A DNA stretch of 64,000 bases from Escherichia phage vB_EcoM-BECP11. Shown here in pieces: positions 1 to 64,000 of the stretch. Under the pieces are notes generated by a model. It searched no databases, was not told the DNA's origin, and was given only the letters and a program-made list of their open reading frames with translations. The stretch lies in the sequence record MW286157.1. One strand, given 5' to 3'. The translations under genes and the position numbers were made by a program. Position 1 is the first letter of the stretch; each line of letters begins with the position of its first letter.

Positions 1-215
1 TCATTAATATAGTCTTTTACCGCTTTTTCTAATATACGTTTTGGATAAAGACGTTTATTTCTATTGACGACTTCTGCTTGCATGAATATTCCTTCGATGT
101 ATAAACCAGGTTTTAAACCTAAGTCTTTCCCATCATGGGATTCAAGCATTGGCACACCATCAATAATTTCGCCAGGTTGACCCCAAGTTTCAATTAGCAA
201 TTGGGGTTCATTCAT
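1..215 (-). CDS. 21: prohead core scaffold protein and protease gp21, N-terminal part; gene continues beyond window start
   Basis: Minus-strand frame from ATG at 213-215 translates MNEPQLLIE..., the T4 gp21 N-terminus; start overlaps gene 68 stop by one base. Confidence 0.75.
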   Translation of the reverse strand, partial: MNEPQLLIETWGQPGEIIDGVPMLESHDGKDLGLKPGLYIEGIFMQAEVVNRNKRLYPKRILEKAVKDYIN

Positions 216-640
216 TAGCTTAATCCTAATGCTTTACGGCGTTTAAGAGCTTTTTTACGCTTACGCTGAGCACGAGATTGACCTGCTGGATTGGCAATCT
301 TCGTTTTGGTAGCTTTACGAGCAATTTGTCTACGTTTTGCTTTAGACAACCCGGTAGTTTGAAATGCATTACGTTCGCGGGTTTTGCGATCTTTAGTGCG
401 AGTAATTTCACCACGGGCAGAAACATGTTTAACGATAAATTCATTTAACGGCATATTTTCATTAATAGAAGCTAATGCAACCGCTAAATCAGTTTCATCA
501 TCAAGCATATTCTCGATAATTTTATTTATATCGTCTTTATTTAAAGCAGAAGACAACTCGTCAAAGCGACCCTGTGCTTCAGGAATAAGTGCTTCGACAT
601 TCTCGAGAACTAATTCATGAGTTTCAGGGATTAGAATCAT
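215..640 (-). CDS. 68: prohead core protein gp68
   Basis: 141 aa ORF, same length and position as T4 gene 68 between 67 and 21. Confidence 0.85.
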
Positions 641-875
641 TATTCATCATCCTCGTCTTCATCAGAGTCTTTGTCTTTTTTGTCGTCTTTACCATCATCG
701 CTATCTTCGTCGTCATCCTCGTCATCAGGTTCTTCACCCTCGATTAAGAAATTACGAGCGATAGTGATTTTTTCTTCTTTGATTAAATCAGTCGTTCTTG
801 CAGCCATGGCTTCAGCAAATAATTTACGAGCGGCTACGAGGTCGTTTGATTTAATAGCTTCAATTAAACCTTCCA

Positions 876-876
<1 letters not shown>
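640..876 (-). CDS. 67: prohead core protein gp67 (acidic C-terminus)
   Basis: 78 aa ORF with poly-Asp/Glu tail, between 20 and 68 as in T4. Confidence 0.8.
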
Positions 877-2501
<1,625 letters not shown>

Positions 2502-2533
2502 TTAAGCAGGATGGGGATTTCTCCCCATTCATT

Positions 2534-3025
2534 TTATTCCCAATAATCGAGAGCAAGAGTTACTTCAAATGTTTGGATTTCATTGTTTGAATCCCAATCT
2601 AATTGAAGTTCACCCACGTTAGTAGGCCATAGACCTTTAATTTCAATTTCTTTTGTTACTGTTTTAGCATCACGAGCATATTGGCGAACAATAGCGCTCT
2701 TTTTATACTCTGCAGGTTTTCCACCAGTAATTTCGTTTCCTTGACCAGCAGCAATGCTTTGCCAATCAACAAACTTCTGACGAGCATCATGAGCTTCATC
2801 ATTCATCACTGTAACAGTCCAATCATCGAATGTACGGTCTCCTGCTACATTAATTTTACGGTTCATAAATCCGACTGGAATTTTTTCTACAATACCAGCT
2901 GGTAAAGCAGTAGCTTTACATTGGAACGTAAAATTTTGTCCAAGATAAGAAATTTCTACTTGGAATAAGTTAGGTCGAGCAAAATCACCAGATTCAAACG
3001 CTCGTGTTACATCATCTACAAACAT
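2534..3025 (-). CDS. 19: tail tube protein gp19
   Basis: 163 aa ORF, T4 gp19 length and synteny. Confidence 0.95.
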   Translation of the reverse strand: MFVDDVTRAFESGDFARPNLFQVEISYLGQNFTFQCKATALPAGIVEKIPVGFMNRKINVAGDRTFDDWTVTVMNDEAHDARQKFVDWQSIAAGQGNEITGGKPAEYKKSAIVRQYARDAKTVTKEIEIKGLWPTNVGELQLDWDSNNEIQTFEVTLALDYWE

Positions 3026-3039
3026 ATTAGCCTCTGTAG

Positions 3040-3047
3040 TATTTATA
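3040..3047 (-). promoter_or_regulatory. late promoter TATAAATA for gene 19
   Basis: Exact TATAAATA on minus strand 15 nt upstream of gene 19 ATG. Confidence 0.6.
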
Positions 3048-3098
3048 TCCCTATGTTTAACCTAGGGCATATAGAATTAAAGAATTAAGGATATAGTG

Positions 3099-3106
3099 TA
3101 TTTATA
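3099..3106 (-). promoter_or_regulatory. second late promoter motif upstream of gene 19
   Basis: Exact TATAAATA on minus strand in the 18-19 intergenic region. Confidence 0.5.
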
Positions 3107-3107
3107 T

Positions 3108-3125
3108 GGCCTGCCGAAACAGGCC
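3108..3125 (-). terminator. hairpin GGCCTG-CCGAAA-CAGGCC downstream of gene 18 (weak terminator or RNA-stability element)
   Basis: Perfect 6 bp inverted repeat right after gene 18 stop; no clean U tract. Confidence 0.35.
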
Positions 3126-3141
3126 TTTAGAATGCACCGTA

Positions 3142-5121
3142 TTAACCTGCAAGACCAGTTAACTCATCGAAATCTGCACCAGTAGCAGTTGCTACGAAGT
3201 TTAAGGTAATGTAGTTAATGCTTCTAGCCGGTTGAATGTAGAATGTTGCAACAAACTCATTTCTATCAATTACTGACGGAGTGTTATTTGTTGTATCGCA
3301 AACTACACGATATTCATAAATTCCGCCAAGAGCTTTAATTCCTTGCAAGTACTGAGCAGTTTCTGTACGGAATGAAGAACGAGTAAACGCGTTGTTTAAT
3401 TCGAACAAACGATATTTTGAACTACGTCCGATATTCGTTTTCAACATATTAAACAGACGACGAACGTTAATACGATCAAATGGAGAAGGAACAGAAGTAG
3501 CTGTTTTATCACCATACAATACGTAACCATCACCACCTGTACCAGTTACTGGGTTGATAGCTTCTTGATATAAGCGGTCACGTTGTGCCTGGCGAGTTTC
3601 AATAGCAAGTTTAATAACGTTAAGAATCTGGCCACGATTATAACCAGCTGGTGACATCCAAGTCTGAGATACGTTATCAGTTCTTGCGCATAAACCAGCA
3701 ATATCAGCTGCTAATGGAACCCAACGATTCACATCATTATATTTGTCATACTGATATTTGTAGTTGCCATCGATTGCTGCATAGGTTGAACTGATATTAA
3801 AGTTATTATCAGTGTATGAACCTGCTGCAGTTCTCCAGTTAACTAAATTATCTACTGCACGAGTTACAGGAATTCCAACTACAGTTTCACGTGGTGGTGA
3901 GCACAATACTAAGCAATCTTGGCGAGCATCCCCAATTGAAACGACGTGTTTTTGGACAGTAGATGCTGTTTCTAGAGATTCACCGGCACAAGAACCCGCA
4001 ATAAACAGTTGAACGTCAACAGATTCACGGTCAGCAAAGAAGTCCCAAGCTTCCATCAAATCTCCTGCTGTTACTTCAGCATTTGATGATAATCCACCAG
4101 ACAGAGTTAAAATTCCAGAGAAGCCTTCTGGCCAGTTTTGTGCAGTTGCAAAAATATATTCTGAGCCGCCTTTTGCGAAAAAGTCATCGATATAGATGTT
4201 ACTATCGTAAATATCTTTTTCACCACGCTTAGTTGAAAGAACAACGCTTTGAACAATAGCATCATTACGACGAACTATAATAGCGTACTGTGAATCGGTT
4301 TGTGGTCCATATCCAAACACTGCTTTAGCAGTAGATGCGCGAGTACCACCGCCAGGATAAATTGGGAGTAATGCAGAAGCGCCTTTCGCATAGTCAGCTT
4401 TAGATACGATTTCAATTTCAATTTTATCGCCTAATTCGCCTGGATAGAGAGCTACTACTCCTGGAATTCCATATTTTTCAAGATTTTCCTGAAAATTAAC
4501 TGCTGTCATAGCAGTTTCAGCGCTCTCGATTTCAGCTAATAAAATACCGGAATCAGTAATAATTTTTCCAAGAGTTATTACTGCAGCTAAACCGGAAGAA
4601 GATGAAGAAATTTCTGCAGTCCAGTTAGAACCTAATGTTGGGTATTCGCCAACTTCTTTAGCTTTAGCGATAATTTTTGCAGTAGGAATATTAATTTTCT
4701 TAATTTTTCCATCTGCGTCTACTTCAGTAATTTTACCTTCAGTTTCAATATCATCTGAAACATATTTGACCGTGATTTTATCTCCAACTGCATAGTTACT
4801 ACCTGGGGTAGAAATTGTGTATTCAATATTACCAGCAATTGGCGATGAGTTTTTAGCGGTATCTCTATCAACAGCACGAACTACTCGTAAGTCATTTCCG
4901 TACTGCAAGAAATTCATCGCAGACATAAAATAGTCAGCAGTTTCAGCGGTTGGTTGACCAAAAGTATTAACTAAATCTACTTCATTTGTAACCTGTTTAA
5001 TCTGAAAAGCAGGACCCCACTGGAATTTACCGGCCAAAGCTGCTGTACCAGTAGAGTTATTAACCACGGTGCTTTGAACCGTAGTTTCTTTGAGCTCAAT
5101 GCCCGGAGATAATAAAGTCAT
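3142..5121 (-). CDS. 18: tail sheath protein gp18
   Basis: 659 aa ORF, T4 gp18 length and synteny. Confidence 0.95.
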   Translation of the reverse strand: MTLLSPGIELKETTVQSTVVNNSTGTAALAGKFQWGPAFQIKQVTNEVDLVNTFGQPTAETADYFMSAMNFLQYGNDLRVVRAVDRDTAKNSSPIAGNIEYTISTPGSNYAVGDKITVKYVSDDIETEGKITEVDADGKIKKINIPTAKIIAKAKEVGEYPTLGSNWTAEISSSSSGLAAVITLGKIITDSGILLAEIESAETAMTAVNFQENLEKYGIPGVVALYPGELGDKIEIEIVSKADYAKGASALLPIYPGGGTRASTAKAVFGYGPQTDSQYAIIVRRNDAIVQSVVLSTKRGEKDIYDSNIYIDDFFAKGGSEYIFATAQNWPEGFSGILTLSGGLSSNAEVTAGDLMEAWDFFADRESVDVQLFIAGSCAGESLETASTVQKHVVSIGDARQDCLVLCSPPRETVVGIPVTRAVDNLVNWRTAAGSYTDNNFNISSTYAAIDGNYKYQYDKYNDVNRWVPLAADIAGLCARTDNVSQTWMSPAGYNRGQILNVIKLAIETRQAQRDRLYQEAINPVTGTGGDGYVLYGDKTATSVPSPFDRINVRRLFNMLKTNIGRSSKYRLFELNNAFTRSSFRTETAQYLQGIKALGGIYEYRVVCDTTNNTPSVIDRNEFVATFYIQPARSINYITLNFVATATGADFDELTGLAG

Positions 5122-5149
5122 TTTTAATCCTCTTTAATATGCTTTAATA

Positions 5150-8290
<3,141 letters not shown>

Positions 8291-8331
8291 GATTTCTCCT
8301 AATCTGGGCTTTAATTAGTTTATAATATTTA

Positions 8332-10033
<1,702 letters not shown>

Positions 10034-10039
10034 TTAAAA

Positions 10040-10060
10040 TCCTTTAGGGCCTTGCGGCCC
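10040..10060 (-). terminator. hairpin GGGCC-TTGC-GGCCC between wac and 13
   Basis: 5 bp GC stem directly after wac stop, followed on the minus strand by a short A/U-rich stretch. Confidence 0.4.
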
Positions 10061-10064
10061 CATG

Positions 10065-11522
10065 TTATGCTGGTGATAAAAAGGTAGAAAGCAATACCCA
10101 TTCGCCGTCTTTACGAACGTAAGCTTGACCATCTTTTGGAGCTTCAGGAATATAACCAGCTTCTTGTAAAGTCTGGACATCCCTCTGTAATGAGGACACA
10201 TTACCTTTAATACTACGAATCTCTTGATTAATTGAAGAAATGTTAGTCTCATTAGCTTTTATTGAATTAGTCAATCCGCGTTCTTCGACAGTTGAACCAT
10301 TCGGATTTGTTCCATTTACTAATTTATTTAGTGTTACAACTTGCCCTTTAATTCCGGAATTGTTATTACCAATTTCAACCTGTAAGTTTTGAACATCATT
10401 GTTAAGTCTATTAACAGAGGTTTCAACAGTTGAAACTCTATTTAAAAGAGACCCCGGAGGAGAAGGTTGACCTCCGCTAGAATCAGTTCCAACTATCTGA
10501 TTTAGCCATGAAACGTTAGCTCTTAAACCGGACGAGGTGTTTTCACCTACAATTCCATTTAAAGATTCAATAGAAGTGGTATTATCTTTAATTTGACCTT
10601 TAATACTAGAAGGAATATCATCTGAACCAATCGATGTTTCAATAACAGTTAATCGCTGTTTAACGCCGCCACTTTTATTTAGTTCATCATTTAAAGCTGA
10701 AATTTCTTGACTATTGACATTGACATCTGTGATTATTGAAGTATTTCCTGGATATCCAATAGAAGTTTTGATAGATTTAATTTCGGAACTAAGATTAATC
10801 TGCGATTGATCTAAATTATGCATACGTGAATATATGCTTTCACTAAATGAAGATGGTCTTTGTCCAAGTTCTTGTCTAAGATTTCCAACTTCAATTGTCA
10901 GTGAACCTACATCAGATTCAATAAATTTTTCTTCCAAATCACTTAGACGTATTCCTTGGGAAGTTATAGCATCTGTATTATTAATGATACGGTGCTTCAT
11001 ACCCGTGCTGCTATTTCCTACAACAGGAAGACCATTAATATCTTGTCCAGCATATTGCCCTAATTCTCTTTTAATCCATAACAAATCATTTCGAACTGTT
11101 CTATAAACTGAATTTGCGTGTTCATTAAATGGACCTATATCAGAAAGAATGCGGTCAACAGTGGCATTTGTACCATTTAATATATCAGTGTGTTCATTCG
11201 TAAGCGTCTTTAAATTTGATATGTCATTTTTATTAACGCTAATCTGTGATAGTGCTTCGATATCTCCAGATACATCCAAAATGCCTTGAATTGTTTTAAT
11301 ATCTTCCTGTGATGTTTCAACGGCAGTTTTAAGAATTCCTATATTTTCATCAAGAACCTCAACATTTTTAAATACGGACACAGTTGGTCTATTCATTGAT
11401 CCATCGTTTCCATACTTAGTACTAGCTCCTAGTATTTCTTCACCATTTTTAATCCATGAAATACGCTCCTGACCTTCGTCAGGAACGCTATCAACAAAAG
11501 GTAAATCTTTTAATTCAATCAT
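10065..11522 (-). CDS. wac: fibritin (whisker antigen control)
   Basis: 485 aa coiled-coil protein ending in the foldon sequence [27 protein letters not shown]. Confidence 0.9.
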
Positions 11523-11531
11523 TTGTAATCC

Positions 11532-13082
11532 TTAGTAATGAATTTTAATAATATAGTTTAATGATATATTCCATGGTCTAGTTTCATAACCAATTAATCC
11601 TTCACGATTAAGTGTACCAAGGGCATCTCTCGGTCCACCTAATTCAAATCCATCATTAGTGAAGTATGAAGCATTATCCCAGTCGGCATATTTTCTAGTT
11701 CCAAGATATCCTTGATAAACGGACGCGCCAAATGGAGCTTCATGTCTTTGGTATTCTCCCCAACCACCAGCATGTTTATGGTATGACATCTGTTGTGCTT
11801 GAACACCGCCAACATGCATTCCGTCACATCCTACACCAAGTCTATCCTTCCCGTAACCATCTTGCCCTCGTTGATTTAAAATATGACCGCCCGTGCCAGC
11901 TCCTCTGACGAAAAGACCTCGCATATCAGGAATGCCAGGGTTATTCCAATCACCACCAAATCTTGTTCCAACCGTGTTTCTATAATCAGGATATTGATCT
12001 CCTGACACGGTTCCGCCGTGGCACATAATCCAACCAGGAGGAGCTGAATCTCCAGCAAACATCATAATAGTTCCAACTGGAACCCTTTCGGACGCATATC
12101 TTTCAGTGGCAACAGGTTGATCGCCATTTTTCCACATTCCGCCGCGCGACCAAATTCCATTTGCTGTTAAATGATCTAAATTTAAAGAACCATTAATAGT
12201 TTGTCCACCGCGAGTATTAATTACATCTGCGTTCCATGCTAATGCTCCAGAGCTATCACCTTCAGGGGCAATACCGGCTTGCGTCGTTAATTTTACTACC
12301 CCACGCATAGAACCGGTAGCTCCTCGACCATTTAATGTTTCACCTGTTACTGCAACATCTCCCAAATTACTGTTAATTTCTGATTGTGTTCCTAAACGTA
12401 TAACACCCTTATATTCTTGTGTTGCAACAGAATTCATAAAGGTATACGGAGAAATTGCATATCCTTCGCGGAGAGTTCCTTGACGAGTTTGAGCGACAGT
12501 TGATAACTGAACTACACCTCTAACAGATTCTGATGCTGTGTCTTCTGAAGGAGCTATTTGCGAAATTAATTTTATTGCGAGTTTTTGGGTTTTCAACGGA
12601 GTCATCGCCGTAGTATCATCAACTCCAGCCAAAGCCGCAGGAGTAGATGATATTTTAATAACTCCATTTGATGATTCAGATGAATACCTATTTTGGAATA
12701 CATCGTCAGTATGGTATTTCAGTTTTTGTGGCGTTATTGATGAATTATTATCTGAGCCTTCTAAAGTTTCTTCATTTGTTGAATAGCGTGTTAATCCATA
12801 TTTAGTTTCAGTAGCATTTGGATACAATAATCTTGTTGCTAATGTAGCTGGTGTAACGATTTTAGAATTATTAGTTCCATCTAAAACCTCTTGCTCCGAT
12901 GCAATCATTGCTATTCCTTTAACTTCCATAGTTGCATCAGGAATACCATTTACGCCGATATTACTTATTTTTGATAATGCTGACTGCACTGTCGTGACAG
13001 TGTCAGGAAAATTCGATCCTACAGGATCGAATTTAACGTATTTTGATTCATTTGATACGTGCTGATATGTATTGTTACTCAT
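11532..13082 (-). CDS. 12: short tail fibre gp12
   Basis: 516 aa beginning [13 protein letters not shown] as in T4 gp12 (527 aa there). Confidence 0.9.
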
Positions 13083-13738
13083 GCTATTCTCTCAAAATAA
13101 TAAAATACTGTAGGTTGGGTGTGACTATCTAGCGTAACAGTTTGCGCACCTAATAATTGCCAAGTTCCATACCCAGGTTTAGAAGGAGAAATTATTTCCT
13201 GTTTGAAAGTAATTCCTTTATCAGAGTATTGTTCTAAGATATGTTCTTGGTTATCTAAATACTTAACTTGTATTTTATTTCCTATGGTAGGATGGTCTTC
13301 AAATGAATCAATTGCAATAAATTTTGCAACCATTTCCTGCAGAGCTGTTCTAACGGCACTGGTAAATTCGATTGAAGTCATTCCATTAGTAGCTTTAACA
13401 GGAATGCCAAACATATTAACAATAACTGGGTCACCTGGTTTGGCTGAAGTATCAGTAACAGTTCCTTCAAATGACCAATAGTCTGTTTGCTGCACGCCGG
13501 TAGGAGATACGCCACTTATATTAACTAATACAGCTCCAACCTGTTGCTCTGCCATATTTCTAACATCATTGATAGCAGATTCTACATTTGGGTCATAAAA
13601 ACCTTTTGCTATTTGTGAAATTGTTACAGCACCTACCGGCTGATTATTCATAACCGAAATATCATTTTTCTTAGTTCTAAAACCAAGAAAATCTGCTAAG
13701 CGGGAAATAACTCCCGCTTTATTATTAAGTAAACTCAT
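13079..13738 (-). CDS. 11: baseplate wedge and short-tail-fibre connector gp11
   Basis: 219 aa from ATG at 13736-13738 (MSLLNNKAG...), overlaps gene 10 stop; track ORF extends 6 codons upstream. Confidence 0.85.
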
Positions 13739-15543
13739 TATGCAATCCTTATCCAACGGTATACAGTAATAGACGGTTGAATATTACTAATATTAGCAGG
13801 AGGAGTATGTGAAGAGTTTGTTGTTGCGTAGTCTTCACGATATTTTGTATATATAGGACCAGTTTCATCTGGGTCATATTGGCAACCTCCAATAATAACT
13901 GATCCGTTTTCATCTTCAATTAAAACTTTTTCATCAGTTTTAGTCGCAGGAAGATTTGCGTTCTCAAGTGTCACAGATGTTGTTCCAACTGTTCCACCGG
14001 CAGTATGTGAAGGATTTCCGCTAGAATCTAAATCATTATTGTTTAAAGCAAAGTTTGGATCCGTAACATCATCATTCCATCCTACTAAAACTTGTCCTTT
14101 ACCAAATAATTTCCATGAACCAAATCCCATATAAGTCACCGGATTATTTGGGTTTATAGCATTTTCATAAATTGAACCTACAGGATAAATGCTATCGAAA
14201 ATAGATGATATTGAATTATACGTTCTAGTATAAGAATCAACTTTTTCAACATTTGGCCAACCGATTTTATCAAAATCTGTTAAGGCTACATCACCAGTAA
14301 CTTCGGTAGATGATCCTTTGCTAACATAACGGTCATCAGTCAATTCAATGATGTCATCTTTTTCTAAAAGAGTTCCTAAATCATTATTGAACCACGTTAT
14401 AACGATTATATCGCCTGATTCAAATTTTCTATCAAATAAAAGACTGGTAGGTTTTCCATCTTCATATTCTATAGAATAATCTGTGTTTGATTCTTTCCAT
14501 TCACCACCAAGAGATATACATCCTTCTTGCGTATCTGAACTAGCGCCTTCACACAAAAACAGAGGATATCCAGCTGTTCCAGCTTGTTGTTGTAAAATTC
14601 CATTAAAACGAACTTCAAGAGAATTAGGATTAATAGGTTCTCCTGGAATTAATCCAAATGCGGAAAATGGAATTGATTTCATCGTCGATAAATCAGTAAC
14701 GTAAATACTTCCTTCTAAAGAAGTCTTTGATGTTAGTTTTGAATCCAGTACTTTTATTTGGCGTCTTGTATATGAACTTCTCCATTGTGATACACCATCC
14801 ATAAATGTTTCAATTTGAACAGTGTCACCAATATTACAAGGCTGTCTTAATCGAATATTAAATCCATCAAGAGGAACTAATTCGCCTTCATTTTCTCCAG
14901 GAGAACCAAAGTCGCTATTTTCGCTAAAAACATCGCCGTAATACAATTCATTACCGCGGTGTTTTACTCTGATGTTATTAACATTATAACTAGTTCCACG
15001 GAAAATATCTAAAAAGTCTGTTTGTCCTTGAACTTCGACTAAAAATTCTTTACGAGCTACATTGCTAATGTCTGAACTAATAATTTTGTCAATTTGTTTA
15101 TTTTTGACATATTCCCAACGGCCCGGAGCGCAATAAACTAGCTCTAAATCACTAAATTGAACGTTAATTTCAACCGATGACGATGATCCTTTGATAGTAT
15201 CACCAGAAGCGGCTACTAAAGTAACTGGATTAACATTCCATGTTGCAAATACATCCCTAGCTCTAATTACTTTATTATAATCATTAACAGTTCCTTTAGG
15301 AAGTTGCAGTGTTACTCTTCCAGACGAAGTATTAATAGCGTATGATTTTCCCCATTCAGCTTTTAATGTTTGCCCAGATGAAGCATTATAAGTTTTCCAA
15401 GCACCGGCTGAATATGGAACATTACCATCACCGAGTTCATAATAAAGCTCATCAAAGTTTTCATTTATTTTTATACCACCTTTACGCAGGTAGTCACCGG
15501 TACCATCATCTACAACATTACCGATATTAATATTTTGTTTCAT
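13738..15543 (-). CDS. 10: baseplate wedge protein gp10
   Basis: 601 aa, T4 length and synteny. Confidence 0.9.
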
Positions 15544-16409
15544 TATTGAGCCACCCCGATTTTCTGCGTAGCGATAACTTTAACTGCTGCTCTCATACCG
15601 ACAGTTGAAGAACTTATAGTCGCCGTTACATAATTTTCTTTAACACTAAATGCAATATTAGCGATTTCGTCTTCTTCGGTTTCATTCCCAACTCGCATGA
15701 CAGCATATTCAGAAGAAATGACCTCTGAATTAACAGTATCCACAAGAATATTTATTTCTGCTGTTTTAATTTTTCTTCCATCTATCGATTGGCATGTAAC
15801 TAGCAATTTAGCCATATTGTATTCAGTGCGATGAAATAGTGGAATGTCAACTGATCCAGATGTAGAAATATTCCATGTACCTTCAGCTGGTGATTCCTTT
15901 TGCCCAAACATACTTTCAATAGAATAATTCCAAACCGACGTAGAATTATCAGATGAAATACAACGTAAAGTAACTTTACTATATGGACTAGTTACTACTA
16001 AATTACCTGAAACGCCTTTAATTGAATCAATAGCTTGAATCGTTAAAGGATTAGTAACTGATATTGATCCATTCGAGTTAATAAATTCAACGCAGTCGCC
16101 AAGTTCGCCTCTTTCAATGATAACTTTAACACCTACGGTAGAAGTATCAATATCATGTCTAGTGCCAACTTTTACTGGAGTTGCGTACTCCGCGATAGAG
16201 TGTTTTTGATAATATCCAGTAGCATGGATAATTTGACCATCAGCTCCAGTGCCATTTGCTACTGCCATTTTACGTTGATCGCCAAACGCGTTATAAATTG
16301 CGTTAAAATCACTATTAATTTTATTACCACCGTCGAATAAGATATCACCAGTAGAAGCGTTACCAATTTCGCCGGTATCAATCAATTTCTTTGGTTCTTG
16401 AATGAACAT
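15543..16409 (-). CDS. 9: baseplate wedge, long-tail-fibre socket gp9
   Basis: 288 aa, T4 length and synteny. Confidence 0.9.
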   Translation of the reverse strand: MFIQEPKKLIDTGEIGNASTGDILFDGGNKINSDFNAIYNAFGDQRKMAVANGTGADGQIIHATGYYQKHSIAEYATPVKVGTRHDIDTSTVGVKVIIERGELGDCVEFINSNGSISVTNPLTIQAIDSIKGVSGNLVVTSPYSKVTLRCISSDNSTSVWNYSIESMFGQKESPAEGTWNISTSGSVDIPLFHRTEYNMAKLLVTCQSIDGRKIKTAEINILVDTVNSEVISSEYAVMRVGNETEEDEIANIAFSVKENYVTATISSSTVGMRAAVKVIATQKIGVAQ

Positions 16410-16433
16410 AGCGGTTTCCTTATGAGTTTATAG

Positions 16434-16441
16434 TATTTATA
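16434..16441 (-). promoter_or_regulatory. late promoter TATAAATA for gene 9
   Basis: Exact TATAAATA on minus strand 25 nt upstream of gene 9 ATG. Confidence 0.6.
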
Positions 16442-16467
16442 AAGAAAAAGGGAGCCCATGGGCTCCC
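16441..16467 (-). terminator. intrinsic terminator after gene 8
   Basis: GGGAGCC-CATG-GGCTCCC hairpin followed on minus strand by UUUUUCUUU, immediately after gene 8 stop. Confidence 0.7.
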
Positions 16468-16472
16468 TTAAT

Positions 16473-17477
16473 TTAAAATGTAAACAGAATATTGATTTCT
16501 TCTGTCTGATCCATTGCCATAATAATAGGTGGCCTATTTTCCATATAAATCATTTCACCCGAATGCCTCATTAAATCTTCAGGATCATAATAATCCTTTT
16601 CAGCTTTAACGTTTGGATCATTTGGATGAACTTTAGCTTCAAGAGGATTTGTAATTATCGATATTTGTCTAAATCCTTTATTTCCCGGCAATGCAGCTTC
16701 AGGAAAATAAACTGAATCTAAATATGCTTTAAAACGAATTGTATTAGCTTTAACACGATAAATTAACCCAAAATCATCTTGCTGCCAAGTGAGATTATCT
16801 TCATACCCCCATCTAGTCGGGTCTTCTTTTAATTCCTCAGGCCAAGGAACTACAATATACTCATTCGTGCATCTATTTATAGATACATCAGGCGGAATCT
16901 CAAAAAGATATTCCCATACATATCCATCGCCGGGTTCAATTGTTCCTTCAGCATCTCCTCGGCCTTCAGGCGGAGTCATTGACCTAGCAGAAGGAGTCCA
17001 TTTTCCACCTAATTTGAGGCATTCATCCTTATCAGTTAAAGATGCGATTGAACACATTCCAGTATCAGGAACATCTAAACAACGATATACTAACCAGCCT
17101 GCGCCTGATTCAGTAGCATTGTAAGGAGCTGAGTTACACACTACAATATCATTAATTCTAAATGTGTATGGATCCGGATATCTAGTATCTCCCCAATCTC
17201 GACGAGGAATAACTGCATCAAGCATTGATGGAAGAACTTTTACTGTTCCCATCATATGCGTCCACATGTCAGTTACACCTAATACAGAATCGGTAGGATA
17301 AGGTGGGGCAAAGCCCACCTCATTTTCATTTGATGACCACGGTTCTGATCTTCCAAATGTGATAAAGATAGTGTTTTTATCCGGACCACTTCCAATTGAA
17401 TTATAAAAATTCAACATTTTTTCTGTTCTAAATTTTGAAGTAACTATCGCACGATAGATAACACTTGAATCATTCAT
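16473..17477 (-). CDS. 8: baseplate wedge protein gp8
   Basis: 334 aa, T4 length and synteny. Confidence 0.9.
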   Translation of the reverse strand: MNDSSVIYRAIVTSKFRTEKMLNFYNSIGSGPDKNTIFITFGRSEPWSSNENEVGFAPPYPTDSVLGVTDMWTHMMGTVKVLPSMLDAVIPRRDWGDTRYPDPYTFRINDIVVCNSAPYNATESGAGWLVYRCLDVPDTGMCSIASLTDKDECLKLGGKWTPSARSMTPPEGRGDAEGTIEPGDGYVWEYLFEIPPDVSINRCTNEYIVVPWPEELKEDPTRWGYEDNLTWQQDDFGLIYRVKANTIRFKAYLDSVYFPEAALPGNKGFRQISIITNPLEAKVHPNDPNVKAEKDYYDPEDLMRHSGEMIYMENRPPIIMAMDQTEEINILFTF

Positions 17478-20400
17478 CTATTTTAACCTGTGTTGGATTT
17501 TCAGGGTCTCTTGGATTTCCTATATTATCTTTTAGACGTTTATTAACTAAATTCCTAAATTGTGCAAATGTTGTTCCAGATGCATCAAATAGAGGACTCA
17601 TTAATTTACGTCGTTCAGATGGCAATTGACCTTGAAATATTGAATTATTATTTTCAGCATTATAGTCATCAGGAAGAGGATATTCTACACCAGCCATTGG
17701 GCCAGGTTCATAAATTGCTTCGCCTGTTACTGAATCATGCTCAATTTCACCGGTTGGAGTCAATTTGGCTACTCTATCAGCATATTCAGTAGGCAATCCA
17801 GAATCCCATTTATAGTTTTTGTATTTATTAATTATAGTCTCTGTATGTTTAAGAGTTAAACCAACATTAATAAACATTGTTAAAAGGGTAATTGCTATAA
17901 ATCCAAATCCTACTGGATGAACAAAACGAATAACGTCAGATTTCCAGCGGGAAGAAGGTAAATTGGATTTAATTTTCATTACATAATATGATCTACTTCT
18001 ATTAATATAGTCTATATTATTTTGAAGCAAATCCTTTCCTTTAACCCCACGAATAATTTCGCCTTCAAAACCTGGAAGTCTTTCTGCTTTAACTTCTTGC
18101 CCTGCTATTAAACGCCCCAAAAGATTATGTATAGTCACGGTCCATTGCAATTTACCATTAGAATAGCTTCTTTCTATATAAGTAACATTACATCTTCCTG
18201 TAGCTGTATAAATCGTTTGTCCTACTAAATCTTCTGTAAGAGAATCAGATTGAATGATTACATCATATTCAGTACCTGCTCCCGATTCAATTTCAATTTC
18301 AACTTCTTCATTATAAAGAACTTTAAAAAGAAATTTATATGATGCTTCAATTCCTTTAGTAGAATAAAAATCATAGCTACGTGATTCAAAAAATCTTGCA
18401 ACAGCATCGCGTTTGTCAGCATTTAAATAAATGTTTCTTTTATATATTTCTGACCATAAATATTCCCACGCATGCTCTTCTCGCGGATATTGGTTACGAA
18501 TTAAATTTCGTAAATTGTTATACTGAGTTCCATATCCGTCAGAAAGATATTGAATATATGCTTCACAAAATGCCTCAAAATTAGAATCTTGTAACAAATA
18601 AGAATCAGGCATCATTGTGCCAATCAATGGTCTTAAATCAGGGTCAGCTAATCCACGTTCTTCTTCTGGTGACCAAGGAGTTTCGCGCTCTTGGTTTTGT
18701 AAAAATGCTTTTAAAAATACTTCAGTTGGCTTCCAAATAATTTCTACTGTATCTCTCACACGATAGTTAAAATCATAATAAGAAATTATTTCGCCAGAAG
18801 ATTTGTAGAAAAGCATCCCAGATGCATATTTTTTAAATCCGGTGAATTTAACATTTGGCATTACTATAGTGCAATCGCCATCATCCCAGTATTCATGAAC
18901 TAATCTATCTGGTGATGTTTCCGGAATATTTTCTATAACTTTAGTGTATTTTAAATCAGCATAAACTACTACAGCTTTATCAGAGTTGTTTATCCAACAA
19001 CGAGTGTTAGATTTTTTAGACCAATTAAAGAACGGTTCTGCGTAGTATTTCATCGGTTGAGGAGTAAAAGTCTCCCAATCAGATTTTTCATCCGCTATAA
19101 ACGCCATCATATGATAATGTTTATCAGCTAACCATTCGCGAGGAAATTCATATTTAACAGCACCGATTAACTGGTATTTTACAGCAGTTTCAGGGTCATT
19201 AACAACGTTATCACTTAAAAATTTAAAATTACTCGAAGACAGAGAAACTAATTTACCATCAGTTGACATGTTTGCGTATCCAGGTTGAATACGTCTTCTT
19301 TCTTCTTCGGTATTACCGAAAACTCTTTTCCATGTTTTCGTGTCTTGATTTAAAACATATATTCCTTTATCAGCGGAATCAATTATTTTTGATGTTCTAG
19401 GATTAGCATTTAATGTTTCAACTTCACCAATAATAAGAGCAAAAACTTTATCACCAATAGAATCCATTTTATAGCATACAGCTTTAGGATTTCCAGTTAT
19501 AGTCATTGTATCAGGTTCAAAAAGTCTTTCCGAGTATGTTGGTGATAACGGGTCAGAATCTATAGGTGCATTACTCGTTTTTATATATCTAACTTTATCT
19601 CTGGCAACAACATAGATATAATCATCCGTACAAGTAATAGCCTCAGCTATACGATATACATTCGCTGGTAAAGTCGCATAAGTAGCGAAGATTTCAACAT
19701 CGAATCCTAAATGAAGTTGGTCTCCTAATTTAGCAAATGTTATATCCTGTGAACTGAATCTGACATCATCTGCTGACCATCTAACATCAGTCGATTTACG
19801 GCCATAGAAAATCTTATCGTATCCTAGAACGTATGTTGTGTTTGCAGATTGGTAATATACAGTCTTAGATAAAGGATATCCTACACGGTCATTGAAGAGC
19901 TTTACAGCTTTCCAAGTTTGTCCTTTATCATTTGATACTTTAACTACGGGTTGATAGCGCTCAAAAAGATATAGAATCCCTTCTGATTCCATCAAATAAA
20001 CTCGGTTAATATCCTTACATACTTGCTGAATAGAACCTTGTATTTCATGATACTCGTTTTCACCAATAATAAAATTACTGATTGATGAGACATCAGCATA
20101 CGATGGGCTGAACTGAAATGATTCATTCATTAACGCAGCCATTATTGTGTCATTATTGAAATTGACATAATTAGAATTATTAAGAGTGAACTTTTCCTGA
20201 ATGAATTTATTAGCTAATTGCATTTCAATCATATTTTGAAATGTGTAAGCATTCGTAGCAAAAGTTTCAAACTCTTCTGTATAAATCCAATCAGACTGCT
20301 CAAAATCTTGCGCAGCTGTAGCTACTCTGATAATGTATGATGTCAATGGATCAGCATCATCAAAAAAGAAACTATTATTTGCTGTATATCCTAAATTAAT

Positions 20401-20568
20401 CCAACGATATTGATTACTCGGGAGATTTTCTCCCGAGTTTGATTTTGTCTCAGCGATTTCTACAAAGTAGTAGAAATTAGCACCAACGTCATCCCAGCGT
20501 ACTTGCACCTGATTTGCGGATAACTTGGAAATTCTGAGACTAGTGACTGAAGGTGCTTTTACTGTCAT
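17470..20568 (-). CDS. 7: baseplate wedge protein gp7
   Basis: 1032 aa, T4 length and synteny. Confidence 0.9.
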   Translation of the reverse strand: MTVKAPSVTSLRISKLSANQVQVRWDDVGANFYYFVEIAETKSNSGENLPSNQYRWINLGYTANNSFFFDDADPLTSYIIRVATAAQDFEQSDWIYTEEFETFATNAYTFQNMIEMQLANKFIQEKFTLNNSNYVNFNNDTIMAALMNESFQFSPSYADVSSISNFIIGENEYHEIQGSIQQVCKDINRVYLMESEGILYLFERYQPVVKVSNDKGQTWKAVKLFNDRVGYPLSKTVYYQSANTTYVLGYDKIFYGRKSTDVRWSADDVRFSSQDITFAKLGDQLHLGFDVEIFATYATLPANVYRIAEAITCTDDYIYVVARDKVRYIKTSNAPIDSDPLSPTYSERLFEPDTMTITGNPKAVCYKMDSIGDKVFALIIGEVETLNANPRTSKIIDSADKGIYVLNQDTKTWKRVFGNTEEERRRIQPGYANMSTDGKLVSLSSSNFKFLSDNVVNDPETAVKYQLIGAVKYEFPREWLADKHYHMMAFIADEKSDWETFTPQPMKYYAEPFFNWSKKSNTRCWINNSDKAVVVYADLKYTKVIENIPETSPDRLVHEYWDDGDCTIVMPNVKFTGFKKYASGMLFYKSSGEIISYYDFNYRVRDTVEIIWKPTEVFLKAFLQNQERETPWSPEEERGLADPDLRPLIGTMMPDSYLLQDSNFEAFCEAYIQYLSDGYGTQYNNLRNLIRNQYPREEHAWEYLWSEIYKRNIYLNADKRDAVARFFESRSYDFYSTKGIEASYKFLFKVLYNEEVEIEIESGAGTEYDVIIQSDSLTEDLVGQTIYTATGRCNVTYIERSYSNGKLQWTVTIHNLLGRLIAGQEVKAERLPGFEGEIIRGVKGKDLLQNNIDYINRSRSYYVMKIKSNLPSSRWKSDVIRFVHPVGFGFIAITLLTMFINVGLTLKHTETIINKYKNYKWDSGLPTEYADRVAKLTPTGEIEHDSVTGEAIYEPGPMAGVEYPLPDDYNAENNNSIFQGQLPSERRKLMSPLFDASGTTFAQFRNLVNKRLKDNIGNPRDPENPTQVKIDE

Positions 20569-22547
20569 TGTGATATAGGCTCCAAATCGATAGTTAAGTA
20601 TTGTGGACGTAAGTCATTTTCAAATACAATCAGTGAACCATCGCGAGTAAAGATAACATCATCGGTTGGGTCAGAATATAATTCAATAGTCTGAACTTCA
20701 AATTTTTCAGATGTTAAATTAATTTTAGCGATATTCCAATAAATTGTATCGGCTGGATAGTTTATTTCACCGATAACATAGTATTTGTCGCGTCCATCAG
20801 AATTTGCTAATTTGTTAAAATCGTTGCCTGTATACGGCTGAATGTTTTCATTTTCTGTAACATCGCCAGAAGCAAATGGACCAATAATAACTTTACCAAT
20901 TCCTTTAGAATCTCTGTCAGTTGATACTATACGAACATCGTATAATACATCTTCTTCTAAACCAGTATCAGGATTTACAACTTTTCGTCCAGAATTAAAT
21001 GAAAACGTATTAGATTCCATAGAACGGTCTTTTATTTGATTATTATATTTAATACCCGCTTCAGGTGTTTTATAGAAGTTTTGTACTTCACGAACAATTT
21101 GAATTGTCGCTGATGAACCAATGATAGAATGATCTGCATCATCTACATAAGTTAACATCTTAGACTTAGCGAAAGATGAGTTAAAAATTTCTACATCTTC
21201 AGTATAATAGCGGTCAATTTTATCAATTATTTGACCTTCAAGCCACTGTTCAGATTCTTGCAGCTTATTTAAAGCATATGTGACTTTTAAATTAGTCTTA
21301 ATAAAAAGATAATTAGGAGAAATAATTGATGGTGTAATAGGTGCTAAATTATAATCTTTGAGATAATTTTTAATATCTTCACGCTGCACAGTAGTTAAAT
21401 ACAATCCTGATTTAGGTTTAGCAGCAATAAATGCATAACCAGGTTTAGTAGAATCAGTGAAAGTCTGAACAGCTTGAATAATAGAACCAAATCTTTCTGA
21501 GACAAATGTATCATAATCAGTTGCGGTTACGCAGCGTTGCTGGGTTTCGCGTTTAATAGTACCTAATTCGCGAATACGCTCAATATCTTCTGGATCACCG
21601 CCGCCATCTGCTCCGACAAAATCTGGGTCGTCGTTTGGATTTTCATTAATATTGATGACAGTTATATTTGTTAATGTATCTGCATACGAAAATCCGACTG
21701 CGCCGTTTGCATCTGCACCGTTAGTACTGATGTACTCAATAACAATTGTAGAGTTCTGGGTAGGTTTAAGACCTCCAATATAATTAGCGGTCAATGCTCC
21801 TTCTGCCGCATTAACGGAAATCTCACCTTCACCAAAATAAAATTCAGTATTTCCATCAATAGTTTCACGCATGTAGTAAATTGTTGATGTAGAACCAGCA
21901 TGGACCATTGACTTTCTTGTCCAGTTAATCCATTCTGCTCCATCAACATACAGCTTAACTTGGTTTCTATCAATATTTTTATCATAAATGATAATAGGTG
22001 TTAATTTATCATAAATGATTTCAGTTCTTACTATACGTCCCTGGGCCAATTTTAAACGTGGAAAATATTGGTTATTTTTATCACGAATAGCAATAACGTC
22101 TTCGGTAGAAACGAAGTTATATGGATTAACAGAAGTATCTTTTGCATATGCTAAAAAGCGAGTTCCGCGAGGAATTGTGATGTAATTCCTATTCAATGCG
22201 TCAGTGCATGTTAACATAATTTCGGTCTGCGCAGCGGATTTTGAAGTAGGTAAATATCCGTTATCTTGTGCAGCTTGAACAACTGAACTTCGTAAGTTAG
22301 CAGTACGCATAAAGCTTTCATACACAGCAGCATTACCAAACTGCTGAATGTACAGCGTATTATAAGCCAAAAGGTCACACAGAACGTTTAATCTTGAGCC
22401 TTCAAAATCATAATCCAAAAATTCATTTTGGCCATTAAGCCATTCAATGAGGTTTTGTTTTATTTCAGCAAACGTACCCCCGACGAATATCTCGGGAATA
22501 GCATTTGCTGTTCTTGTTAATTGATAATTTACAGGGGTATTTGCCAT
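20565..22547 (-). CDS. 6: baseplate wedge protein gp6
   Basis: 660 aa, T4 length and synteny. Confidence 0.9.
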   Translation of the reverse strand: MANTPVNYQLTRTANAIPEIFVGGTFAEIKQNLIEWLNGQNEFLDYDFEGSRLNVLCDLLAYNTLYIQQFGNAAVYESFMRTANLRSSVVQAAQDNGYLPTSKSAAQTEIMLTCTDALNRNYITIPRGTRFLAYAKDTSVNPYNFVSTEDVIAIRDKNNQYFPRLKLAQGRIVRTEIIYDKLTPIIIYDKNIDRNQVKLYVDGAEWINWTRKSMVHAGSTSTIYYMRETIDGNTEFYFGEGEISVNAAEGALTANYIGGLKPTQNSTIVIEYISTNGADANGAVGFSYADTLTNITVININENPNDDPDFVGADGGGDPEDIERIRELGTIKRETQQRCVTATDYDTFVSERFGSIIQAVQTFTDSTKPGYAFIAAKPKSGLYLTTVQREDIKNYLKDYNLAPITPSIISPNYLFIKTNLKVTYALNKLQESEQWLEGQIIDKIDRYYTEDVEIFNSSFAKSKMLTYVDDADHSIIGSSATIQIVREVQNFYKTPEAGIKYNNQIKDRSMESNTFSFNSGRKVVNPDTGLEEDVLYDVRIVSTDRDSKGIGKVIIGPFASGDVTENENIQPYTGNDFNKLANSDGRDKYYVIGEINYPADTIYWNIAKINLTSEKFEVQTIELYSDPTDDVIFTRDGSLIVFENDLRPQYLTIDLEPISQ

Positions 22548-22555
22548 TTTAAATC

Positions 22556-22849
22556 CTATTTAATGAATACTTTAGATGATGCCTGAGCCACAGTATCACC
22601 GCATGATATTGGATCAGCCATTTGAACAGCTTTCTTTCCAGTGACATATACCTTAGAAGTTCTAGGTTGTGTCACTCCGCCATGTGTTTCATATGGCTTT
22701 TTAATTTCTGTATGTTCTGTAATTGGATCGCCTGCTACTAGAACAGCAATTCCTCCAGTGAATACTTTACTTTGTGTAGCATTCACAACTGTTGGAGGCC
22801 ACGCTTCATGGCCAGCAGTAACACACTTATCATAACTTAATCCTGACAT
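22556..22849 (-). CDS. 5.4: PAAR-type spike tip protein gp5.4
   Basis: 97 aa Gly/Val-rich protein directly downstream of gene 5 region, as T4 5.4. Confidence 0.8.
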
Positions 22850-23407
22850 TTATGGCCTCTCATATACATAGCTTCTCAGTTTATTAGCCCAACGACTCCA
22901 ATTTCCAACTATAGTTTTAGTATAATTTTTAACGAGAGTTTTTCTTACTGGAGCAGGAGGATCCGTCGGTTCAGTAGTATCAGAAGATGACCTAGAATTA
23001 CTGCCAGAACCCCCAGATTCACTTTGTTCTTGGTAGTCATATATTAATGTTACTTCGTAAGTGAATGTCTTCTGGAGATTTTGAGGAGCTTTCCACAAAT
23101 ACAGCTGAGTATCAGAATCAGTAGGAAGTTCTTCCCATGAAGCAGCAATTTTAAATTCATCGCCTAAACGATATTTCAACGCGTCATTTCCGAAACCAAA
23201 TACAGATTCATATGTTCCATATAAGCGATTTTCTTCTACTAAAACCCCAGGAGTTTCTTCGTAACTAGTTATATTTATAGATACTAACGTTTCACCTGTT
23301 TCTAATTGAGCGGTAAAGGTGACGTCGATAGAAGAACCTTCCATGGATTCTCCTAAATCAGCGCTCATTGGAAGTATATTAGCCAATGTCAATCCTCGAT
23401 CCATCAA
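22850..23407 (-). CDS. 5.1: gp5.1-like protein
   Basis: 185 aa ORF between 5 and 5.4; start not verified. Confidence 0.65.
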
Positions 23408-25106
23408 TTGTGTATTGACCAGATGAAATAGAACTCATAGATGCCATTTTTTCTGTCCAATCACCACCAACGTCCCAATCAACTGTCCCAGCAACTTTCC
23501 AAGAAAGATTTCCATTTACTGTATTAGTCTGATTTCCTTCAACTAAAGTGGTAGCATCTCCTTTAACTGTAATGTCAGCATTACCTTCAACTACAATAGT
23601 AACATTACCTTTAACTAGGATAGTTCCATTACCTTCAACCGTCTTAGTTTCATCGCCACGTACAAATATTGTATTGCTTCCATCGATTTGATGTAAACGA
23701 TTATCCATGTTGTAATAAATTTCTGATCCACCGACGTTAGTCTTTTTATCACCGGCTACCAAAAAATTACCATCAGCATTTGTTATATCATACAAATTAT
23801 CAACAGTTTTTCTTGTTCTTCTTCCTGACGGTGATACTTCTTCATAAGTTCCAGTTGGATGAACTAATCTGTATCGTTCTTGCCCAGGGGTATCATCAAA
23901 TTCTTGGATATGTCCACTTTCAGTTTCCATCGTATGCACATAAGGATACTCACCTTTATATGAAGAAACTGGTTCTTTGAATAAAATTCTCGAGTCATTT
24001 GGAATAGGAGGATCAGCAGGGTCAGAAGATTTAGCTACAGTAGCAGCCATTGCAGATAAAGACCTAGCTGGTGTTTTCACTTCAACACCATATGATTCCA
24101 AATTTCCCGTAAGAATAATCATGGTAACACGGGATGCACGGCCTTTTGTTTGTTGATACCACAATGAATCACGACCTGCTTTATATGCTTTTTCCCAATC
24201 TCCGGCTAACATAGCAGTTAACATTGTGTTAAATTTAGCTACACCGCCAACACCCATCTGAAATGCCATATTTTCTAACGCCATTTGACGAGAACGGTTG
24301 ACAGCTTGCCAGACTGGTCCTACTTTAGAATGCGATTTAATGTCACGTTGCATATCAGCCAAATCACGCTCAAATAAAGTTACCGCTTCTTCCATTGTAA
24401 TAGAACCTGGATTTCCTGTAATTTCACGACCAACTTGTTTTGATAAAACTTTATTAATTTGAGCCATATCACGAACTGGCTGCTTCATGATAAGATGACC
24501 AATACCAATTGTCGGATATCCTTCGGTATCCCAATAAACTTTTAGTCTTAATCCTTCATCACGGCGAAGCATTTCAGCCATTGACATATTTGGATTATCA
24601 TCGGTTGGAATCTCTGATAGTGGTCTATCATCAGGATTTATTGCAGTGTCTAAGTTACTATCTTGAATAACGTTAGAAGAGGAATCATATCCTACTTCTC
24701 CGCCTTGGTTTAGTACGTTAGTATCATTTCCTAAACGTCTAGGATATTGCCCAGTTGGGTCAGAAAATCCTTCAAGTCTATTCGGTTTTTCGCGAACTAT
24801 TCCACCATACGTGCCAAGGACAATTCCGTTAGTTTTCCATTTGTCTAAAAAATGACCATAAACTCTAGTTCCTTCTACCGGACCAGTAACGGAGCCTCCA
24901 ATTCCTGACATTGCTGCAGAAGTTATAGGTTGAATAACTGACATCCATGGTAATTTTTCAGTTGGAATACCCATTACATCACCTTGTGCTCTTTGAGGTG
25001 GATGCAGACCAACAACACGAACACGAACACGACCTAATTTTAATGGGTCCATTCTATCTTCAACAACACCAACAAACCAATTAAGGTTATTACTTATCAT
25101 TTCCAT
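23379..25106 (-). CDS. 5: baseplate hub and cell-puncturing protein gp5 with lysozyme domain
   Basis: 575 aa; internal EGLRLKVYWDTEGYPTIGIGH matches the catalytic region of the e lysozyme in this window; C-terminal VxGxxxxxx beta-helix repeats. Confidence 0.95.
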   Translation of the reverse strand: MEMISNNLNWFVGVVEDRMDPLKLGRVRVRVVGLHPPQRAQGDVMGIPTEKLPWMSVIQPITSAAMSGIGGSVTGPVEGTRVYGHFLDKWKTNGIVLGTYGGIVREKPNRLEGFSDPTGQYPRRLGNDTNVLNQGGEVGYDSSSNVIQDSNLDTAINPDDRPLSEIPTDDNPNMSMAEMLRRDEGLRLKVYWDTEGYPTIGIGHLIMKQPVRDMAQINKVLSKQVGREITGNPGSITMEEAVTLFERDLADMQRDIKSHSKVGPVWQAVNRSRQMALENMAFQMGVGGVAKFNTMLTAMLAGDWEKAYKAGRDSLWYQQTKGRASRVTMIILTGNLESYGVEVKTPARSLSAMAATVAKSSDPADPPIPNDSRILFKEPVSSYKGEYPYVHTMETESGHIQEFDDTPGQERYRLVHPTGTYEEVSPSGRRTRKTVDNLYDITNADGNFLVAGDKKTNVGGSEIYYNMDNRLHQIDGSNTIFVRGDETKTVEGNGTILVKGNVTIVVEGNADITVKGDATTLVEGNQTNTVNGNLSWKVAGTVDWDVGGDWTEKMASMSSISSGQYTIDGSRIDIG

Positions 25107-25680
25107 AAGATTTCTCCATTATACGTATAAGGTCGTTCATAAATGAATTAATGTCTGATTTTGCTATTATTTTTATTTGACGAAGTTTTTCATTTTCAAG
25201 AACAGCAGCTTCATACGTATCGACCGCAGCAAGTGCTCCTTCATATTGAGGATATTTTCTAGCTTTATCACCTTTGTCATACCAAACATATGGATTATCA
25301 TCGTATGATATTAAATTGTAAAATTTTTCACCGTTCTCATTCACATGATATACTATTTGGTCTCCACCTACGTTTTTGTATTTTTGTATAGATGCTTGAT
25401 AAGCAGCTTCTTGCGAAGTAATCCATCCATAATATGGATCATAATTATCATTACACATCAATAAAACCCAATACAACTGTGGATTTCCATATATAGTATT
25501 TGCTAATTCTTCCGGGCGTGGTGAACCTTTGATATAATAAGTACGTAAGCGGTATCCCGCAAGAGCGCGTTTAAAATAGTCTTTATAGTTTCTAAAAATA
25601 TCTGTCATAGGAATAGTCGGCGCGTTTTTATTCACCGTTTTGGCCGCATATTCAATCGGATCAAAAAATGTAAAGAGCAT
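25090..25680 (-). CDS. 53: baseplate wedge protein gp53
   Basis: 196 aa, T4 length and synteny. Confidence 0.9.
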   Translation of the reverse strand: MLFTFFDPIEYAAKTVNKNAPTIPMTDIFRNYKDYFKRALAGYRLRTYYIKGSPRPEELANTIYGNPQLYWVLLMCNDNYDPYYGWITSQEAAYQASIQKYKNVGGDQIVYHVNENGEKFYNLISYDDNPYVWYDKGDKARKYPQYEGALAAVDTYEAAVLENEKLRQIKIIAKSDINSFMNDLIRIMEKSYGNDK

Positions 25681-25693
25681 GGGCCCTCCTGTT

Positions 25694-25701
25694 TATAAAT
25701 A
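25694..25701 (+). promoter_or_regulatory. late promoter TATAAATA for gene 4
   Basis: Exact TATAAATA 27 nt upstream of gene 4 ATG. Confidence 0.6.
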
Positions 25702-25708
25702 TATTATC

Positions 25709-25716
25709 TATTTATA
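25709..25716 (-). promoter_or_regulatory. late promoter TATAAATA for gene 53 (divergent from gene 4 promoter)
   Basis: Exact TATAAATA on minus strand 29 nt upstream of gene 53 ATG. Confidence 0.6.
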
Positions 25717-25727
25717 AGGAGAATCCA

Positions 25728-26180
25728 ATGGCATATTCTGGAAAATGGGTTCCTAAAAATATATCAAAGTATAGAGGTGACCCTAAAAAAATTACGTATA
25801 GATCAAATTGGGAAAAATTCTTTTTTGAATGGTTAGATAAAAATCCAGAAATTATTGCATGGGGTAGTGAAACAGCAGTAATTCCTTATTTTTGTAATGC
25901 AGAAGGGAAAAAACGTAGATACTTCATGGATATTTGGATGAAAGATTCTTCTGGACAAGAATTTTTTATTGAAATAAAACCTAAAAAAGAAACACAACCA
26001 CCAGTTAAACCAACACATCTAACAACCGCAGCGAAGAAAAGATTTATGAATGAAATTTATACCTGGTCTGTGAACACTGACAAATGGAAAGCAGCGCAAG
26101 CTTTAGCTGAAAAGCGTGGAATAAAATTTAGAATTCTAACAGAAGATGGATTACGAGCTCTTGGCTTTAAGGGGGCATAA
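25728..26180 (+). CDS. 4: head completion protein gp4
   Basis: 150 aa, SD AGGAG, T4 length and synteny. Confidence 0.9.
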
Positions 26181-27004
26181 TGGCTATTTTTCAAATAATT
26201 AATGAAAGCACTCCCCAAGTTCCAAAGGTTAAGCAATCATTAAACGAAAAGAAATGGATTCAGATAGGTCTTGAATATAAAAAGGCCAAAGCAAAAGGAA
26301 TGACAGGAAAGCAATTTGCTGAAGAAAGAGGAATCAAATACTCTACGTTTACTTCGGCAATGTCAAAATATGCTTCAGGAATTAAAACAGCTGAAAAGAT
26401 TCAAAAGCTTGAATCAAAACCAATGAATAAGCTCAATAAGCAAGAAAGACAACTGCTTATGATAAATTCATTCAGACAAACATTGCGTGATAAAATTCGT
26501 AATGAAGGCGCAGCAATTAATAATAAAACCAGAAAATGGTTTGCTGAAACTATTAAGCAAGTAAAAGGACATAAAGTTGTTCGCCCGCAGCCGGGACGAA
26601 TATATGCTTTTGCTTATGATGCTAAACACAAGGAAACTCTTCCTTACTGGGATAAATTTCCTTTGATAATTTACCTTGGTTTAGGTAAGCATAATTTAAT
26701 GTACGGATTGAACTTGCACTATATTCCACCTAAAGCTCGTCAGCAATTTCTAGAAGAGCTTTTAAAGCAATATTCAAATACACCTACTATTACTAATAAA
26801 ACGAAATTAAAAATTGATTGGAGTCAAGTGAAAGGATTTAGGGGTGCAGATCAAATGATTAAGGCATATATACCCGGTAATATTATGGGTAGCCTCGTTG
26901 AAATCGCCCCGAAAGACTGGGCGAACGTTGTGTTGATGCCACTTCAGCAGTTCGTTTCAAAAGGAAAACGTTTCTCTGCAAACAAAGTCTGGTCAAATAT
27001 CTAA
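26180..27004 (+). CDS. 2: DNA end protector protein gp2
   Basis: 274 aa, TAATG overlap with gene 4. Confidence 0.9.
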
Positions 27005-27110
27005 TTCTATTATCTTCCATTCTTTTCTGTTGTTTGTTCTAAATGGAATTGAATGGAAGGGACTTAGACCCATTATACCACCAACAGTTATAAAGCATTA
27101 TGAGGAATAT

Positions 27111-27641
27111 ATGTCGCAAGCTCTGCAACAAATTTTTAACCAAGCAAATACAACTAACTTTGTAGTATCAATACCACATAGTAATACTACATCTGCTTTT
27201 ACTTTAAATGCTCAGTCAGTTCCTATTCCAGGAATTAGAATACCTGTTACTGATACCGTGACTGGGCCGTTTGGACTGGGCCGAGCACAACGTCCAGGTG
27301 TTACATTTGAGTATGATCCACTCATTGTGAGATTTATAGTTGATGAAGAACTTAAGTCATGGATAGGAATGTATGAATGGATGCTAGGAACTAGCAACTA
27401 TCTTACAGGTGAAAATACTGCCCAAAAAACAGGTCCTGAGTACATTACGCTTTACATCTTAGATAATAGCAAAACTGAAATCGTGATGTCAATAAATTTT
27501 TATAAGCCTTGGGTTTCTGACCTATCTGAAGTAGAATTTAGCTATACGGAAGATTCAGACCCGGCTTTAGTATGTACTGCAACGATTCCTTACACCTATT
27601 TTCAAGTAGAAAAAGATGGAAAAATTATAGCAGAAGTTTAA
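27111..27641 (+). CDS. 3: tail completion and sheath stabiliser gp3
   Basis: 176 aa from ATG 27111 with SD TGAGGAA; track ORF starts at an upstream ATG with no SD. Confidence 0.85.
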   Translation: MSQALQQIFNQANTTNFVVSIPHSNTTSAFTLNAQSVPIPGIRIPVTDTVTGPFGLGRAQRPGVTFEYDPLIVRFIVDEELKSWIGMYEWMLGTSNYLTGENTAQKTGPEYITLYILDNSKTEIVMSINFYKPWVSDLSEVEFSYTEDSDPALVCTATIPYTYFQVEKDGKIIAEV

Positions 27642-27665
27642 TGCTTCAGTTTTGTGTGTTATAAT
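27641..27665 (+). promoter_or_regulatory. candidate MotA-type middle promoter for gene 1
   Basis: ATGCTTCA MotA-box-like motif followed 11 bp later by TATAAT. Confidence 0.4.
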
Positions 27666-27690
27666 CTTAATTAAATTTGAGGAGAAACAC

Positions 27691-28415
27691 ATGAAACTAA
27701 TCTTTTTAAGCGGTGTAAAGCGTAGTGGAAAAGATACTACTGCTGATTTTATCATGAGCAATTATTCTGCGGTTAAATACCAACTTGCTGGTCCTATTAA
27801 GGATGCATTGGCTTATGCATGGGGAGTATTTGCAGCAAACACCGACTATCCTTGCTTAACTCGTAAAGAGTTTGAAGGAATTGACTATGATCGTGAGACT
27901 AATTTAAATCTGACTAAATTAGAAGTAATCACGATTATGGAACAAGCATTTTGCTATCTTAATGGTAAAAGCCCAATTAAGGGTGTGTTTGTTTTTGATG
28001 ACGAAGGACAAGAATCAGTTAATTCCGTAGCATTTAACAAGATTATTGACGTTATAAATAATATTGAAGATCAATGGTCAGTCCGTCGTCTGATGCAAGC
28101 CCTAGGTACGGATTTGATTGTTAATAACTTCGACCGCATGTACTGGGTAAAATTATTTGCTTTAGATTATCTTGATAAATTTAACTCAGGTTATGATTAT
28201 TATATCGTTCCTGATACCCGTCAAGATCATGAAATGGATGCGGCTAGGGCGATGGGTGCTACAGTAATTCATGTAGTTCGTCCTGGTCAAAAATCCAATG
28301 ATACACATATTACAGAAGCTGGATTGCCAATTCGTGATGGTGATTTAGTAATTACAAACGATGGTTCTCTTGAAGAACTTTTTTCTAAAATTAAAAATAC
28401 ACTAAAGGTACTATA

Positions 28416-28416
<1 letters not shown>
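27691..28416 (+). CDS. 1: deoxynucleoside monophosphate kinase gp1
   Basis: 241 aa from MKLIFLSGVKRSGKDT (P-loop), SD GAGGAG. Confidence 0.9.
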
Positions 28417-29101
<685 letters not shown>

Positions 29102-29113
29102 TTTCACAAAGTT

Positions 29114-29143
29114 GTTTACATGCTGATGAGGTAGTGATACTAT
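29114..29143 (+). promoter_or_regulatory. T4-type early promoter for ipI
   Basis: TTCACAAAGTTGTTTACA then TGATACTAT -10; -10 lies inside an inverted repeat GATGAGGTA...TACCTCATC. Confidence 0.65.
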
Positions 29144-29173
29144 TACCTCATCAAAATTAATTAGGAAAATAAA

Positions 29174-29458
29174 ATGAAAACTTATCAAGAATTCACTTCA
29201 ACCACTAACGCTTCTACTTTGACTGAAGCGACCCTTACTTCTGAAGTTATTAAAGCAAACAAAGGACGTGAAGGTAAACCGATGATTAGCCTGGTTGATG
29301 GCGAAGAAGTCAAAGGTACTGTTTACCTGGGTGATGGATGGTCCGCTAAGAAAGATGGTGCTACAATCGTTATCTCCCCTGCTGAAGAAACTGCTTTGTT
29401 TAAAGCCAAGCATATTTCAGTAGCTCAGCTTAAAATTATTGCTAAAAATCTTTTGTAA
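29174..29458 (+). CDS. ipI: internal protein I (injected anti-restriction protein family)
   Basis: 94 aa starting MKTYQEF capsid-targeting sequence with L-x-E gp21 cleavage motif (LTE). Confidence 0.85.
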   Translation: MKTYQEFTSTTNASTLTEATLTSEVIKANKGREGKPMISLVDGEEVKGTVYLGDGWSAKKDGATIVISPAEETALFKAKHISVAQLKIIAKNLL

Positions 29459-29476
29459 TAAATTTTTCACAAAGTT

Positions 29477-29506
29477 GTTTACATAGGGTTTTAGTTGTGA
29501 TACTAT
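29477..29506 (+). promoter_or_regulatory. T4-type early promoter
   Basis: TTCACAAAGTTGTTTACA ... TGATACTAT, nearly identical to the ipI promoter. Confidence 0.65.
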
Positions 29507-29534
29507 TACCCTATCAACTACTGAGGAGAATAAA

Positions 29535-29720
29535 ATGAAACGTTGTGAATTAATTCGAAATGTTGCTATTGCAATTTCTGCTTCTGCTTTTAGTTTTTCA
29601 ATGTTTGTTGGATTTATATGCGGATTATTAACTACAGCAGAAAATGTATTTTCACTTGTAGTAGCATTTTTAATTGGTTTAATTGCTATCGTTATGGATA
29701 AAATTTCTAAAGGTGAATAG
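29535..29720 (+). CDS. small membrane protein, unknown function
   Basis: 61 aa with two hydrophobic helices, SD GAGGAG. Confidence 0.5.
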   Translation: MKRCELIRNVAIAISASAFSFSMFVGFICGLLTTAENVFSLVVAFLIGLIAIVMDKISKGE

Positions 29721-29721
29721 A

Positions 29722-30102
29722 ATGTATAAAGTGTACGCGGATTATCAGGCTAATCCATCTGAAAAGCCAGATTGCCAAATTGGATGGGCTCATGATACCC
29801 TGCTTGAAGCAGTAGATGCTGCTCAAAAATTAGGATATAAATATGTAGAGATTGTTCAACCGACAGGAAAAGTTATTACTCTTGAAGAGTTCAATAATAT
29901 TAAACCGAACTTTTTACTTTTTGCGGGTGATAATTATTATCCTCGCGGTGGGTATGCTGATTTAATCGCGAAAGCCGCTACTGAAGATGAACTCCGTGAT
30001 ATCATTAAAGAAAATGAGAACAAACCAATGTATGGTTCTAATCGCTTTGATTGGTGGCAAATTGTAAATGCCCACACTCATACTATTGTTGATGAAGGGT
30101 AA
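29722..30102 (+). CDS. hypothetical protein
   Basis: 126 aa from ATG 29722 with SD AGGTGA; track ORF starts upstream. Confidence 0.6.
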   Translation: MYKVYADYQANPSEKPDCQIGWAHDTLLEAVDAAQKLGYKYVEIVQPTGKVITLEEFNNIKPNFLLFAGDNYYPRGGYADLIAKAATEDELRDIIKENENKPMYGSNRFDWWQIVNAHTHTIVDEG

Positions 30103-30104
30103 TA

Positions 30105-30392
30105 ATGATTCTTTATGCTAAAGTATCGTCCATTGAAAATGGATATAAATATGATCAAGACGCGGCTAAATCCTTGATTGATGATTATGGCATTTTAACA
30201 TGTTTTGAAGTTGAAAAGGTTTATGTTGACCGTTCATCTTCTCAAGTTAAATTAGTGAAGGAAGACCGTAAATTTAATACAGTAAATTTTGATTTCTTTA
30301 TTGAAACAGAAAAAGGTCCTCTTGAATATGATATTTTCAGGAATCCTTTGGGCCTTGAATGCATCGTAAATATGTATTATCATAAATGGTAA
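30105..30392 (+). CDS. hypothetical protein
   Basis: 95 aa ORF tightly following previous gene. Confidence 0.6.
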   Translation: MILYAKVSSIENGYKYDQDAAKSLIDDYGILTCFEVEKVYVDRSSSQVKLVKEDRKFNTVNFDFFIETEKGPLEYDIFRNPLGLECIVNMYYHKW

Positions 30393-30395
30393 ATA

Positions 30396-30420
30396 TGCTT
30401 TAAGAATTATTTGTTATTAT
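30396..30420 (+). promoter_or_regulatory. candidate MotA-type middle promoter ahead of tRNA cluster
   Basis: TGCTTTA MotA-box-like motif, 12 bp, then TATTAT. Confidence 0.35.
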
Positions 30421-30489
30421 TAACTCATACCACACTGATTAATACCCTCTATCATCAAGGGTTCTTGTTTGAGAGCCTTTGTTAATAAT

Positions 30490-30562
30490 TGGGAATTAGC
30501 CAAGTTGGTAAGGCACTGGATTTTGATTCCAGGATGCAAAGGTTCAAGTCCTTTATTCCCAG
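30490..30562 (+). tRNA. tRNA-Gln (UUG)
   Basis: Hand-folded cloverleaf: acceptor TGGGAAT/ATTCCCA, anticodon loop TTTTGAT, T-loop TTCAAGT; no encoded CCA. Confidence 0.85.
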
Positions 30563-30563
30563 C

Positions 30564-30650
30564 GCGAGAATGGTCAAATTGGTAAAGGCACAGCACTTAA
30601 AATGCTGCGGAATGATTTCCTTGTGGGTTCGAGTCCCACTTCTCGCACCA
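30564..30650 (+). tRNA. tRNA-Leu (UAA)
   Basis: Acceptor GCGAGAA/TTCTCGC, anticodon loop CTTAAAA, long variable arm, encoded CCA. Confidence 0.85.
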
Positions 30651-30655
30651 AATTT

Positions 30656-30729
<74 letters not shown>

Positions 30730-30739
30730 ATTTAATTTA

Positions 30740-30813
30740 CTCCGTGTAGCTCAGTTTGGTAGAGCGCCTGATTTGGGATCAGGAGGTCCAAGGTTCAAAT
30801 CCTTGTATGGAGA
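30740..30813 (+). tRNA. tRNA-Pro (UGG)
   Basis: Anticodon arm CCTGA-TTTGGGA-TCAGG, T-arm CAAGG-TTCAAAT-CCTTG, acceptor with two G-U pairs. Confidence 0.8.
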
Positions 30814-30815
30814 CT

Positions 30816-30905
30816 GGAGGCGTGGCAGAGTGGTTTAATGCACCGGTCTTGAAAACCGGCAGTCGCTCCGGCGACTCATAGGTTCGAATCCTATCGCCTC
30901 CGCCA
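30816..30905 (+). tRNA. tRNA-Ser (UGA)
   Basis: Acceptor GGAGGCG/CGCCTCC, anticodon loop CTTGAAA, long variable arm, T-loop TTCGAAT, CCA. Confidence 0.85.
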
Positions 30906-30910
30906 GTTTT

Positions 30911-30986
30911 GCTGATTTAGCTCAGTAGGTAGAGCACCTCACTTGTAATGAGGATGTCGGCGGTTCGATTCCGTCAATCAGCACCA
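30911..30986 (+). tRNA. tRNA-Thr (UGU)
   Basis: Acceptor GCTGATT/AATCAGC, anticodon arm CCTCA-CTTGTAA-TGAGG, CCA. Confidence 0.85.
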
Positions 30987-30987
30987 A

Positions 30988-31062
30988 GGCCCTGTAGCTG
31001 GAAGGTTCAAGCAAGCGACTCATAATCGCCAGATGGTGGTTCAATTCCACCCAGGGCCACCA
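30988..31062 (+). tRNA. tRNA with CAU anticodon (Ile2 type as in T4, formally could be Met)
   Basis: Acceptor GGCCCTG/CAGGGCC, anticodon loop CTCATAA, T-arm GGTGG-TTCAATT-CCACC, CCA. Confidence 0.75.
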
Positions 31063-31074
31063 AATTATGAATTA

Positions 31075-31161
31075 GGGGAGTTATCCCGTAGAGGTAGCGG
31101 TGTGGACTGTAAATTCATTGTCATTGCGACTCGGGTGGTTCGACTCCATCACTCCCCACCA
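31075..31161 (+). tRNA. tRNA-Tyr (GUA), type II
   Basis: Perfect acceptor GGGGAGT/ACTCCCC, anticodon loop CTGTAAA with U33 and A37, long variable arm with 3 bp stem, CCA. Confidence 0.7.
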
Positions 31162-31165
31162 ATTT

Positions 31166-31240
31166 GGATGTGTAGCTCAATGGCAGAGCGATCGCCTGTT
31201 AAGCGATTGGTTATAGGTTCGAATCCTATCACGTCCGCCA
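31166..31240 (+). tRNA. tRNA-Asn (GUU)
   Basis: D-arm GCTC/GAGC, anticodon arm ATCGC-CTGTTAA-GCGAT, T-arm ATAGG-TTCGAAT-CCTAT, CCA. Confidence 0.8.
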
Positions 31241-31354
31241 AATTTGTGACAACTGTCACATTAATATCTACTTGACGCGATTATAGGGGTTGAACTGATC
31301 ACTCTTCTCTTAATTTCGTGTGAAGACATCATGATTGTTGGAGTAGGTATTAAT

Positions 31355-31430
31355 GTGGCCGTAGTTCAGTTGGTAGAACTCGAGATTGTGATTCTCGTAG
31401 TCATGGGTTCGACTCCCATCGGTCACCCCA
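31355..31430 (+). tRNA. tRNA-His (GUG) with extra 5' G(-1)
   Basis: 8 bp acceptor including G-1 opposite C73, anticodon arm CGAGA-TTGTGAT-TCTCG, T-loop TTCGACT, CCA. Confidence 0.8.
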
Positions 31431-31434
31431 ATTA

Positions 31435-31510
31435 CGGGGCATAGCTCAGAAGGAAGAGCAAGGACCTTCTAAGTCCTGGGTCGTAGGTTCGATCCCTACT
31501 GCCTCGACCA
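31435..31510 (+). tRNA. tRNA-Arg (UCU)
   Basis: D-arm GCTC/GAGC, anticodon arm AGGAC-CTTCTAA-GTCCT, T-loop TTCGATC, CCA. Confidence 0.85.
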
Positions 31511-31528
31511 ATTATAAGTGAGGAAAAT

Positions 31529-31879
31529 ATGAAAGGTAATGTTTATTTAGTAGTTCATGATTTAACATTCTATTTTAATCATAATGATACTGTTATTTCT
31601 GAACGCGTAATTAATTTGCTTTATCAGCATGCAGATTATGTTTATGTCGAAAACGAATTTGGTCATTGGCAATTTCTCAAAAATCGTTCATTTGGTTTAG
31701 ATGGTTACGAATATTTTGAACGTAAAGACCTTTTAGATAAAATTCCGTTATCTACACAATATCAAAATCACAAGTCTTTATATAAATGCCGTCCAATTCG
31801 AAATGCTGAATCTGCGTATGAAGTAATTGATTTATGGCGTAAACGTCGTGAACAGGTTGATGCTTTAAAAGAATACTAA
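31529..31879 (+). CDS. hypothetical protein
   Basis: 116 aa ORF with SD GAGGAAAA right after tRNA-Arg. Confidence 0.6.
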   Translation: MKGNVYLVVHDLTFYFNHNDTVISERVINLLYQHADYVYVENEFGHWQFLKNRSFGLDGYEYFERKDLLDKIPLSTQYQNHKSLYKCRPIRNAESAYEVIDLWRKRREQVDALKEY

Positions 31880-32186
31880 GAAACCGGGTCGCTACCGGTA
31901 AGTCGTCGGACTGATGTTCCCTGGAGTATAGTTTCCTCCCACAGTTTTACTGTGTTCTGGCTCTTTACTATCACAGCAGAAACGGCGCACCGAATTATCG
32001 ATTCGAGGAAATATCTTTGCCGTAAACCGAGTAGCGTTTTTGACGGAACGTTCGGATATGGTCGAGATATGGCCTTTTAAAAATATTGAGTAGCGTCAAC
32101 TGCTTAATAACCGGGTTCGAATCCCGGCGTTTCGTACAAACACTTGCCTTAGCAGGTGGAACCCCGACAAGGTTGCCGCAAGGCTT
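31880..32186 (+). ncRNA. candidate structured non-coding RNA region (possibly related to the small stable RNAs of the T4 tRNA region)
   Basis: About 300 bp with no credible ORF on either strand, GC-richer than surroundings, contains a T-arm-like hairpin CCGGG-TTCGAAT-CCCGG and ends at a strong terminator. Confidence 0.3.
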
Positions 32187-32215
32187 AGCCCCGACCGAAA
32201 GGTTGGGGCTTTTTA
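32187..32215 (+). terminator. intrinsic terminator, 10 bp stem with GAAA tetraloop
   Basis: AGCCCCGACC-GAAA-GGTTGGGGCT followed by TTTTT. Confidence 0.75.
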
Positions 32216-32260
32216 GTATAAATAAGTATATTAAATCCACGAATTAAAACAGGAAATAAG

Positions 32261-32734
32261 ATGAAATCATATACTCAATTTTTAAATGAAGCGGTGTTAA
32301 ATGAAGCATCTAGCACCGAAATTCAAGCTGTCGCAAAAGCAGCCATTGCAGCGGGTAAATATTCTTACAAAGATGCTTCTGATGAATCGCGATTTCAGTT
32401 CGCACGCGACATGAAAGCGGAAGGATTTACGGGAAATGCAGTTAGTATGGCCTGGAAAAGTTTAGTTGCTACTGGCGCTGCTTTTGCAAAGGCTTCGGGT
32501 AAACCTGCTCCTAAAGCAGATCCTAAAGTCGCACAAGAAAAAAATATCGTTAAAGGAATTATCTCCAAATATGAAGCTATCCTTAAAGAGCTTTTAGTAA
32601 TCAAAACTGAAGGCCAAAAGCTAGCTCGTGCTCATAGCTTTAAAGATAACCCACATGCTCATGACCTAGAGTATGTTGAAGACATCCAAAAAATTATTAA
32701 AGACCGCATTTGGTCTGCTAAACAAATCAAATAA
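32261..32734 (+). CDS. internal-protein-like protein with capsid-targeting sequence
   Basis: 157 aa starting MKSYTQFLNE-AVLNE-A, i.e. the MK-Y-F ten-residue capsid-targeting sequence plus L-x-E gp21 cleavage motifs seen in ipI and the ip gene after e. Confidence 0.65.
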   Translation: MKSYTQFLNEAVLNEASSTEIQAVAKAAIAAGKYSYKDASDESRFQFARDMKAEGFTGNAVSMAWKSLVATGAAFAKASGKPAPKADPKVAQEKNIVKGIISKYEAILKELLVIKTEGQKLARAHSFKDNPHAHDLEYVEDIQKIIKDRIWSAKQIK

Positions 32735-32741
32735 CATTCTT

Positions 32742-32770
32742 AGCCCCGACCAAAAGGTTGGGGCTTTTTG
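32742..32770 (+). terminator. intrinsic terminator, near-duplicate of the one at 32187-32215
   Basis: AGCCCCGACC-AAAA-GGTTGGGGCT followed by TTTTT. Confidence 0.75.
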
Positions 32771-32902
32771 GTATCTAGGCCTTTCCAGGCCTCTCTAGGC
32801 ATCATTTAGTTTCTACCCTTTATAATATATTATCCTATCCTTTGATTTCCCCTCCTTGCCCTAGAATTCCCCAAAACTTTTTAAAAAATTTTTCACAAAA
32901 CT

Positions 32903-32932
32903 GTTTACATCCCTGTTCTTCCATGGTACTAT
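32903..32932 (+). promoter_or_regulatory. T4-type early promoter
   Basis: TTTTTCACAAAACTGTTTACA ... TGGTACTATACAACTATC. Confidence 0.65.
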
Positions 32933-32975
32933 ACAACTATCAACTACTGATACAGAAAACAACTTGGAGAATGAA

Positions 32976-33239
32976 ATGGATAATTACGGCGAACTGTTCA
33001 ACTTCTTTATGAAATGTGTTTCAGAAGATTTTGGTCGTACAGTGAATGATATTAAAGTTATCGGTCCTGATCATCCGATGTTTGAAACTTACGCAGTAAT
33101 GGGTAATGAAGATGGTCAGTGGTATACTGTAAAGGTTGTGATTAACATGTTCACTGCTGAAGGTTATGTTAAACTGTCTTCTAAAGTTTATCATGATAAC
33201 GACGAAATTGCAGAAGAATATTTCAATAATATGAAATAA
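32976..33239 (+). CDS. hypothetical protein
   Basis: 87 aa from ATG 32976, SD GGAGA; track ORF starts at an upstream TTG. Confidence 0.6.
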   Translation: MDNYGELFNFFMKCVSEDFGRTVNDIKVIGPDHPMFETYAVMGNEDGQWYTVKVVINMFTAEGYVKLSSKVYHDNDEIAEEYFNNMK

Positions 33240-33269
33240 GTTTACATAGGCTCATGATTGAGATATTAT
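33240..33269 (+). promoter_or_regulatory. T4-type early promoter
   Basis: GTTTACA then TATTAT inside inverted repeat ATAGGCTCAT...ATGAGCCTAT. Confidence 0.55.
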
Positions 33270-33295
33270 GAGCCTATAATTTGAGGAAAACTGTT

Positions 33296-33814
33296 ATGTC
33301 TCTTTATACCGAACTGAATGAAACTTCCGAAAAATCTTTTGATGGTATCTTATCAATAATGCAAAAGCAGGTATTAGAAGAGCTTAGTGAAGCCGCAAGC
33401 AATGGGTACAAGGCTTGTCGAGTTCAAAGCCCACATCGCCGCATGTATGAACGTCCTCTTATTAATTGGCTAGAAAGCGAAGGTCTTACGGTTAAGATTT
33501 GCCCTGCTAAATTTGATGTCCCGCGTATTCTCAATATTTACTGGGATAAACCGGTTGAGAAAAGTGACACTTGGGTTGTTAATGTAAAAACATGTGATAA
33601 TGGATGCTCACTTGAGGTGTCTGCTGTAATTAAAGGCACTCATGGTGAAAAATCGTGGGGTTGGCCTGGTAAAGATAAAGAAATCGTGTTAAGTGTAAAA
33701 GCTACTAGTATTAGTACTCCTATAGCTAAAAGCATTATCACTGCCGCTGTTGAAGAAGCTGAACGAATTTGTAAAATTAAAAATAGTTTACATCTCTTAA
33801 ATAGCATGATATAA
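33296..33814 (+). CDS. hypothetical protein
   Basis: 172 aa from ATG 33296 with SD GAGGAAAA. Confidence 0.6.
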   Translation: MSLYTELNETSEKSFDGILSIMQKQVLEELSEAASNGYKACRVQSPHRRMYERPLINWLESEGLTVKICPAKFDVPRILNIYWDKPVEKSDTWVVNVKTCDNGCSLEVSAVIKGTHGEKSWGWPGKDKEIVLSVKATSISTPIAKSIITAAVEEAERICKIKNSLHLLNSMI

Positions 33815-33856
33815 TTTTTCTGTGGATTTTAATTTTAATCAACCTAAGGAAATACT

Positions 33857-34450
33857 ATGAACACACTGAAGAAAATTGTTGAGTTTATTCGCACTAAACT
33901 TGGTTCTGTTATGGCTAAAAATCTATCTGTTGAAGAACAGTATACTGCTGCAGCAGCAAAACTACTTGATAAGATTAAAGACCTAAAAACTGCTTCCATT
34001 AAATCTATTAACGAAGAAAAGCGTATTCGTGAACTTATTGTCGAAAAGAATAAGCAGGCCGAATCAAAAGAGCGCGAAATTCGCAAGCTCCTTTCTGAAG
34101 GTCAAGATGTAACAATGCATGCTAAACTCGGTTTACTATATCGTCGAACAGCTGAGCAGCTGACTACTAAAGCTGATGGTTATGCTGAAATGCGAATTGA
34201 AATCGCCAAGAAAGTAGTTGAGTTAGATGATGCTCGCCAAGAACTTGCAGTTAAATTGGAATATATCCGTGAAACTCGCGCCGCGAATGCCCTCGGAATT
34301 AGTACTGCTGATGATGTAGTTGAAATTGCAGCGCTGACTAAGGTTGATATTGAAGATACTCTTGCCCGAGTTGAAACCTTTAATGGCAATATTTCTGGGG
34401 TTGAAACTACCTCTGCCGATGTTCAGGAATATATTAATTCTCTGAAATAA
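33857..34450 (+). CDS. coiled-coil protein, unknown function
   Basis: 197 aa, largely heptad-like Lys/Glu-rich helices, SD AAGGA. Confidence 0.65.
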
Positions 34451-34456
34451 TGATAA

Positions 34457-34475
34457 GGGGCTTCGGCCCCTATTA
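34457..34475 (+). terminator. hairpin GGGGC-TTCG-GCCCC, weak terminator
   Basis: UUCG tetraloop hairpin after stop; U tract poor. Confidence 0.45.
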
Positions 34476-34498
34476 CTTGGAGTAAATAGGAATGAAAA

Positions 34499-35101
34499 AT
34501 GCAAAGTGATTTCAATTCAATGTTTGAAGAATTCCAAAGACAAGTTGATGTTCCAGACCAATTATTAAATGCTCTTAAACGTATGGCAGAAGGACGTAAT
34601 TATTATTGGGGTTCTTCATATGAAACTGATGAAAATCTTTCTGGAAGATTTTCTAGAGGTAAAAAGTCTTTAATACGTCCTGGAATACTTATTAACAGTA
34701 TTGAATCAATTCATTCATTAACATGCGATTTTGACGTTGAATTTACTGATTTTGTTTCTCCTGAATGGACGGTCTGTTATTTAAACGACGATTATGATTA
34801 TCTTGGCGTTTATAGTTTAAGTGATGCATGGTTTAAACGTAATTTACAAAAGTCAAATTTATTCTATATTGATACTACTGTAAAATTTCAGGGCAAGAAA
34901 TATTTCTTTACTCTTATAGTTGATTCTGAAACGAAGCATGAAAATAAGCGTATTCTTAGTAAAAAGAATATCTTAACTATTGTTGATGATCTTTTTGATA
35001 AATTCGTAGAAAATCCCAATTTTGAAAGCGATTTATTATTAGAAAAATTTGTGAAGGAATGTAGAGAATATGTCAAAGCCATCAATGTATCTTCCAAGTA
35101 A
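34499..35101 (+). CDS. hypothetical protein (first of four with C-terminal F-x-x-E/D-C-R motif)
   Basis: 200 aa ending ...EKFVKECREYVKAINVSSK. Confidence 0.6.
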   Translation: MQSDFNSMFEEFQRQVDVPDQLLNALKRMAEGRNYYWGSSYETDENLSGRFSRGKKSLIRPGILINSIESIHSLTCDFDVEFTDFVSPEWTVCYLNDDYDYLGVYSLSDAWFKRNLQKSNLFYIDTTVKFQGKKYFFTLIVDSETKHENKRILSKKNILTIVDDLFDKFVENPNFESDLLLEKFVKECREYVKAINVSSK

Positions 35102-35462
35102 ACCGTTGAAGTATGAATTAAAGCGCCAGCTAATTTCTACTGATGTATTAATAGGTCCTGTAATAGCTGTATCATTTGTAATTCTACTGGGGGTTGGAAT
35201 AGTTATAGATGTTATGACTGATATTGAATCTAATATAATATTTGCGTCAACACTAATTCTTCCAATGATAGTTCCATTTTTATTAGTACCTGTAAATTGG
35301 GTGGGATACTGGTATCAAGGAAGACACTATCGTAAACGTGTACGTGATTGGAAAGCCCAGTGTAAAAAGATTAAAAAGGAACATCAGCTTAAACTTGCTG
35401 CACATGAATTTGATGAAATTATGAAATTTGTTAAGGAATCACGATGCAAAAGCCAAAACTAA
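35070..35462 (+). CDS. membrane protein (C-terminal FVKESRCK motif)
   Basis: 130 aa, two hydrophobic helices, overlaps previous gene. Confidence 0.55.
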   Translation: MSKPSMYLPSKPLKYELKRQLISTDVLIGPVIAVSFVILLGVGIVIDVMTDIESNIIFASTLILPMIVPFLLVPVNWVGYWYQGRHYRKRVRDWKAQCKKIKKEHQLKLAAHEFDEIMKFVKESRCKSQN

Positions 35463-35806
35463 ATAAAGTCAAATATTCTCTTCCTGAGTCATTTTTAATT
35501 TTTGCTGTGGCGTTGGCTGCAGCTCTTGCGGGTAGTCTTTTTGGATTGTTAATTGACTGTATTATTTTAAACATTGACGGCACAGTAAATATAATAGAAG
35601 TTTGGAGTGAACTTCACTATACTAAAATTATTTCATTATTTTCATTCTTTGGTACCATGTTATATTTTCATTATGATAATTTTAAAATAAATTGGCAAAG
35701 AAAAAAGGATTACAAAATACAATTAAAGGAATATAACAGCTACATGTCTTATATTGAAAAAGAATCAATGGAAGAGTTTGTGAGTGATTGTAGGAAAATT
35801 AAATGA
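35444..35806 (+). CDS. membrane protein (C-terminal FVSDCRKIK motif)
   Basis: 120 aa, hydrophobic helices, SD AAGGAA. Confidence 0.55.
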   Translation: MQKPKLNKVKYSLPESFLIFAVALAAALAGSLFGLLIDCIILNIDGTVNIIEVWSELHYTKIISLFSFFGTMLYFHYDNFKINWQRKKDYKIQLKEYNSYMSYIEKESMEEFVSDCRKIK

Positions 35807-36291
35807 TTTTAAAAACTCGCTGGTATGATTTAGATGATGGGGATGATGGCATTTCAGTTAATAGAGTTGACTGGAATGGTTGTTCCGAAGATATGAAAAA
35901 TTTGTTGATTAGGGAGTTTAGAATGGGATATCAAGCAGCTAAGCCATCTATTATAACAGATGATAAATTCGTGTGTATTCATAATGGTCGCGCTAAGTTA
36001 ACGAACGCTGATTGGTTTACAAATAAGATTATGATTCTGTGGTATATCATTAGTCTTCCTGTGTCATCATTTGTATTTTGCTTCTTTGGTGAAAGTCCAA
36101 TAGGCAGAACAGGAGATTGGATTCTTTTAATTATGCTTGTTAATATTTTGACAGCAGCAATATTATCAGGAATATGGTGCGTGTTCATTGAAATGCCATG
36201 GCGTTTACGCAGACAGCAAAAGATTTTTGATGAAAAGAAATATACTCAAAATTTAAATAACTTTATCACTGAATGCAGGAAATTAAAATGA
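35803..36291 (+). CDS. membrane protein (C-terminal FITECRKLK motif)
   Basis: 162 aa, ATGA coupling to previous gene. Confidence 0.55.
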   Translation: MILKTRWYDLDDGDDGISVNRVDWNGCSEDMKNLLIREFRMGYQAAKPSIITDDKFVCIHNGRAKLTNADWFTNKIMILWYIISLPVSSFVFCFFGESPIGRTGDWILLIMLVNILTAAILSGIWCVFIEMPWRLRRQQKIFDEKKYTQNLNNFITECRKLK

Positions 36292-36728
36292 AAACACTAT
36301 CAGCTGGTATTATCTTTATGACAGAAGATAAAGATTTATTTATGGGTCGGGTTACTGGTTCTCGTAAGCCTGGAATGATGGCACATCGTTGGGATATTCC
36401 AAAGGGCCGTGTAGAAAGTTCTGATTTGAATGCACTGGAAGCTGCAAAAAGAGAATGCTTAGAAGAGACCGGTTTTAGCAATTATAATCCAGACCTTCTA
36501 GAAGACCTAGGTGTATTTAAATATTCTAGTAATAAAGACTTACAGTTATTTTATTATACGATTCCAGTAGAGCATGAGATGTTCAGAAATTGCCATTGCG
36601 AGTCTTATTTTGAAAATAAAGATGGCGTTATGATTCCAGAGATGGATGCTTTTGCTCTTATTCCTCGTACTCAGTGGCAATATGTGATGGGTCCTTCACT
36701 TTACCGAATAATGAACAGCCTCTTTTAA
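36288..36728 (+). CDS. nudE: Nudix hydrolase NudE
   Basis: Nudix box GRVESSDLNALEAAKRECLEETGF; ATGA-coupled start at 36288 (an in-frame ATG 15 nt upstream would give 151 aa). Confidence 0.8.
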   Translation: MKTLSAGIIFMTEDKDLFMGRVTGSRKPGMMAHRWDIPKGRVESSDLNALEAAKRECLEETGFSNYNPDLLEDLGVFKYSSNKDLQLFYYTIPVEHEMFRNCHCESYFENKDGVMIPEMDAFALIPRTQWQYVMGPSLYRIMNSLF

Positions 36729-37259
<531 letters not shown>

Positions 37260-37263
37260 AGTT

Positions 37264-37293
37264 GTTTACTTTCTCCTAGAATTGTGATAGTAT
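37264..37293 (+). promoter_or_regulatory. T4-type early promoter
   Basis: GTTGTTTACT ... TGATAGTAT. Confidence 0.6.
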
Positions 37294-37347
37294 ATTCACA
37301 GTTGCTTGAAGAGACAAATTACTAATTAAAATATTTAAAGGAAATAT

Positions 37348-37821
37348 ATGAAAACATATCAAGAATTTATCACTGAAGCAGCTATTAATTCTCAAATTAT
37401 TGCTGAATCTTTTACTGATCTTTTGAAATTTAAAAAAGGTCAAAAAATCACTGCTGTATTGGATGATGGTACAGAAGTTGAGATGGATGTACAGGGATAT
37501 AATTATGCAGTAGATGGAAAATTGTATAATAAATCTCATGCTAAATTTGATTCATTTGACGACTTTGTTAATACAGTTGAAGATGAAAAAACTCGTCGAT
37601 CCATTGCAACTGGTGATGCTAAGGTTCTTATGGCACATGGTCATGAACGCATTCGCGCTAAACAGAATAAAATGGGTGAAGATAATTTCGCATTAGTTGG
37701 TTATCAATCTGGTAAACAAACTTATGGCTATCAACGTACTGCTACCATGTATAATAAAAATGGTAAAATTGCCTTTGTAAATAGTAAAGGTTCTATTCAG
37801 TACGTTAAATCGTTCAAATAA
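37348..37821 (+). CDS. internal protein (ipII/ipIII locus) with capsid-targeting sequence
   Basis: 157 aa starting MKTYQEFITE-AAINSQIIAE-S; sits after e where T4 has ipIII and ipII, but the size differs from both. Confidence 0.75.
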   Translation: MKTYQEFITEAAINSQIIAESFTDLLKFKKGQKITAVLDDGTEVEMDVQGYNYAVDGKLYNKSHAKFDSFDDFVNTVEDEKTRRSIATGDAKVLMAHGHERIRAKQNKMGEDNFALVGYQSGKQTYGYQRTATMYNKNGKIAFVNSKGSIQYVKSFK

Positions 37822-37958
37822 TATGGGAACAGCCTGGACCTCATTTGAGGTATTCCCGCCAACCTGTGATAAGGTCGAGCCAAAGCGCGGTAATGGGTAA
37901 TGCAGGAATGGACAACTCATGTGCCATGGAATGGCCCAAAAACCTTAAGAGAAATAAC

Positions 37959-38501
37959 ATGAGAACATTTTTAACTGGCCCGTATCTATCCTTGATGAAT
38001 GCTTTTACACACCATTCTGATGCTAGAGTAGAAGAACTCTGTAAGAATGATTATCTTCCACCAATGGAAGATGTGCTCAAACAGTACTGCACACTTCGTA
38101 TAGATGGTGGACGTCAATCCGGTAAATCAGTTGCTGTGACTAACTTTGCCGCTAATTGGCTGTATGATGGCGGAACAGTTATTGTTCTTTCTAATACTTC
38201 AGCTTACGCTAAAATTTCTGCTGGCAACATTGAAAAAGAATTTTCTCGTTATTCTAGCGATGATATTCGATTCCGTTTATTTACTGATTCTGTCCGTAGT
38301 TTTATCGGTAATGAAGGTCATAAATTCCGTGGGTTATCGCTTTCTCGTATCTTGTACATAATTGACGAACCTATTAAAGCTCCTGATATGGATAAGATTT
38401 ACAATATCCATATTAAAACGGTACAACACTGTTGTCGAAGCTATAATGCTGAAACAGGTGAAACAGTTCGTCCTCAATTTTTTGTGATTGGAATGCAATG
38501 A
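37959..38501 (+). CDS. small P-loop NTPase-like protein
   Basis: Walker A-like GGRQSGKS and Walker B-like ILYIIDEP; start uncertain (in-frame ATGs at 37893, 37908, 37926, 37959; track ORF begins at TTG 37845). Confidence 0.5.
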   Translation: MRTFLTGPYLSLMNAFTHHSDARVEELCKNDYLPPMEDVLKQYCTLRIDGGRQSGKSVAVTNFAANWLYDGGTVIVLSNTSAYAKISAGNIEKEFSRYSSDDIRFRLFTDSVRSFIGNEGHKFRGLSLSRILYIIDEPIKAPDMDKIYNIHIKTVQHCCRSYNAETGETVRPQFFVIGMQ

Positions 38502-38827
38502 TGACAGACACACAGCTTTTCGAATATCTCTATTTTTCACCAAAAACTATTAAAAATAAATTGGTGAATCATTTTGAAATTTTAGCAAATAATAACATTT
38601 TGAGCGAATTTTATCCCAAGCAATACAAATTACAAAAAGGCGTATTCAAAGGATGCAGAGTTTTGTGTACTGCTCCTAACGCGCAGTTAATGAATAAAAT
38701 TCCATATTTTACCATGGAATTTATTGATGGACCTTTTAAAGGACTAATCACCCAAAGTTTAATGGCATATGATTCTGAGCCATTTTTAATTAAAGAACAA
38801 TCTTGGATAAATTTATTTTCTAATTGA
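38498..38827 (+). CDS. hypothetical protein
   Basis: 109 aa, ATGA coupling. Confidence 0.55.
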
Positions 38828-38834
38828 GGTTTAT

Positions 38835-39197
38835 ATGAAAGCATATCAAATTCTTGAAGGCACACATAAAGGTACTATTTATTTTGAAGATGGTATTCAA
38901 GCACGAATTATTGTCTCTAAAACCTTTAAAGAGGACTCTTTTGTAGACCCAGAAATTTTCTACGGTTTGCATGCCCGTGAAATTGAAATTGAGCAACAAC
39001 CTACAGTTAAAATTGAAGGTGGTCAACACCTGAACGTTAACGTTCTGCGTCGTGAAACTCTGGAAGATGCAGTTAAGCATCCGGAAAAATATCCGCAGCT
39101 GACCATCCGTGTATCAGGTTATGCAGTTCGCTTTAACTCTCTGACTCCGGAACAGCAGCGCGACGTTATCGCTCGTACCTTTACTGAGAGTTTGTAA
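38835..39197 (+). CDS. autonomous glycyl-radical cofactor (GrcA/YfiD-like) protein
   Basis: C-terminus ...[59 protein letters not shown] carries the RVSGY glycyl-radical motif; 3' half uses host-like CTG/CCG/CAG codons. Confidence 0.8.
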
Positions 39198-39418
39198 TGG
39201 CAAAGATAATTATTGAAGGTTCTAAAGATGTGCTAAATGCTTTCGCCGAGTGGTTTAGTAATTCAGGCGAACAGCAATTTAACGAAGCCTGGAATATGGG
39301 TGATATTGATGGAATTTATCCTACGACAGAAATTTCTGTTCAAGGATATGGCATTCATGAACCTATTCGTTTAGTTGAATATGATTTATGTACTGGTGAG
39401 GAAGTCAAATATGATTGA
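39197..39418 (+). CDS. hypothetical protein
   Basis: 73 aa, TAATG coupling. Confidence 0.55.
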   Translation: MAKIIIEGSKDVLNAFAEWFSNSGEQQFNEAWNMGDIDGIYPTTEISVQGYGIHEPIRLVEYDLCTGEEVKYD

Positions 39419-39677
39419 AGACATTAAAGGTTATAAGCCGCATACTGAAGAGAAAATCGGTAAAGTGAATGCTATCAAAGACGCTGAAGTTCGTTTAGGA
39501 CTTATCTTTGATGCTTTATACGATGAATTTTGGGAAGCATTTGATAGCTGTGAAGACTGTGAATTCGCGAAGAATTATGCTGAAAGCCTCGATCAGTTAA
39601 CTATTGCTAAAACGAAACTCAAAGAAGCCAGTATGTGGGCTTGTCGTGCAGTGTTCCAACCAGAGGAAAAATACTAA
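39411..39677 (+). CDS. acb2: likely Acb2 (Vs.4) cyclic-dinucleotide sponge
   Basis: 88 aa from ATG 39411 with SD GGTGAGGAAG; second gene upstream of regB, the T4 vs.4 position. Confidence 0.6.
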
Positions 39678-39955
39678 TGGCTCAATTAAGTGCAGGGTTT
39701 GGTTATGAGTATTATACTGCACCTCGTCGTGTATCTGCCGCTCCTAAGAAAATTCAAAGTCTTGATGACTTCCAGGAAGTAGTCCGTAAAGCTTTTCAGG
39801 ACTATGCACGTTATCTTAAAGAAGATTCACAGGACTGTCTCGAAGAAGATGAAATTGCTTACTATGAGCAGCGTCTTGAACAGCTCAAAAATCTACATGA
39901 GGTTCGTGCAGAAGTTTCAAAGTCTATGAATAAATTGATTAGATTTAAAGAATAA
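39677..39955 (+). CDS. hypothetical protein (vs.3 position)
   Basis: 92 aa from TAATG-coupled ATG 39677, SD GAGGAAAAA. Confidence 0.55.
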
Positions 39956-39957
39956 CT

Positions 39958-39987
39958 GTTTACTTTTCCTCTTGACTGTGGTATAAT
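39958..39987 (+). promoter_or_regulatory. T4-type early promoter for regB
   Basis: CTGTTTACT ... TGTGGTATAAT. Confidence 0.65.
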
Positions 39988-40014
39988 TTTTCTATCAGTT
40001 AAGAGGAGAATAAC

Positions 40015-40476
40015 ATGACTATCAATACAGAAGTTTTTATCCGTCGAAATAAGCTTCGTCGTCACTTTGAGTCGGAGTTTCGTCAAATTAACAATGAGAT
40101 TCGTGAGGCATCAAAAGCAGCAGGGGTCTCATCGTTTCATCTAAAATATTCTCAGCATCTTCTTGATCGTGCAATTCAACGGGAGATTGATGAGACATAT
40201 GTTTTTGAATTATTCCATAAAATAAAAGACCATGTTTTAGAAGTTAATGAATTCCTGAGTATGCCTCCGCGTCCTGACATTGACGAGGATTTTATTGATG
40301 GGGTTGAATATCGTCCTGGACGTTTAGAAATCACAGATGGAAATCTTTGGCTTGGATTTACGGTTTGTAAGCCTAATGAGAAGTTCAAAAACCCGTCACT
40401 TCAATGCAGGATGGCAATTATCAACAGTCGTCGTTTACCAGGAAAGGCTTCTAAAGCAGTAATTAAAACTCAATGA
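40015..40476 (+). CDS. regB: site-specific endoribonuclease RegB
   Basis: 153 aa beginning MTINTEVFIRRNKLRRHFESEF, recognised as T4 RegB. Confidence 0.85.
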   Translation: MTINTEVFIRRNKLRRHFESEFRQINNEIREASKAAGVSSFHLKYSQHLLDRAIQREIDETYVFELFHKIKDHVLEVNEFLSMPPRPDIDEDFIDGVEYRPGRLEITDGNLWLGFTVCKPNEKFKNPSLQCRMAIINSRRLPGKASKAVIKTQ

Positions 40477-40483
40477 GGTAAAC

Positions 40484-41029
40484 ATGAGAAAAGCACTACT
40501 CGCTGGTCTATTGGCCATTTCTATGATGGCACATAGCTCCGAGCATACTTTCAGTAATGTCCAACTCGATAACATGCGTTACGCGTATCAATTCGGGGAA
40601 CAGTTTTCTAAGGATGGAAAATATAAAACACATCAAAATGTTCATAAGAGTGGATTGGGTCATATAATGGCTGCTATTTTATGGCAAGAAAGCTCTGGCG
40701 GAGTTAATTTAAAATCTAAACCAAAGCATCACGCCTACGGAATGTTCCAAAATTATTTGCCTACTATGCGAGCAAGAGTTAAGGAACTTGGTTATAATAT
40801 GACCGATGCTGAAATAAAAAGAATGTTGAATAAACGGTCCAATTCAGCTTCCTGGGCGTACATTGAACTTTCTTATTGGTTAAATATACATAAGGGCGAT
40901 ATAAGAAAAGCAATATCCTCTTATAATTCGGGATGGAATGTTAAAGCAGGTTCTAAATATGCTTCTGAAGTCCTAGAAAAGGCTAATTACCTTAAAAATA
41001 ATAAACTTTTGGAAATAGTAAATGACTAA
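40484..41029 (+). CDS. secreted SLT-domain (lytic transglycosylase-like) protein
   Basis: Signal peptide MRKALLAGLLAISMMAHS; SLT motifs WQESSGG, YGMFQ, SYNSGWN. Confidence 0.7.
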   Translation: MRKALLAGLLAISMMAHSSEHTFSNVQLDNMRYAYQFGEQFSKDGKYKTHQNVHKSGLGHIMAAILWQESSGGVNLKSKPKHHAYGMFQNYLPTMRARVKELGYNMTDAEIKRMLNKRSNSASWAYIELSYWLNIHKGDIRKAISSYNSGWNVKAGSKYASEVLEKANYLKNNKLLEIVND

Positions 41030-41363
41030 AATTTTGGTTTTATGTATAGGATTAATTTCATTTTCTGCGTTAGCAGATACATCATATACTGAAATTAGAG
41101 AGTATGTAAACCGTACTGCAGCGGATTATTGCGGGAAAAATAAAGCATGCCAAGCTGAATTTGCGCAGAAATTAATATATGCATATAAAGACGGAGAAAG
41201 AGATAAATCAAGCAGATACAAAAACGATACATTGTTAAAACGATATGCTAAAAAGTGGAATACCTTAGAATGTTCAGTTGCGGAGGAGAAAGATAAAGCC
41301 GCTTGTCATTCAATGGTTGACCGTTTGGTAGATTCTTATAATCGAGGATTGAGTACTAGATGA
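41022..41363 (+). CDS. secreted protein at the T4 vs position (identity tentative)
   Basis: 113 aa with signal peptide MTKILVLCIGLISFSALA; placement by synteny only. Confidence 0.5.
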   Translation: MTKILVLCIGLISFSALADTSYTEIREYVNRTAADYCGKNKACQAEFAQKLIYAYKDGERDKSSRYKNDTLLKRYAKKWNTLECSVAEEKDKAACHSMVDRLVDSYNRGLSTR

Positions 41364-41839
41364 TTGTAAAATATATCAAGGGCGATATTGTCGCCCTATT
41401 TCTTCAAGGTAATATTATTGCGCACGGGTGCAATTGTTTTCATACTATGGGTTCAGGTGTAGCGGGTCAATTAGCAAGAGCCTATCCCAAAATTTTAGAA
41501 ATAGATAAAACCACTACTGAGTACGGTTCTCGTGATAAATTAGGCGATATGTCTATTGTTTTTAAACATAAACCTAATGGTTTTGGCATATGTTATAACT
41601 TGTACACGCAATACGAACCAGGTCCTAATCTTGATTATGGTGCTTTAGTAAACTGCATGATAGAATTAAATCTACAGGCAGAAACCCTTTTGTTTAAACC
41701 GGTAATTTACATTCCGCGTATAGGTTGTGGTATTGCTGGCGGCGATTGGGATAAGGTTTCTAAATTAATCGACATGTTTACTCCTGATATTGATTTAATA
41801 GTGGTGGATTATGAAAGTACATTACCCACATCCGTTTGA
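41360..41839 (+). CDS. macro-domain protein (ADP-ribose binding or hydrolase fold)
   Basis: 159 aa; N-terminal GDIVALF...NIIAHGCNCFHTMGSGVAGQL resembles macro-domain nucleotide-binding motifs; ATGA coupling. Confidence 0.65.
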   Translation: MIVKYIKGDIVALFLQGNIIAHGCNCFHTMGSGVAGQLARAYPKILEIDKTTTEYGSRDKLGDMSIVFKHKPNGFGICYNLYTQYEPGPNLDYGALVNCMIELNLQAETLLFKPVIYIPRIGCGIAGGDWDKVSKLIDMFTPDIDLIVVDYESTLPTSV

Positions 41840-42023
41840 TCCTAAAAACAAAGCAGTAATTATTCGTCAATGGGAACGCATTTGCCGTACTAAATGCCCA
41901 ATTAATAGTCCACATGATGTAGATAAAGACTACATTGGAACATTCGTTGAATATACCTTTATTGATAAGAAAGGTCGTAAACAACATGTAGAAGAATATT
42001 GCTTAAAGGTTACATGGTTATGA
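41811..42023 (+). CDS. hypothetical protein
   Basis: 70 aa ORF overlapping neighbours. Confidence 0.5.
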   Translation: MKVHYPHPFDPKNKAVIIRQWERICRTKCPINSPHDVDKDYIGTFVEYTFIDKKGRKQHVEEYCLKVTWL

Positions 42024-42226
42024 GCCAAACTAGTATTCTTAAAAATGCCCATTGTGAAAAGTGTAAGTGGCCGGTTGTTTTTGCTTTATGCAACGATGAA
42101 ATGACTTGTGATTTCGATTATTGGTGCTATTGCTCGAACAAGGGTTGTAGCAATCATAAAGGTGAAGGATTTTATTCTGGATTTAATCCTTATCCGGATT
42201 TCGTTAAAGAAGGTGAACCAAAATGA
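42020..42226 (+). CDS. small cysteine-rich (putative zinc-binding) protein
   Basis: 68 aa from ATGA-coupled ATG; CEKC...CNDEMTC...CYCSNKGC. Confidence 0.55.
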   Translation: MSQTSILKNAHCEKCKWPVVFALCNDEMTCDFDYWCYCSNKGCSNHKGEGFYSGFNPYPDFVKEGEPK

Positions 42227-42396
42227 ATAATTTTGAGTTACGCTATGAAGTTTTACGCAATATTGATAATTTAATTGAACTTGCCGTAAATAAGGGTTTT
42301 GCTATTGGAATTGGTCAAAAAGATACTGATCATTTAACGATGGAAATATTTAAGCAAAAGCGAATTATCTTAAAACTTCTAGGATTTAATATATGA
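42223..42396 (+). CDS. small hypothetical protein
   Basis: 57 aa ORF below the track cutoff, ATGA-coupled at both ends. Confidence 0.45.
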   Translation: MNNFELRYEVLRNIDNLIELAVNKGFAIGIGQKDTDHLTMEIFKQKRIILKLLGFNI

Positions 42397-42578
42397 GTCT
42401 GAGTAAAGAACAAAAAGACAAACTCTTTTCTCTTATCCACGAAGTTATGGATAAAAATAGCGAATTGGAAAAAGTTTGTAATGAATGCGGTCCTTTTAGT
42501 GCAAACGAGTACGAAGAACTTTCTAAAGAATTCGATAATAAAGAACAAGAACTCATTGATTATATAAATTCATTATGA
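42393..42578 (+). CDS. small helical protein, paralogue family member
   Basis: 61 aa MSLSKEQKDKLFSLIHEV...ELIDYINSL. Confidence 0.55.
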   Translation: MSLSKEQKDKLFSLIHEVMDKNSELEKVCNECGPFSANEYEELSKEFDNKEQELIDYINSL

Positions 42579-42763
42579 TTACTCGCGAACAAAAGAACGA
42601 AATATTATTTTTAGTTAGTGAAATTGTTAGTTTAGAAAAGGATTTGTCTTTTGAAATATCTTCTGAATATGGAGATGCCGAAACATATTACGAATTAGTA
42701 AAATCTATCGATAAAGCTGAAAATGATTTAGAAACATATTTAGAAAATTTAACTAAGGACTAA
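42575..42763 (+). CDS. small helical protein, paralogue family member
   Basis: 62 aa MITREQKNEILFLVSEIV...DLETYLENL. Confidence 0.55.
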   Translation: MITREQKNEILFLVSEIVSLEKDLSFEISSEYGDAETYYELVKSIDKAENDLETYLENLTKD

Positions 42764-42764
42764 G

Positions 42765-43346
42765 ATGGCGAGTTTAATTTTTACTTATGCAGCAATGAAT
42801 GCTGGAAAATCTGCTTCTCTTTTGACTGCTGCACATAATTATAAAGAACGTGGAATGGGTGTATTAGTTCTTAAGCCTGCTATTGATACTCGCGATTCTG
42901 TCTGCGAAGTCGTTTCTCGCATTGGAATTAAACAGGAAGCGAATATTATTACAGATGATATGGATATTTTCGAGTTCTATAAATGGGCTGAAGCACAAAA
43001 AGATATTCATTGCGTATTTGTAGATGAAGCTCAGTTTTTAAAAACTGAACAGGTGCACCAATTAAGCCGAATTGTTGATACATATAATGTTCCTGTTATG
43101 GCTTATGGATTAAGGACTGATTTCGCTGGAAAATTGTTTGAAGGTTCTAAAGAACTTTTAGCGATTGCAGATAAACTTATTGAACTAAAGGCAGTTTGTC
43201 ATTGCGGCAAAAAAGCGATTATGACAGCTCGATTAATGGAAGATGGAACACCAGTTAAAGAAGGTAATCAAATCTGTATTGGTGATGAAATTTATGTTTC
43301 TTTGTGTAGAAAACACTGGAACGAATTAACTAAAAAGCTCGGTTAG
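42765..43346 (+). CDS. tk: thymidine kinase
   Basis: 193 aa; P-loop NAGKSASL; C-terminal CHCGKKA...C zinc ribbon typical of TK. Confidence 0.9.
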   Translation: MASLIFTYAAMNAGKSASLLTAAHNYKERGMGVLVLKPAIDTRDSVCEVVSRIGIKQEANIITDDMDIFEFYKWAEAQKDIHCVFVDEAQFLKTEQVHQLSRIVDTYNVPVMAYGLRTDFAGKLFEGSKELLAIADKLIELKAVCHCGKKAIMTARLMEDGTPVKEGNQICIGDEIYVSLCRKHWNELTKKLG

Positions 43347-43355
43347 TGCAAAAGT

Positions 43356-43363
43356 TATAAATA
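43356..43363 (+). promoter_or_regulatory. late promoter TATAAATA
   Basis: Exact TATAAATA 26 nt upstream of ATG 43389. Confidence 0.5.
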
Positions 43364-43388
43364 GGTTTATCTAACTAAAGGGGTATAT

Positions 43389-43601
43389 ATGCTACAATTA
43401 ACTGAAAAGCAACTTCGCAATCTTACTGTGCTTCAATTAGATGAAATTCGTAGGGAAGTTGGAAATATCATTTCAGCTTTGCGTCGAGAAGTATCACTCA
43501 ACCAATCTCCGGCAGACTATACTAGATTGCGAAATTTTGAAAAATACCTTGATAAAGTTAAGGCCGTGCATCGGCATAAAGTAAATACAGGACAAAAATG
43601 A
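43389..43601 (+). CDS. hypothetical protein adjacent to rI
   Basis: 70 aa, SD AAAGGGG. Confidence 0.55.
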
Positions 43602-43613
43602 TAGGAGGCCTTT

Positions 43614-43907
43614 ATGGCCTTAAAAGCAACGGCACTTTTTGCCATGCTAGGATTGTCATTTGTTTTATCTCCATCGATTGAAGCGAATGTCGATCCTCAT
43701 TTTGATAAATTTATGGAATCTGGTATTAGGCACGTTTATACACTTTTTGAAAATAAAAGCGTAGAATCGTCTGAACAATTCTATAGTTTTATGAGAACGA
43801 CCTATAAAAATGACCCGTGCTCTTCTGATTTCGAATGTATAGAACGAGGCGCGGAGATGGCACAATCATACGCTAGAATTATGAACATTAAATTGGAGAC
43901 TGAATGA
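43614..43907 (+). CDS. rI: lysis inhibition regulator RI
   Basis: 97 aa with signal-anchor MALKATALFAMLGLSFVLSPSIEA; recognised as T4 RI. Confidence 0.85.
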   Translation: MALKATALFAMLGLSFVLSPSIEANVDPHFDKFMESGIRHVYTLFENKSVESSEQFYSFMRTTYKNDPCSSDFECIERGAEMAQSYARIMNIKLETE

Positions 43908-44290
43908 AATTCAGCGACTTTTCACAAAGTGGAAAACCTTCAAAGGCAGATGAATACTTAGGTTTATTAATGGCTGCACAAGCTTATTTTCATTCTGCAC
44001 ATTTTGAAACTAAAAGTTATGCTAGACACAAAGCATACGATTTTATTTTCTCCGAATTGCCAGATTTGATTGATAAATTTGGTGAGCAATATTTGGGGTA
44101 TTCTGGTAGAAAATACACACCTTCAATTCCAGATGCCAGTAAACTTCCTACCGACACAATTAAAATGATTGATCGCATACTAGACCAATCTAACAGCATT
44201 TATAAAGAAATGCCTCCAGCCATTCAAAGCACGATAGATGATATTACTGGGATGTTTTACCAGAGTAAGTATCTTCTTTCCCTCGAATAA
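43904..44290 (+). CDS. hypothetical protein adjacent to rI
   Basis: 128 aa, ATGA-coupled to rI. Confidence 0.6.
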
Positions 44291-44294
44291 CATT

Positions 44295-44320
44295 AGTCTC
44301 CTTCGGGAGACTTTTTTCAT
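44295..44320 (+). terminator. intrinsic terminator
   Basis: AGTCTCC-TTCG-GGAGACT hairpin then TTTTTTCATTTT. Confidence 0.75.
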
Positions 44321-44327
44321 TTTACCG

Positions 44328-44358
44328 GTTTACTTTCCATTTGAGCTGTGATACTATA
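44328..44358 (+). promoter_or_regulatory. T4-type early promoter
   Basis: GGTTTACT ... TGTGATACTATACAACTATC. Confidence 0.6.
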
Positions 44359-44385
44359 CAACTATCGGATAAAGAGGAGAACATC

Positions 44386-44574
44386 ATGAAAATTGAAGCA
44401 CTCAATCAAGAAGGAAATATCTACGTCATCATTAATGGTGATTTTTTCGTCGACATGGATGAAGTTACTAGTGAAGAACTTGTAGAACTTCTTAAGAAAC
44501 GTTATAATATGTGTGATGAAGTTGCAACTCACATGGCGTGTGCAATATTCTCTCTGTCATATGTGGTGGAATAA
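44386..44574 (+). CDS. small hypothetical protein
   Basis: 62 aa from ATG after SD AGAGGAGAA; track ORF starts inside the promoter. Confidence 0.55.
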
Positions 44575-44777
44575 TGATTAGTATAGAGCAAGCAGATAAA
44601 ATCAAGGAATTAGTGGCTTCAATTCGTAAAGCAGATGAAGAGCTGATTGACTTTGCTTGGTATTCATCGGGTATTTCGAATAAAGGCATTAAAGACTTTG
44701 AAGCTAAAGTTGATAATGCTATAGAAGCGTTAGATATGTTTCTTGATGAAATTATCGATCATAATACGAGAGTTTAA
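44574..44777 (+). CDS. small helical protein, paralogue family member
   Basis: 67 aa [17 protein letters not shown]...ALDMFLDEI, TAATG coupling. Confidence 0.55.
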   Translation: MISIEQADKIKELVASIRKADEELIDFAWYSSGISNKGIKDFEAKVDNAIEALDMFLDEIIDHNTRV

Positions 44778-44779
44778 TT

Positions 44780-44974
44780 ATGTTAACACACGAACAGTTT
44801 GAAAAAATCATTAAATTAGCACGTGATATTGAAATAGATTCATATCAATTAGCAGTTGAGCATTGTGAAGGATATTCATACGACGGTATAGAAACAGCTA
44901 AAAAGGATTTGGATAAATCTAAAGCTAAGTTAGTTCAATATCTTGAAATGATTAGGTGGAATAATGAAAACTGA
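44780..44974 (+). CDS. small helical protein, paralogue family member
   Basis: 64 aa MLTHEQFEKIIKLARDI...KLVQYLEMI. Confidence 0.55.
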   Translation: MLTHEQFEKIIKLARDIEIDSYQLAVEHCEGYSYDGIETAKKDLDKSKAKLVQYLEMIRWNNEN

Positions 44975-45137
44975 AAAGCAGATGTTTTTAATGAAACTAA
45001 TTGAAGAATATGCTAATGCAGTTTCTGACTATGAATGCTCTTCTCGTGAAAGAGGCACAGCTTTCGCTAAAGAAGAATTGAAAATCATGGTTGATGCTCA
45101 TACAAAGCTTCAGAATTTTATCGAAAACGTCATTTAA
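44964..45137 (+). CDS. small helical protein, paralogue family member
   Basis: 57 aa MKTEKQMFLMKLIEEY...KLQNFIENVI; below track cutoff. Confidence 0.5.
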   Translation: MKTEKQMFLMKLIEEYANAVSDYECSSRERGTAFAKEELKIMVDAHTKLQNFIENVI

Positions 45138-45139
45138 TG

Positions 45140-45169
45140 GTTTACAAGTTGGCAAGGTTATGGTATAGT
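45140..45169 (+). promoter_or_regulatory. T4-type early promoter
   Basis: GGTTTACA ... TATGGTATAGT. Confidence 0.6.
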
Positions 45170-45197
45170 AATCTTGTCAACTGCCAAGGAGAAGAGA

Positions 45198-45302
45198 ATG
45201 AAAGTTTTGTTTGTTGTGTATGTGATGATTCAATATAATTACCCAATGTTTACTTATAATTTGGTGAACAACATTATTGATATTATTCAAAGGAGCATGT
45301 AA
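45198..45302 (+). CDS. candidate 34 aa hydrophobic micro-protein
   Basis: MKVLFVVYVMIQYNYPMFTYNLVNNIIDIIQRSM with strong SD AAGGAGAAGAGA, TAATG-coupled to next gene. Confidence 0.3.
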   Translation: MKVLFVVYVMIQYNYPMFTYNLVNNIIDIIQRSM

Positions 45303-45487
45303 TGACAAGTGAGCAGGCTTTTAAATTAAGAGAATTAATTGAGACGTATAGTAAAGCTGTTCATACATCAACAATTATTGATGAATCAGCTTTCTCCGGA
45401 CATGCCAACAAGATTAAATACAAAACTCTTATGGAAGAAGCTAAAGTAAATCTTGATTCTTATATTGAAACTTTAATTGGTGAATAA
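45302..45487 (+). CDS. small helical protein, paralogue family member
   Basis: 61 aa MTSEQAFKLRELIETY...NLDSYIETL. Confidence 0.55.
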   Translation: MTSEQAFKLRELIETYSKAVHTSTIIDESAFSGHANKIKYKTLMEEAKVNLDSYIETLIGE

Positions 45488-45488
45488 C

Positions 45489-45755
45489 ATGGGCTTTCCT
45501 AAATTAGAAGTAGGTGATTTGGTCTTAACAAAATTGTGGAATGGTGTTCAATCAGTAGAAATCTGTCAATATCGTGGAGCAACAGGTAATTTGATGTACA
45601 CGATTTATAATCCAGAAATTTTATTAGAGTGTCATTTGGAACGCTTTATAAAAGACACCGATAGTATGCCGTATAGTGTATCGATTGTACGTAAATCTGA
45701 TACAAAGGAATACTCTAAAATTTTAGAACAAATTCGTGCCAATAAAAAGGATTAA
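45489..45755 (+). CDS. hypothetical protein
   Basis: 88 aa from ATG 45489; track ORF starts at TTG. Confidence 0.55.
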   Translation: MGFPKLEVGDLVLTKLWNGVQSVEICQYRGATGNLMYTIYNPEILLECHLERFIKDTDSMPYSVSIVRKSDTKEYSKILEQIRANKKD

Positions 45756-45756
45756 T

Positions 45757-46308
45757 ATGAAACGATTAGTATTAGAAGATAGTCCACTTTTTGGTGAATT
45801 GGCTGTAGAAAAAGTAAATAACATGTATCGTTTGACGCAAGAAGATGACATGTTATATTTTACGCCTAGCGAAATTGTTCGTTTAACCCAAATTGAATAT
45901 GCTTACACTGATAAAATTGTAAGCATTAATGATGAGCATAAAATTCATTTTTATTCTTCATGCCCAGGATTTAATATTAAAAGCGAGTCAATGTGCTTAT
46001 CAATTAATAATTGGGATAATTTTATAACTTACATTAAATATTTTTATTATTCTAATGAAAGAAAACATAGTTTAAAATGGCTTAAAAATTGCAATGCTAT
46101 TATTACTAACGCTTGCGATCAGTGCGATCAGTGCGATCAGAATGATGAAACTGTTTTAAATGTATCAAAATGTTATGAAGAAGGAGATGTCTTAACTATT
46201 CGTCAAATTGACGATTTTCGATCACATATTGTCACATTTACCAAAGACGAAGCTATTGCACTAAAGACTTATCTTGATTCTGTCATTCCAACTATGATTT
46301 CAAAGTGA
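45757..46308 (+). CDS. hypothetical protein with internal (CDQ)x3 repeat
   Basis: 183 aa; C-terminus ...ALKTYLDSVIPTM resembles that of the next gene. Confidence 0.6.
   Translation: MKRLVLEDSPLFGELAVEKVNNMYRLTQEDDMLYFTPSEIVRLTQIEYAYTDKIVSINDEHKIHFYSSCPGFNIKSESMCLSINNWDNFITYIKYFYYSNERKHSLKWLKNCNAIITNACDQCDQCDQNDETVLNVSKCYEEGDVLTIRQIDDFRSHIVTFTKDEAIALKTYLDSVIPTMISK
46114..46140 (+). repeat. perfect tandem repeat 3 x TGCGATCAG, in frame
   Basis: Three identical 9 nt units encoding CDQCDQCDQ inside the 45757-46308 ORF. Confidence 0.9.
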
Positions 46309-46314
46309 GGAAAT

Positions 46315-46836
46315 ATGTTTATTTCAAGTGGAAGCGGTTTAATTCGTGTTGAATTTAAAAATGACATCTTCCTTAGTCAAGGAGATGATATTATTAAAAT
46401 GAGTTATGACGAAATCAAGAAAATTTGTCATACTCTTGAAAGCCGTGGAAAAGTAAATGCTGTTATTGATATTGGCGATTTATGGGTAACGCTTTATGAA
46501 GTATCCGAAGGATTTAACATTGAAGATGAAAATAACATCTTAGCTATTGATAAAAGAACTGATTTGCTTGATGTATTAAAAGCCTATGAGCAGTCAAATG
46601 GCGGAAGAAAAGCTGTATTGATTTATCAAAAACCGCATTCATGTGGAACTGCTTCAATCATTTCAAATATTGAAGGCGAAGTTGATACTTATATGTGTGT
46701 TTTAAAAGCTGGTGGTGACCGTCATCCGGATTTTATTTCTATTCGTCAAAACAATGAAGAAATTTCATTATCAAAATCAGAAGCTGAAGCTATGATTAAG
46801 TATTTAACAACCGTTACGCCTCCAATGAAAGGATAA
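46315..46836 (+). CDS. hypothetical protein, paralogue of previous gene
   Basis: 173 aa; C-terminus ...AMIKYLTTVTPPM. Confidence 0.6.
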   Translation: MFISSGSGLIRVEFKNDIFLSQGDDIIKMSYDEIKKICHTLESRGKVNAVIDIGDLWVTLYEVSEGFNIEDENNILAIDKRTDLLDVLKAYEQSNGGRKAVLIYQKPHSCGTASIISNIEGEVDTYMCVLKAGGDRHPDFISIRQNNEEISLSKSEAEAMIKYLTTVTPPMKG

Positions 46837-46838
46837 TT

Positions 46839-47300
46839 ATGATTATTAATGAAAACTCTTGGCATTATAAATTATTCAAATTGTTTAACGACGAATGGCA
46901 ACGACCTAAGACGCTATGTGCATACTTTTGGTCTATTGTTATCCCTACATTTTTCGTTTCTATTTTTGGGTGTGCTATACTCGTAGGGCTGACAATTATT
47001 TGTGCAGAAAGTTTACAGCGCTGGCTTATTTTCGGTAGTTTATGGACTCTTCTTCCATCGGCATTTATACTTGCGCTTTTGGTTGTTTTACTTATTATCG
47101 GTTCATTTGTTATTCCTGCACATTTGCGTGAAAAATATAAAGATTATAAATGGAAAAAGGATTATGCTTTACACGTAGAAAATATTGATAGGGTGTATAA
47201 AGGTTTACCTCCTATTCAACCCAAGAAATCGATTATCGTTGAATTTTTAAAAGCTCGTAAAGCTAAAGTATGTCCTGTTATTGAATATAAGGCTGAATGA
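46839..47300 (+). CDS. membrane protein
   Basis: 153 aa with about three hydrophobic helices. Confidence 0.6.
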   Translation: MIINENSWHYKLFKLFNDEWQRPKTLCAYFWSIVIPTFFVSIFGCAILVGLTIICAESLQRWLIFGSLWTLLPSAFILALLVVLLIIGSFVIPAHLREKYKDYKWKKDYALHVENIDRVYKGLPPIQPKKSIIVEFLKARKAKVCPVIEYKAE

Positions 47301-48310
47301 TGAAAACAGTAATGAAAAGCTATTTTGGTAGTCATCTTTATGGAACTTCTACTCCAGAATCTGATGTAGATTTTAAAGAAATCTTTGTTCCTCCTGCTCG
47401 CGATATTCTTATCGGAAATGTTAAAGAGCATATGAGTAAAAATACCAACAACACATCATCTAAAAACACTAAAGATGATATTGACCACGAATTGTATAGT
47501 CTTAAGTATTTCTTTAAATTAGCAGCAGATGGTGAAACTGTAGCATTGGATATGCTTCACACTCCACCTGAACTAGTGGTTAAATCTGATTTGCCTGATG
47601 TGTGGAAGTTTATTCAAGACAACCGTTCTCGTTTTTATACGACGAACATGAAATCCTATTTAGGATATGTTCGCAAGCAAGCTTCTAAATACGGTGTCAA
47701 GGGTTCTCGTTTGGCTGCATTACGCGATGTATTGAAAGTAGTTAATCAAATCCCTGACCAGTGGGTCGACTATCAAGAAGGAATCCCCGATAGACTTCGT
47801 CGTACTAAGGTAGAAGATATCAAACACAGACTCCCTGAAAACGAGTTCTGTGAATGGGTGTTCCATAATCACGAGAAAACAGGCCCGCAAACGTTCTACA
47901 CTGTGTTGGGTCGTAAATATCAGACAACACTTTCTCTTATTGAGCTTAAGCAGTCACTGAACAAATTAGATGCTGAATATGGTGAACGTGCTCGTAAAGC
48001 CGAAGCTAATGAAGGTATTGATTGGAAAGCTCTGAGTCATGCTTGTCGTGGTGGACTTCAACTATTGGAAATTTACAAAACTGGTGACTTGATTTATCCA
48101 CTCCAAGATGCTCCATTTATTCTCGACGTGAAGTTGGGTAAGCATCCATTTAAAACAGTTCAAGAGTTTTTGGAAGATGTGGTCGATCAAGTAGAAGCAG
48201 CATCTACTGAAGCTTCTAAGAACGGTATGCAGCAAAAAGTAGACATGGGTTTCTGGGATGACTTCCTTGAGAAGGTCTATCTTGAAAACCACCGAAGTTA
48301 TTATAAATGA
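47297..48310 (+). CDS. Pol-beta-superfamily nucleotidyltransferase-like protein
   Basis: 337 aa; N-terminal YFGSHLYGTSTPESDVDF fits the G-S-x9-13-D-x-D nucleotidyltransferase motif; ATGA-coupled to membrane protein gene. Confidence 0.6.
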   Translation: MMKTVMKSYFGSHLYGTSTPESDVDFKEIFVPPARDILIGNVKEHMSKNTNNTSSKNTKDDIDHELYSLKYFFKLAADGETVALDMLHTPPELVVKSDLPDVWKFIQDNRSRFYTTNMKSYLGYVRKQASKYGVKGSRLAALRDVLKVVNQIPDQWVDYQEGIPDRLRRTKVEDIKHRLPENEFCEWVFHNHEKTGPQTFYTVLGRKYQTTLSLIELKQSLNKLDAEYGERARKAEANEGIDWKALSHACRGGLQLLEIYKTGDLIYPLQDAPFILDVKLGKHPFKTVQEFLEDVVDQVEAASTEASKNGMQQKVDMGFWDDFLEKVYLENHRSYYK

Positions 48311-48312
48311 TA

Positions 48313-48340
48313 GGGAGCCTTCGGGCTCCCTTTTTTATTT
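48313..48340 (+). terminator. intrinsic terminator
   Basis: GGGAGCC-TTCG-GGCTCCC hairpin followed by TTTTTTATTT. Confidence 0.8.
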
Positions 48341-48362
48341 CAAAAATTTTTTTCGCAAAACT

Positions 48363-48392
48363 GTTTACAAGCATAAAGCTTTATGGTACTAT
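48363..48392 (+). promoter_or_regulatory. T4-type early promoter
   Basis: CGCAAAACTGTTTACA ... TATGGTACTATACAACTATC. Confidence 0.65.
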
Positions 48393-48430
48393 ACAACTAT
48401 CAAAACAAATGAGTAAATTGGAGATACAAA

Positions 48431-48631
48431 ATGACTACTTTGAATAAACGTTTCGGTAAAGCTAAATCTGGTTGTGCAGCTGAACGTCGTTATGTTTTCG
48501 CTCAGTTAGAAGATGTAGAGTATCAGATTAATCAAGTTCACATTACTGGTATCGAGCCTATGTGTGGCCTTGAAGCTCTTCGTGAAGTTCGTGACGGGTA
48601 TCGTCGTGACATCGAAGAAATGTCAAAATAA
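48431..48631 (+). CDS. small hypothetical protein
   Basis: 66 aa, SD TGGAGA, Arg encoded exclusively by CGT. Confidence 0.6.
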   Translation: MTTLNKRFGKAKSGCAAERRYVFAQLEDVEYQINQVHITGIEPMCGLEALREVRDGYRRDIEEMSK

Positions 48632-48661
48632 GTATACAAACTGATAGGACTATGTTATAGT
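48632..48661 (+). promoter_or_regulatory. candidate early promoter within inverted repeat
   Basis: GTATACA (one mismatch to GTTTAC) ... TGTTATAGT, -10 embedded in GATAGGACTA...TAGTCCTATC. Confidence 0.4.
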
Positions 48662-48688
48662 AGTCCTATCAAATCAAAGGAGAATAAA

Positions 48689-49657
48689 ATGAAAACTGTA
48701 ACTATCAATAAGGGTATCTACTTTGGCAAAGAAATCTCTGGAACTTTTGAGCTCTTAGGCGAATGGTTCCCTGATAATGCTCCGGTAGATGCGCAAGGAG
48801 ATGGTAAAGTTTTTGTTGAAATTGACGGTAAACGTCGCGGTGTTTGGGTTTACAAATCAGACATTTCATATGATGGTGTAAAAGTTGAAGAAGTTAAAGA
48901 ATCATATGAAGATATGAAAACCCGCATTAATAAAAGATTTAATGTTATGGGAATGATGACGAATGGTATTATTAACGGAAACATTCGTTCATTAATTATC
49001 TCTGGTGCGGCGGGTATTGGTAAAACGTATTCTTTAGATAAAGCTTTAAATAAAGCAAATGATATTGGATACATTGAATATAAAAGCATTAACGGTAAAA
49101 TCTCCGGTATCGGTCTTTATGAACAGCTTTGGAATAATCGTGAAGAGAATTCTGTCCTTTTGATTGATGATGTGGATGTTTTCTCTGATATGGACATTCT
49201 TAATCTTCTGAAAGCTGCTCTAGACACTGGAGAGACCCGTAAAGTCTGCTGGAGCACCGCATCTTCTTACTTAGAAGAAAAAGGCATTGAGCGTGAGTTT
49301 GAATTTAAAGGAACGATTGTTTTTATCACAAACGTTGACATTGACCGCGAATTAGACCGTGGTACTAAACTTGCTCCACATTTACAAGCATTAGTGTCCC
49401 GCTCAGTTTATTTGGATTTGGGTGTTCACACTAATGAAGAAATTATGGTCAGGGTTGAAGATGTTATTCTTTCAACTGACATGATGCAAAAGCGCGGTCT
49501 TTCTGATGAAGAAACTTATAAAGCATTATCATGGATGAAAGTCAATGTTAATCGTTTACGCAATGTTTCACTGCGTACTGCTCTTTATCTTGCTGACTTT
49601 ATTATGACCGACAAAAACGGTTGGGAAGAAATCGCTGAGGTTACTCTTCTGAAATAA
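48689..49657 (+). CDS. AAA+ type P-loop ATPase
   Basis: 322 aa; Walker A GAAGIGKT, Walker B VLLIDDVD, sensor-1-like TIVFITN. Confidence 0.7.
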   Translation: MKTVTINKGIYFGKEISGTFELLGEWFPDNAPVDAQGDGKVFVEIDGKRRGVWVYKSDISYDGVKVEEVKESYEDMKTRINKRFNVMGMMTNGIINGNIRSLIISGAAGIGKTYSLDKALNKANDIGYIEYKSINGKISGIGLYEQLWNNREENSVLLIDDVDVFSDMDILNLLKAALDTGETRKVCWSTASSYLEEKGIEREFEFKGTIVFITNVDIDRELDRGTKLAPHLQALVSRSVYLDLGVHTNEEIMVRVEDVILSTDMMQKRGLSDEETYKALSWMKVNVNRLRNVSLRTALYLADFIMTDKNGWEEIAEVTLLK

Positions 49658-49755
49658 TTCATAAGAGGCCTTCTAAGATAAAAAGGCAGTTCAGAAATAG
49701 ATTATATGGACTGCCATCAAAAAGATGACTAGAATTAAACTGGTAAATGGAGGTA

Positions 49756-50061
49756 ATGATGTTATACTCAAAGGCTCGTGAAATTTACGAAACTAAAATT
49801 AAAGAAGCAGTATTTCAGTTCGCAACAACGATGCGATGGACAAATGATTGGGAGTATTCAAAAAATCATAAGAAGCCCTTGGTGACAAGAAAGGCTCATA
49901 TGTTAGTGTTAATAGACCGTGAGCAGATTAAAGCCCGAGAAGCCCTCCAGAATCATAAAAAGGCTGCCTTTGAATGGTTTATGGATAACACTGCTCCTGA
50001 GACTAAGAAAGCAGTGAGCGCTTGGTTCAGTGGAAAAAATTGTGAAAGAAGTTTCTTTTAG
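49756..50061 (+). CDS. hypothetical protein
   Basis: 101 aa; start chosen after SD GGAGG (alternative in-frame ATGs at 49747 and 49759). Confidence 0.5.
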   Translation: MMLYSKAREIYETKIKEAVFQFATTMRWTNDWEYSKNHKKPLVTRKAHMLVLIDREQIKAREALQNHKKAAFEWFMDNTAPETKKAVSAWFSGKNCERSFF

Positions 50062-50063
50062 TT

Positions 50064-50093
50064 GTTTACAAGACTGTTCCTCTGTGGTACTAT
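50064..50093 (+). promoter_or_regulatory. T4-type early promoter
   Basis: GTTGTTTACA ... TGTGGTACTATACAACTATC. Confidence 0.65.
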
Positions 50094-50121
50094 ACAACTA
50101 TCAACTACGGAGGAACAGAAA

Positions 50122-50649
50122 ATGAACGCTAAAGATATTTTCAACCTGGTAAATTACAACGATGGTAAATTTAAATCTGAAGTTCAAAGCAAGTTCTTTA
50201 ATGATGTCTCAATCGGTGGTGAAATCACGGTTGATGGAGGACAAATTTACAAATCCCGTTGGAATTGGATCGTTATTATCGATGAGATTGGTATTGTAGA
50301 AATTTACAAGAATACGAATAAAAATCGTACATTACACTGGTCTCGTGATACTAACGAACAGTACAAAAAGGATAAAGCATCTAAATTATCTCGTGTAACT
50401 CAAGAAGATATTGAGTTCATCAAGAAAGATATTTTGATGTATGATAACTTAATTGCTGAAGAGCAAGCTGTTATTGATAAATTTGACGAGATTAAAGCTT
50501 CTCGTGAAATTCCTGATTTTATGAAAGAATCAGTAAATGAACGATACACTCTCATTTCAGAGCGTATTGAAACTTACAAAAAGCAAAGAGCTGAACGCCA
50601 GAATACTCTTCGGAAGTTTGAAGAACGGTTAAAGACGGTACTCGCATAA
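50122..50649 (+). CDS. hypothetical protein with C-terminal coiled coil
   Basis: 175 aa from ATG after SD GGAGGAA; track ORF starts inside the promoter. Confidence 0.6.
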   Translation: MNAKDIFNLVNYNDGKFKSEVQSKFFNDVSIGGEITVDGGQIYKSRWNWIVIIDEIGIVEIYKNTNKNRTLHWSRDTNEQYKKDKASKLSRVTQEDIEFIKKDILMYDNLIAEEQAVIDKFDEIKASREIPDFMKESVNERYTLISERIETYKKQRAERQNTLRKFEERLKTVLA

Positions 50650-50650
50650 C

Positions 50651-50675
50651 CGCTTTATACCAAGGATGGTATAAT
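50651..50675 (+). promoter_or_regulatory. candidate middle promoter
   Basis: CGCTTTA (MotA-box-like), 12 bp, TGGTATAAT. Confidence 0.3.
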
Positions 50676-50704
50676 GGTTCTAAGCCCTTTTAATTGAGAT
50701 TATT

Positions 50705-51112
50705 ATGAAACAGTTGATAATTAAAAGATTGAATTTATTGATATGTTGTTTATGTATAGTAATTGCATATGGTTATTACGCAATTAATGATTATATGCAT
50801 TATAAAGATTATGATGTTACTGTAGTTAATACCCTTACAGGAACTCAAGGAAAGGGGTCTAGTTTATCGTTTATTGCTGTATATGAACTCAATGACGGTT
50901 ATAGATTTAGCGAATATATTTCACCAGAGATGTATTCATCAATAGAAAAAGGCGATAATATTACTGTAAGTTTACGTCCTTTCGACGTAAAACAGACATG
51001 GTTTGATAATATTGTTTGGTTCTTTGGAATGGTATTAGTTCAATCTGTATGCGGTGCTTATATAGTCTTTTCCATCATATTCTGCGTATTTAGTAAAATT
51101 GAAATTGAGTGA
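50705..51112 (+). CDS. membrane protein
   Basis: 135 aa with N- and C-terminal hydrophobic helices. Confidence 0.55.
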   Translation: MKQLIIKRLNLLICCLCIVIAYGYYAINDYMHYKDYDVTVVNTLTGTQGKGSSLSFIAVYELNDGYRFSEYISPEMYSSIEKGDNITVSLRPFDVKQTWFDNIVWFFGMVLVQSVCGAYIVFSIIFCVFSKIEIE

Positions 51113-51119
51113 GGAAAAT

Positions 51120-52007
51120 ATGTCAGTCGTAATTAATAATGTCAATGCAGTAATTAAATCTTTAGTTAATAAAAAATTGAATGAATGGACTGTACTTCGT
51201 CGTGGAGAGCCAGATAAATTTTTTCATAGATTTAACCCAACTTTGGATTTGAATGTTATTGACAGAGATGTTCATGCTGAAATTTTAGATAAATTTAAAG
51301 TTGATATTGGATTTGGATTAGAAAAACATTTACAGCGAACAAACGGATCTGGAATGAGTTTATCTAATCGCATTGTGAAAGCCCTTAATAAAATTGGAGC
51401 ATTGTCTCGTATTAATGCAAGTGAAATTCTTCGCAATTATAATAAAGGCTATGATCTTTACGGTCGACTAATGCCGAAATTATCATTTGACCAAATGATC
51501 GCGGATTTGTGGGAAAATCAACGACGATTATTAGCATTAGGCGCTCGATTAGCTAAAGGTCTAGATAAACAAATGATTTTTAAGACCAATAATACAGAAG
51601 ACCTTAAATGCTTTAAATTTAGTATTCGCGGCGATGATTATTATATCAGAGCTCGCTCTACAGATTATGTTAATATGGGGCATCATCTCTGTTTAGCTTT
51701 TGAAGTTTTAAAAGAAGCCGGAACATTAGAATATGTGTCTGGTGCTAAATGCCCGATTGGTTCAAGTTGTATTTTAATTTATCGCCCGGATGAATCCAGT
51801 TTAACTAAATTGCCTACAAAACCTGTACCAGTTCGCAGTAATGAAAAACATTCTGAGCAAATTGATTATTTTAATAAGCAAATTGAAGAGCTGAATATTT
51901 CTATTCAACAGTATGACGATGAAATTTTCAGACTATCTGGATTGAGTAGTAAAGCTAAATCTGAGCGTGAAAAATTAATTAAAATTGTTGATTTACTTAA
52001 ATCTTAA
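51120..52007 (+). CDS. hypothetical protein with C-terminal coiled-coil tail (1 of 4)
   Basis: 295 aa from ATG after SD GAGGAAAA; ends ...FNKQIEELNISIQQYDDEIFRLSGLSSKAKSEREKLIKIVDLLKS. Confidence 0.6.
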   Translation: MSVVINNVNAVIKSLVNKKLNEWTVLRRGEPDKFFHRFNPTLDLNVIDRDVHAEILDKFKVDIGFGLEKHLQRTNGSGMSLSNRIVKALNKIGALSRINASEILRNYNKGYDLYGRLMPKLSFDQMIADLWENQRRLLALGARLAKGLDKQMIFKTNNTEDLKCFKFSIRGDDYYIRARSTDYVNMGHHLCLAFEVLKEAGTLEYVSGAKCPIGSSCILIYRPDESSLTKLPTKPVPVRSNEKHSEQIDYFNKQIEELNISIQQYDDEIFRLSGLSSKAKSEREKLIKIVDLLKS

Positions 52008-52015
52008 GGAACACT

Positions 52016-53035
52016 ATGAAAACTCGTTCTCAAATTGAAGATATGGTTCGTAATGCCAGCTATACCCGTAATGTTATGACATTTTTGTGCCAAAATAATT
52101 TAGACCCTGATAGAGTTAATAGTTCCATTCACTTTAAATATATGAATAGCAGTGAATGGTTACGTCATTTTGATAAAGCTGGATATATTACACAAATGAC
52201 TGCTCGTGAACAGCTCACCGATTTCTGTAAAACTATTGATTATAAAAATCCTCTATTTGTTCAAGGTGTTGGTCAGAGTAAGGTTGATTTATCATCTGGA
52301 TTTTTCAATCCCAATCATTATCGTATTGAATGGAGATTTATTGCTCTATTCCGTAAACAGTTAAAGCAAATTTTGTCGACAGCTAGTCGATTAAAAGGTT
52401 CTGACATTAACTTAAAGAACCTGAAATTTGATGGTTATACTCTTCAGATGGAAGTAAGACCATTAAAAGAAAATAATAGAACTGCACGAATTAGCTTTAA
52501 ACCTAATACAAAAAATTCTCTTTCAATTTGTGAATGCCTTAAATCACAGTTGACAGAAGCATTTAAGTATATGGATGTTGTTGCCGCTGTTCAGTCTAAG
52601 ATTTTACCTCGTTTTGAACGATTTAAGTTAGATACAACATCATATGAACTTGATATGATCGTTTCATTTAAATACGATTTTTTGAGAAAGGACGAAGTCC
52701 CGCAAGAGAAAAAGCAGGAAGTACAAGATAACTTAAATTTATCCAATTACTTATCAAACGATCCTAAATTTTGGATGTATAGTTCAGGTAATAATGATGC
52801 ATGGAAATTCAATAAAGTGAATTTTCTTCCTGTTGAAAATCCGAGTCTTAAACCTGTTGAAAAATGGCACGCGGATGCGATTGAGAAGTCTATCAAGGCA
52901 GTAGATGATGAACTCGTTAAAGCGACCAATGAAGTGCTAGAAGCTGAAAAGGCGTTAGAACAAGCTCAGTCAAGGGTTCAAAATCTGACAAAGCAACGTT
53001 CTAAACTGAACAATGCATTAAATGCACTGAACTAG
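52016..53035 (+). CDS. hypothetical protein with C-terminal coiled-coil tail (2 of 4)
   Basis: 339 aa; ends ...VKATNEVLEAEKALEQAQSRVQNLTKQRSKLNNALNALN. Confidence 0.6.
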   Translation: MKTRSQIEDMVRNASYTRNVMTFLCQNNLDPDRVNSSIHFKYMNSSEWLRHFDKAGYITQMTAREQLTDFCKTIDYKNPLFVQGVGQSKVDLSSGFFNPNHYRIEWRFIALFRKQLKQILSTASRLKGSDINLKNLKFDGYTLQMEVRPLKENNRTARISFKPNTKNSLSICECLKSQLTEAFKYMDVVAAVQSKILPRFERFKLDTTSYELDMIVSFKYDFLRKDEVPQEKKQEVQDNLNLSNYLSNDPKFWMYSSGNNDAWKFNKVNFLPVENPSLKPVEKWHADAIEKSIKAVDDELVKATNEVLEAEKALEQAQSRVQNLTKQRSKLNNALNALN

Positions 53036-53064
53036 TTTACTTTGCCACAAGGATGTGGTATAAT
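53035..53064 (+). promoter_or_regulatory. T4-type early promoter
   Basis: GTTTACT ... TGTGGTATAAT, overlapping the stop of the upstream gene. Confidence 0.6.
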
Positions 53065-53092
53065 GTTCTTACTTTCTACTGAGGAGATTAAT

Positions 53093-54094
53093 ATGACTCG
53101 TAACGAATATATCAAATCATTCAATAGGGTTATTGATGATAAAGTTAAACCCATGTCTAGTCAGAATGCTGTTCTTTCTATTATCAATCAATGGCTCAGC
53201 AGTATTGATGCAAGTATTGTTTCTTCCAGTAAATTTATTCATGAAGTTCGTGAAATTTCTAGCCGTGTAGATAAAGATGATATTAAGATAATCTTTAAAG
53301 GGTCTCGTCTTCTTTCATATTTAGTTAATCGGGATATTCTTGGTAATTTTGGGAAAGAAATTAAACGAACTAAAGGTGTAATAGGATACAATTGGTTCGG
53401 TGATGTTAATTCTTATCATCTTAATATCAAAGAAGACCCTAAGAATATTTTTACTCGTCGTTGGATTAGTAATTTCAGACTTTTTAAAGGACAAATTCTA
53501 AAATCAGCTTCTAAATTATGTTATGGCGATTATCGTCAAATTCATCCTTTGGCTTCTGATATGATTATCGTAAAAGAATATGAGCTTGATAAAAATAAAG
53601 TAGCTATTTTTGTGAATTATGAATTTTTTACACCAGAAGCTAACCAAAAGAATATTAATAAATTTTTCTCAATTGCTAGCACTATAACTCATCAATTAGA
53701 GACGGCTTTGGATTGTATGGAAACTGTAAAAAGTATTCATACATATCCTTTCAAAAATATTGGTGGTTGGGAAGGATATAAAATTGTAATTAGTCTTCGT
53801 GAAGTGAAATGTGCTTATTCACTAACTGATAAAGAAATTTACCAACAAAAATGCGAAGAAATTGTGAATACTCCTAAAGAAGAAACTACCCTTGAGGAAC
53901 TAATGGATAATCTTGACGATTCACTTGAACCGGTAGAAATTCGTCCAGAAGTTGTTGCACTAGAAAAAGCTTATAAAGAAGTTCTAGAAATTTCTAATAA
54001 AGCGCAGAAAGAATATGAGAAGGCTAAAAAGATTTGGGAAGAATCTGTTAATCGCTTGGATCGTCTTGAACAAGCTTTACAGTTAATTAAGTAA
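53093..54094 (+). CDS. hypothetical protein with C-terminal coiled-coil tail (3 of 4)
   Basis: 333 aa from ATG after SD GAGGAGA; ends ...ALEKAYKEVLEISNKAQKEYEKAKKIWEESVNRLDRLEQALQLIK. Confidence 0.6.
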   Translation: MTRNEYIKSFNRVIDDKVKPMSSQNAVLSIINQWLSSIDASIVSSSKFIHEVREISSRVDKDDIKIIFKGSRLLSYLVNRDILGNFGKEIKRTKGVIGYNWFGDVNSYHLNIKEDPKNIFTRRWISNFRLFKGQILKSASKLCYGDYRQIHPLASDMIIVKEYELDKNKVAIFVNYEFFTPEANQKNINKFFSIASTITHQLETALDCMETVKSIHTYPFKNIGGWEGYKIVISLREVKCAYSLTDKEIYQQKCEEIVNTPKEETTLEELMDNLDDSLEPVEIRPEVVALEKAYKEVLEISNKAQKEYEKAKKIWEESVNRLDRLEQALQLIK

Positions 54095-54145
54095 TTTAAA
54101 GCCAAGGATGGCTCGGAGTATAAATCATTAACAAGTGAGAAGAAC

Positions 54146-55075
54146 ATGAAAACTCGTAAACATTATATTGATTATTTTGACAGTCTTATTACTAAACATC
54201 GTAATTATCAGATCGGACACAGAGCAGTAATCAATAATATTCTTCGTGATTTCCTTCAATATGTTGGCCAGGAAAATCATATCTGTAAAGATACTCAAAA
54301 CGCTTATTCTCATTCGTTAGGCAATTTGCTTGAATGGTTTAAACGTTCTCGTATGTTATCTTCTACTATAGCTCGTGATAACATTAAAAACTTTATGAAG
54401 CCGAGCTTCATTAAATCTGAGACATCTATAACCGATTTGGTTCAATTTACTATTGTTAACGATGTTAAAAAGACCCATTTGGCTGATTGGTTATCTACCA
54501 TTCCTGAAACTAAATTTGCTGATAAATTTGCTTGTCAATTCAATACCCAAGTGAATATGCTTTTTAAGCATGCTCGCAAACTGTTTACCGCGGGCGATGA
54601 TCGTACAAATACAGTTCATGTTAAGGACTGGGTTATTGCTGATGAAGTAACACACAAGCCAGGTGGTTCATCAGTATTAATTAATATCCAGGTTCCTTAT
54701 TATTACTCACGTAATCTCGGCACCATGACAGCTAAAGAAATTAATAAGCACAACAAAACTATTCGTTCGTTGTCTTATAAACTCCGCATGATGTTAAAAA
54801 TTATGGACGTAGTGGAAATGTATGACGAAACCGAAGATAATGGTTCAATGTTATACAGTTCACGCATTCTAATTAAACTGAAGAACCCTAATACATATAA
54901 GACAGTTGTAAAAGAGCCTAAAGTAGAAAAGGTTGATAATCTGGGTGAAGAACGTGAATATCTCAATGCCCGTTTGACTGAAGTTGAAAAACAAATTGAA
55001 GAGCATACTAAAGTTCTTAAGGCTTTAACCGCCAAAGCAAATTGTTTACGTAATGCTATTGAGGTATTGAAATGA
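54146..55075 (+). CDS. hypothetical protein with C-terminal coiled-coil tail (4 of 4)
   Basis: 309 aa; ends ...[42 protein letters not shown]. Confidence 0.6.
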   Translation: MKTRKHYIDYFDSLITKHRNYQIGHRAVINNILRDFLQYVGQENHICKDTQNAYSHSLGNLLEWFKRSRMLSSTIARDNIKNFMKPSFIKSETSITDLVQFTIVNDVKKTHLADWLSTIPETKFADKFACQFNTQVNMLFKHARKLFTAGDDRTNTVHVKDWVIADEVTHKPGGSSVLINIQVPYYYSRNLGTMTAKEINKHNKTIRSLSYKLRMMLKIMDVVEMYDETEDNGSMLYSSRILIKLKNPNTYKTVVKEPKVEKVDNLGEEREYLNARLTEVEKQIEEHTKVLKALTAKANCLRNAIEVLK

Positions 55076-55461
55076 AAAAGCGTTTATTAGAAGACATTGC
55101 AGCTTCAAGTAATTCCAGTTTAATTAAAATTATTATGGCTGGTGAGGAAGATGATATGGAAATGCGTGGAAAGATTCACGGCTGCGACGATTTAGATTTT
55201 AAACCTCCAGCATGGGATGCTATTATGGCTATGGTTGAACGACGTGAAAGAGCTTCTAAAAACGTTCCTAATTGCCCTGAATGCGGTACTGAACAAGTTC
55301 AGTTGATTAACTGGCGTAAACCAGAGCTTGAATATAAATGCCGTCAATGTAAACATAAATTTAATAAGCATGCTCCGGAAATGGTTAAATTGCCTGACTC
55401 TACTGAGTTCTTTAAAGAACTTGTGAGTGTTCAACCAATGCCTAATAATATTTTGGATTAA
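55072..55461 (+). CDS. zinc-ribbon protein
   Basis: 129 aa; CPECG...CRQCKH four-cysteine motif; ATGA coupling. Confidence 0.55.
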
Positions 55462-55463
55462 AA

Positions 55464-55706
55464 ATGACCAAGCGTAAAGAATATATGGAGACTGCTGAAA
55501 AGGCAGTCCGTGAATTAGCAATAGCTTATTATAATGAACATGGTAAATTTCCTGATAGATACAGCGTGCTTAAATCTGCTGTAACTCGTTCATACAAAAA
55601 TATGCTATCAGAAGTAAGTGATATTATATACAAACATAAAGAACAAACGGGCCAAAGTCTTGATTACGACGAGACTTTTAAACAAGTACTAGGAATTAAG
55701 GAATAA
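55464..55706 (+). CDS. hypothetical protein
   Basis: 80 aa ORF immediately upstream of nrdC. Confidence 0.55.
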
Positions 55707-55707
55707 T

Positions 55708-55971
55708 ATGTTTAAAGTATATGGTTATGATAGCAACATCCATAAATGTGTGTATTGCGATAATGCAAAACGTCTTTTGACCGTGAAGAAACAGCCGTTT
55801 GAATTTATCAACATTATGCCGGAAAAAGGTGTTTTTGATGATGAGAAAATCGCTGAGCTTCTGACTAAACTAGGTCGTGATACTCAAATCGGCTTAACAA
55901 TGCCCCAGGTATTTGCTCCTGATGGAAGTCATATTGGTGGATTTGACCAACTGCGAGAATATTTTAAATGA
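55708..55971 (+). CDS. nrdC: thioredoxin NrdC
   Basis: 87 aa MFKVYGYDSNIHKCVYCDNAKRLL..., recognised as T4 NrdC with CVYC active site. Confidence 0.9.
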   Translation: MFKVYGYDSNIHKCVYCDNAKRLLTVKKQPFEFINIMPEKGVFDDEKIAELLTKLGRDTQIGLTMPQVFAPDGSHIGGFDQLREYFK

Positions 55972-56183
55972 TGCTCGAAGGAACTGACTATATTCACGAT
56001 TACCGCGGAAGCGCGGTATATGTAGGTGATGAAGTTGCAGTTTATTATGGGTATGGAACTTTGATGACAGCAAAGGTTATTCAAATTAAAAATAATCGTG
56101 CTAAACTTGAAGTTTATTATTCTAATGGTGAAAAGTCTATTTCTAAGTGGAAATACGGCGATTGTATGGTCAAACTGGGGTAA
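55968..56183 (+). CDS. hypothetical protein
   Basis: 71 aa, ATGA-coupled to nrdC. Confidence 0.55.
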   Translation: MMLEGTDYIHDYRGSAVYVGDEVAVYYGYGTLMTAKVIQIKNNRAKLEVYYSNGEKSISKWKYGDCMVKLG

Positions 56184-56185
56184 AT

Positions 56186-56356
56186 ATGATTTACGATATT
56201 AATGTAGCAAGAGCTCCGTCAATGGTTACTATTCCTGCTGAAGAACTAGATCGTCTTCAGAAAATTGAAGAACTTCTTTGGGAAATTGAATGTGACCTGC
56301 CATCAGGACTAGAATCCTGGATTGATGATGAAGAACTTAATAAGCTTCGGGGTTAA
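56186..56356 (+). CDS. small hypothetical protein
   Basis: 56 aa from ATG 56186; track ORF starts upstream. Confidence 0.45.
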   Translation: MIYDINVARAPSMVTIPAEELDRLQKIEELLWEIECDLPSGLESWIDDEELNKLRG

Positions 56357-56408
56357 ACCTTGGTGGGCGGCTAGATGGGAAACTGTAGAGCCAGAGCCGG
56401 AAGAACCG

Positions 56409-56438
56409 GTTTACACTGATGAAGAAACAGTATATAAT
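56409..56438 (+). promoter_or_regulatory. T4-type early promoter
   Basis: GGTTTACA ... CAGTATATAAT. Confidence 0.55.
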
Positions 56439-56478
56439 GAACCAACGATAAATGACTTAATTGATATGGAGATGGGAC

Positions 56479-56964
56479 ATGATTACAGTAGATAAGTGGT
56501 TTAGAATTAATCGTGCTGATACAGGGCTGTGTAATTACTGGCCGGAACTTAGTGCAGGTACTGTCTTTAAAGTTCGTGAACTTGCAAAAGAATGTGAAGA
56601 TGATATAGAACCTGATACTGGAATTATTGAAATTGAACTTTCTGATGGAAAGATTATTAACATCTACGATAAGCCAATTACGTATTGGTGCTTGTGGAAT
56701 ACTGAATCAGTAGAAAATGGCGAAATTGAAGAAGTTGTAGAGAGAACTAATCAAGTTGTTCAGAAGCCTAAAGCTGATTTTCAAGGTGAACGTATTTCAT
56801 ACGCATTAGCTAAATTAGCTGCACAAGAAAATAACGATGGCTATGAAGGAAATTTGATGCAAGCTGCGGCAGAATATATTGAATGGCTTGAAACCCAAAT
56901 TTCTTTTTCTGACCAAAAGATTCGGCAATATAAGCGATTGAATCAAATGTTTTACAATACTTGA
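56479..56964 (+). CDS. pin: Pin, inhibitor of host Lon protease
   Basis: 161 aa from ATG after SD GGAG; position between nrdC and 49 and length as T4 pin. Confidence 0.75.
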   Translation: MITVDKWFRINRADTGLCNYWPELSAGTVFKVRELAKECEDDIEPDTGIIEIELSDGKIINIYDKPITYWCLWNTESVENGEIEEVVERTNQVVQKPKADFQGERISYALAKLAAQENNDGYEGNLMQAAAEYIEWLETQISFSDQKIRQYKRLNQMFYNT

Positions 56965-56975
56965 AAATAATAAAT

Positions 56976-57005
56976 ACCCTTATCTATTTAAGGTAAGGGT
57001 TTATT
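56976..57005 (+). promoter_or_regulatory. hairpin ACCCTTA...TAAGGGT covering the gene 49 ribosome-binding site
   Basis: 7 bp perfect stem with 11 nt loop; 3' arm contains the AAGGG SD and ends 5 nt before the gene 49 ATG. Confidence 0.5.
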
Positions 57006-57479
57006 ATGTTATTGACTGGCAAATTATATAAAGAAGAAAAACAGAAATTTTATGATGCACAAAACGGTAAATGCTTAATTTGCCAACGAGAACTAAATCC
57101 TGATGTTCAAGCTAATCATCTTGATCATGACCATGAATTAAATGGACCAAAAGCAGGAAAGGTACGTGGATTGCTTTGTAATCTCTGTAATGCCGCAGAA
57201 GGTCAAATGAAGCATAAATTTAATCGTTCTGGCTTAAAGGGGCAAGGTGTTGATTATCTTGAATGGTTAGAAAATTTACTTACTTATTTAAAATCCGATT
57301 ACACCCAAAATAATATTCACCCTAACTTTGTTGGAGATAAATCAAAGGAATTTTCTCGTTTAGGAAAAGAGGAAATGATGGCTGAGATGCTTCAAAGAGG
57401 ATTTGAATATAATGAATCTGACACTAAAACACAATTAATAGCTTCATTTAAGAAGCAGCTTAGAAAGAGTTTAAAATGA
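57006..57479 (+). CDS. 49: recombination endonuclease VII (Holliday junction resolvase)
   Basis: 157 aa; CLIC...HLDHDH...CNLCN zinc and HNH-like motifs; recognised as T4 gp49. Confidence 0.9.
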   Translation: MLLTGKLYKEEKQKFYDAQNGKCLICQRELNPDVQANHLDHDHELNGPKAGKVRGLLCNLCNAAEGQMKHKFNRSGLKGQGVDYLEWLENLLTYLKSDYTQNNIHPNFVGDKSKEFSRLGKEEMMAEMLQRGFEYNESDTKTQLIASFKKQLRKSLK

Positions 57480-59293
57480 CAATTGAAAAAGAAATTGAAG
57501 GATTGATTCATAAAACTAATAAAGACCTTTTAAACGAGAATGCTAATAAAGATTCTCGTGTTTTTCCAACTCAACGGGACCTTATGGCTGGTATTGTGTC
57601 TAAACACATTGCCAAAAATATGGTCCCGTCTTTTATTATGAAAGCGCATGAAAGCGGAATTATCCATTTCCATGATATTGATTATTCCCCTGCTCTTCCA
57701 TTTACTAATTGCTGTTTAGTAGATTTAAAAGGAATGCTTGAAAACGGATTTAAGCTCGGTAATGCACAGATTGAAACTCCTAAATCAATCGGCGTTGCTA
57801 CTGCAATTATGGCACAAATTACTGCACAGGTTGCTTCTCATCAATATGGCGGAACGACTTTTGCGAATGTAGATAAAGTACTTTCTCCTTATGTTAAACG
57901 CACCTATGCAAAACATATTGAGGATGCAGAAAAATGGCAAATCGCTGATGCGTTGAATTATGCTCAATCTAAAACAGAAAAAGACGTATACGATGCATTC
58001 CAAGCTTATGAATATGAAGTAAATACTCTCTTTAGTTCAAACGGACAAACACCTTTTGTAACAATTACATTTGGTACAGGAACTGACTGGACTGAACGAA
58101 TGATTCAGAAAGCAATTCTGAAAAATCGTATTAAAGGTCTTGGTCGTGATGGGATAACTCCTATTTTCCCTAAGCTTGTTATGTTCGTTGAAGAAGGTGT
58201 TAATCTTTATAAAGACGATCCGAACTATGATATTAAACAGCTTGCTCTAGAGTGCGCAAGCAAAAGGATGTATCCTGATATTATTTCAGCTAAGAACAAT
58301 AAAGCTATCACTGGTTCATCTGTTCCTGTTTCTCCAATGGGTTGCCGTAGTTTCTTGAGCGTATGGAAAGATTCGACTGGTAATGAAATTCTTGATGGAC
58401 GTAATAATCTTGGTGTTGTAACACTGAATCTTCCTCGCATCGCGTTAGATTCTTATATTGGAACACAGTTCAATGAACAGAAATTTGCTGAATTATTCAA
58501 TGAACGAATGGATTTATGTTTTGAAGCTTTGATGTGTAGAATTAGTTCCTTAAAAGGAGTTAAAGCTACTGTTGCTCCTATTCTTTACCAAGAAGGTGCA
58601 TTCGGGGTTCGTCTTAAACCTGATGACGACATAATTGAGTTATTTAAAAACGGTAGAAGTTCAGTGTCTCTAGGATACATTGGTATTCATGAATTGAATA
58701 TTCTTGTCGGTCGTGATATTGGACAAGAAATTTTAACTAAAATGAATGCTCATCTTAAACAGTGGACTGAAAGAACTGGATTTGCTTTTAGCTTGTATTC
58801 TACTCCTGCTGAAAACCTTTGTTATCGCTTCTGTAAACTTGATACAGAAAAATATGGAAGTGTAAAAGATGTTACCGATAAAGGTTGGTACACTAACAGT
58901 TTCCATGTTTCAGTAGAAGAAAATATTACTCCGTTTGAAAAGATTTCTCGTGAAGCGCCATATCATTTCATTGCGACAGGCGGTCACATTTCTTATGTTG
59001 AACTTCCTGATATGAAAAATAATCTAAAAGGTCTTGAGGCCGTGTGGGATTATGCTGCACAGCATTTAGATTATTTTGGTGTTAACATGCCAGTAGATAA
59101 ATGTTTTACATGCGGAAGTACCCATGAAATGACTCCTACTGAAAACGGATTTGTTTGTTCTATTTGTGGAGAAACTGATCCTAAAAAGATGAATACCATA
59201 AGAAGAACATGTGGTTATTTGGGAAATCCTAACGAACGCGGATTTAATCTCGGTAAAAATAAAGAAATCATGCATAGGGTTAAACACCAATGA
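57476..59293 (+). CDS. nrdD: anaerobic ribonucleoside-triphosphate reductase NrdD, uninterrupted
   Basis: 605 aa continuous ORF; C-terminal glycyl-radical motif RRTCGYLGNP and CxxC zinc site. Confidence 0.95.
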   Translation: MTIEKEIEGLIHKTNKDLLNENANKDSRVFPTQRDLMAGIVSKHIAKNMVPSFIMKAHESGIIHFHDIDYSPALPFTNCCLVDLKGMLENGFKLGNAQIETPKSIGVATAIMAQITAQVASHQYGGTTFANVDKVLSPYVKRTYAKHIEDAEKWQIADALNYAQSKTEKDVYDAFQAYEYEVNTLFSSNGQTPFVTITFGTGTDWTERMIQKAILKNRIKGLGRDGITPIFPKLVMFVEEGVNLYKDDPNYDIKQLALECASKRMYPDIISAKNNKAITGSSVPVSPMGCRSFLSVWKDSTGNEILDGRNNLGVVTLNLPRIALDSYIGTQFNEQKFAELFNERMDLCFEALMCRISSLKGVKATVAPILYQEGAFGVRLKPDDDIIELFKNGRSSVSLGYIGIHELNILVGRDIGQEILTKMNAHLKQWTERTGFAFSLYSTPAENLCYRFCKLDTEKYGSVKDVTDKGWYTNSFHVSVEENITPFEKISREAPYHFIATGGHISYVELPDMKNNLKGLEAVWDYAAQHLDYFGVNMPVDKCFTCGSTHEMTPTENGFVCSICGETDPKKMNTIRRTCGYLGNPNERGFNLGKNKEIMHRVKHQ

Positions 59294-59760
59294 ATTATGA
59301 TAGATTTTATCCTTGCGATTTTGTTAATGGTCCTGGGTGCAGGACCGTTCTTTTTGTTACTGGATGTTTGCATAAATGCGAAGGGTGTTATAATAAATCA
59401 ACATGGAATGCTAGAAATGGTATTCCATTCACTGGTGAAACATTAGAACAATTAATTGAATGTTTGAATAATGATTATATAGAAGGATTAACTATAACCG
59501 GGGGTGACCCTCTCTATCCTGATAACCGAGATGTTGTTCATTGCATTGTTCAAACAGTAAAAAATCTTTATCCCAATAAAAGCATTTGGTTGTGGACAGG
59601 ATATAAGTTTGAAGATATTAAACAACTAGAAATGCTTAAATATGTTGATGTTATTATTGATGGGAAGTATGAGAAAAATCTTCCGACCAAAAAGCTGTGG
59701 CGAGGATCAGATAATCAGCGACTTTGGTCAAATACCGATGGGGTGTGGACACATGATTAA
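59290..59760 (+). CDS. nrdG: anaerobic RNR activating enzyme NrdG (radical SAM)
   Basis: 156 aa; CxxxCxxC cluster motif CLHKCEGC; ATGA-coupled to nrdD. Confidence 0.9.
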   Translation: MNYDRFYPCDFVNGPGCRTVLFVTGCLHKCEGCYNKSTWNARNGIPFTGETLEQLIECLNNDYIEGLTITGGDPLYPDNRDVVHCIVQTVKNLYPNKSIWLWTGYKFEDIKQLEMLKYVDVIIDGKYEKNLPTKKLWRGSDNQRLWSNTDGVWTHD

Positions 59761-59875
59761 ATTGAATTACATTATGGATACTATAAATGATATGATTTTT
59801 CATTTTGGTCCAGAATTTTATTCACAGTATAGTTTAGTACTTATCAATGCTTGGTTAATCAATTAAGGGTAAAAT

Positions 59876-60088
59876 ATGTATAAATTTCGTAAAGGTTTAG
59901 CTGATTTTCTTACAACTGTAACATTCTTTTTGTTCATGGCAGTTGGAGCTATTTTCCTTATTCCTTTTATTGCTATATTTTTCGTGATTAGCTTAATTTC
60001 TCCAGAAAAAGGCTTATCTTCTAGCGAGTTCAATGCGCGTCTGGATAAAATTACTAACAAACTGAATGCTGCTCTCAGTAAGGAATAG
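59876..60088 (+). CDS. small membrane protein
   Basis: 70 aa with one long hydrophobic segment, SD AAGGG. Confidence 0.55.
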   Translation: MYKFRKGLADFLTTVTFFLFMAVGAIFLIPFIAIFFVISLISPEKGLSSSEFNARLDKITNKLNAALSKE

Positions 60089-60090
60089 TT

Positions 60091-60399
60091 GTGAAACAAA
60101 ATAAGATTGAAGTCTATGGAATTCCAGATGAAGTTGGTCGTTGTCCTGGATGTCAATCAGTTACAAAACTTCTAAAGGAGCTCAATGCTCCTTTTACTTT
60201 CTATAAAGTTCTTACAAATAATGGTAAGATTGAGTATGATCGTCCGCTGATTGTATCTCTTGCTAAACGCGCTGGATTCACATCTCTTAACATTCGTTAT
60301 CCAGTCATTTTCATTAATGATTCTAGACAAAAGAACATTAAACACTTCAAAGAAACTCTCATTTCACTTGGATATGATAGAGATATCATAGAAGACTAA
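60091..60399 (+). CDS. nrdH: NrdH-like glutaredoxin
   Basis: 102 aa, CPGC redox motif, GTG start after SD AAGGAA, position after nrdG as in T4. Confidence 0.75.
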   Translation: MKQNKIEVYGIPDEVGRCPGCQSVTKLLKELNAPFTFYKVLTNNGKIEYDRPLIVSLAKRAGFTSLNIRYPVIFINDSRQKNIKHFKETLISLGYDRDIIED

Positions 60400-60403
60400 G
60401 ACG

Positions 60404-60428
60404 GGCCCTCTGGGCCTTTCTTTCTCGC
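60404..60428 (+). terminator. intrinsic terminator
   Basis: GGCCC-TCT-GGGCC hairpin followed by TTTCTTTCTC. Confidence 0.6.
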
Positions 60429-60497
60429 ATTCTGTATATTACCATTCTAAGCTATCGTTCCCTTCTTGTCATTCCCTAAAATATTTTTCACAAAGTT

Positions 60498-60528
60498 GTT
60501 TACAACAAGTTCAAACCGTGGTATTATT
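60498..60528 (+). promoter_or_regulatory. T4-type early promoter
   Basis: TTCACAAAGTTGTTTACA ... CGTGGTATTAT. Confidence 0.6.
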
Positions 60529-60557
60529 AACATATGAATTGCCTTTGAGGAATTGAT

Positions 60558-60734
60558 ATGGTTGATAAAGAGATTAAAATTGACCAGTACTATCGTGTTA
60601 ACGGACATATCGTTATTGTTACAGCAGTCGATGATTTAGATGTTCATTATACTGTGATTAAATGGAACAAACGTATGATTTGTGATCGTGCTGTATTTAG
60701 TTCAGTTGCTAAGGAAATTAAACTCCATGGGTAA
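60558..60734 (+). CDS. small hypothetical protein
   Basis: 58 aa with SD GAGGAA; below track cutoff. Confidence 0.45.
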   Translation: MVDKEIKIDQYYRVNGHIVIVTAVDDLDVHYTVIKWNKRMICDRAVFSSVAKEIKLHG

Positions 60735-61020
60735 AACATATCGTCGTAAAGACTTGAAAGTTCGTGATTATGACTATTTCGGAAAGCGTAAAGCTCCTGA
60801 TGGTGTAAGTCATAAAGATATGGTTGAAAACATTTTTCGCTCTGATAAATGGCGTAGAATGAAAGGCATTGATTCAGAAGTTAAAGATGAGCTAAATCGT
60901 CAATTACGTGGTGAAGTAAGAAAGTTGAAAAAATCAGTTTACATTGACGATGATTTTGATTACAATACATCTCAACGAGTTGCTAAGCGCAAATCAAACG
61001 AGTGTTATCGTTACAGCTGA
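60727..61020 (+). CDS. basic hypothetical protein
   Basis: 97 aa from ATG 60727 overlapping previous gene; Lys/Arg-rich. Confidence 0.5.
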   Translation: MGKTYRRKDLKVRDYDYFGKRKAPDGVSHKDMVENIFRSDKWRRMKGIDSEVKDELNRQLRGEVRKLKKSVYIDDDFDYNTSQRVAKRKSNECYRYS

Positions 61021-61027
61021 GGAAAAT

Positions 61028-61159
61028 ATGAATATCAAACGAATGCTTTTTAAGCAGGGGTTATACACTTTAAATGTTACTCCAAAAGGCGATACAACTA
61101 AGTGGTCAGTAAATGACTGGATTAAATTCATTGATGAAAACGGTAATTGGAAAATTTAA
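61028..61159 (+). CDS. small hypothetical protein
   Basis: 43 aa with SD GAGGAAAA; track ORF starts upstream. Confidence 0.4.
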   Translation: MNIKRMLFKQGLYTLNVTPKGDTTKWSVNDWIKFIDENGNWKI

Positions 61160-61360
61160 ATGAATCCTGAATCTAAATTATCGCAACGAATTGCTGAAGC
61201 TCGTCGTCAGTTCTTTGAAAATATGATAGCCCAAGGTATTGATGACGAAGTTTTTCTAAACTGGTTTTGGAATCACAAATATTCAAAATGCTCAGGAGCA
61301 ATATTAATATCAGCCGCAATGATGTACGAAGGCTGGAAGGGTGCCAAACAGTTTAGCTAA
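61160..61360 (+). CDS. small hypothetical protein
   Basis: 66 aa, tightly packed after previous ORF. Confidence 0.5.
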   Translation: MNPESKLSQRIAEARRQFFENMIAQGIDDEVFLNWFWNHKYSKCSGAILISAAMMYEGWKGAKQFS

Positions 61361-61378
61361 GGGCTTCGGCCCTTTTTG
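61360..61378 (+). terminator. intrinsic terminator
   Basis: AGGGC-TTCG-GCCCT hairpin followed by TTTTT. Confidence 0.7.
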
Positions 61379-61412
61379 GATAATAAAATTTTAATGTAAT
61401 TGAGGATAATGT

Positions 61413-61739
61413 ATGACTATTCAAATTAAAAACGTCATTAATTCTTACGCATATGATAAAGTAGTTTCTTTGCTAGAAAAAGGCGATATTGTAACTCCTC
61501 AAATTTTGGATAAATGGGAAAAAGAGCTTCATCAGACGATGAAACAGAATGATCAGAAGATTGGACGCAATACTGTCCGTGAATTGTTGGTTCAATATAT
61601 CTTGTCAGAATTTGATGTTAAAGCTTTTGGTGTAGAATCTAAAGCTTATCAAAAGCATGAAATTTCCGATAAAACTATTCGTCGTATGAAAAATCAACGC
61701 AAGAAAAAATTTGCAGACCTGAAAATTACTAAGGTATAA
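61413..61739 (+). CDS. hypothetical protein
   Basis: 108 aa, SD GAGGATAA. Confidence 0.55.
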   Translation: MTIQIKNVINSYAYDKVVSLLEKGDIVTPQILDKWEKELHQTMKQNDQKIGRNTVRELLVQYILSEFDVKAFGVESKAYQKHEISDKTIRRMKNQRKKKFADLKITKV

Positions 61740-61741
61740 TT

Positions 61742-61957
61742 ATGAACGAAGCTCTTATTAACGATTTGCGTCTTGCTGGATATGAAGTAAATACAAATGG
61801 CATTGGTTTAACTCAAATTGAAGGAAATGGATTCATCCTTGAGTATGAATTTAGCCAATGGTGGTTATATGCCAATTATGGCGAATTGATTGAATACGTT
61901 GACCAATTTGATTCACTAGATGCAGCTCTTGAAGCGGCTAAGTTGATGAATGTATGA
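61742..61957 (+). CDS. hypothetical protein
   Basis: 71 aa. Confidence 0.5.
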   Translation: MNEALINDLRLAGYEVNTNGIGLTQIEGNGFILEYEFSQWWLYANYGELIEYVDQFDSLDAALEAAKLMNV

Positions 61958-62223
61958 AATTTATTAATATTTCTATTACTATTGAAAATTATGGCATTTT
62001 CTATGTTGACCAATACATGAAAATTTCATTTTTCCCAAATAAGACTGGTGTTGGATATTGGGAAAGCCATGTTTCTGAATTAAATGAAAGTGAATATGTT
62101 AGTACACATGAAAAGTTTTTAGACTTTTTATATCATGCTGATTTAACTAGTCATTATATAGATATTCATGAATTTAAAAAGATGATGGAAAAAGTGTTCC
62201 AAGCATACTGCTTACTTAGATAA
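61954..62223 (+). CDS. hypothetical protein
   Basis: 89 aa, ATGA coupling. Confidence 0.5.
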   Translation: MKFINISITIENYGIFYVDQYMKISFFPNKTGVGYWESHVSELNESEYVSTHEKFLDFLYHADLTSHYIDIHEFKKMMEKVFQAYCLLR

Positions 62224-62236
62224 CTGATATTCTCTA

Positions 62237-62272
62237 TGCTTTAAGATAGATCTTCAAATATTATGATATAAT
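62237..62272 (+). promoter_or_regulatory. candidate promoter region upstream of gene 55
   Basis: TGCTTTA MotA-box-like motif, TGATATAAT extended -10-like element and AGATCT...AGATCT palindrome. Confidence 0.3.
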
Positions 62273-62301
62273 AGATCTATGAATTGAGCTAAGAGGTGAA
62301 A

Positions 62302-62859
62302 ATGTCAGAAACTAAGCCTAAATATAATTACGTAAACAATAAAGAGCTTTTACAAGCTATTATTGATTGGAAAACAGAATTAGCAAATAATAAAGACCCA
62401 AATAAAGTAGTTCGTCAGAATGATACTATCGGATTAGCCATTATGCTTATTGCAGAAGGCTTATCTAAACGTTTCAACTTTTCAGGATACACCCAATCCT
62501 GGAAACAAGAAATGATTGCAGATGGTATAGAAGCTTCTATTAAGGGGCTTCATAATTTTGATGAAACGAAATATAAAAACCCACATGCATATATAACTCA
62601 AGCTTGTTTTAATGCATTCGTCCAACGTATTAAAAAAGAACGTAAGGAAGTTGCAAAGAAATACAGTTACTTCGTTCACAATGTCTATGACAGTCGTGAC
62701 GACGATATGGTTGCGTTAGTAGATGAAACTTTTATTCAAGACATCTACGATAAAATGACGCATTACGAAGAATCAACCTATAGAACACCGGGGGCTGAAA
62801 AGAAAAGTGTTGTAGACGATTCTCCTAGTTTGGATTTTTTATATGAGGCTAACGATTAA
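62302..62859 (+). CDS. 55: late-transcription sigma factor gp55
   Basis: 185 aa [24 protein letters not shown]..., recognised as T4 gp55. Confidence 0.9.
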
Positions 62860-63061
62860 CCTCTCCGGATTCTTGGAAGAAATACCTGAAGTTGAAGCTA
62901 TTCCCTATTTACTTAAAATGTATCTCAGGGAAGTTTTAGCTCTTGACATTGATATTGATCCAGAAAATCCGTATGATACCGCTTTTAAATCTAATGGTGT
63001 AGAATTAAACTATCGGTATCATTTAACAGATGATGATTTTTATTTTATATTAGAGAAATAA
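62843..63061 (+). CDS. hypothetical protein
   Basis: 72 aa overlapping gene 55 end. Confidence 0.5.
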
Positions 63062-63062
63062 T

Positions 63063-63380
63063 ATGACTGATAAACCCGAAATTAATGATGAAGTGGAAAA
63101 GCTTATTTCTTCTATTGAAGAAAAGAACCGTCTTGAAGCAGAAAGAAAAGCAAATAAGTTATTGTCTAAAAACAAACGTGAACTGAACCGTCTTTATAAG
63201 CACGCTCAGATTGCAGCTGAAAACAATAATTTTGCTCAATACGAATATGCTATCAAGAAAAGTCGGGATATTCTAAAACAGCCATATAACGATGAACTCA
63301 TTAGTATTCTTTGGAAGACTACTAGATCACAGATTGAGGATATGATTGATGCTTACACACGTAAAATTCAAGCGTCTTAA
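63063..63380 (+). CDS. hypothetical coiled-coil protein
   Basis: 105 aa. Confidence 0.55.
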   Translation: MTDKPEINDEVEKLISSIEEKNRLEAERKANKLLSKNKRELNRLYKHAQIAAENNNFAQYEYAIKKSRDILKQPYNDELISILWKTTRSQIEDMIDAYTRKIQAS

Positions 63381-63552
63381 AATTAATGCAGGATTTACTG
63401 AATCTTTGAATGGTCATCTTTGTGTGAAAATTTCTGAAAAAGAATACCATGATAGTTCAATTAAAGAAGTTAATCCTCCTATTGTAAGAGCAGACCCTAA
63501 TATGAAAGTGTGGGTTGATTCTTATCAAGTCAAAAAATGGTGGCAGCTGTGA
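63349..63552 (+). CDS. hypothetical protein
   Basis: 67 aa from ATG 63349; overlaps previous gene; uncertain. Confidence 0.4.
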   Translation: MLTHVKFKRLKINAGFTESLNGHLCVKISEKEYHDSSIKEVNPPIVRADPNMKVWVDSYQVKKWWQL

Positions 63553-63555
63553 AAG

Positions 63556-63735
63556 ATGAACGCCCAGACTTGTGAAATAGATTATGATTATAATAAAATT
63601 CGTTCCTCTAAAGTAGAAATGATGAGGCGCTTTAAAGAGTCTCATGATAAAGCTAAAGCAGAAGGAACTATAACACATAAACGTATAAAATTTAGAAGCT
63701 CTAACGAGCCTCTGTATGGTGTATTATGCGGATAG
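63556..63735 (+). CDS. small hypothetical protein
   Basis: 59 aa ORF below track cutoff. Confidence 0.4.
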   Translation: MNAQTCEIDYDYNKIRSSKVEMMRRFKESHDKAKAEGTITHKRIKFRSSNEPLYGVLCG

Positions 63736-63760
63736 GAGCTTCGGCTCCTATATTGCTTTA
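63734..63760 (+). terminator. hairpin AGGAGC-TTCG-GCTCCT, weak terminator
   Basis: UUCG-loop hairpin; downstream tract ATATTGCTTT is only moderately U-rich. Confidence 0.4.
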
Positions 63761-63801
63761 TAAATTTTTGGTAAAATAAACCAAAACAATGAGGATATTA
63801 A

Positions 63802-64000
63802 ATGAAAGTATGCATTTTTATGGCTCGAGGTCTTGAAGGTTGCGGCGTAACTAAATTTTCTCTTGAGCAGCGTGATTGGTTTATTAAAAATGGTCATGAA
63901 GTAACTTTGGTTTATGCTAAAGATAAATCATTTACCCGTAATTGCGCGCATGATTATAAATCATTTTCAATTCCGGTTTTATTGGCAAAAGAATACGATA
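63802..64000 (+). CDS. agt: alpha-glucosyltransferase, N-terminal part; gene continues beyond window end
   Basis: MKVCIFMARGLEGCGVTKFSLEQRDWFIKNGHEVTLVYAKDK... recognised as the T4 a-gt N-terminus. Confidence 0.85.
   Translation, partial: MKVCIFMARGLEGCGVTKFSLEQRDWFIKNGHEVTLVYAKDKSFTRNCAHDYKSFSIPVLLAKEYD

Follow-up and report, generated by a model that had tools for sequence, protein, structure and literature searches.

The T4-like phage genes nrdC.6, nrdC.5, nrdC.4 and nrdC.3 are ancient tandem paralogues of one T4-like-phage protein, and we lean towards reading the array as a set of early, non-essential anti-defence (host-range) proteins that carry variable heads on a conserved stalk. That nrdC.5 acts against Dsr1 was already known (PMC9391042); the paralogy of all four genes is added here. 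The array was analyzed in a stretch of 64,000 nucleotides (the window) of Escherichia phage vB_EcoM-BECP11 (MW286157.1), a Tequatrovirus that over these 64 kb shares 98.9% identity with Shigella phage ESh32 and about 92% with T4. An earlier reading of the window, made from the sequence alone, had listed four adjacent open reading frames; all are present, in the gene order of the T4 annotation (Table 1). Purifying selection acts on each of the four genes (dN/dS 0.07-0.35).

Table 1. Genes and promoter elements of the nrdC.6-nrdC.3 array (positions in the window)
Feature	Position	Strand	Remarks
nrdC.6 orthologue; most divergent paralogue	51120..52007	+	295 aa; T4 mapping; newer Pfam PF26899, phrog_2257
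nrdC.5 orthologue, T4 anti-Dsr1 gene	52016..53035	+	339 aa; DUF7235/PF23882
T4-type early promoter	53035..53064	+	GTTTAC-N18-TATAAT with TG extension
nrdC.4 orthologue	53093..54094	+	333 aa; phrog_1435; T4 mapping
Promoter-like element 5' of nrdC.3	54094..54125	+	ATTTAA...CCAAGGATGG...TATAAAT
nrdC.3 orthologue	54146..55075	+	309 aa; phrog_1435; T4 mapping

The sequence-only reading saw no obvious primary-sequence similarity among the N-terminal domains. This is correct for BLASTP, in which no pair of the four window proteins scored significantly (best E 0.4), but it fails at the level of profiles and motifs. The N-terminal domains of nrdC.4 and nrdC.3, which form one PHROG (phrog_1435), align over 214 columns (hhalign 97.4%, P 1e-11), and the globular core of nrdC.5 matches the merged profile of these two (95.7%, P 9e-9). 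The nrdC.6 protein matches the broadened superfamily profile over 162 columns (95.9%, P 5e-9), a link that needed intermediates from an exhaustive HMM search and whose stronger result hangs on one sequence (P0206) bridging nrdC.6 and the other family members. Direct comparisons of nrdC.6 with nrdC.5 and with the nrdC.3/nrdC.4 profiles were weak and not significant (P 0.006-0.06 overall, 0.006-0.02 in one set of them). Another match of the exhaustive search, P0207, was rejected as a repetitive false positive. When proteins are ranked with the superfamily HMM, the nrdC.6 proteins of four phages come directly behind the true members (E 2e-4 to 2e-3, the noise lying at E of at least 0.12). It is profile and structure-model evidence that places nrdC.6 with the other three.

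Two collinear motifs are common to the family, [LI][ST]xxx[AN][RS][ED]x[LI]x[ND][FY]xK and Ax[RK]Lx(1-3)Gx(0-1)D. The nrdC.3, nrdC.4 and nrdC.5 proteins have in common an MKTRxxY N-terminus and their C-terminus, and all four families keep a C-terminal motif, (K/R)LxxA(L/I/V)xxLK, with a preceding (K/E)P(V/I)E. A homologous alpha/beta head together with two motifs, by which we propose to define an NrdC.3-6 superfamily, was found, the AF2 models covering nrdC.5 and nrdC.6. The family is restricted to T4-like phages, with 21 cluster representatives in 1.84 billion proteins.

The AF2 model of nrdC.5 consists of an alpha/beta core (residues ~50-222, nt 52163-52681), a low-confidence linker (residues 223-280) and a single C-terminal helix of 58 residues (281-338, nt 52856-53029; pLDDT 83-91). 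The nrdC.6 model (pLDDT 78, pTM 0.65) has an identical order of secondary-structure elements and ends in a helix-kink-helix (242-271 and 277-294, or 30+18 residues; nt 51843-52001). The nrdC.5 model matches the nrdC.6 protein of phage JS10 (Foldseek probability 0.99), and the matches common to both models are proteins of phages PM2, Mineola, Cronus and fHe-Yen9-01. Because the linkers are flexible, the models reach overall TM-scores of just 0.3-0.5 against each other.

The charge-rich heptad-repeat helix that the earlier reading placed at the end of each protein is borne out. The C-terminal ~45-60 residues of each consist of K/E/R/D/Q to 40-48%, with 0-1 Pro/Gly and a heptad a/d pattern; in nrdC.4 the helix lies at about residues 286-333 (nt 53948-54091). 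With a crude home-made predictor, uncalibrated, the heptad score was reached by 0/1000 composition-matched shuffles for nrdC.5 and for nrdC.3, 8/1000 for nrdC.6 and 22/1000 for nrdC.4. Hydrophobic a/d periodicity was found over at least 4 heptads of continuous helix, as we require of a coiled coil. We picture each paralogue as a head of two alpha/beta layers (helix pair, beta-hairpin, helix, beta-hairpin) that is preceded by variable N-terminal helices and joined by a flexible linker to a conserved amphipathic heptad helix, which ends in (K/R)LxxA(L/I/V)xxLK. This helix may oligomerize the protein as a coiled coil, giving more avidity for oligomeric defence proteins.

One might suppose instead that the four proteins are unrelated and that convergence gave them low-complexity helical tails rich in Lys and Glu. 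The BLASTP result is in line with this, as is the fact that Pfam and PHROGs hold three or four separate families, and the tails match Smc, EmrA, keratin, LmuB and BrxC as generic coiled coils. However, the 96-97% profile-profile probabilities sit in N-terminal and core regions, outside the tails, the AF2 models of nrdC.5 and nrdC.6 agree in element order, the Foldseek matches are reciprocal and overlapping, and the extreme C-terminal motif is kept. The idea is therefore already contradicted, and we give it hardly any credence. Four unrelated folds would have spoken against the old, diverged tandem family proposed from the sequence; the opposite is seen, with agreement between the nrdC.5 and nrdC.6 models and hhalign links among all four proteins.

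The same early reading could recall no function for the block, which is outdated: T4 nrdC.5 counteracts the E. coli SIR2 defence protein Dsr1, and a deletion phage regains infection of dsr1+ cells when nrdC.5 alone is supplied on a plasmid (Srikant, Guegler & Laub, eLife 2022; PMC9391042). The window nrdC.5 matches PF23882 over its full length (52016-53035, positions 1-339; 404.8 bits, E 3.6e-121, against a gathering score of 30 bits). It is 95% identical to the T4 protein in amino acid sequence, and 98% in the core, so anti-Dsr1 activity is probably kept. The nrdC.6, nrdC.4 and nrdC.3 proteins have no PF23882 match at E<=0.1 and are therefore remote relatives outside the DUF7235 family. These three have the head fold, linker and C-terminal helix of T4 NrdC.5, but they are <25% identical to it and lack a DUF7235 HMM match, and one cannot assume that they act against Dsr1. 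A literature search for a function or phenotype of nrdC.3, nrdC.4 or nrdC.6, and for follow-up on nrdC.5 and Dsr1, returned nothing beyond PMC9391042, and the searchable literature holds no published mechanism, by direct binding or otherwise, for nrdC.5 against Dsr1.

Many GenBank records label these proteins "thioredoxin". Pfam and other family scans gave no thioredoxin or glutaredoxin family match for any of the four, and the label was rejected for this reason; it is on nrdC.3-.6 because it was carried over from the locus name "nrdC.x". Apart from DUF7235 for nrdC.5, the Pfam, NCBIfam and PADLOC scans returned noise-level coiled-coil or chance matches (PHL, XerD, Vat(E), LmuB and BrxC). Among known defence-system components in the PADLOC HMMs, only LmuB and BrxC were matched, weakly and in the coiled-coil region (E about 1e-3, 15 bits). 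No relative of solved structure turned up when the PDB was searched by sequence, using two family profiles and two single proteins.

Copy number, which the earlier reading suggested checking among related phages, does vary by genus: Tequatrovirus has 4 copies, Gapriver-, Dhaka- and Mosigvirus have 3, and Marfa- and Jiaodavirus have 1. Alleles vary as well. The nrdC.3 protein is 62% identical to that of T4 overall and 88%, 47% and 84% identical in N-terminal end, head and coiled coil, respectively. The conserved parts are the N-terminal 75 aa and the coiled coil (residues 266-309), and the hypervariable head between them spans residues 76-265 (nt 54371-54940). Nucleotide identity is 49-69% in the core versus 93-100% in the flanks, dS is 1.3 in the head versus 0.1-0.2 in the neighbours, and across phage records the gene falls into allele classes. 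In nrdC.3, an ancient head allele has been exchanged between conserved ends. Elsewhere in the array, dN/dS is 0.07 for nrdC.6 compared with T4 and 0.31 for nrdC.4. In the T4 reference, a frameshift in nrdC.6 removes the coiled coil, with no consequence known.

These data bear on the proposal that the shared C-terminal helix brings the four paralogues together in a single hetero-oligomeric complex serving one function. The genes lie side by side and are co-transcribed early, and all four families keep the terminal motif with the (K/E)P(V/I)E before it, as such a complex might lead one to expect. However, nrdC.3 or nrdC.4 is missing from related genera, some of which keep one member, the T4 reference nrdC.6 has no helix, and plasmid-borne nrdC.5 by itself was enough on dsr1+ cells in the deletion-phage experiment cited above, although that phage may still have carried the other paralogues. 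We consider a common complex improbable.

The early promoter noted within the array stands up well. It is one of four plus-strand matches to GTTTAC-N18-TATAAT with extended TG in the window, where 0.13 are expected; its sequence is identical in T4, and the -35 and -10 elements are kept in phages VR25 and Bp7. Downstream lie a GAGGAG Shine-Dalgarno sequence (53082-53087) and the nrdC.4 ATG. The promoter-like element 5' of nrdC.3 looks like the early promoter that VR25 and Bp7 have upstream of nrdC.4 and so may be a relic or weak copy of a duplicated promoter. Its hairpin motif CCAAGGATGG, taken as a 10-mer with one mismatch, is not enriched in the window (3 found, 2.2 expected); the longer AAGGATG...TATAA module is (4 found, 0.37 expected). 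The nrdC.6-.3 genes are probably transcribed early from T4 early promoters and dispensable in laboratory hosts.

The block sits in an anti-defence island. T4 nrdC.1 acts against Septu and gp49.2 against OLD, and both genes lie 0.4-1.5 kb downstream of the array. Like these two and the dmd/tifA/adfA anti-TA island, the nrdC.6-.3 genes are small, early, non-essential and restricted to Straboviridae, and they cluster, as other T4 anti-defence genes do, in hyperplastic regions; each of those others disarms one host defence. The difference is that nrdC.1, gp49.2 and dmd/tifA/adfA are single small proteins without paralogues, whereas the nrdC.3-.6 scaffold is duplicated four times and has a predicted coiled-coil stalk.

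A phage protein that disarms a SIR2-type defence protein has a precedent in DSAD1, the inhibitor of DSR2, which fills the binding pocket for the tail tube protein; mimicking a structural protein of the phage, it binds a SIR2-type NADase directly and so switches it off (PMC10973363, PMC10981675). The likeness to nrdC.5 is that of a single phage protein with such a target, homology not being claimed, and the nrdC.5 target is Dsr1, not DSR2. The nrdC.5 head has fold-level similarity to tail terminator/completion proteins (lambda gpU, DUF3168 and SPP1 gp17-like proteins), a modest and generic resemblance; de novo designed proteins score similarly. This resemblance could be taken to mean that the nrdC proteins are virion or tail-assembly accessory proteins akin to this group. 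However, Pfam scans and PDB sequence searches gave no sequence relationship to gpU-like or DUF3168 proteins, and nrdC.3-.6 are expressed early rather than late and add N-terminal helices, a linker and a coiled coil. Membership was rejected, there being neither the sequence family nor a location in a late structural module, and a role in the virion seems extremely unlikely.

The fold resemblance does make a decoy mechanism conceivable. In a speculative version, which we hold to be doubtful, exchangeable tail-terminator-like heads would mimic structural proteins sensed by SIR2-type and other defences, nrdC.5 being the decoy for Dsr1. The coiled coil would multimerize the decoys, and head swapping by recombination at the conserved N-terminal and coiled-coil ends, as in nrdC.3, would retarget them to other defences.

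Since nrdC.5 disarms Dsr1, nrdC.3, nrdC.4 and nrdC.6 are good candidates for immune-evasion factors. Each head would bind, stoichiometrically, a different host immune protein or variant. Heads of this kind agree with what nrdC.5 does to Dsr1 and with the cassette-like way in which the nrdC.3 head varies; binding would be direct, and the stalks would oligomerize. It could also be that the genes are paralogues with nrdC.5 as the sole immune antagonist, the others being early host-takeover or regulatory proteins. An alpha-NTD/Rpb11-like sub-fold suggests RNA polymerase, for example, as what they bind; we find this rather unlikely, though worth keeping in mind.

With the array read as anti-defence proteins, three hypothetical proteins of the reference phage T4, widely mislabelled as thioredoxin, become specific counter-defence candidates by way of a common scaffold. 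The prediction is that specificity would reside in the head, which is hypervariable in nrdC.3, and that the conserved coiled coil would be the common module. The finding broadens the view of the pin-nrdC.11 region as an island of anti-defence genes, and it bears on the host range of therapeutic T4-like phages.

The four genes, named from the T4 annotation and protein identities, are nrdC.6, nrdC.5, nrdC.4 and nrdC.3, and their open reading frames are all present at the starts that the sequence-only reading had assigned (the T4 minus strand is the + strand here). Across the 4.9 kb around the array, identity is 98.9% to Shigella phage ESh32 and about 92% to T4, with matches in 740 T4-like phage records. 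Upstream lie nrdC.11, nrdC.10, nrdC.9, nrdC.8 and nrdC.7 (a membrane protein), and downstream nrdC.2, nrdC.1, nrdC, pin, gene 49 and nrdD. The first two are an uncharacterized pair immediately 5' of the array; nrdC.10 is missing from VR25. Homologs of nrdC.3 to nrdC.6 are widely labeled 'thioredoxin' in GenBank (among the window's matches, database proteins P0002, P0025, P0059 and others); they have no thioredoxin domain, and the label was propagated from the locus name nrdC.x.

Features of the nrdC.11 to gp49.2 region (window positions)
Feature	Position	Strand	Length	Remark
nrdC.11 with nrdC.10	47297-49657			nrdC.11: RlaP-like (RNA-repair pathway) nucleotidyltransferase, Pfam E 2e-11; nrdC.10: AAA-like, weak AAA/STAND-type P-loop NTPase signature
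nrdC.8	50122-50649		175 aa	K/E/R-rich terminal helix
Promoter-spacer module	50652-50675			5' of nrdC.7
nrdC.6	51120-52007	+	295 aa	
Equivalent of T4 nrdC.6 frameshift	about 51890-52007			
nrdC.5	52016-53035	+	339 aa	
Promoter and module	53035-53064	+		5' of nrdC.4
nrdC.4	53093-54094	+	333 aa	
Promoter-spacer module	54094-54125			5' of nrdC.3
nrdC.3	54146-55075	+	309 aa	
nrdC.2	55072-55461		129 aa	CxxC...CxxC zinc ribbon; 104 aa in T4
Second hypervariable spot	55187-55481			37-71% nucleotide identity to T4, right behind nrdC.3
nrdC.1	55464-55706			
gp49.2 ortholog	about 56.1-56.5 kb			downstream of nrdC

The sequence-only reading had proposed an old, diverged tandem family without obvious primary-sequence similarity. 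Pairwise BLASTP among the four window proteins indeed detects no relationship, but the similarity emerges at the family level. In PHROGs, phrog_1435 holds both nrdC.4 and nrdC.3; cross-phage BLAST joins proteins of these two families collinearly, and local hhalign of the family alignments matches them over 214 N-terminal columns (97.4%, P 1e-11). With a deeper alignment of DUF7235, the Pfam family of nrdC.5, hhalign matches nrdC.5 to the merged nrdC.3 and nrdC.4 profile (95.7%, P 9e-9); nrdC.5 residues 49-198 align with nrdC.4 residues 65-221, placing the match in the globular core rather than the tail. All three families have M(K)TRxxY at the N-terminus and (K/R)LxxA(L/I/V)xxLK at the C-terminus.

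The outlier is nrdC.6, for which direct profile comparisons give only P 0.006-0.06. When the joint nrdC.5, nrdC.4 and nrdC.3 profile was run exhaustively as an HMM against 1.84 billion representatives, it returned 21 matches in all, including divergent members from Klebsiella-type T4-like phages (database proteins P0203, P0206 and P0209). One of these, P0206 (E 4e-6), is also matched collinearly and nearly full length by the nrdC.6 HMM, and with the intermediates included the nrdC.6 and superfamily profiles align over 162 columns (95.9%, P 5e-9). With the superfamily HMM, nrdC.6 proteins from four phages rank next below the members (E 2e-4 to 2e-3, noise at least 0.12). Two motifs in the aligned region occur in all four window proteins: [LI][ST]xxx[AN][RS][ED]x[LI]x[ND][FY]xK (instances LSRINASEILRNYNK, ITQMTAREQLTDFCK, LSYLVNRDILGNFGK and LSSTIARDNIKNFMK) and Ax[RK]Lx(1-3)Gx(0-1)D. 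The nrdC.6 HMM gives weak matches (E 0.02-0.2) to the upstream gene nrdC.8, which could be a shorter relative or have only a coiled-coil tail in common.

The AlphaFold2 models of nrdC.5 (overall pLDDT 68.6, with 80-94 across the core) and nrdC.6 (pLDDT 78, pTM 0.65) follow one common order: a long helix, a small beta element, a helix pair, a beta-hairpin, another helix, a second beta-hairpin, the linker and the C-terminal helix. Both motifs fall on equivalent helices. In Foldseek searches of BFVD, the nrdC.5 model matches JS10 nrdC.6 (prob 0.99, E 9e-4) and uncharacterized 300-370 aa proteins of Cronus, Mineola, PM2, fHe-Yen9-01, CBH8 and Aeromonas phage 65.2. The nrdC.6 model finds its own family first and then mostly the same proteins, with additional matches in Acinetobacter phages Acj9, Acj61 and fHyAci03, Enterobacter phage IME523 and Citrobacter phage Merlin. 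These two models show one arrangement and match overlapping sets of proteins, so the four unrelated folds that the sequence-only reading named as its refutation were not seen in them. The array is, on these predictions, a single diverged family that is structurally widespread across T4-like phages. Profile alignments, shared motifs and shared element order together bear out the proposed tandem family: the four genes are very probably paralogs, and that the proteins are unrelated to one another, as pairwise BLASTP might have it, is very unlikely.

Sequence searches of the PDB with two family profiles and two single proteins found no solved structure for any member. We read the predicted alpha/beta head as a generic two-layer sandwich, because de novo designed alpha/beta proteins score equally with its other fold matches. 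The fold-level resemblance of the nrdC.5 head to tail terminator and completion proteins is only a lead, worth keeping because DSAD1 blocks DSR2 by occupying a tail-tube-protein pocket (PMC10973363, PMC10981675); a tail-related function for the four proteins is very unlikely.

The charge-rich heptad helix described at the end of each protein is confirmed. K/E/R/D/Q make up 40-48% of the last ~50 residues in each, with at most one Pro/Gly, and among 1000 composition-preserving shuffles per tail the best heptad a/d score was equaled by none for nrdC.5 and nrdC.3, 8 for nrdC.6 and 22 for nrdC.4. The nrdC.5 model has one 58-residue helix (281-338, pLDDT 83-91), preceded by a linker of low confidence (223-278), and that of nrdC.6 a helix-kink-helix (242-271 and 277-294). 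The T4 reference nrdC.6 (NC_000866 9997-10894, minus strand) carries a 1-nt deletion (GAGCTG-ATATT versus GAGCTGAATATT in the window phage) that frameshifts the final ~36 codons, with loss of the coiled coil. The rest of the helix is still intact in a different frame, which leaves either a mutation of the laboratory strain or a sequencing error as the explanation.

A rival to independent action of the four proteins is that they form one hetero-oligomer. Copy number, a check proposed earlier, does differ by genus: Tequatrovirus has four members, Gapriver- and Dhakavirus have nrdC.6, an nrdC.5-like gene and nrdC.4 without nrdC.3, and Mosigvirus ATK47 has nrdC.6-like and nrdC.5-like genes and nrdC.3 without nrdC.4. 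In Marfavirus F48 and a Jiaodavirus a single member is detectable, and it occupies the same position between nrdC.11 and nrdC. Individual rearrangements include an nrdC.5/nrdC.3 fusion ORF with nrdC.4 deleted (P0056, from 167-kb phage contigs) and an 83-residue internal tandem duplication in nrdC.6 of Shigella phage Sf25 (P0058). The dN/dS values against T4 (0.07 for nrdC.6, 0.12, 0.31 for nrdC.4, and 0.35) point to purifying selection on all four, as expected of maintained genes and not decaying duplicates.

The nrdC.3 protein is 84-88% identical to T4 in its first 75 residues and coiled coil, versus 47% in the head (76-265). Head dS is 1.3 versus 0.1-0.2 in neighboring genes, and only within the head does nrdC.3 nucleotide identity drop to 49-69%. 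The alleles in phage records group into separate classes, with identities of 90-99%, 72-77% and about 60%. The gene is thus a mosaic, in which ancient head cassettes appear to have been exchanged by recombination at conserved ends.

An early promoter had been placed inside the array, and it stands: GTTTAC-N18-(TG)TATAAT, then a GAGGAG Shine-Dalgarno, precedes nrdC.4. The window has 4 GTTTAC...TATAAT occurrences versus 0.13 expected, every one on the + strand. T4 has exactly this nrdC.4 promoter, and Gaprivervirus VR25 and Dhakavirus Bp7 keep its -35 and -10 5' of nrdC.4. Three intergenic regions of the block contain copies of an AAGGATG...TATAA promoter-spacer module (4 in the window versus 0.37 expected); the nrdC.7 copy has a MotA-box-like GCTTTA with TATAAT 12 nt after, and the remaining early promoters have unrelated spacers. 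This pattern suggests either that the promoter was duplicated along with the gene or that the module is a shared regulatory hairpin.

The sequence-only reading offered no function for this block; T4 nrdC.5, however, has a published one. According to PMC9391042, a T4 clone carrying compensatory deletions no longer plated on ECOR17, deletion of dsr1 (encoding a SIR2-type defense protein) from ECOR17 let the mutant plate again, cloned dsr1 shielded MG1655 from it, and expression of nrdC.5 alone restored infection. The window protein is 95% identical to T4 nrdC.5 (98% in the core). That paper does not deal with the mechanism, and a literature search found no later paper on how nrdC.5 acts and no function for nrdC.3, nrdC.4 or nrdC.6. 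The whole pin-nrdC.11 stretch around the array behaves as an anti-defense island, because the neighbors nrdC.1 and gp49.2 are published anti-defense factors, reported as T4/T6 inhibitors of Septu (bioRxiv 10.1101/2025.11.20.689424) and OLD (PMC13096335), respectively. Pin inhibits Lon (T4 annotation).

The interpretation with the best support is that these paralogs form a family of early, accessory proteins directed against host defenses, in which the variable head would set target specificity (Dsr1 for nrdC.5) and the conserved coiled coil would mediate oligomerization. Anti-defense roles for nrdC.3, nrdC.4 and nrdC.6 are somewhat favored, the rival being that these paralogs serve different host-takeover roles; direct binding with coiled-coil avidity is a more tentative proposal. 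Already known was nrdC.5, as a gene with a phenotype. For the paralogy, the shared scaffold and the cassette-like head, no earlier statement turned up in the searchable literature; the present analysis adds that the three neighbors of nrdC.5 are very probably its paralogs, with a definable family scaffold and one head that appears cassette-like.
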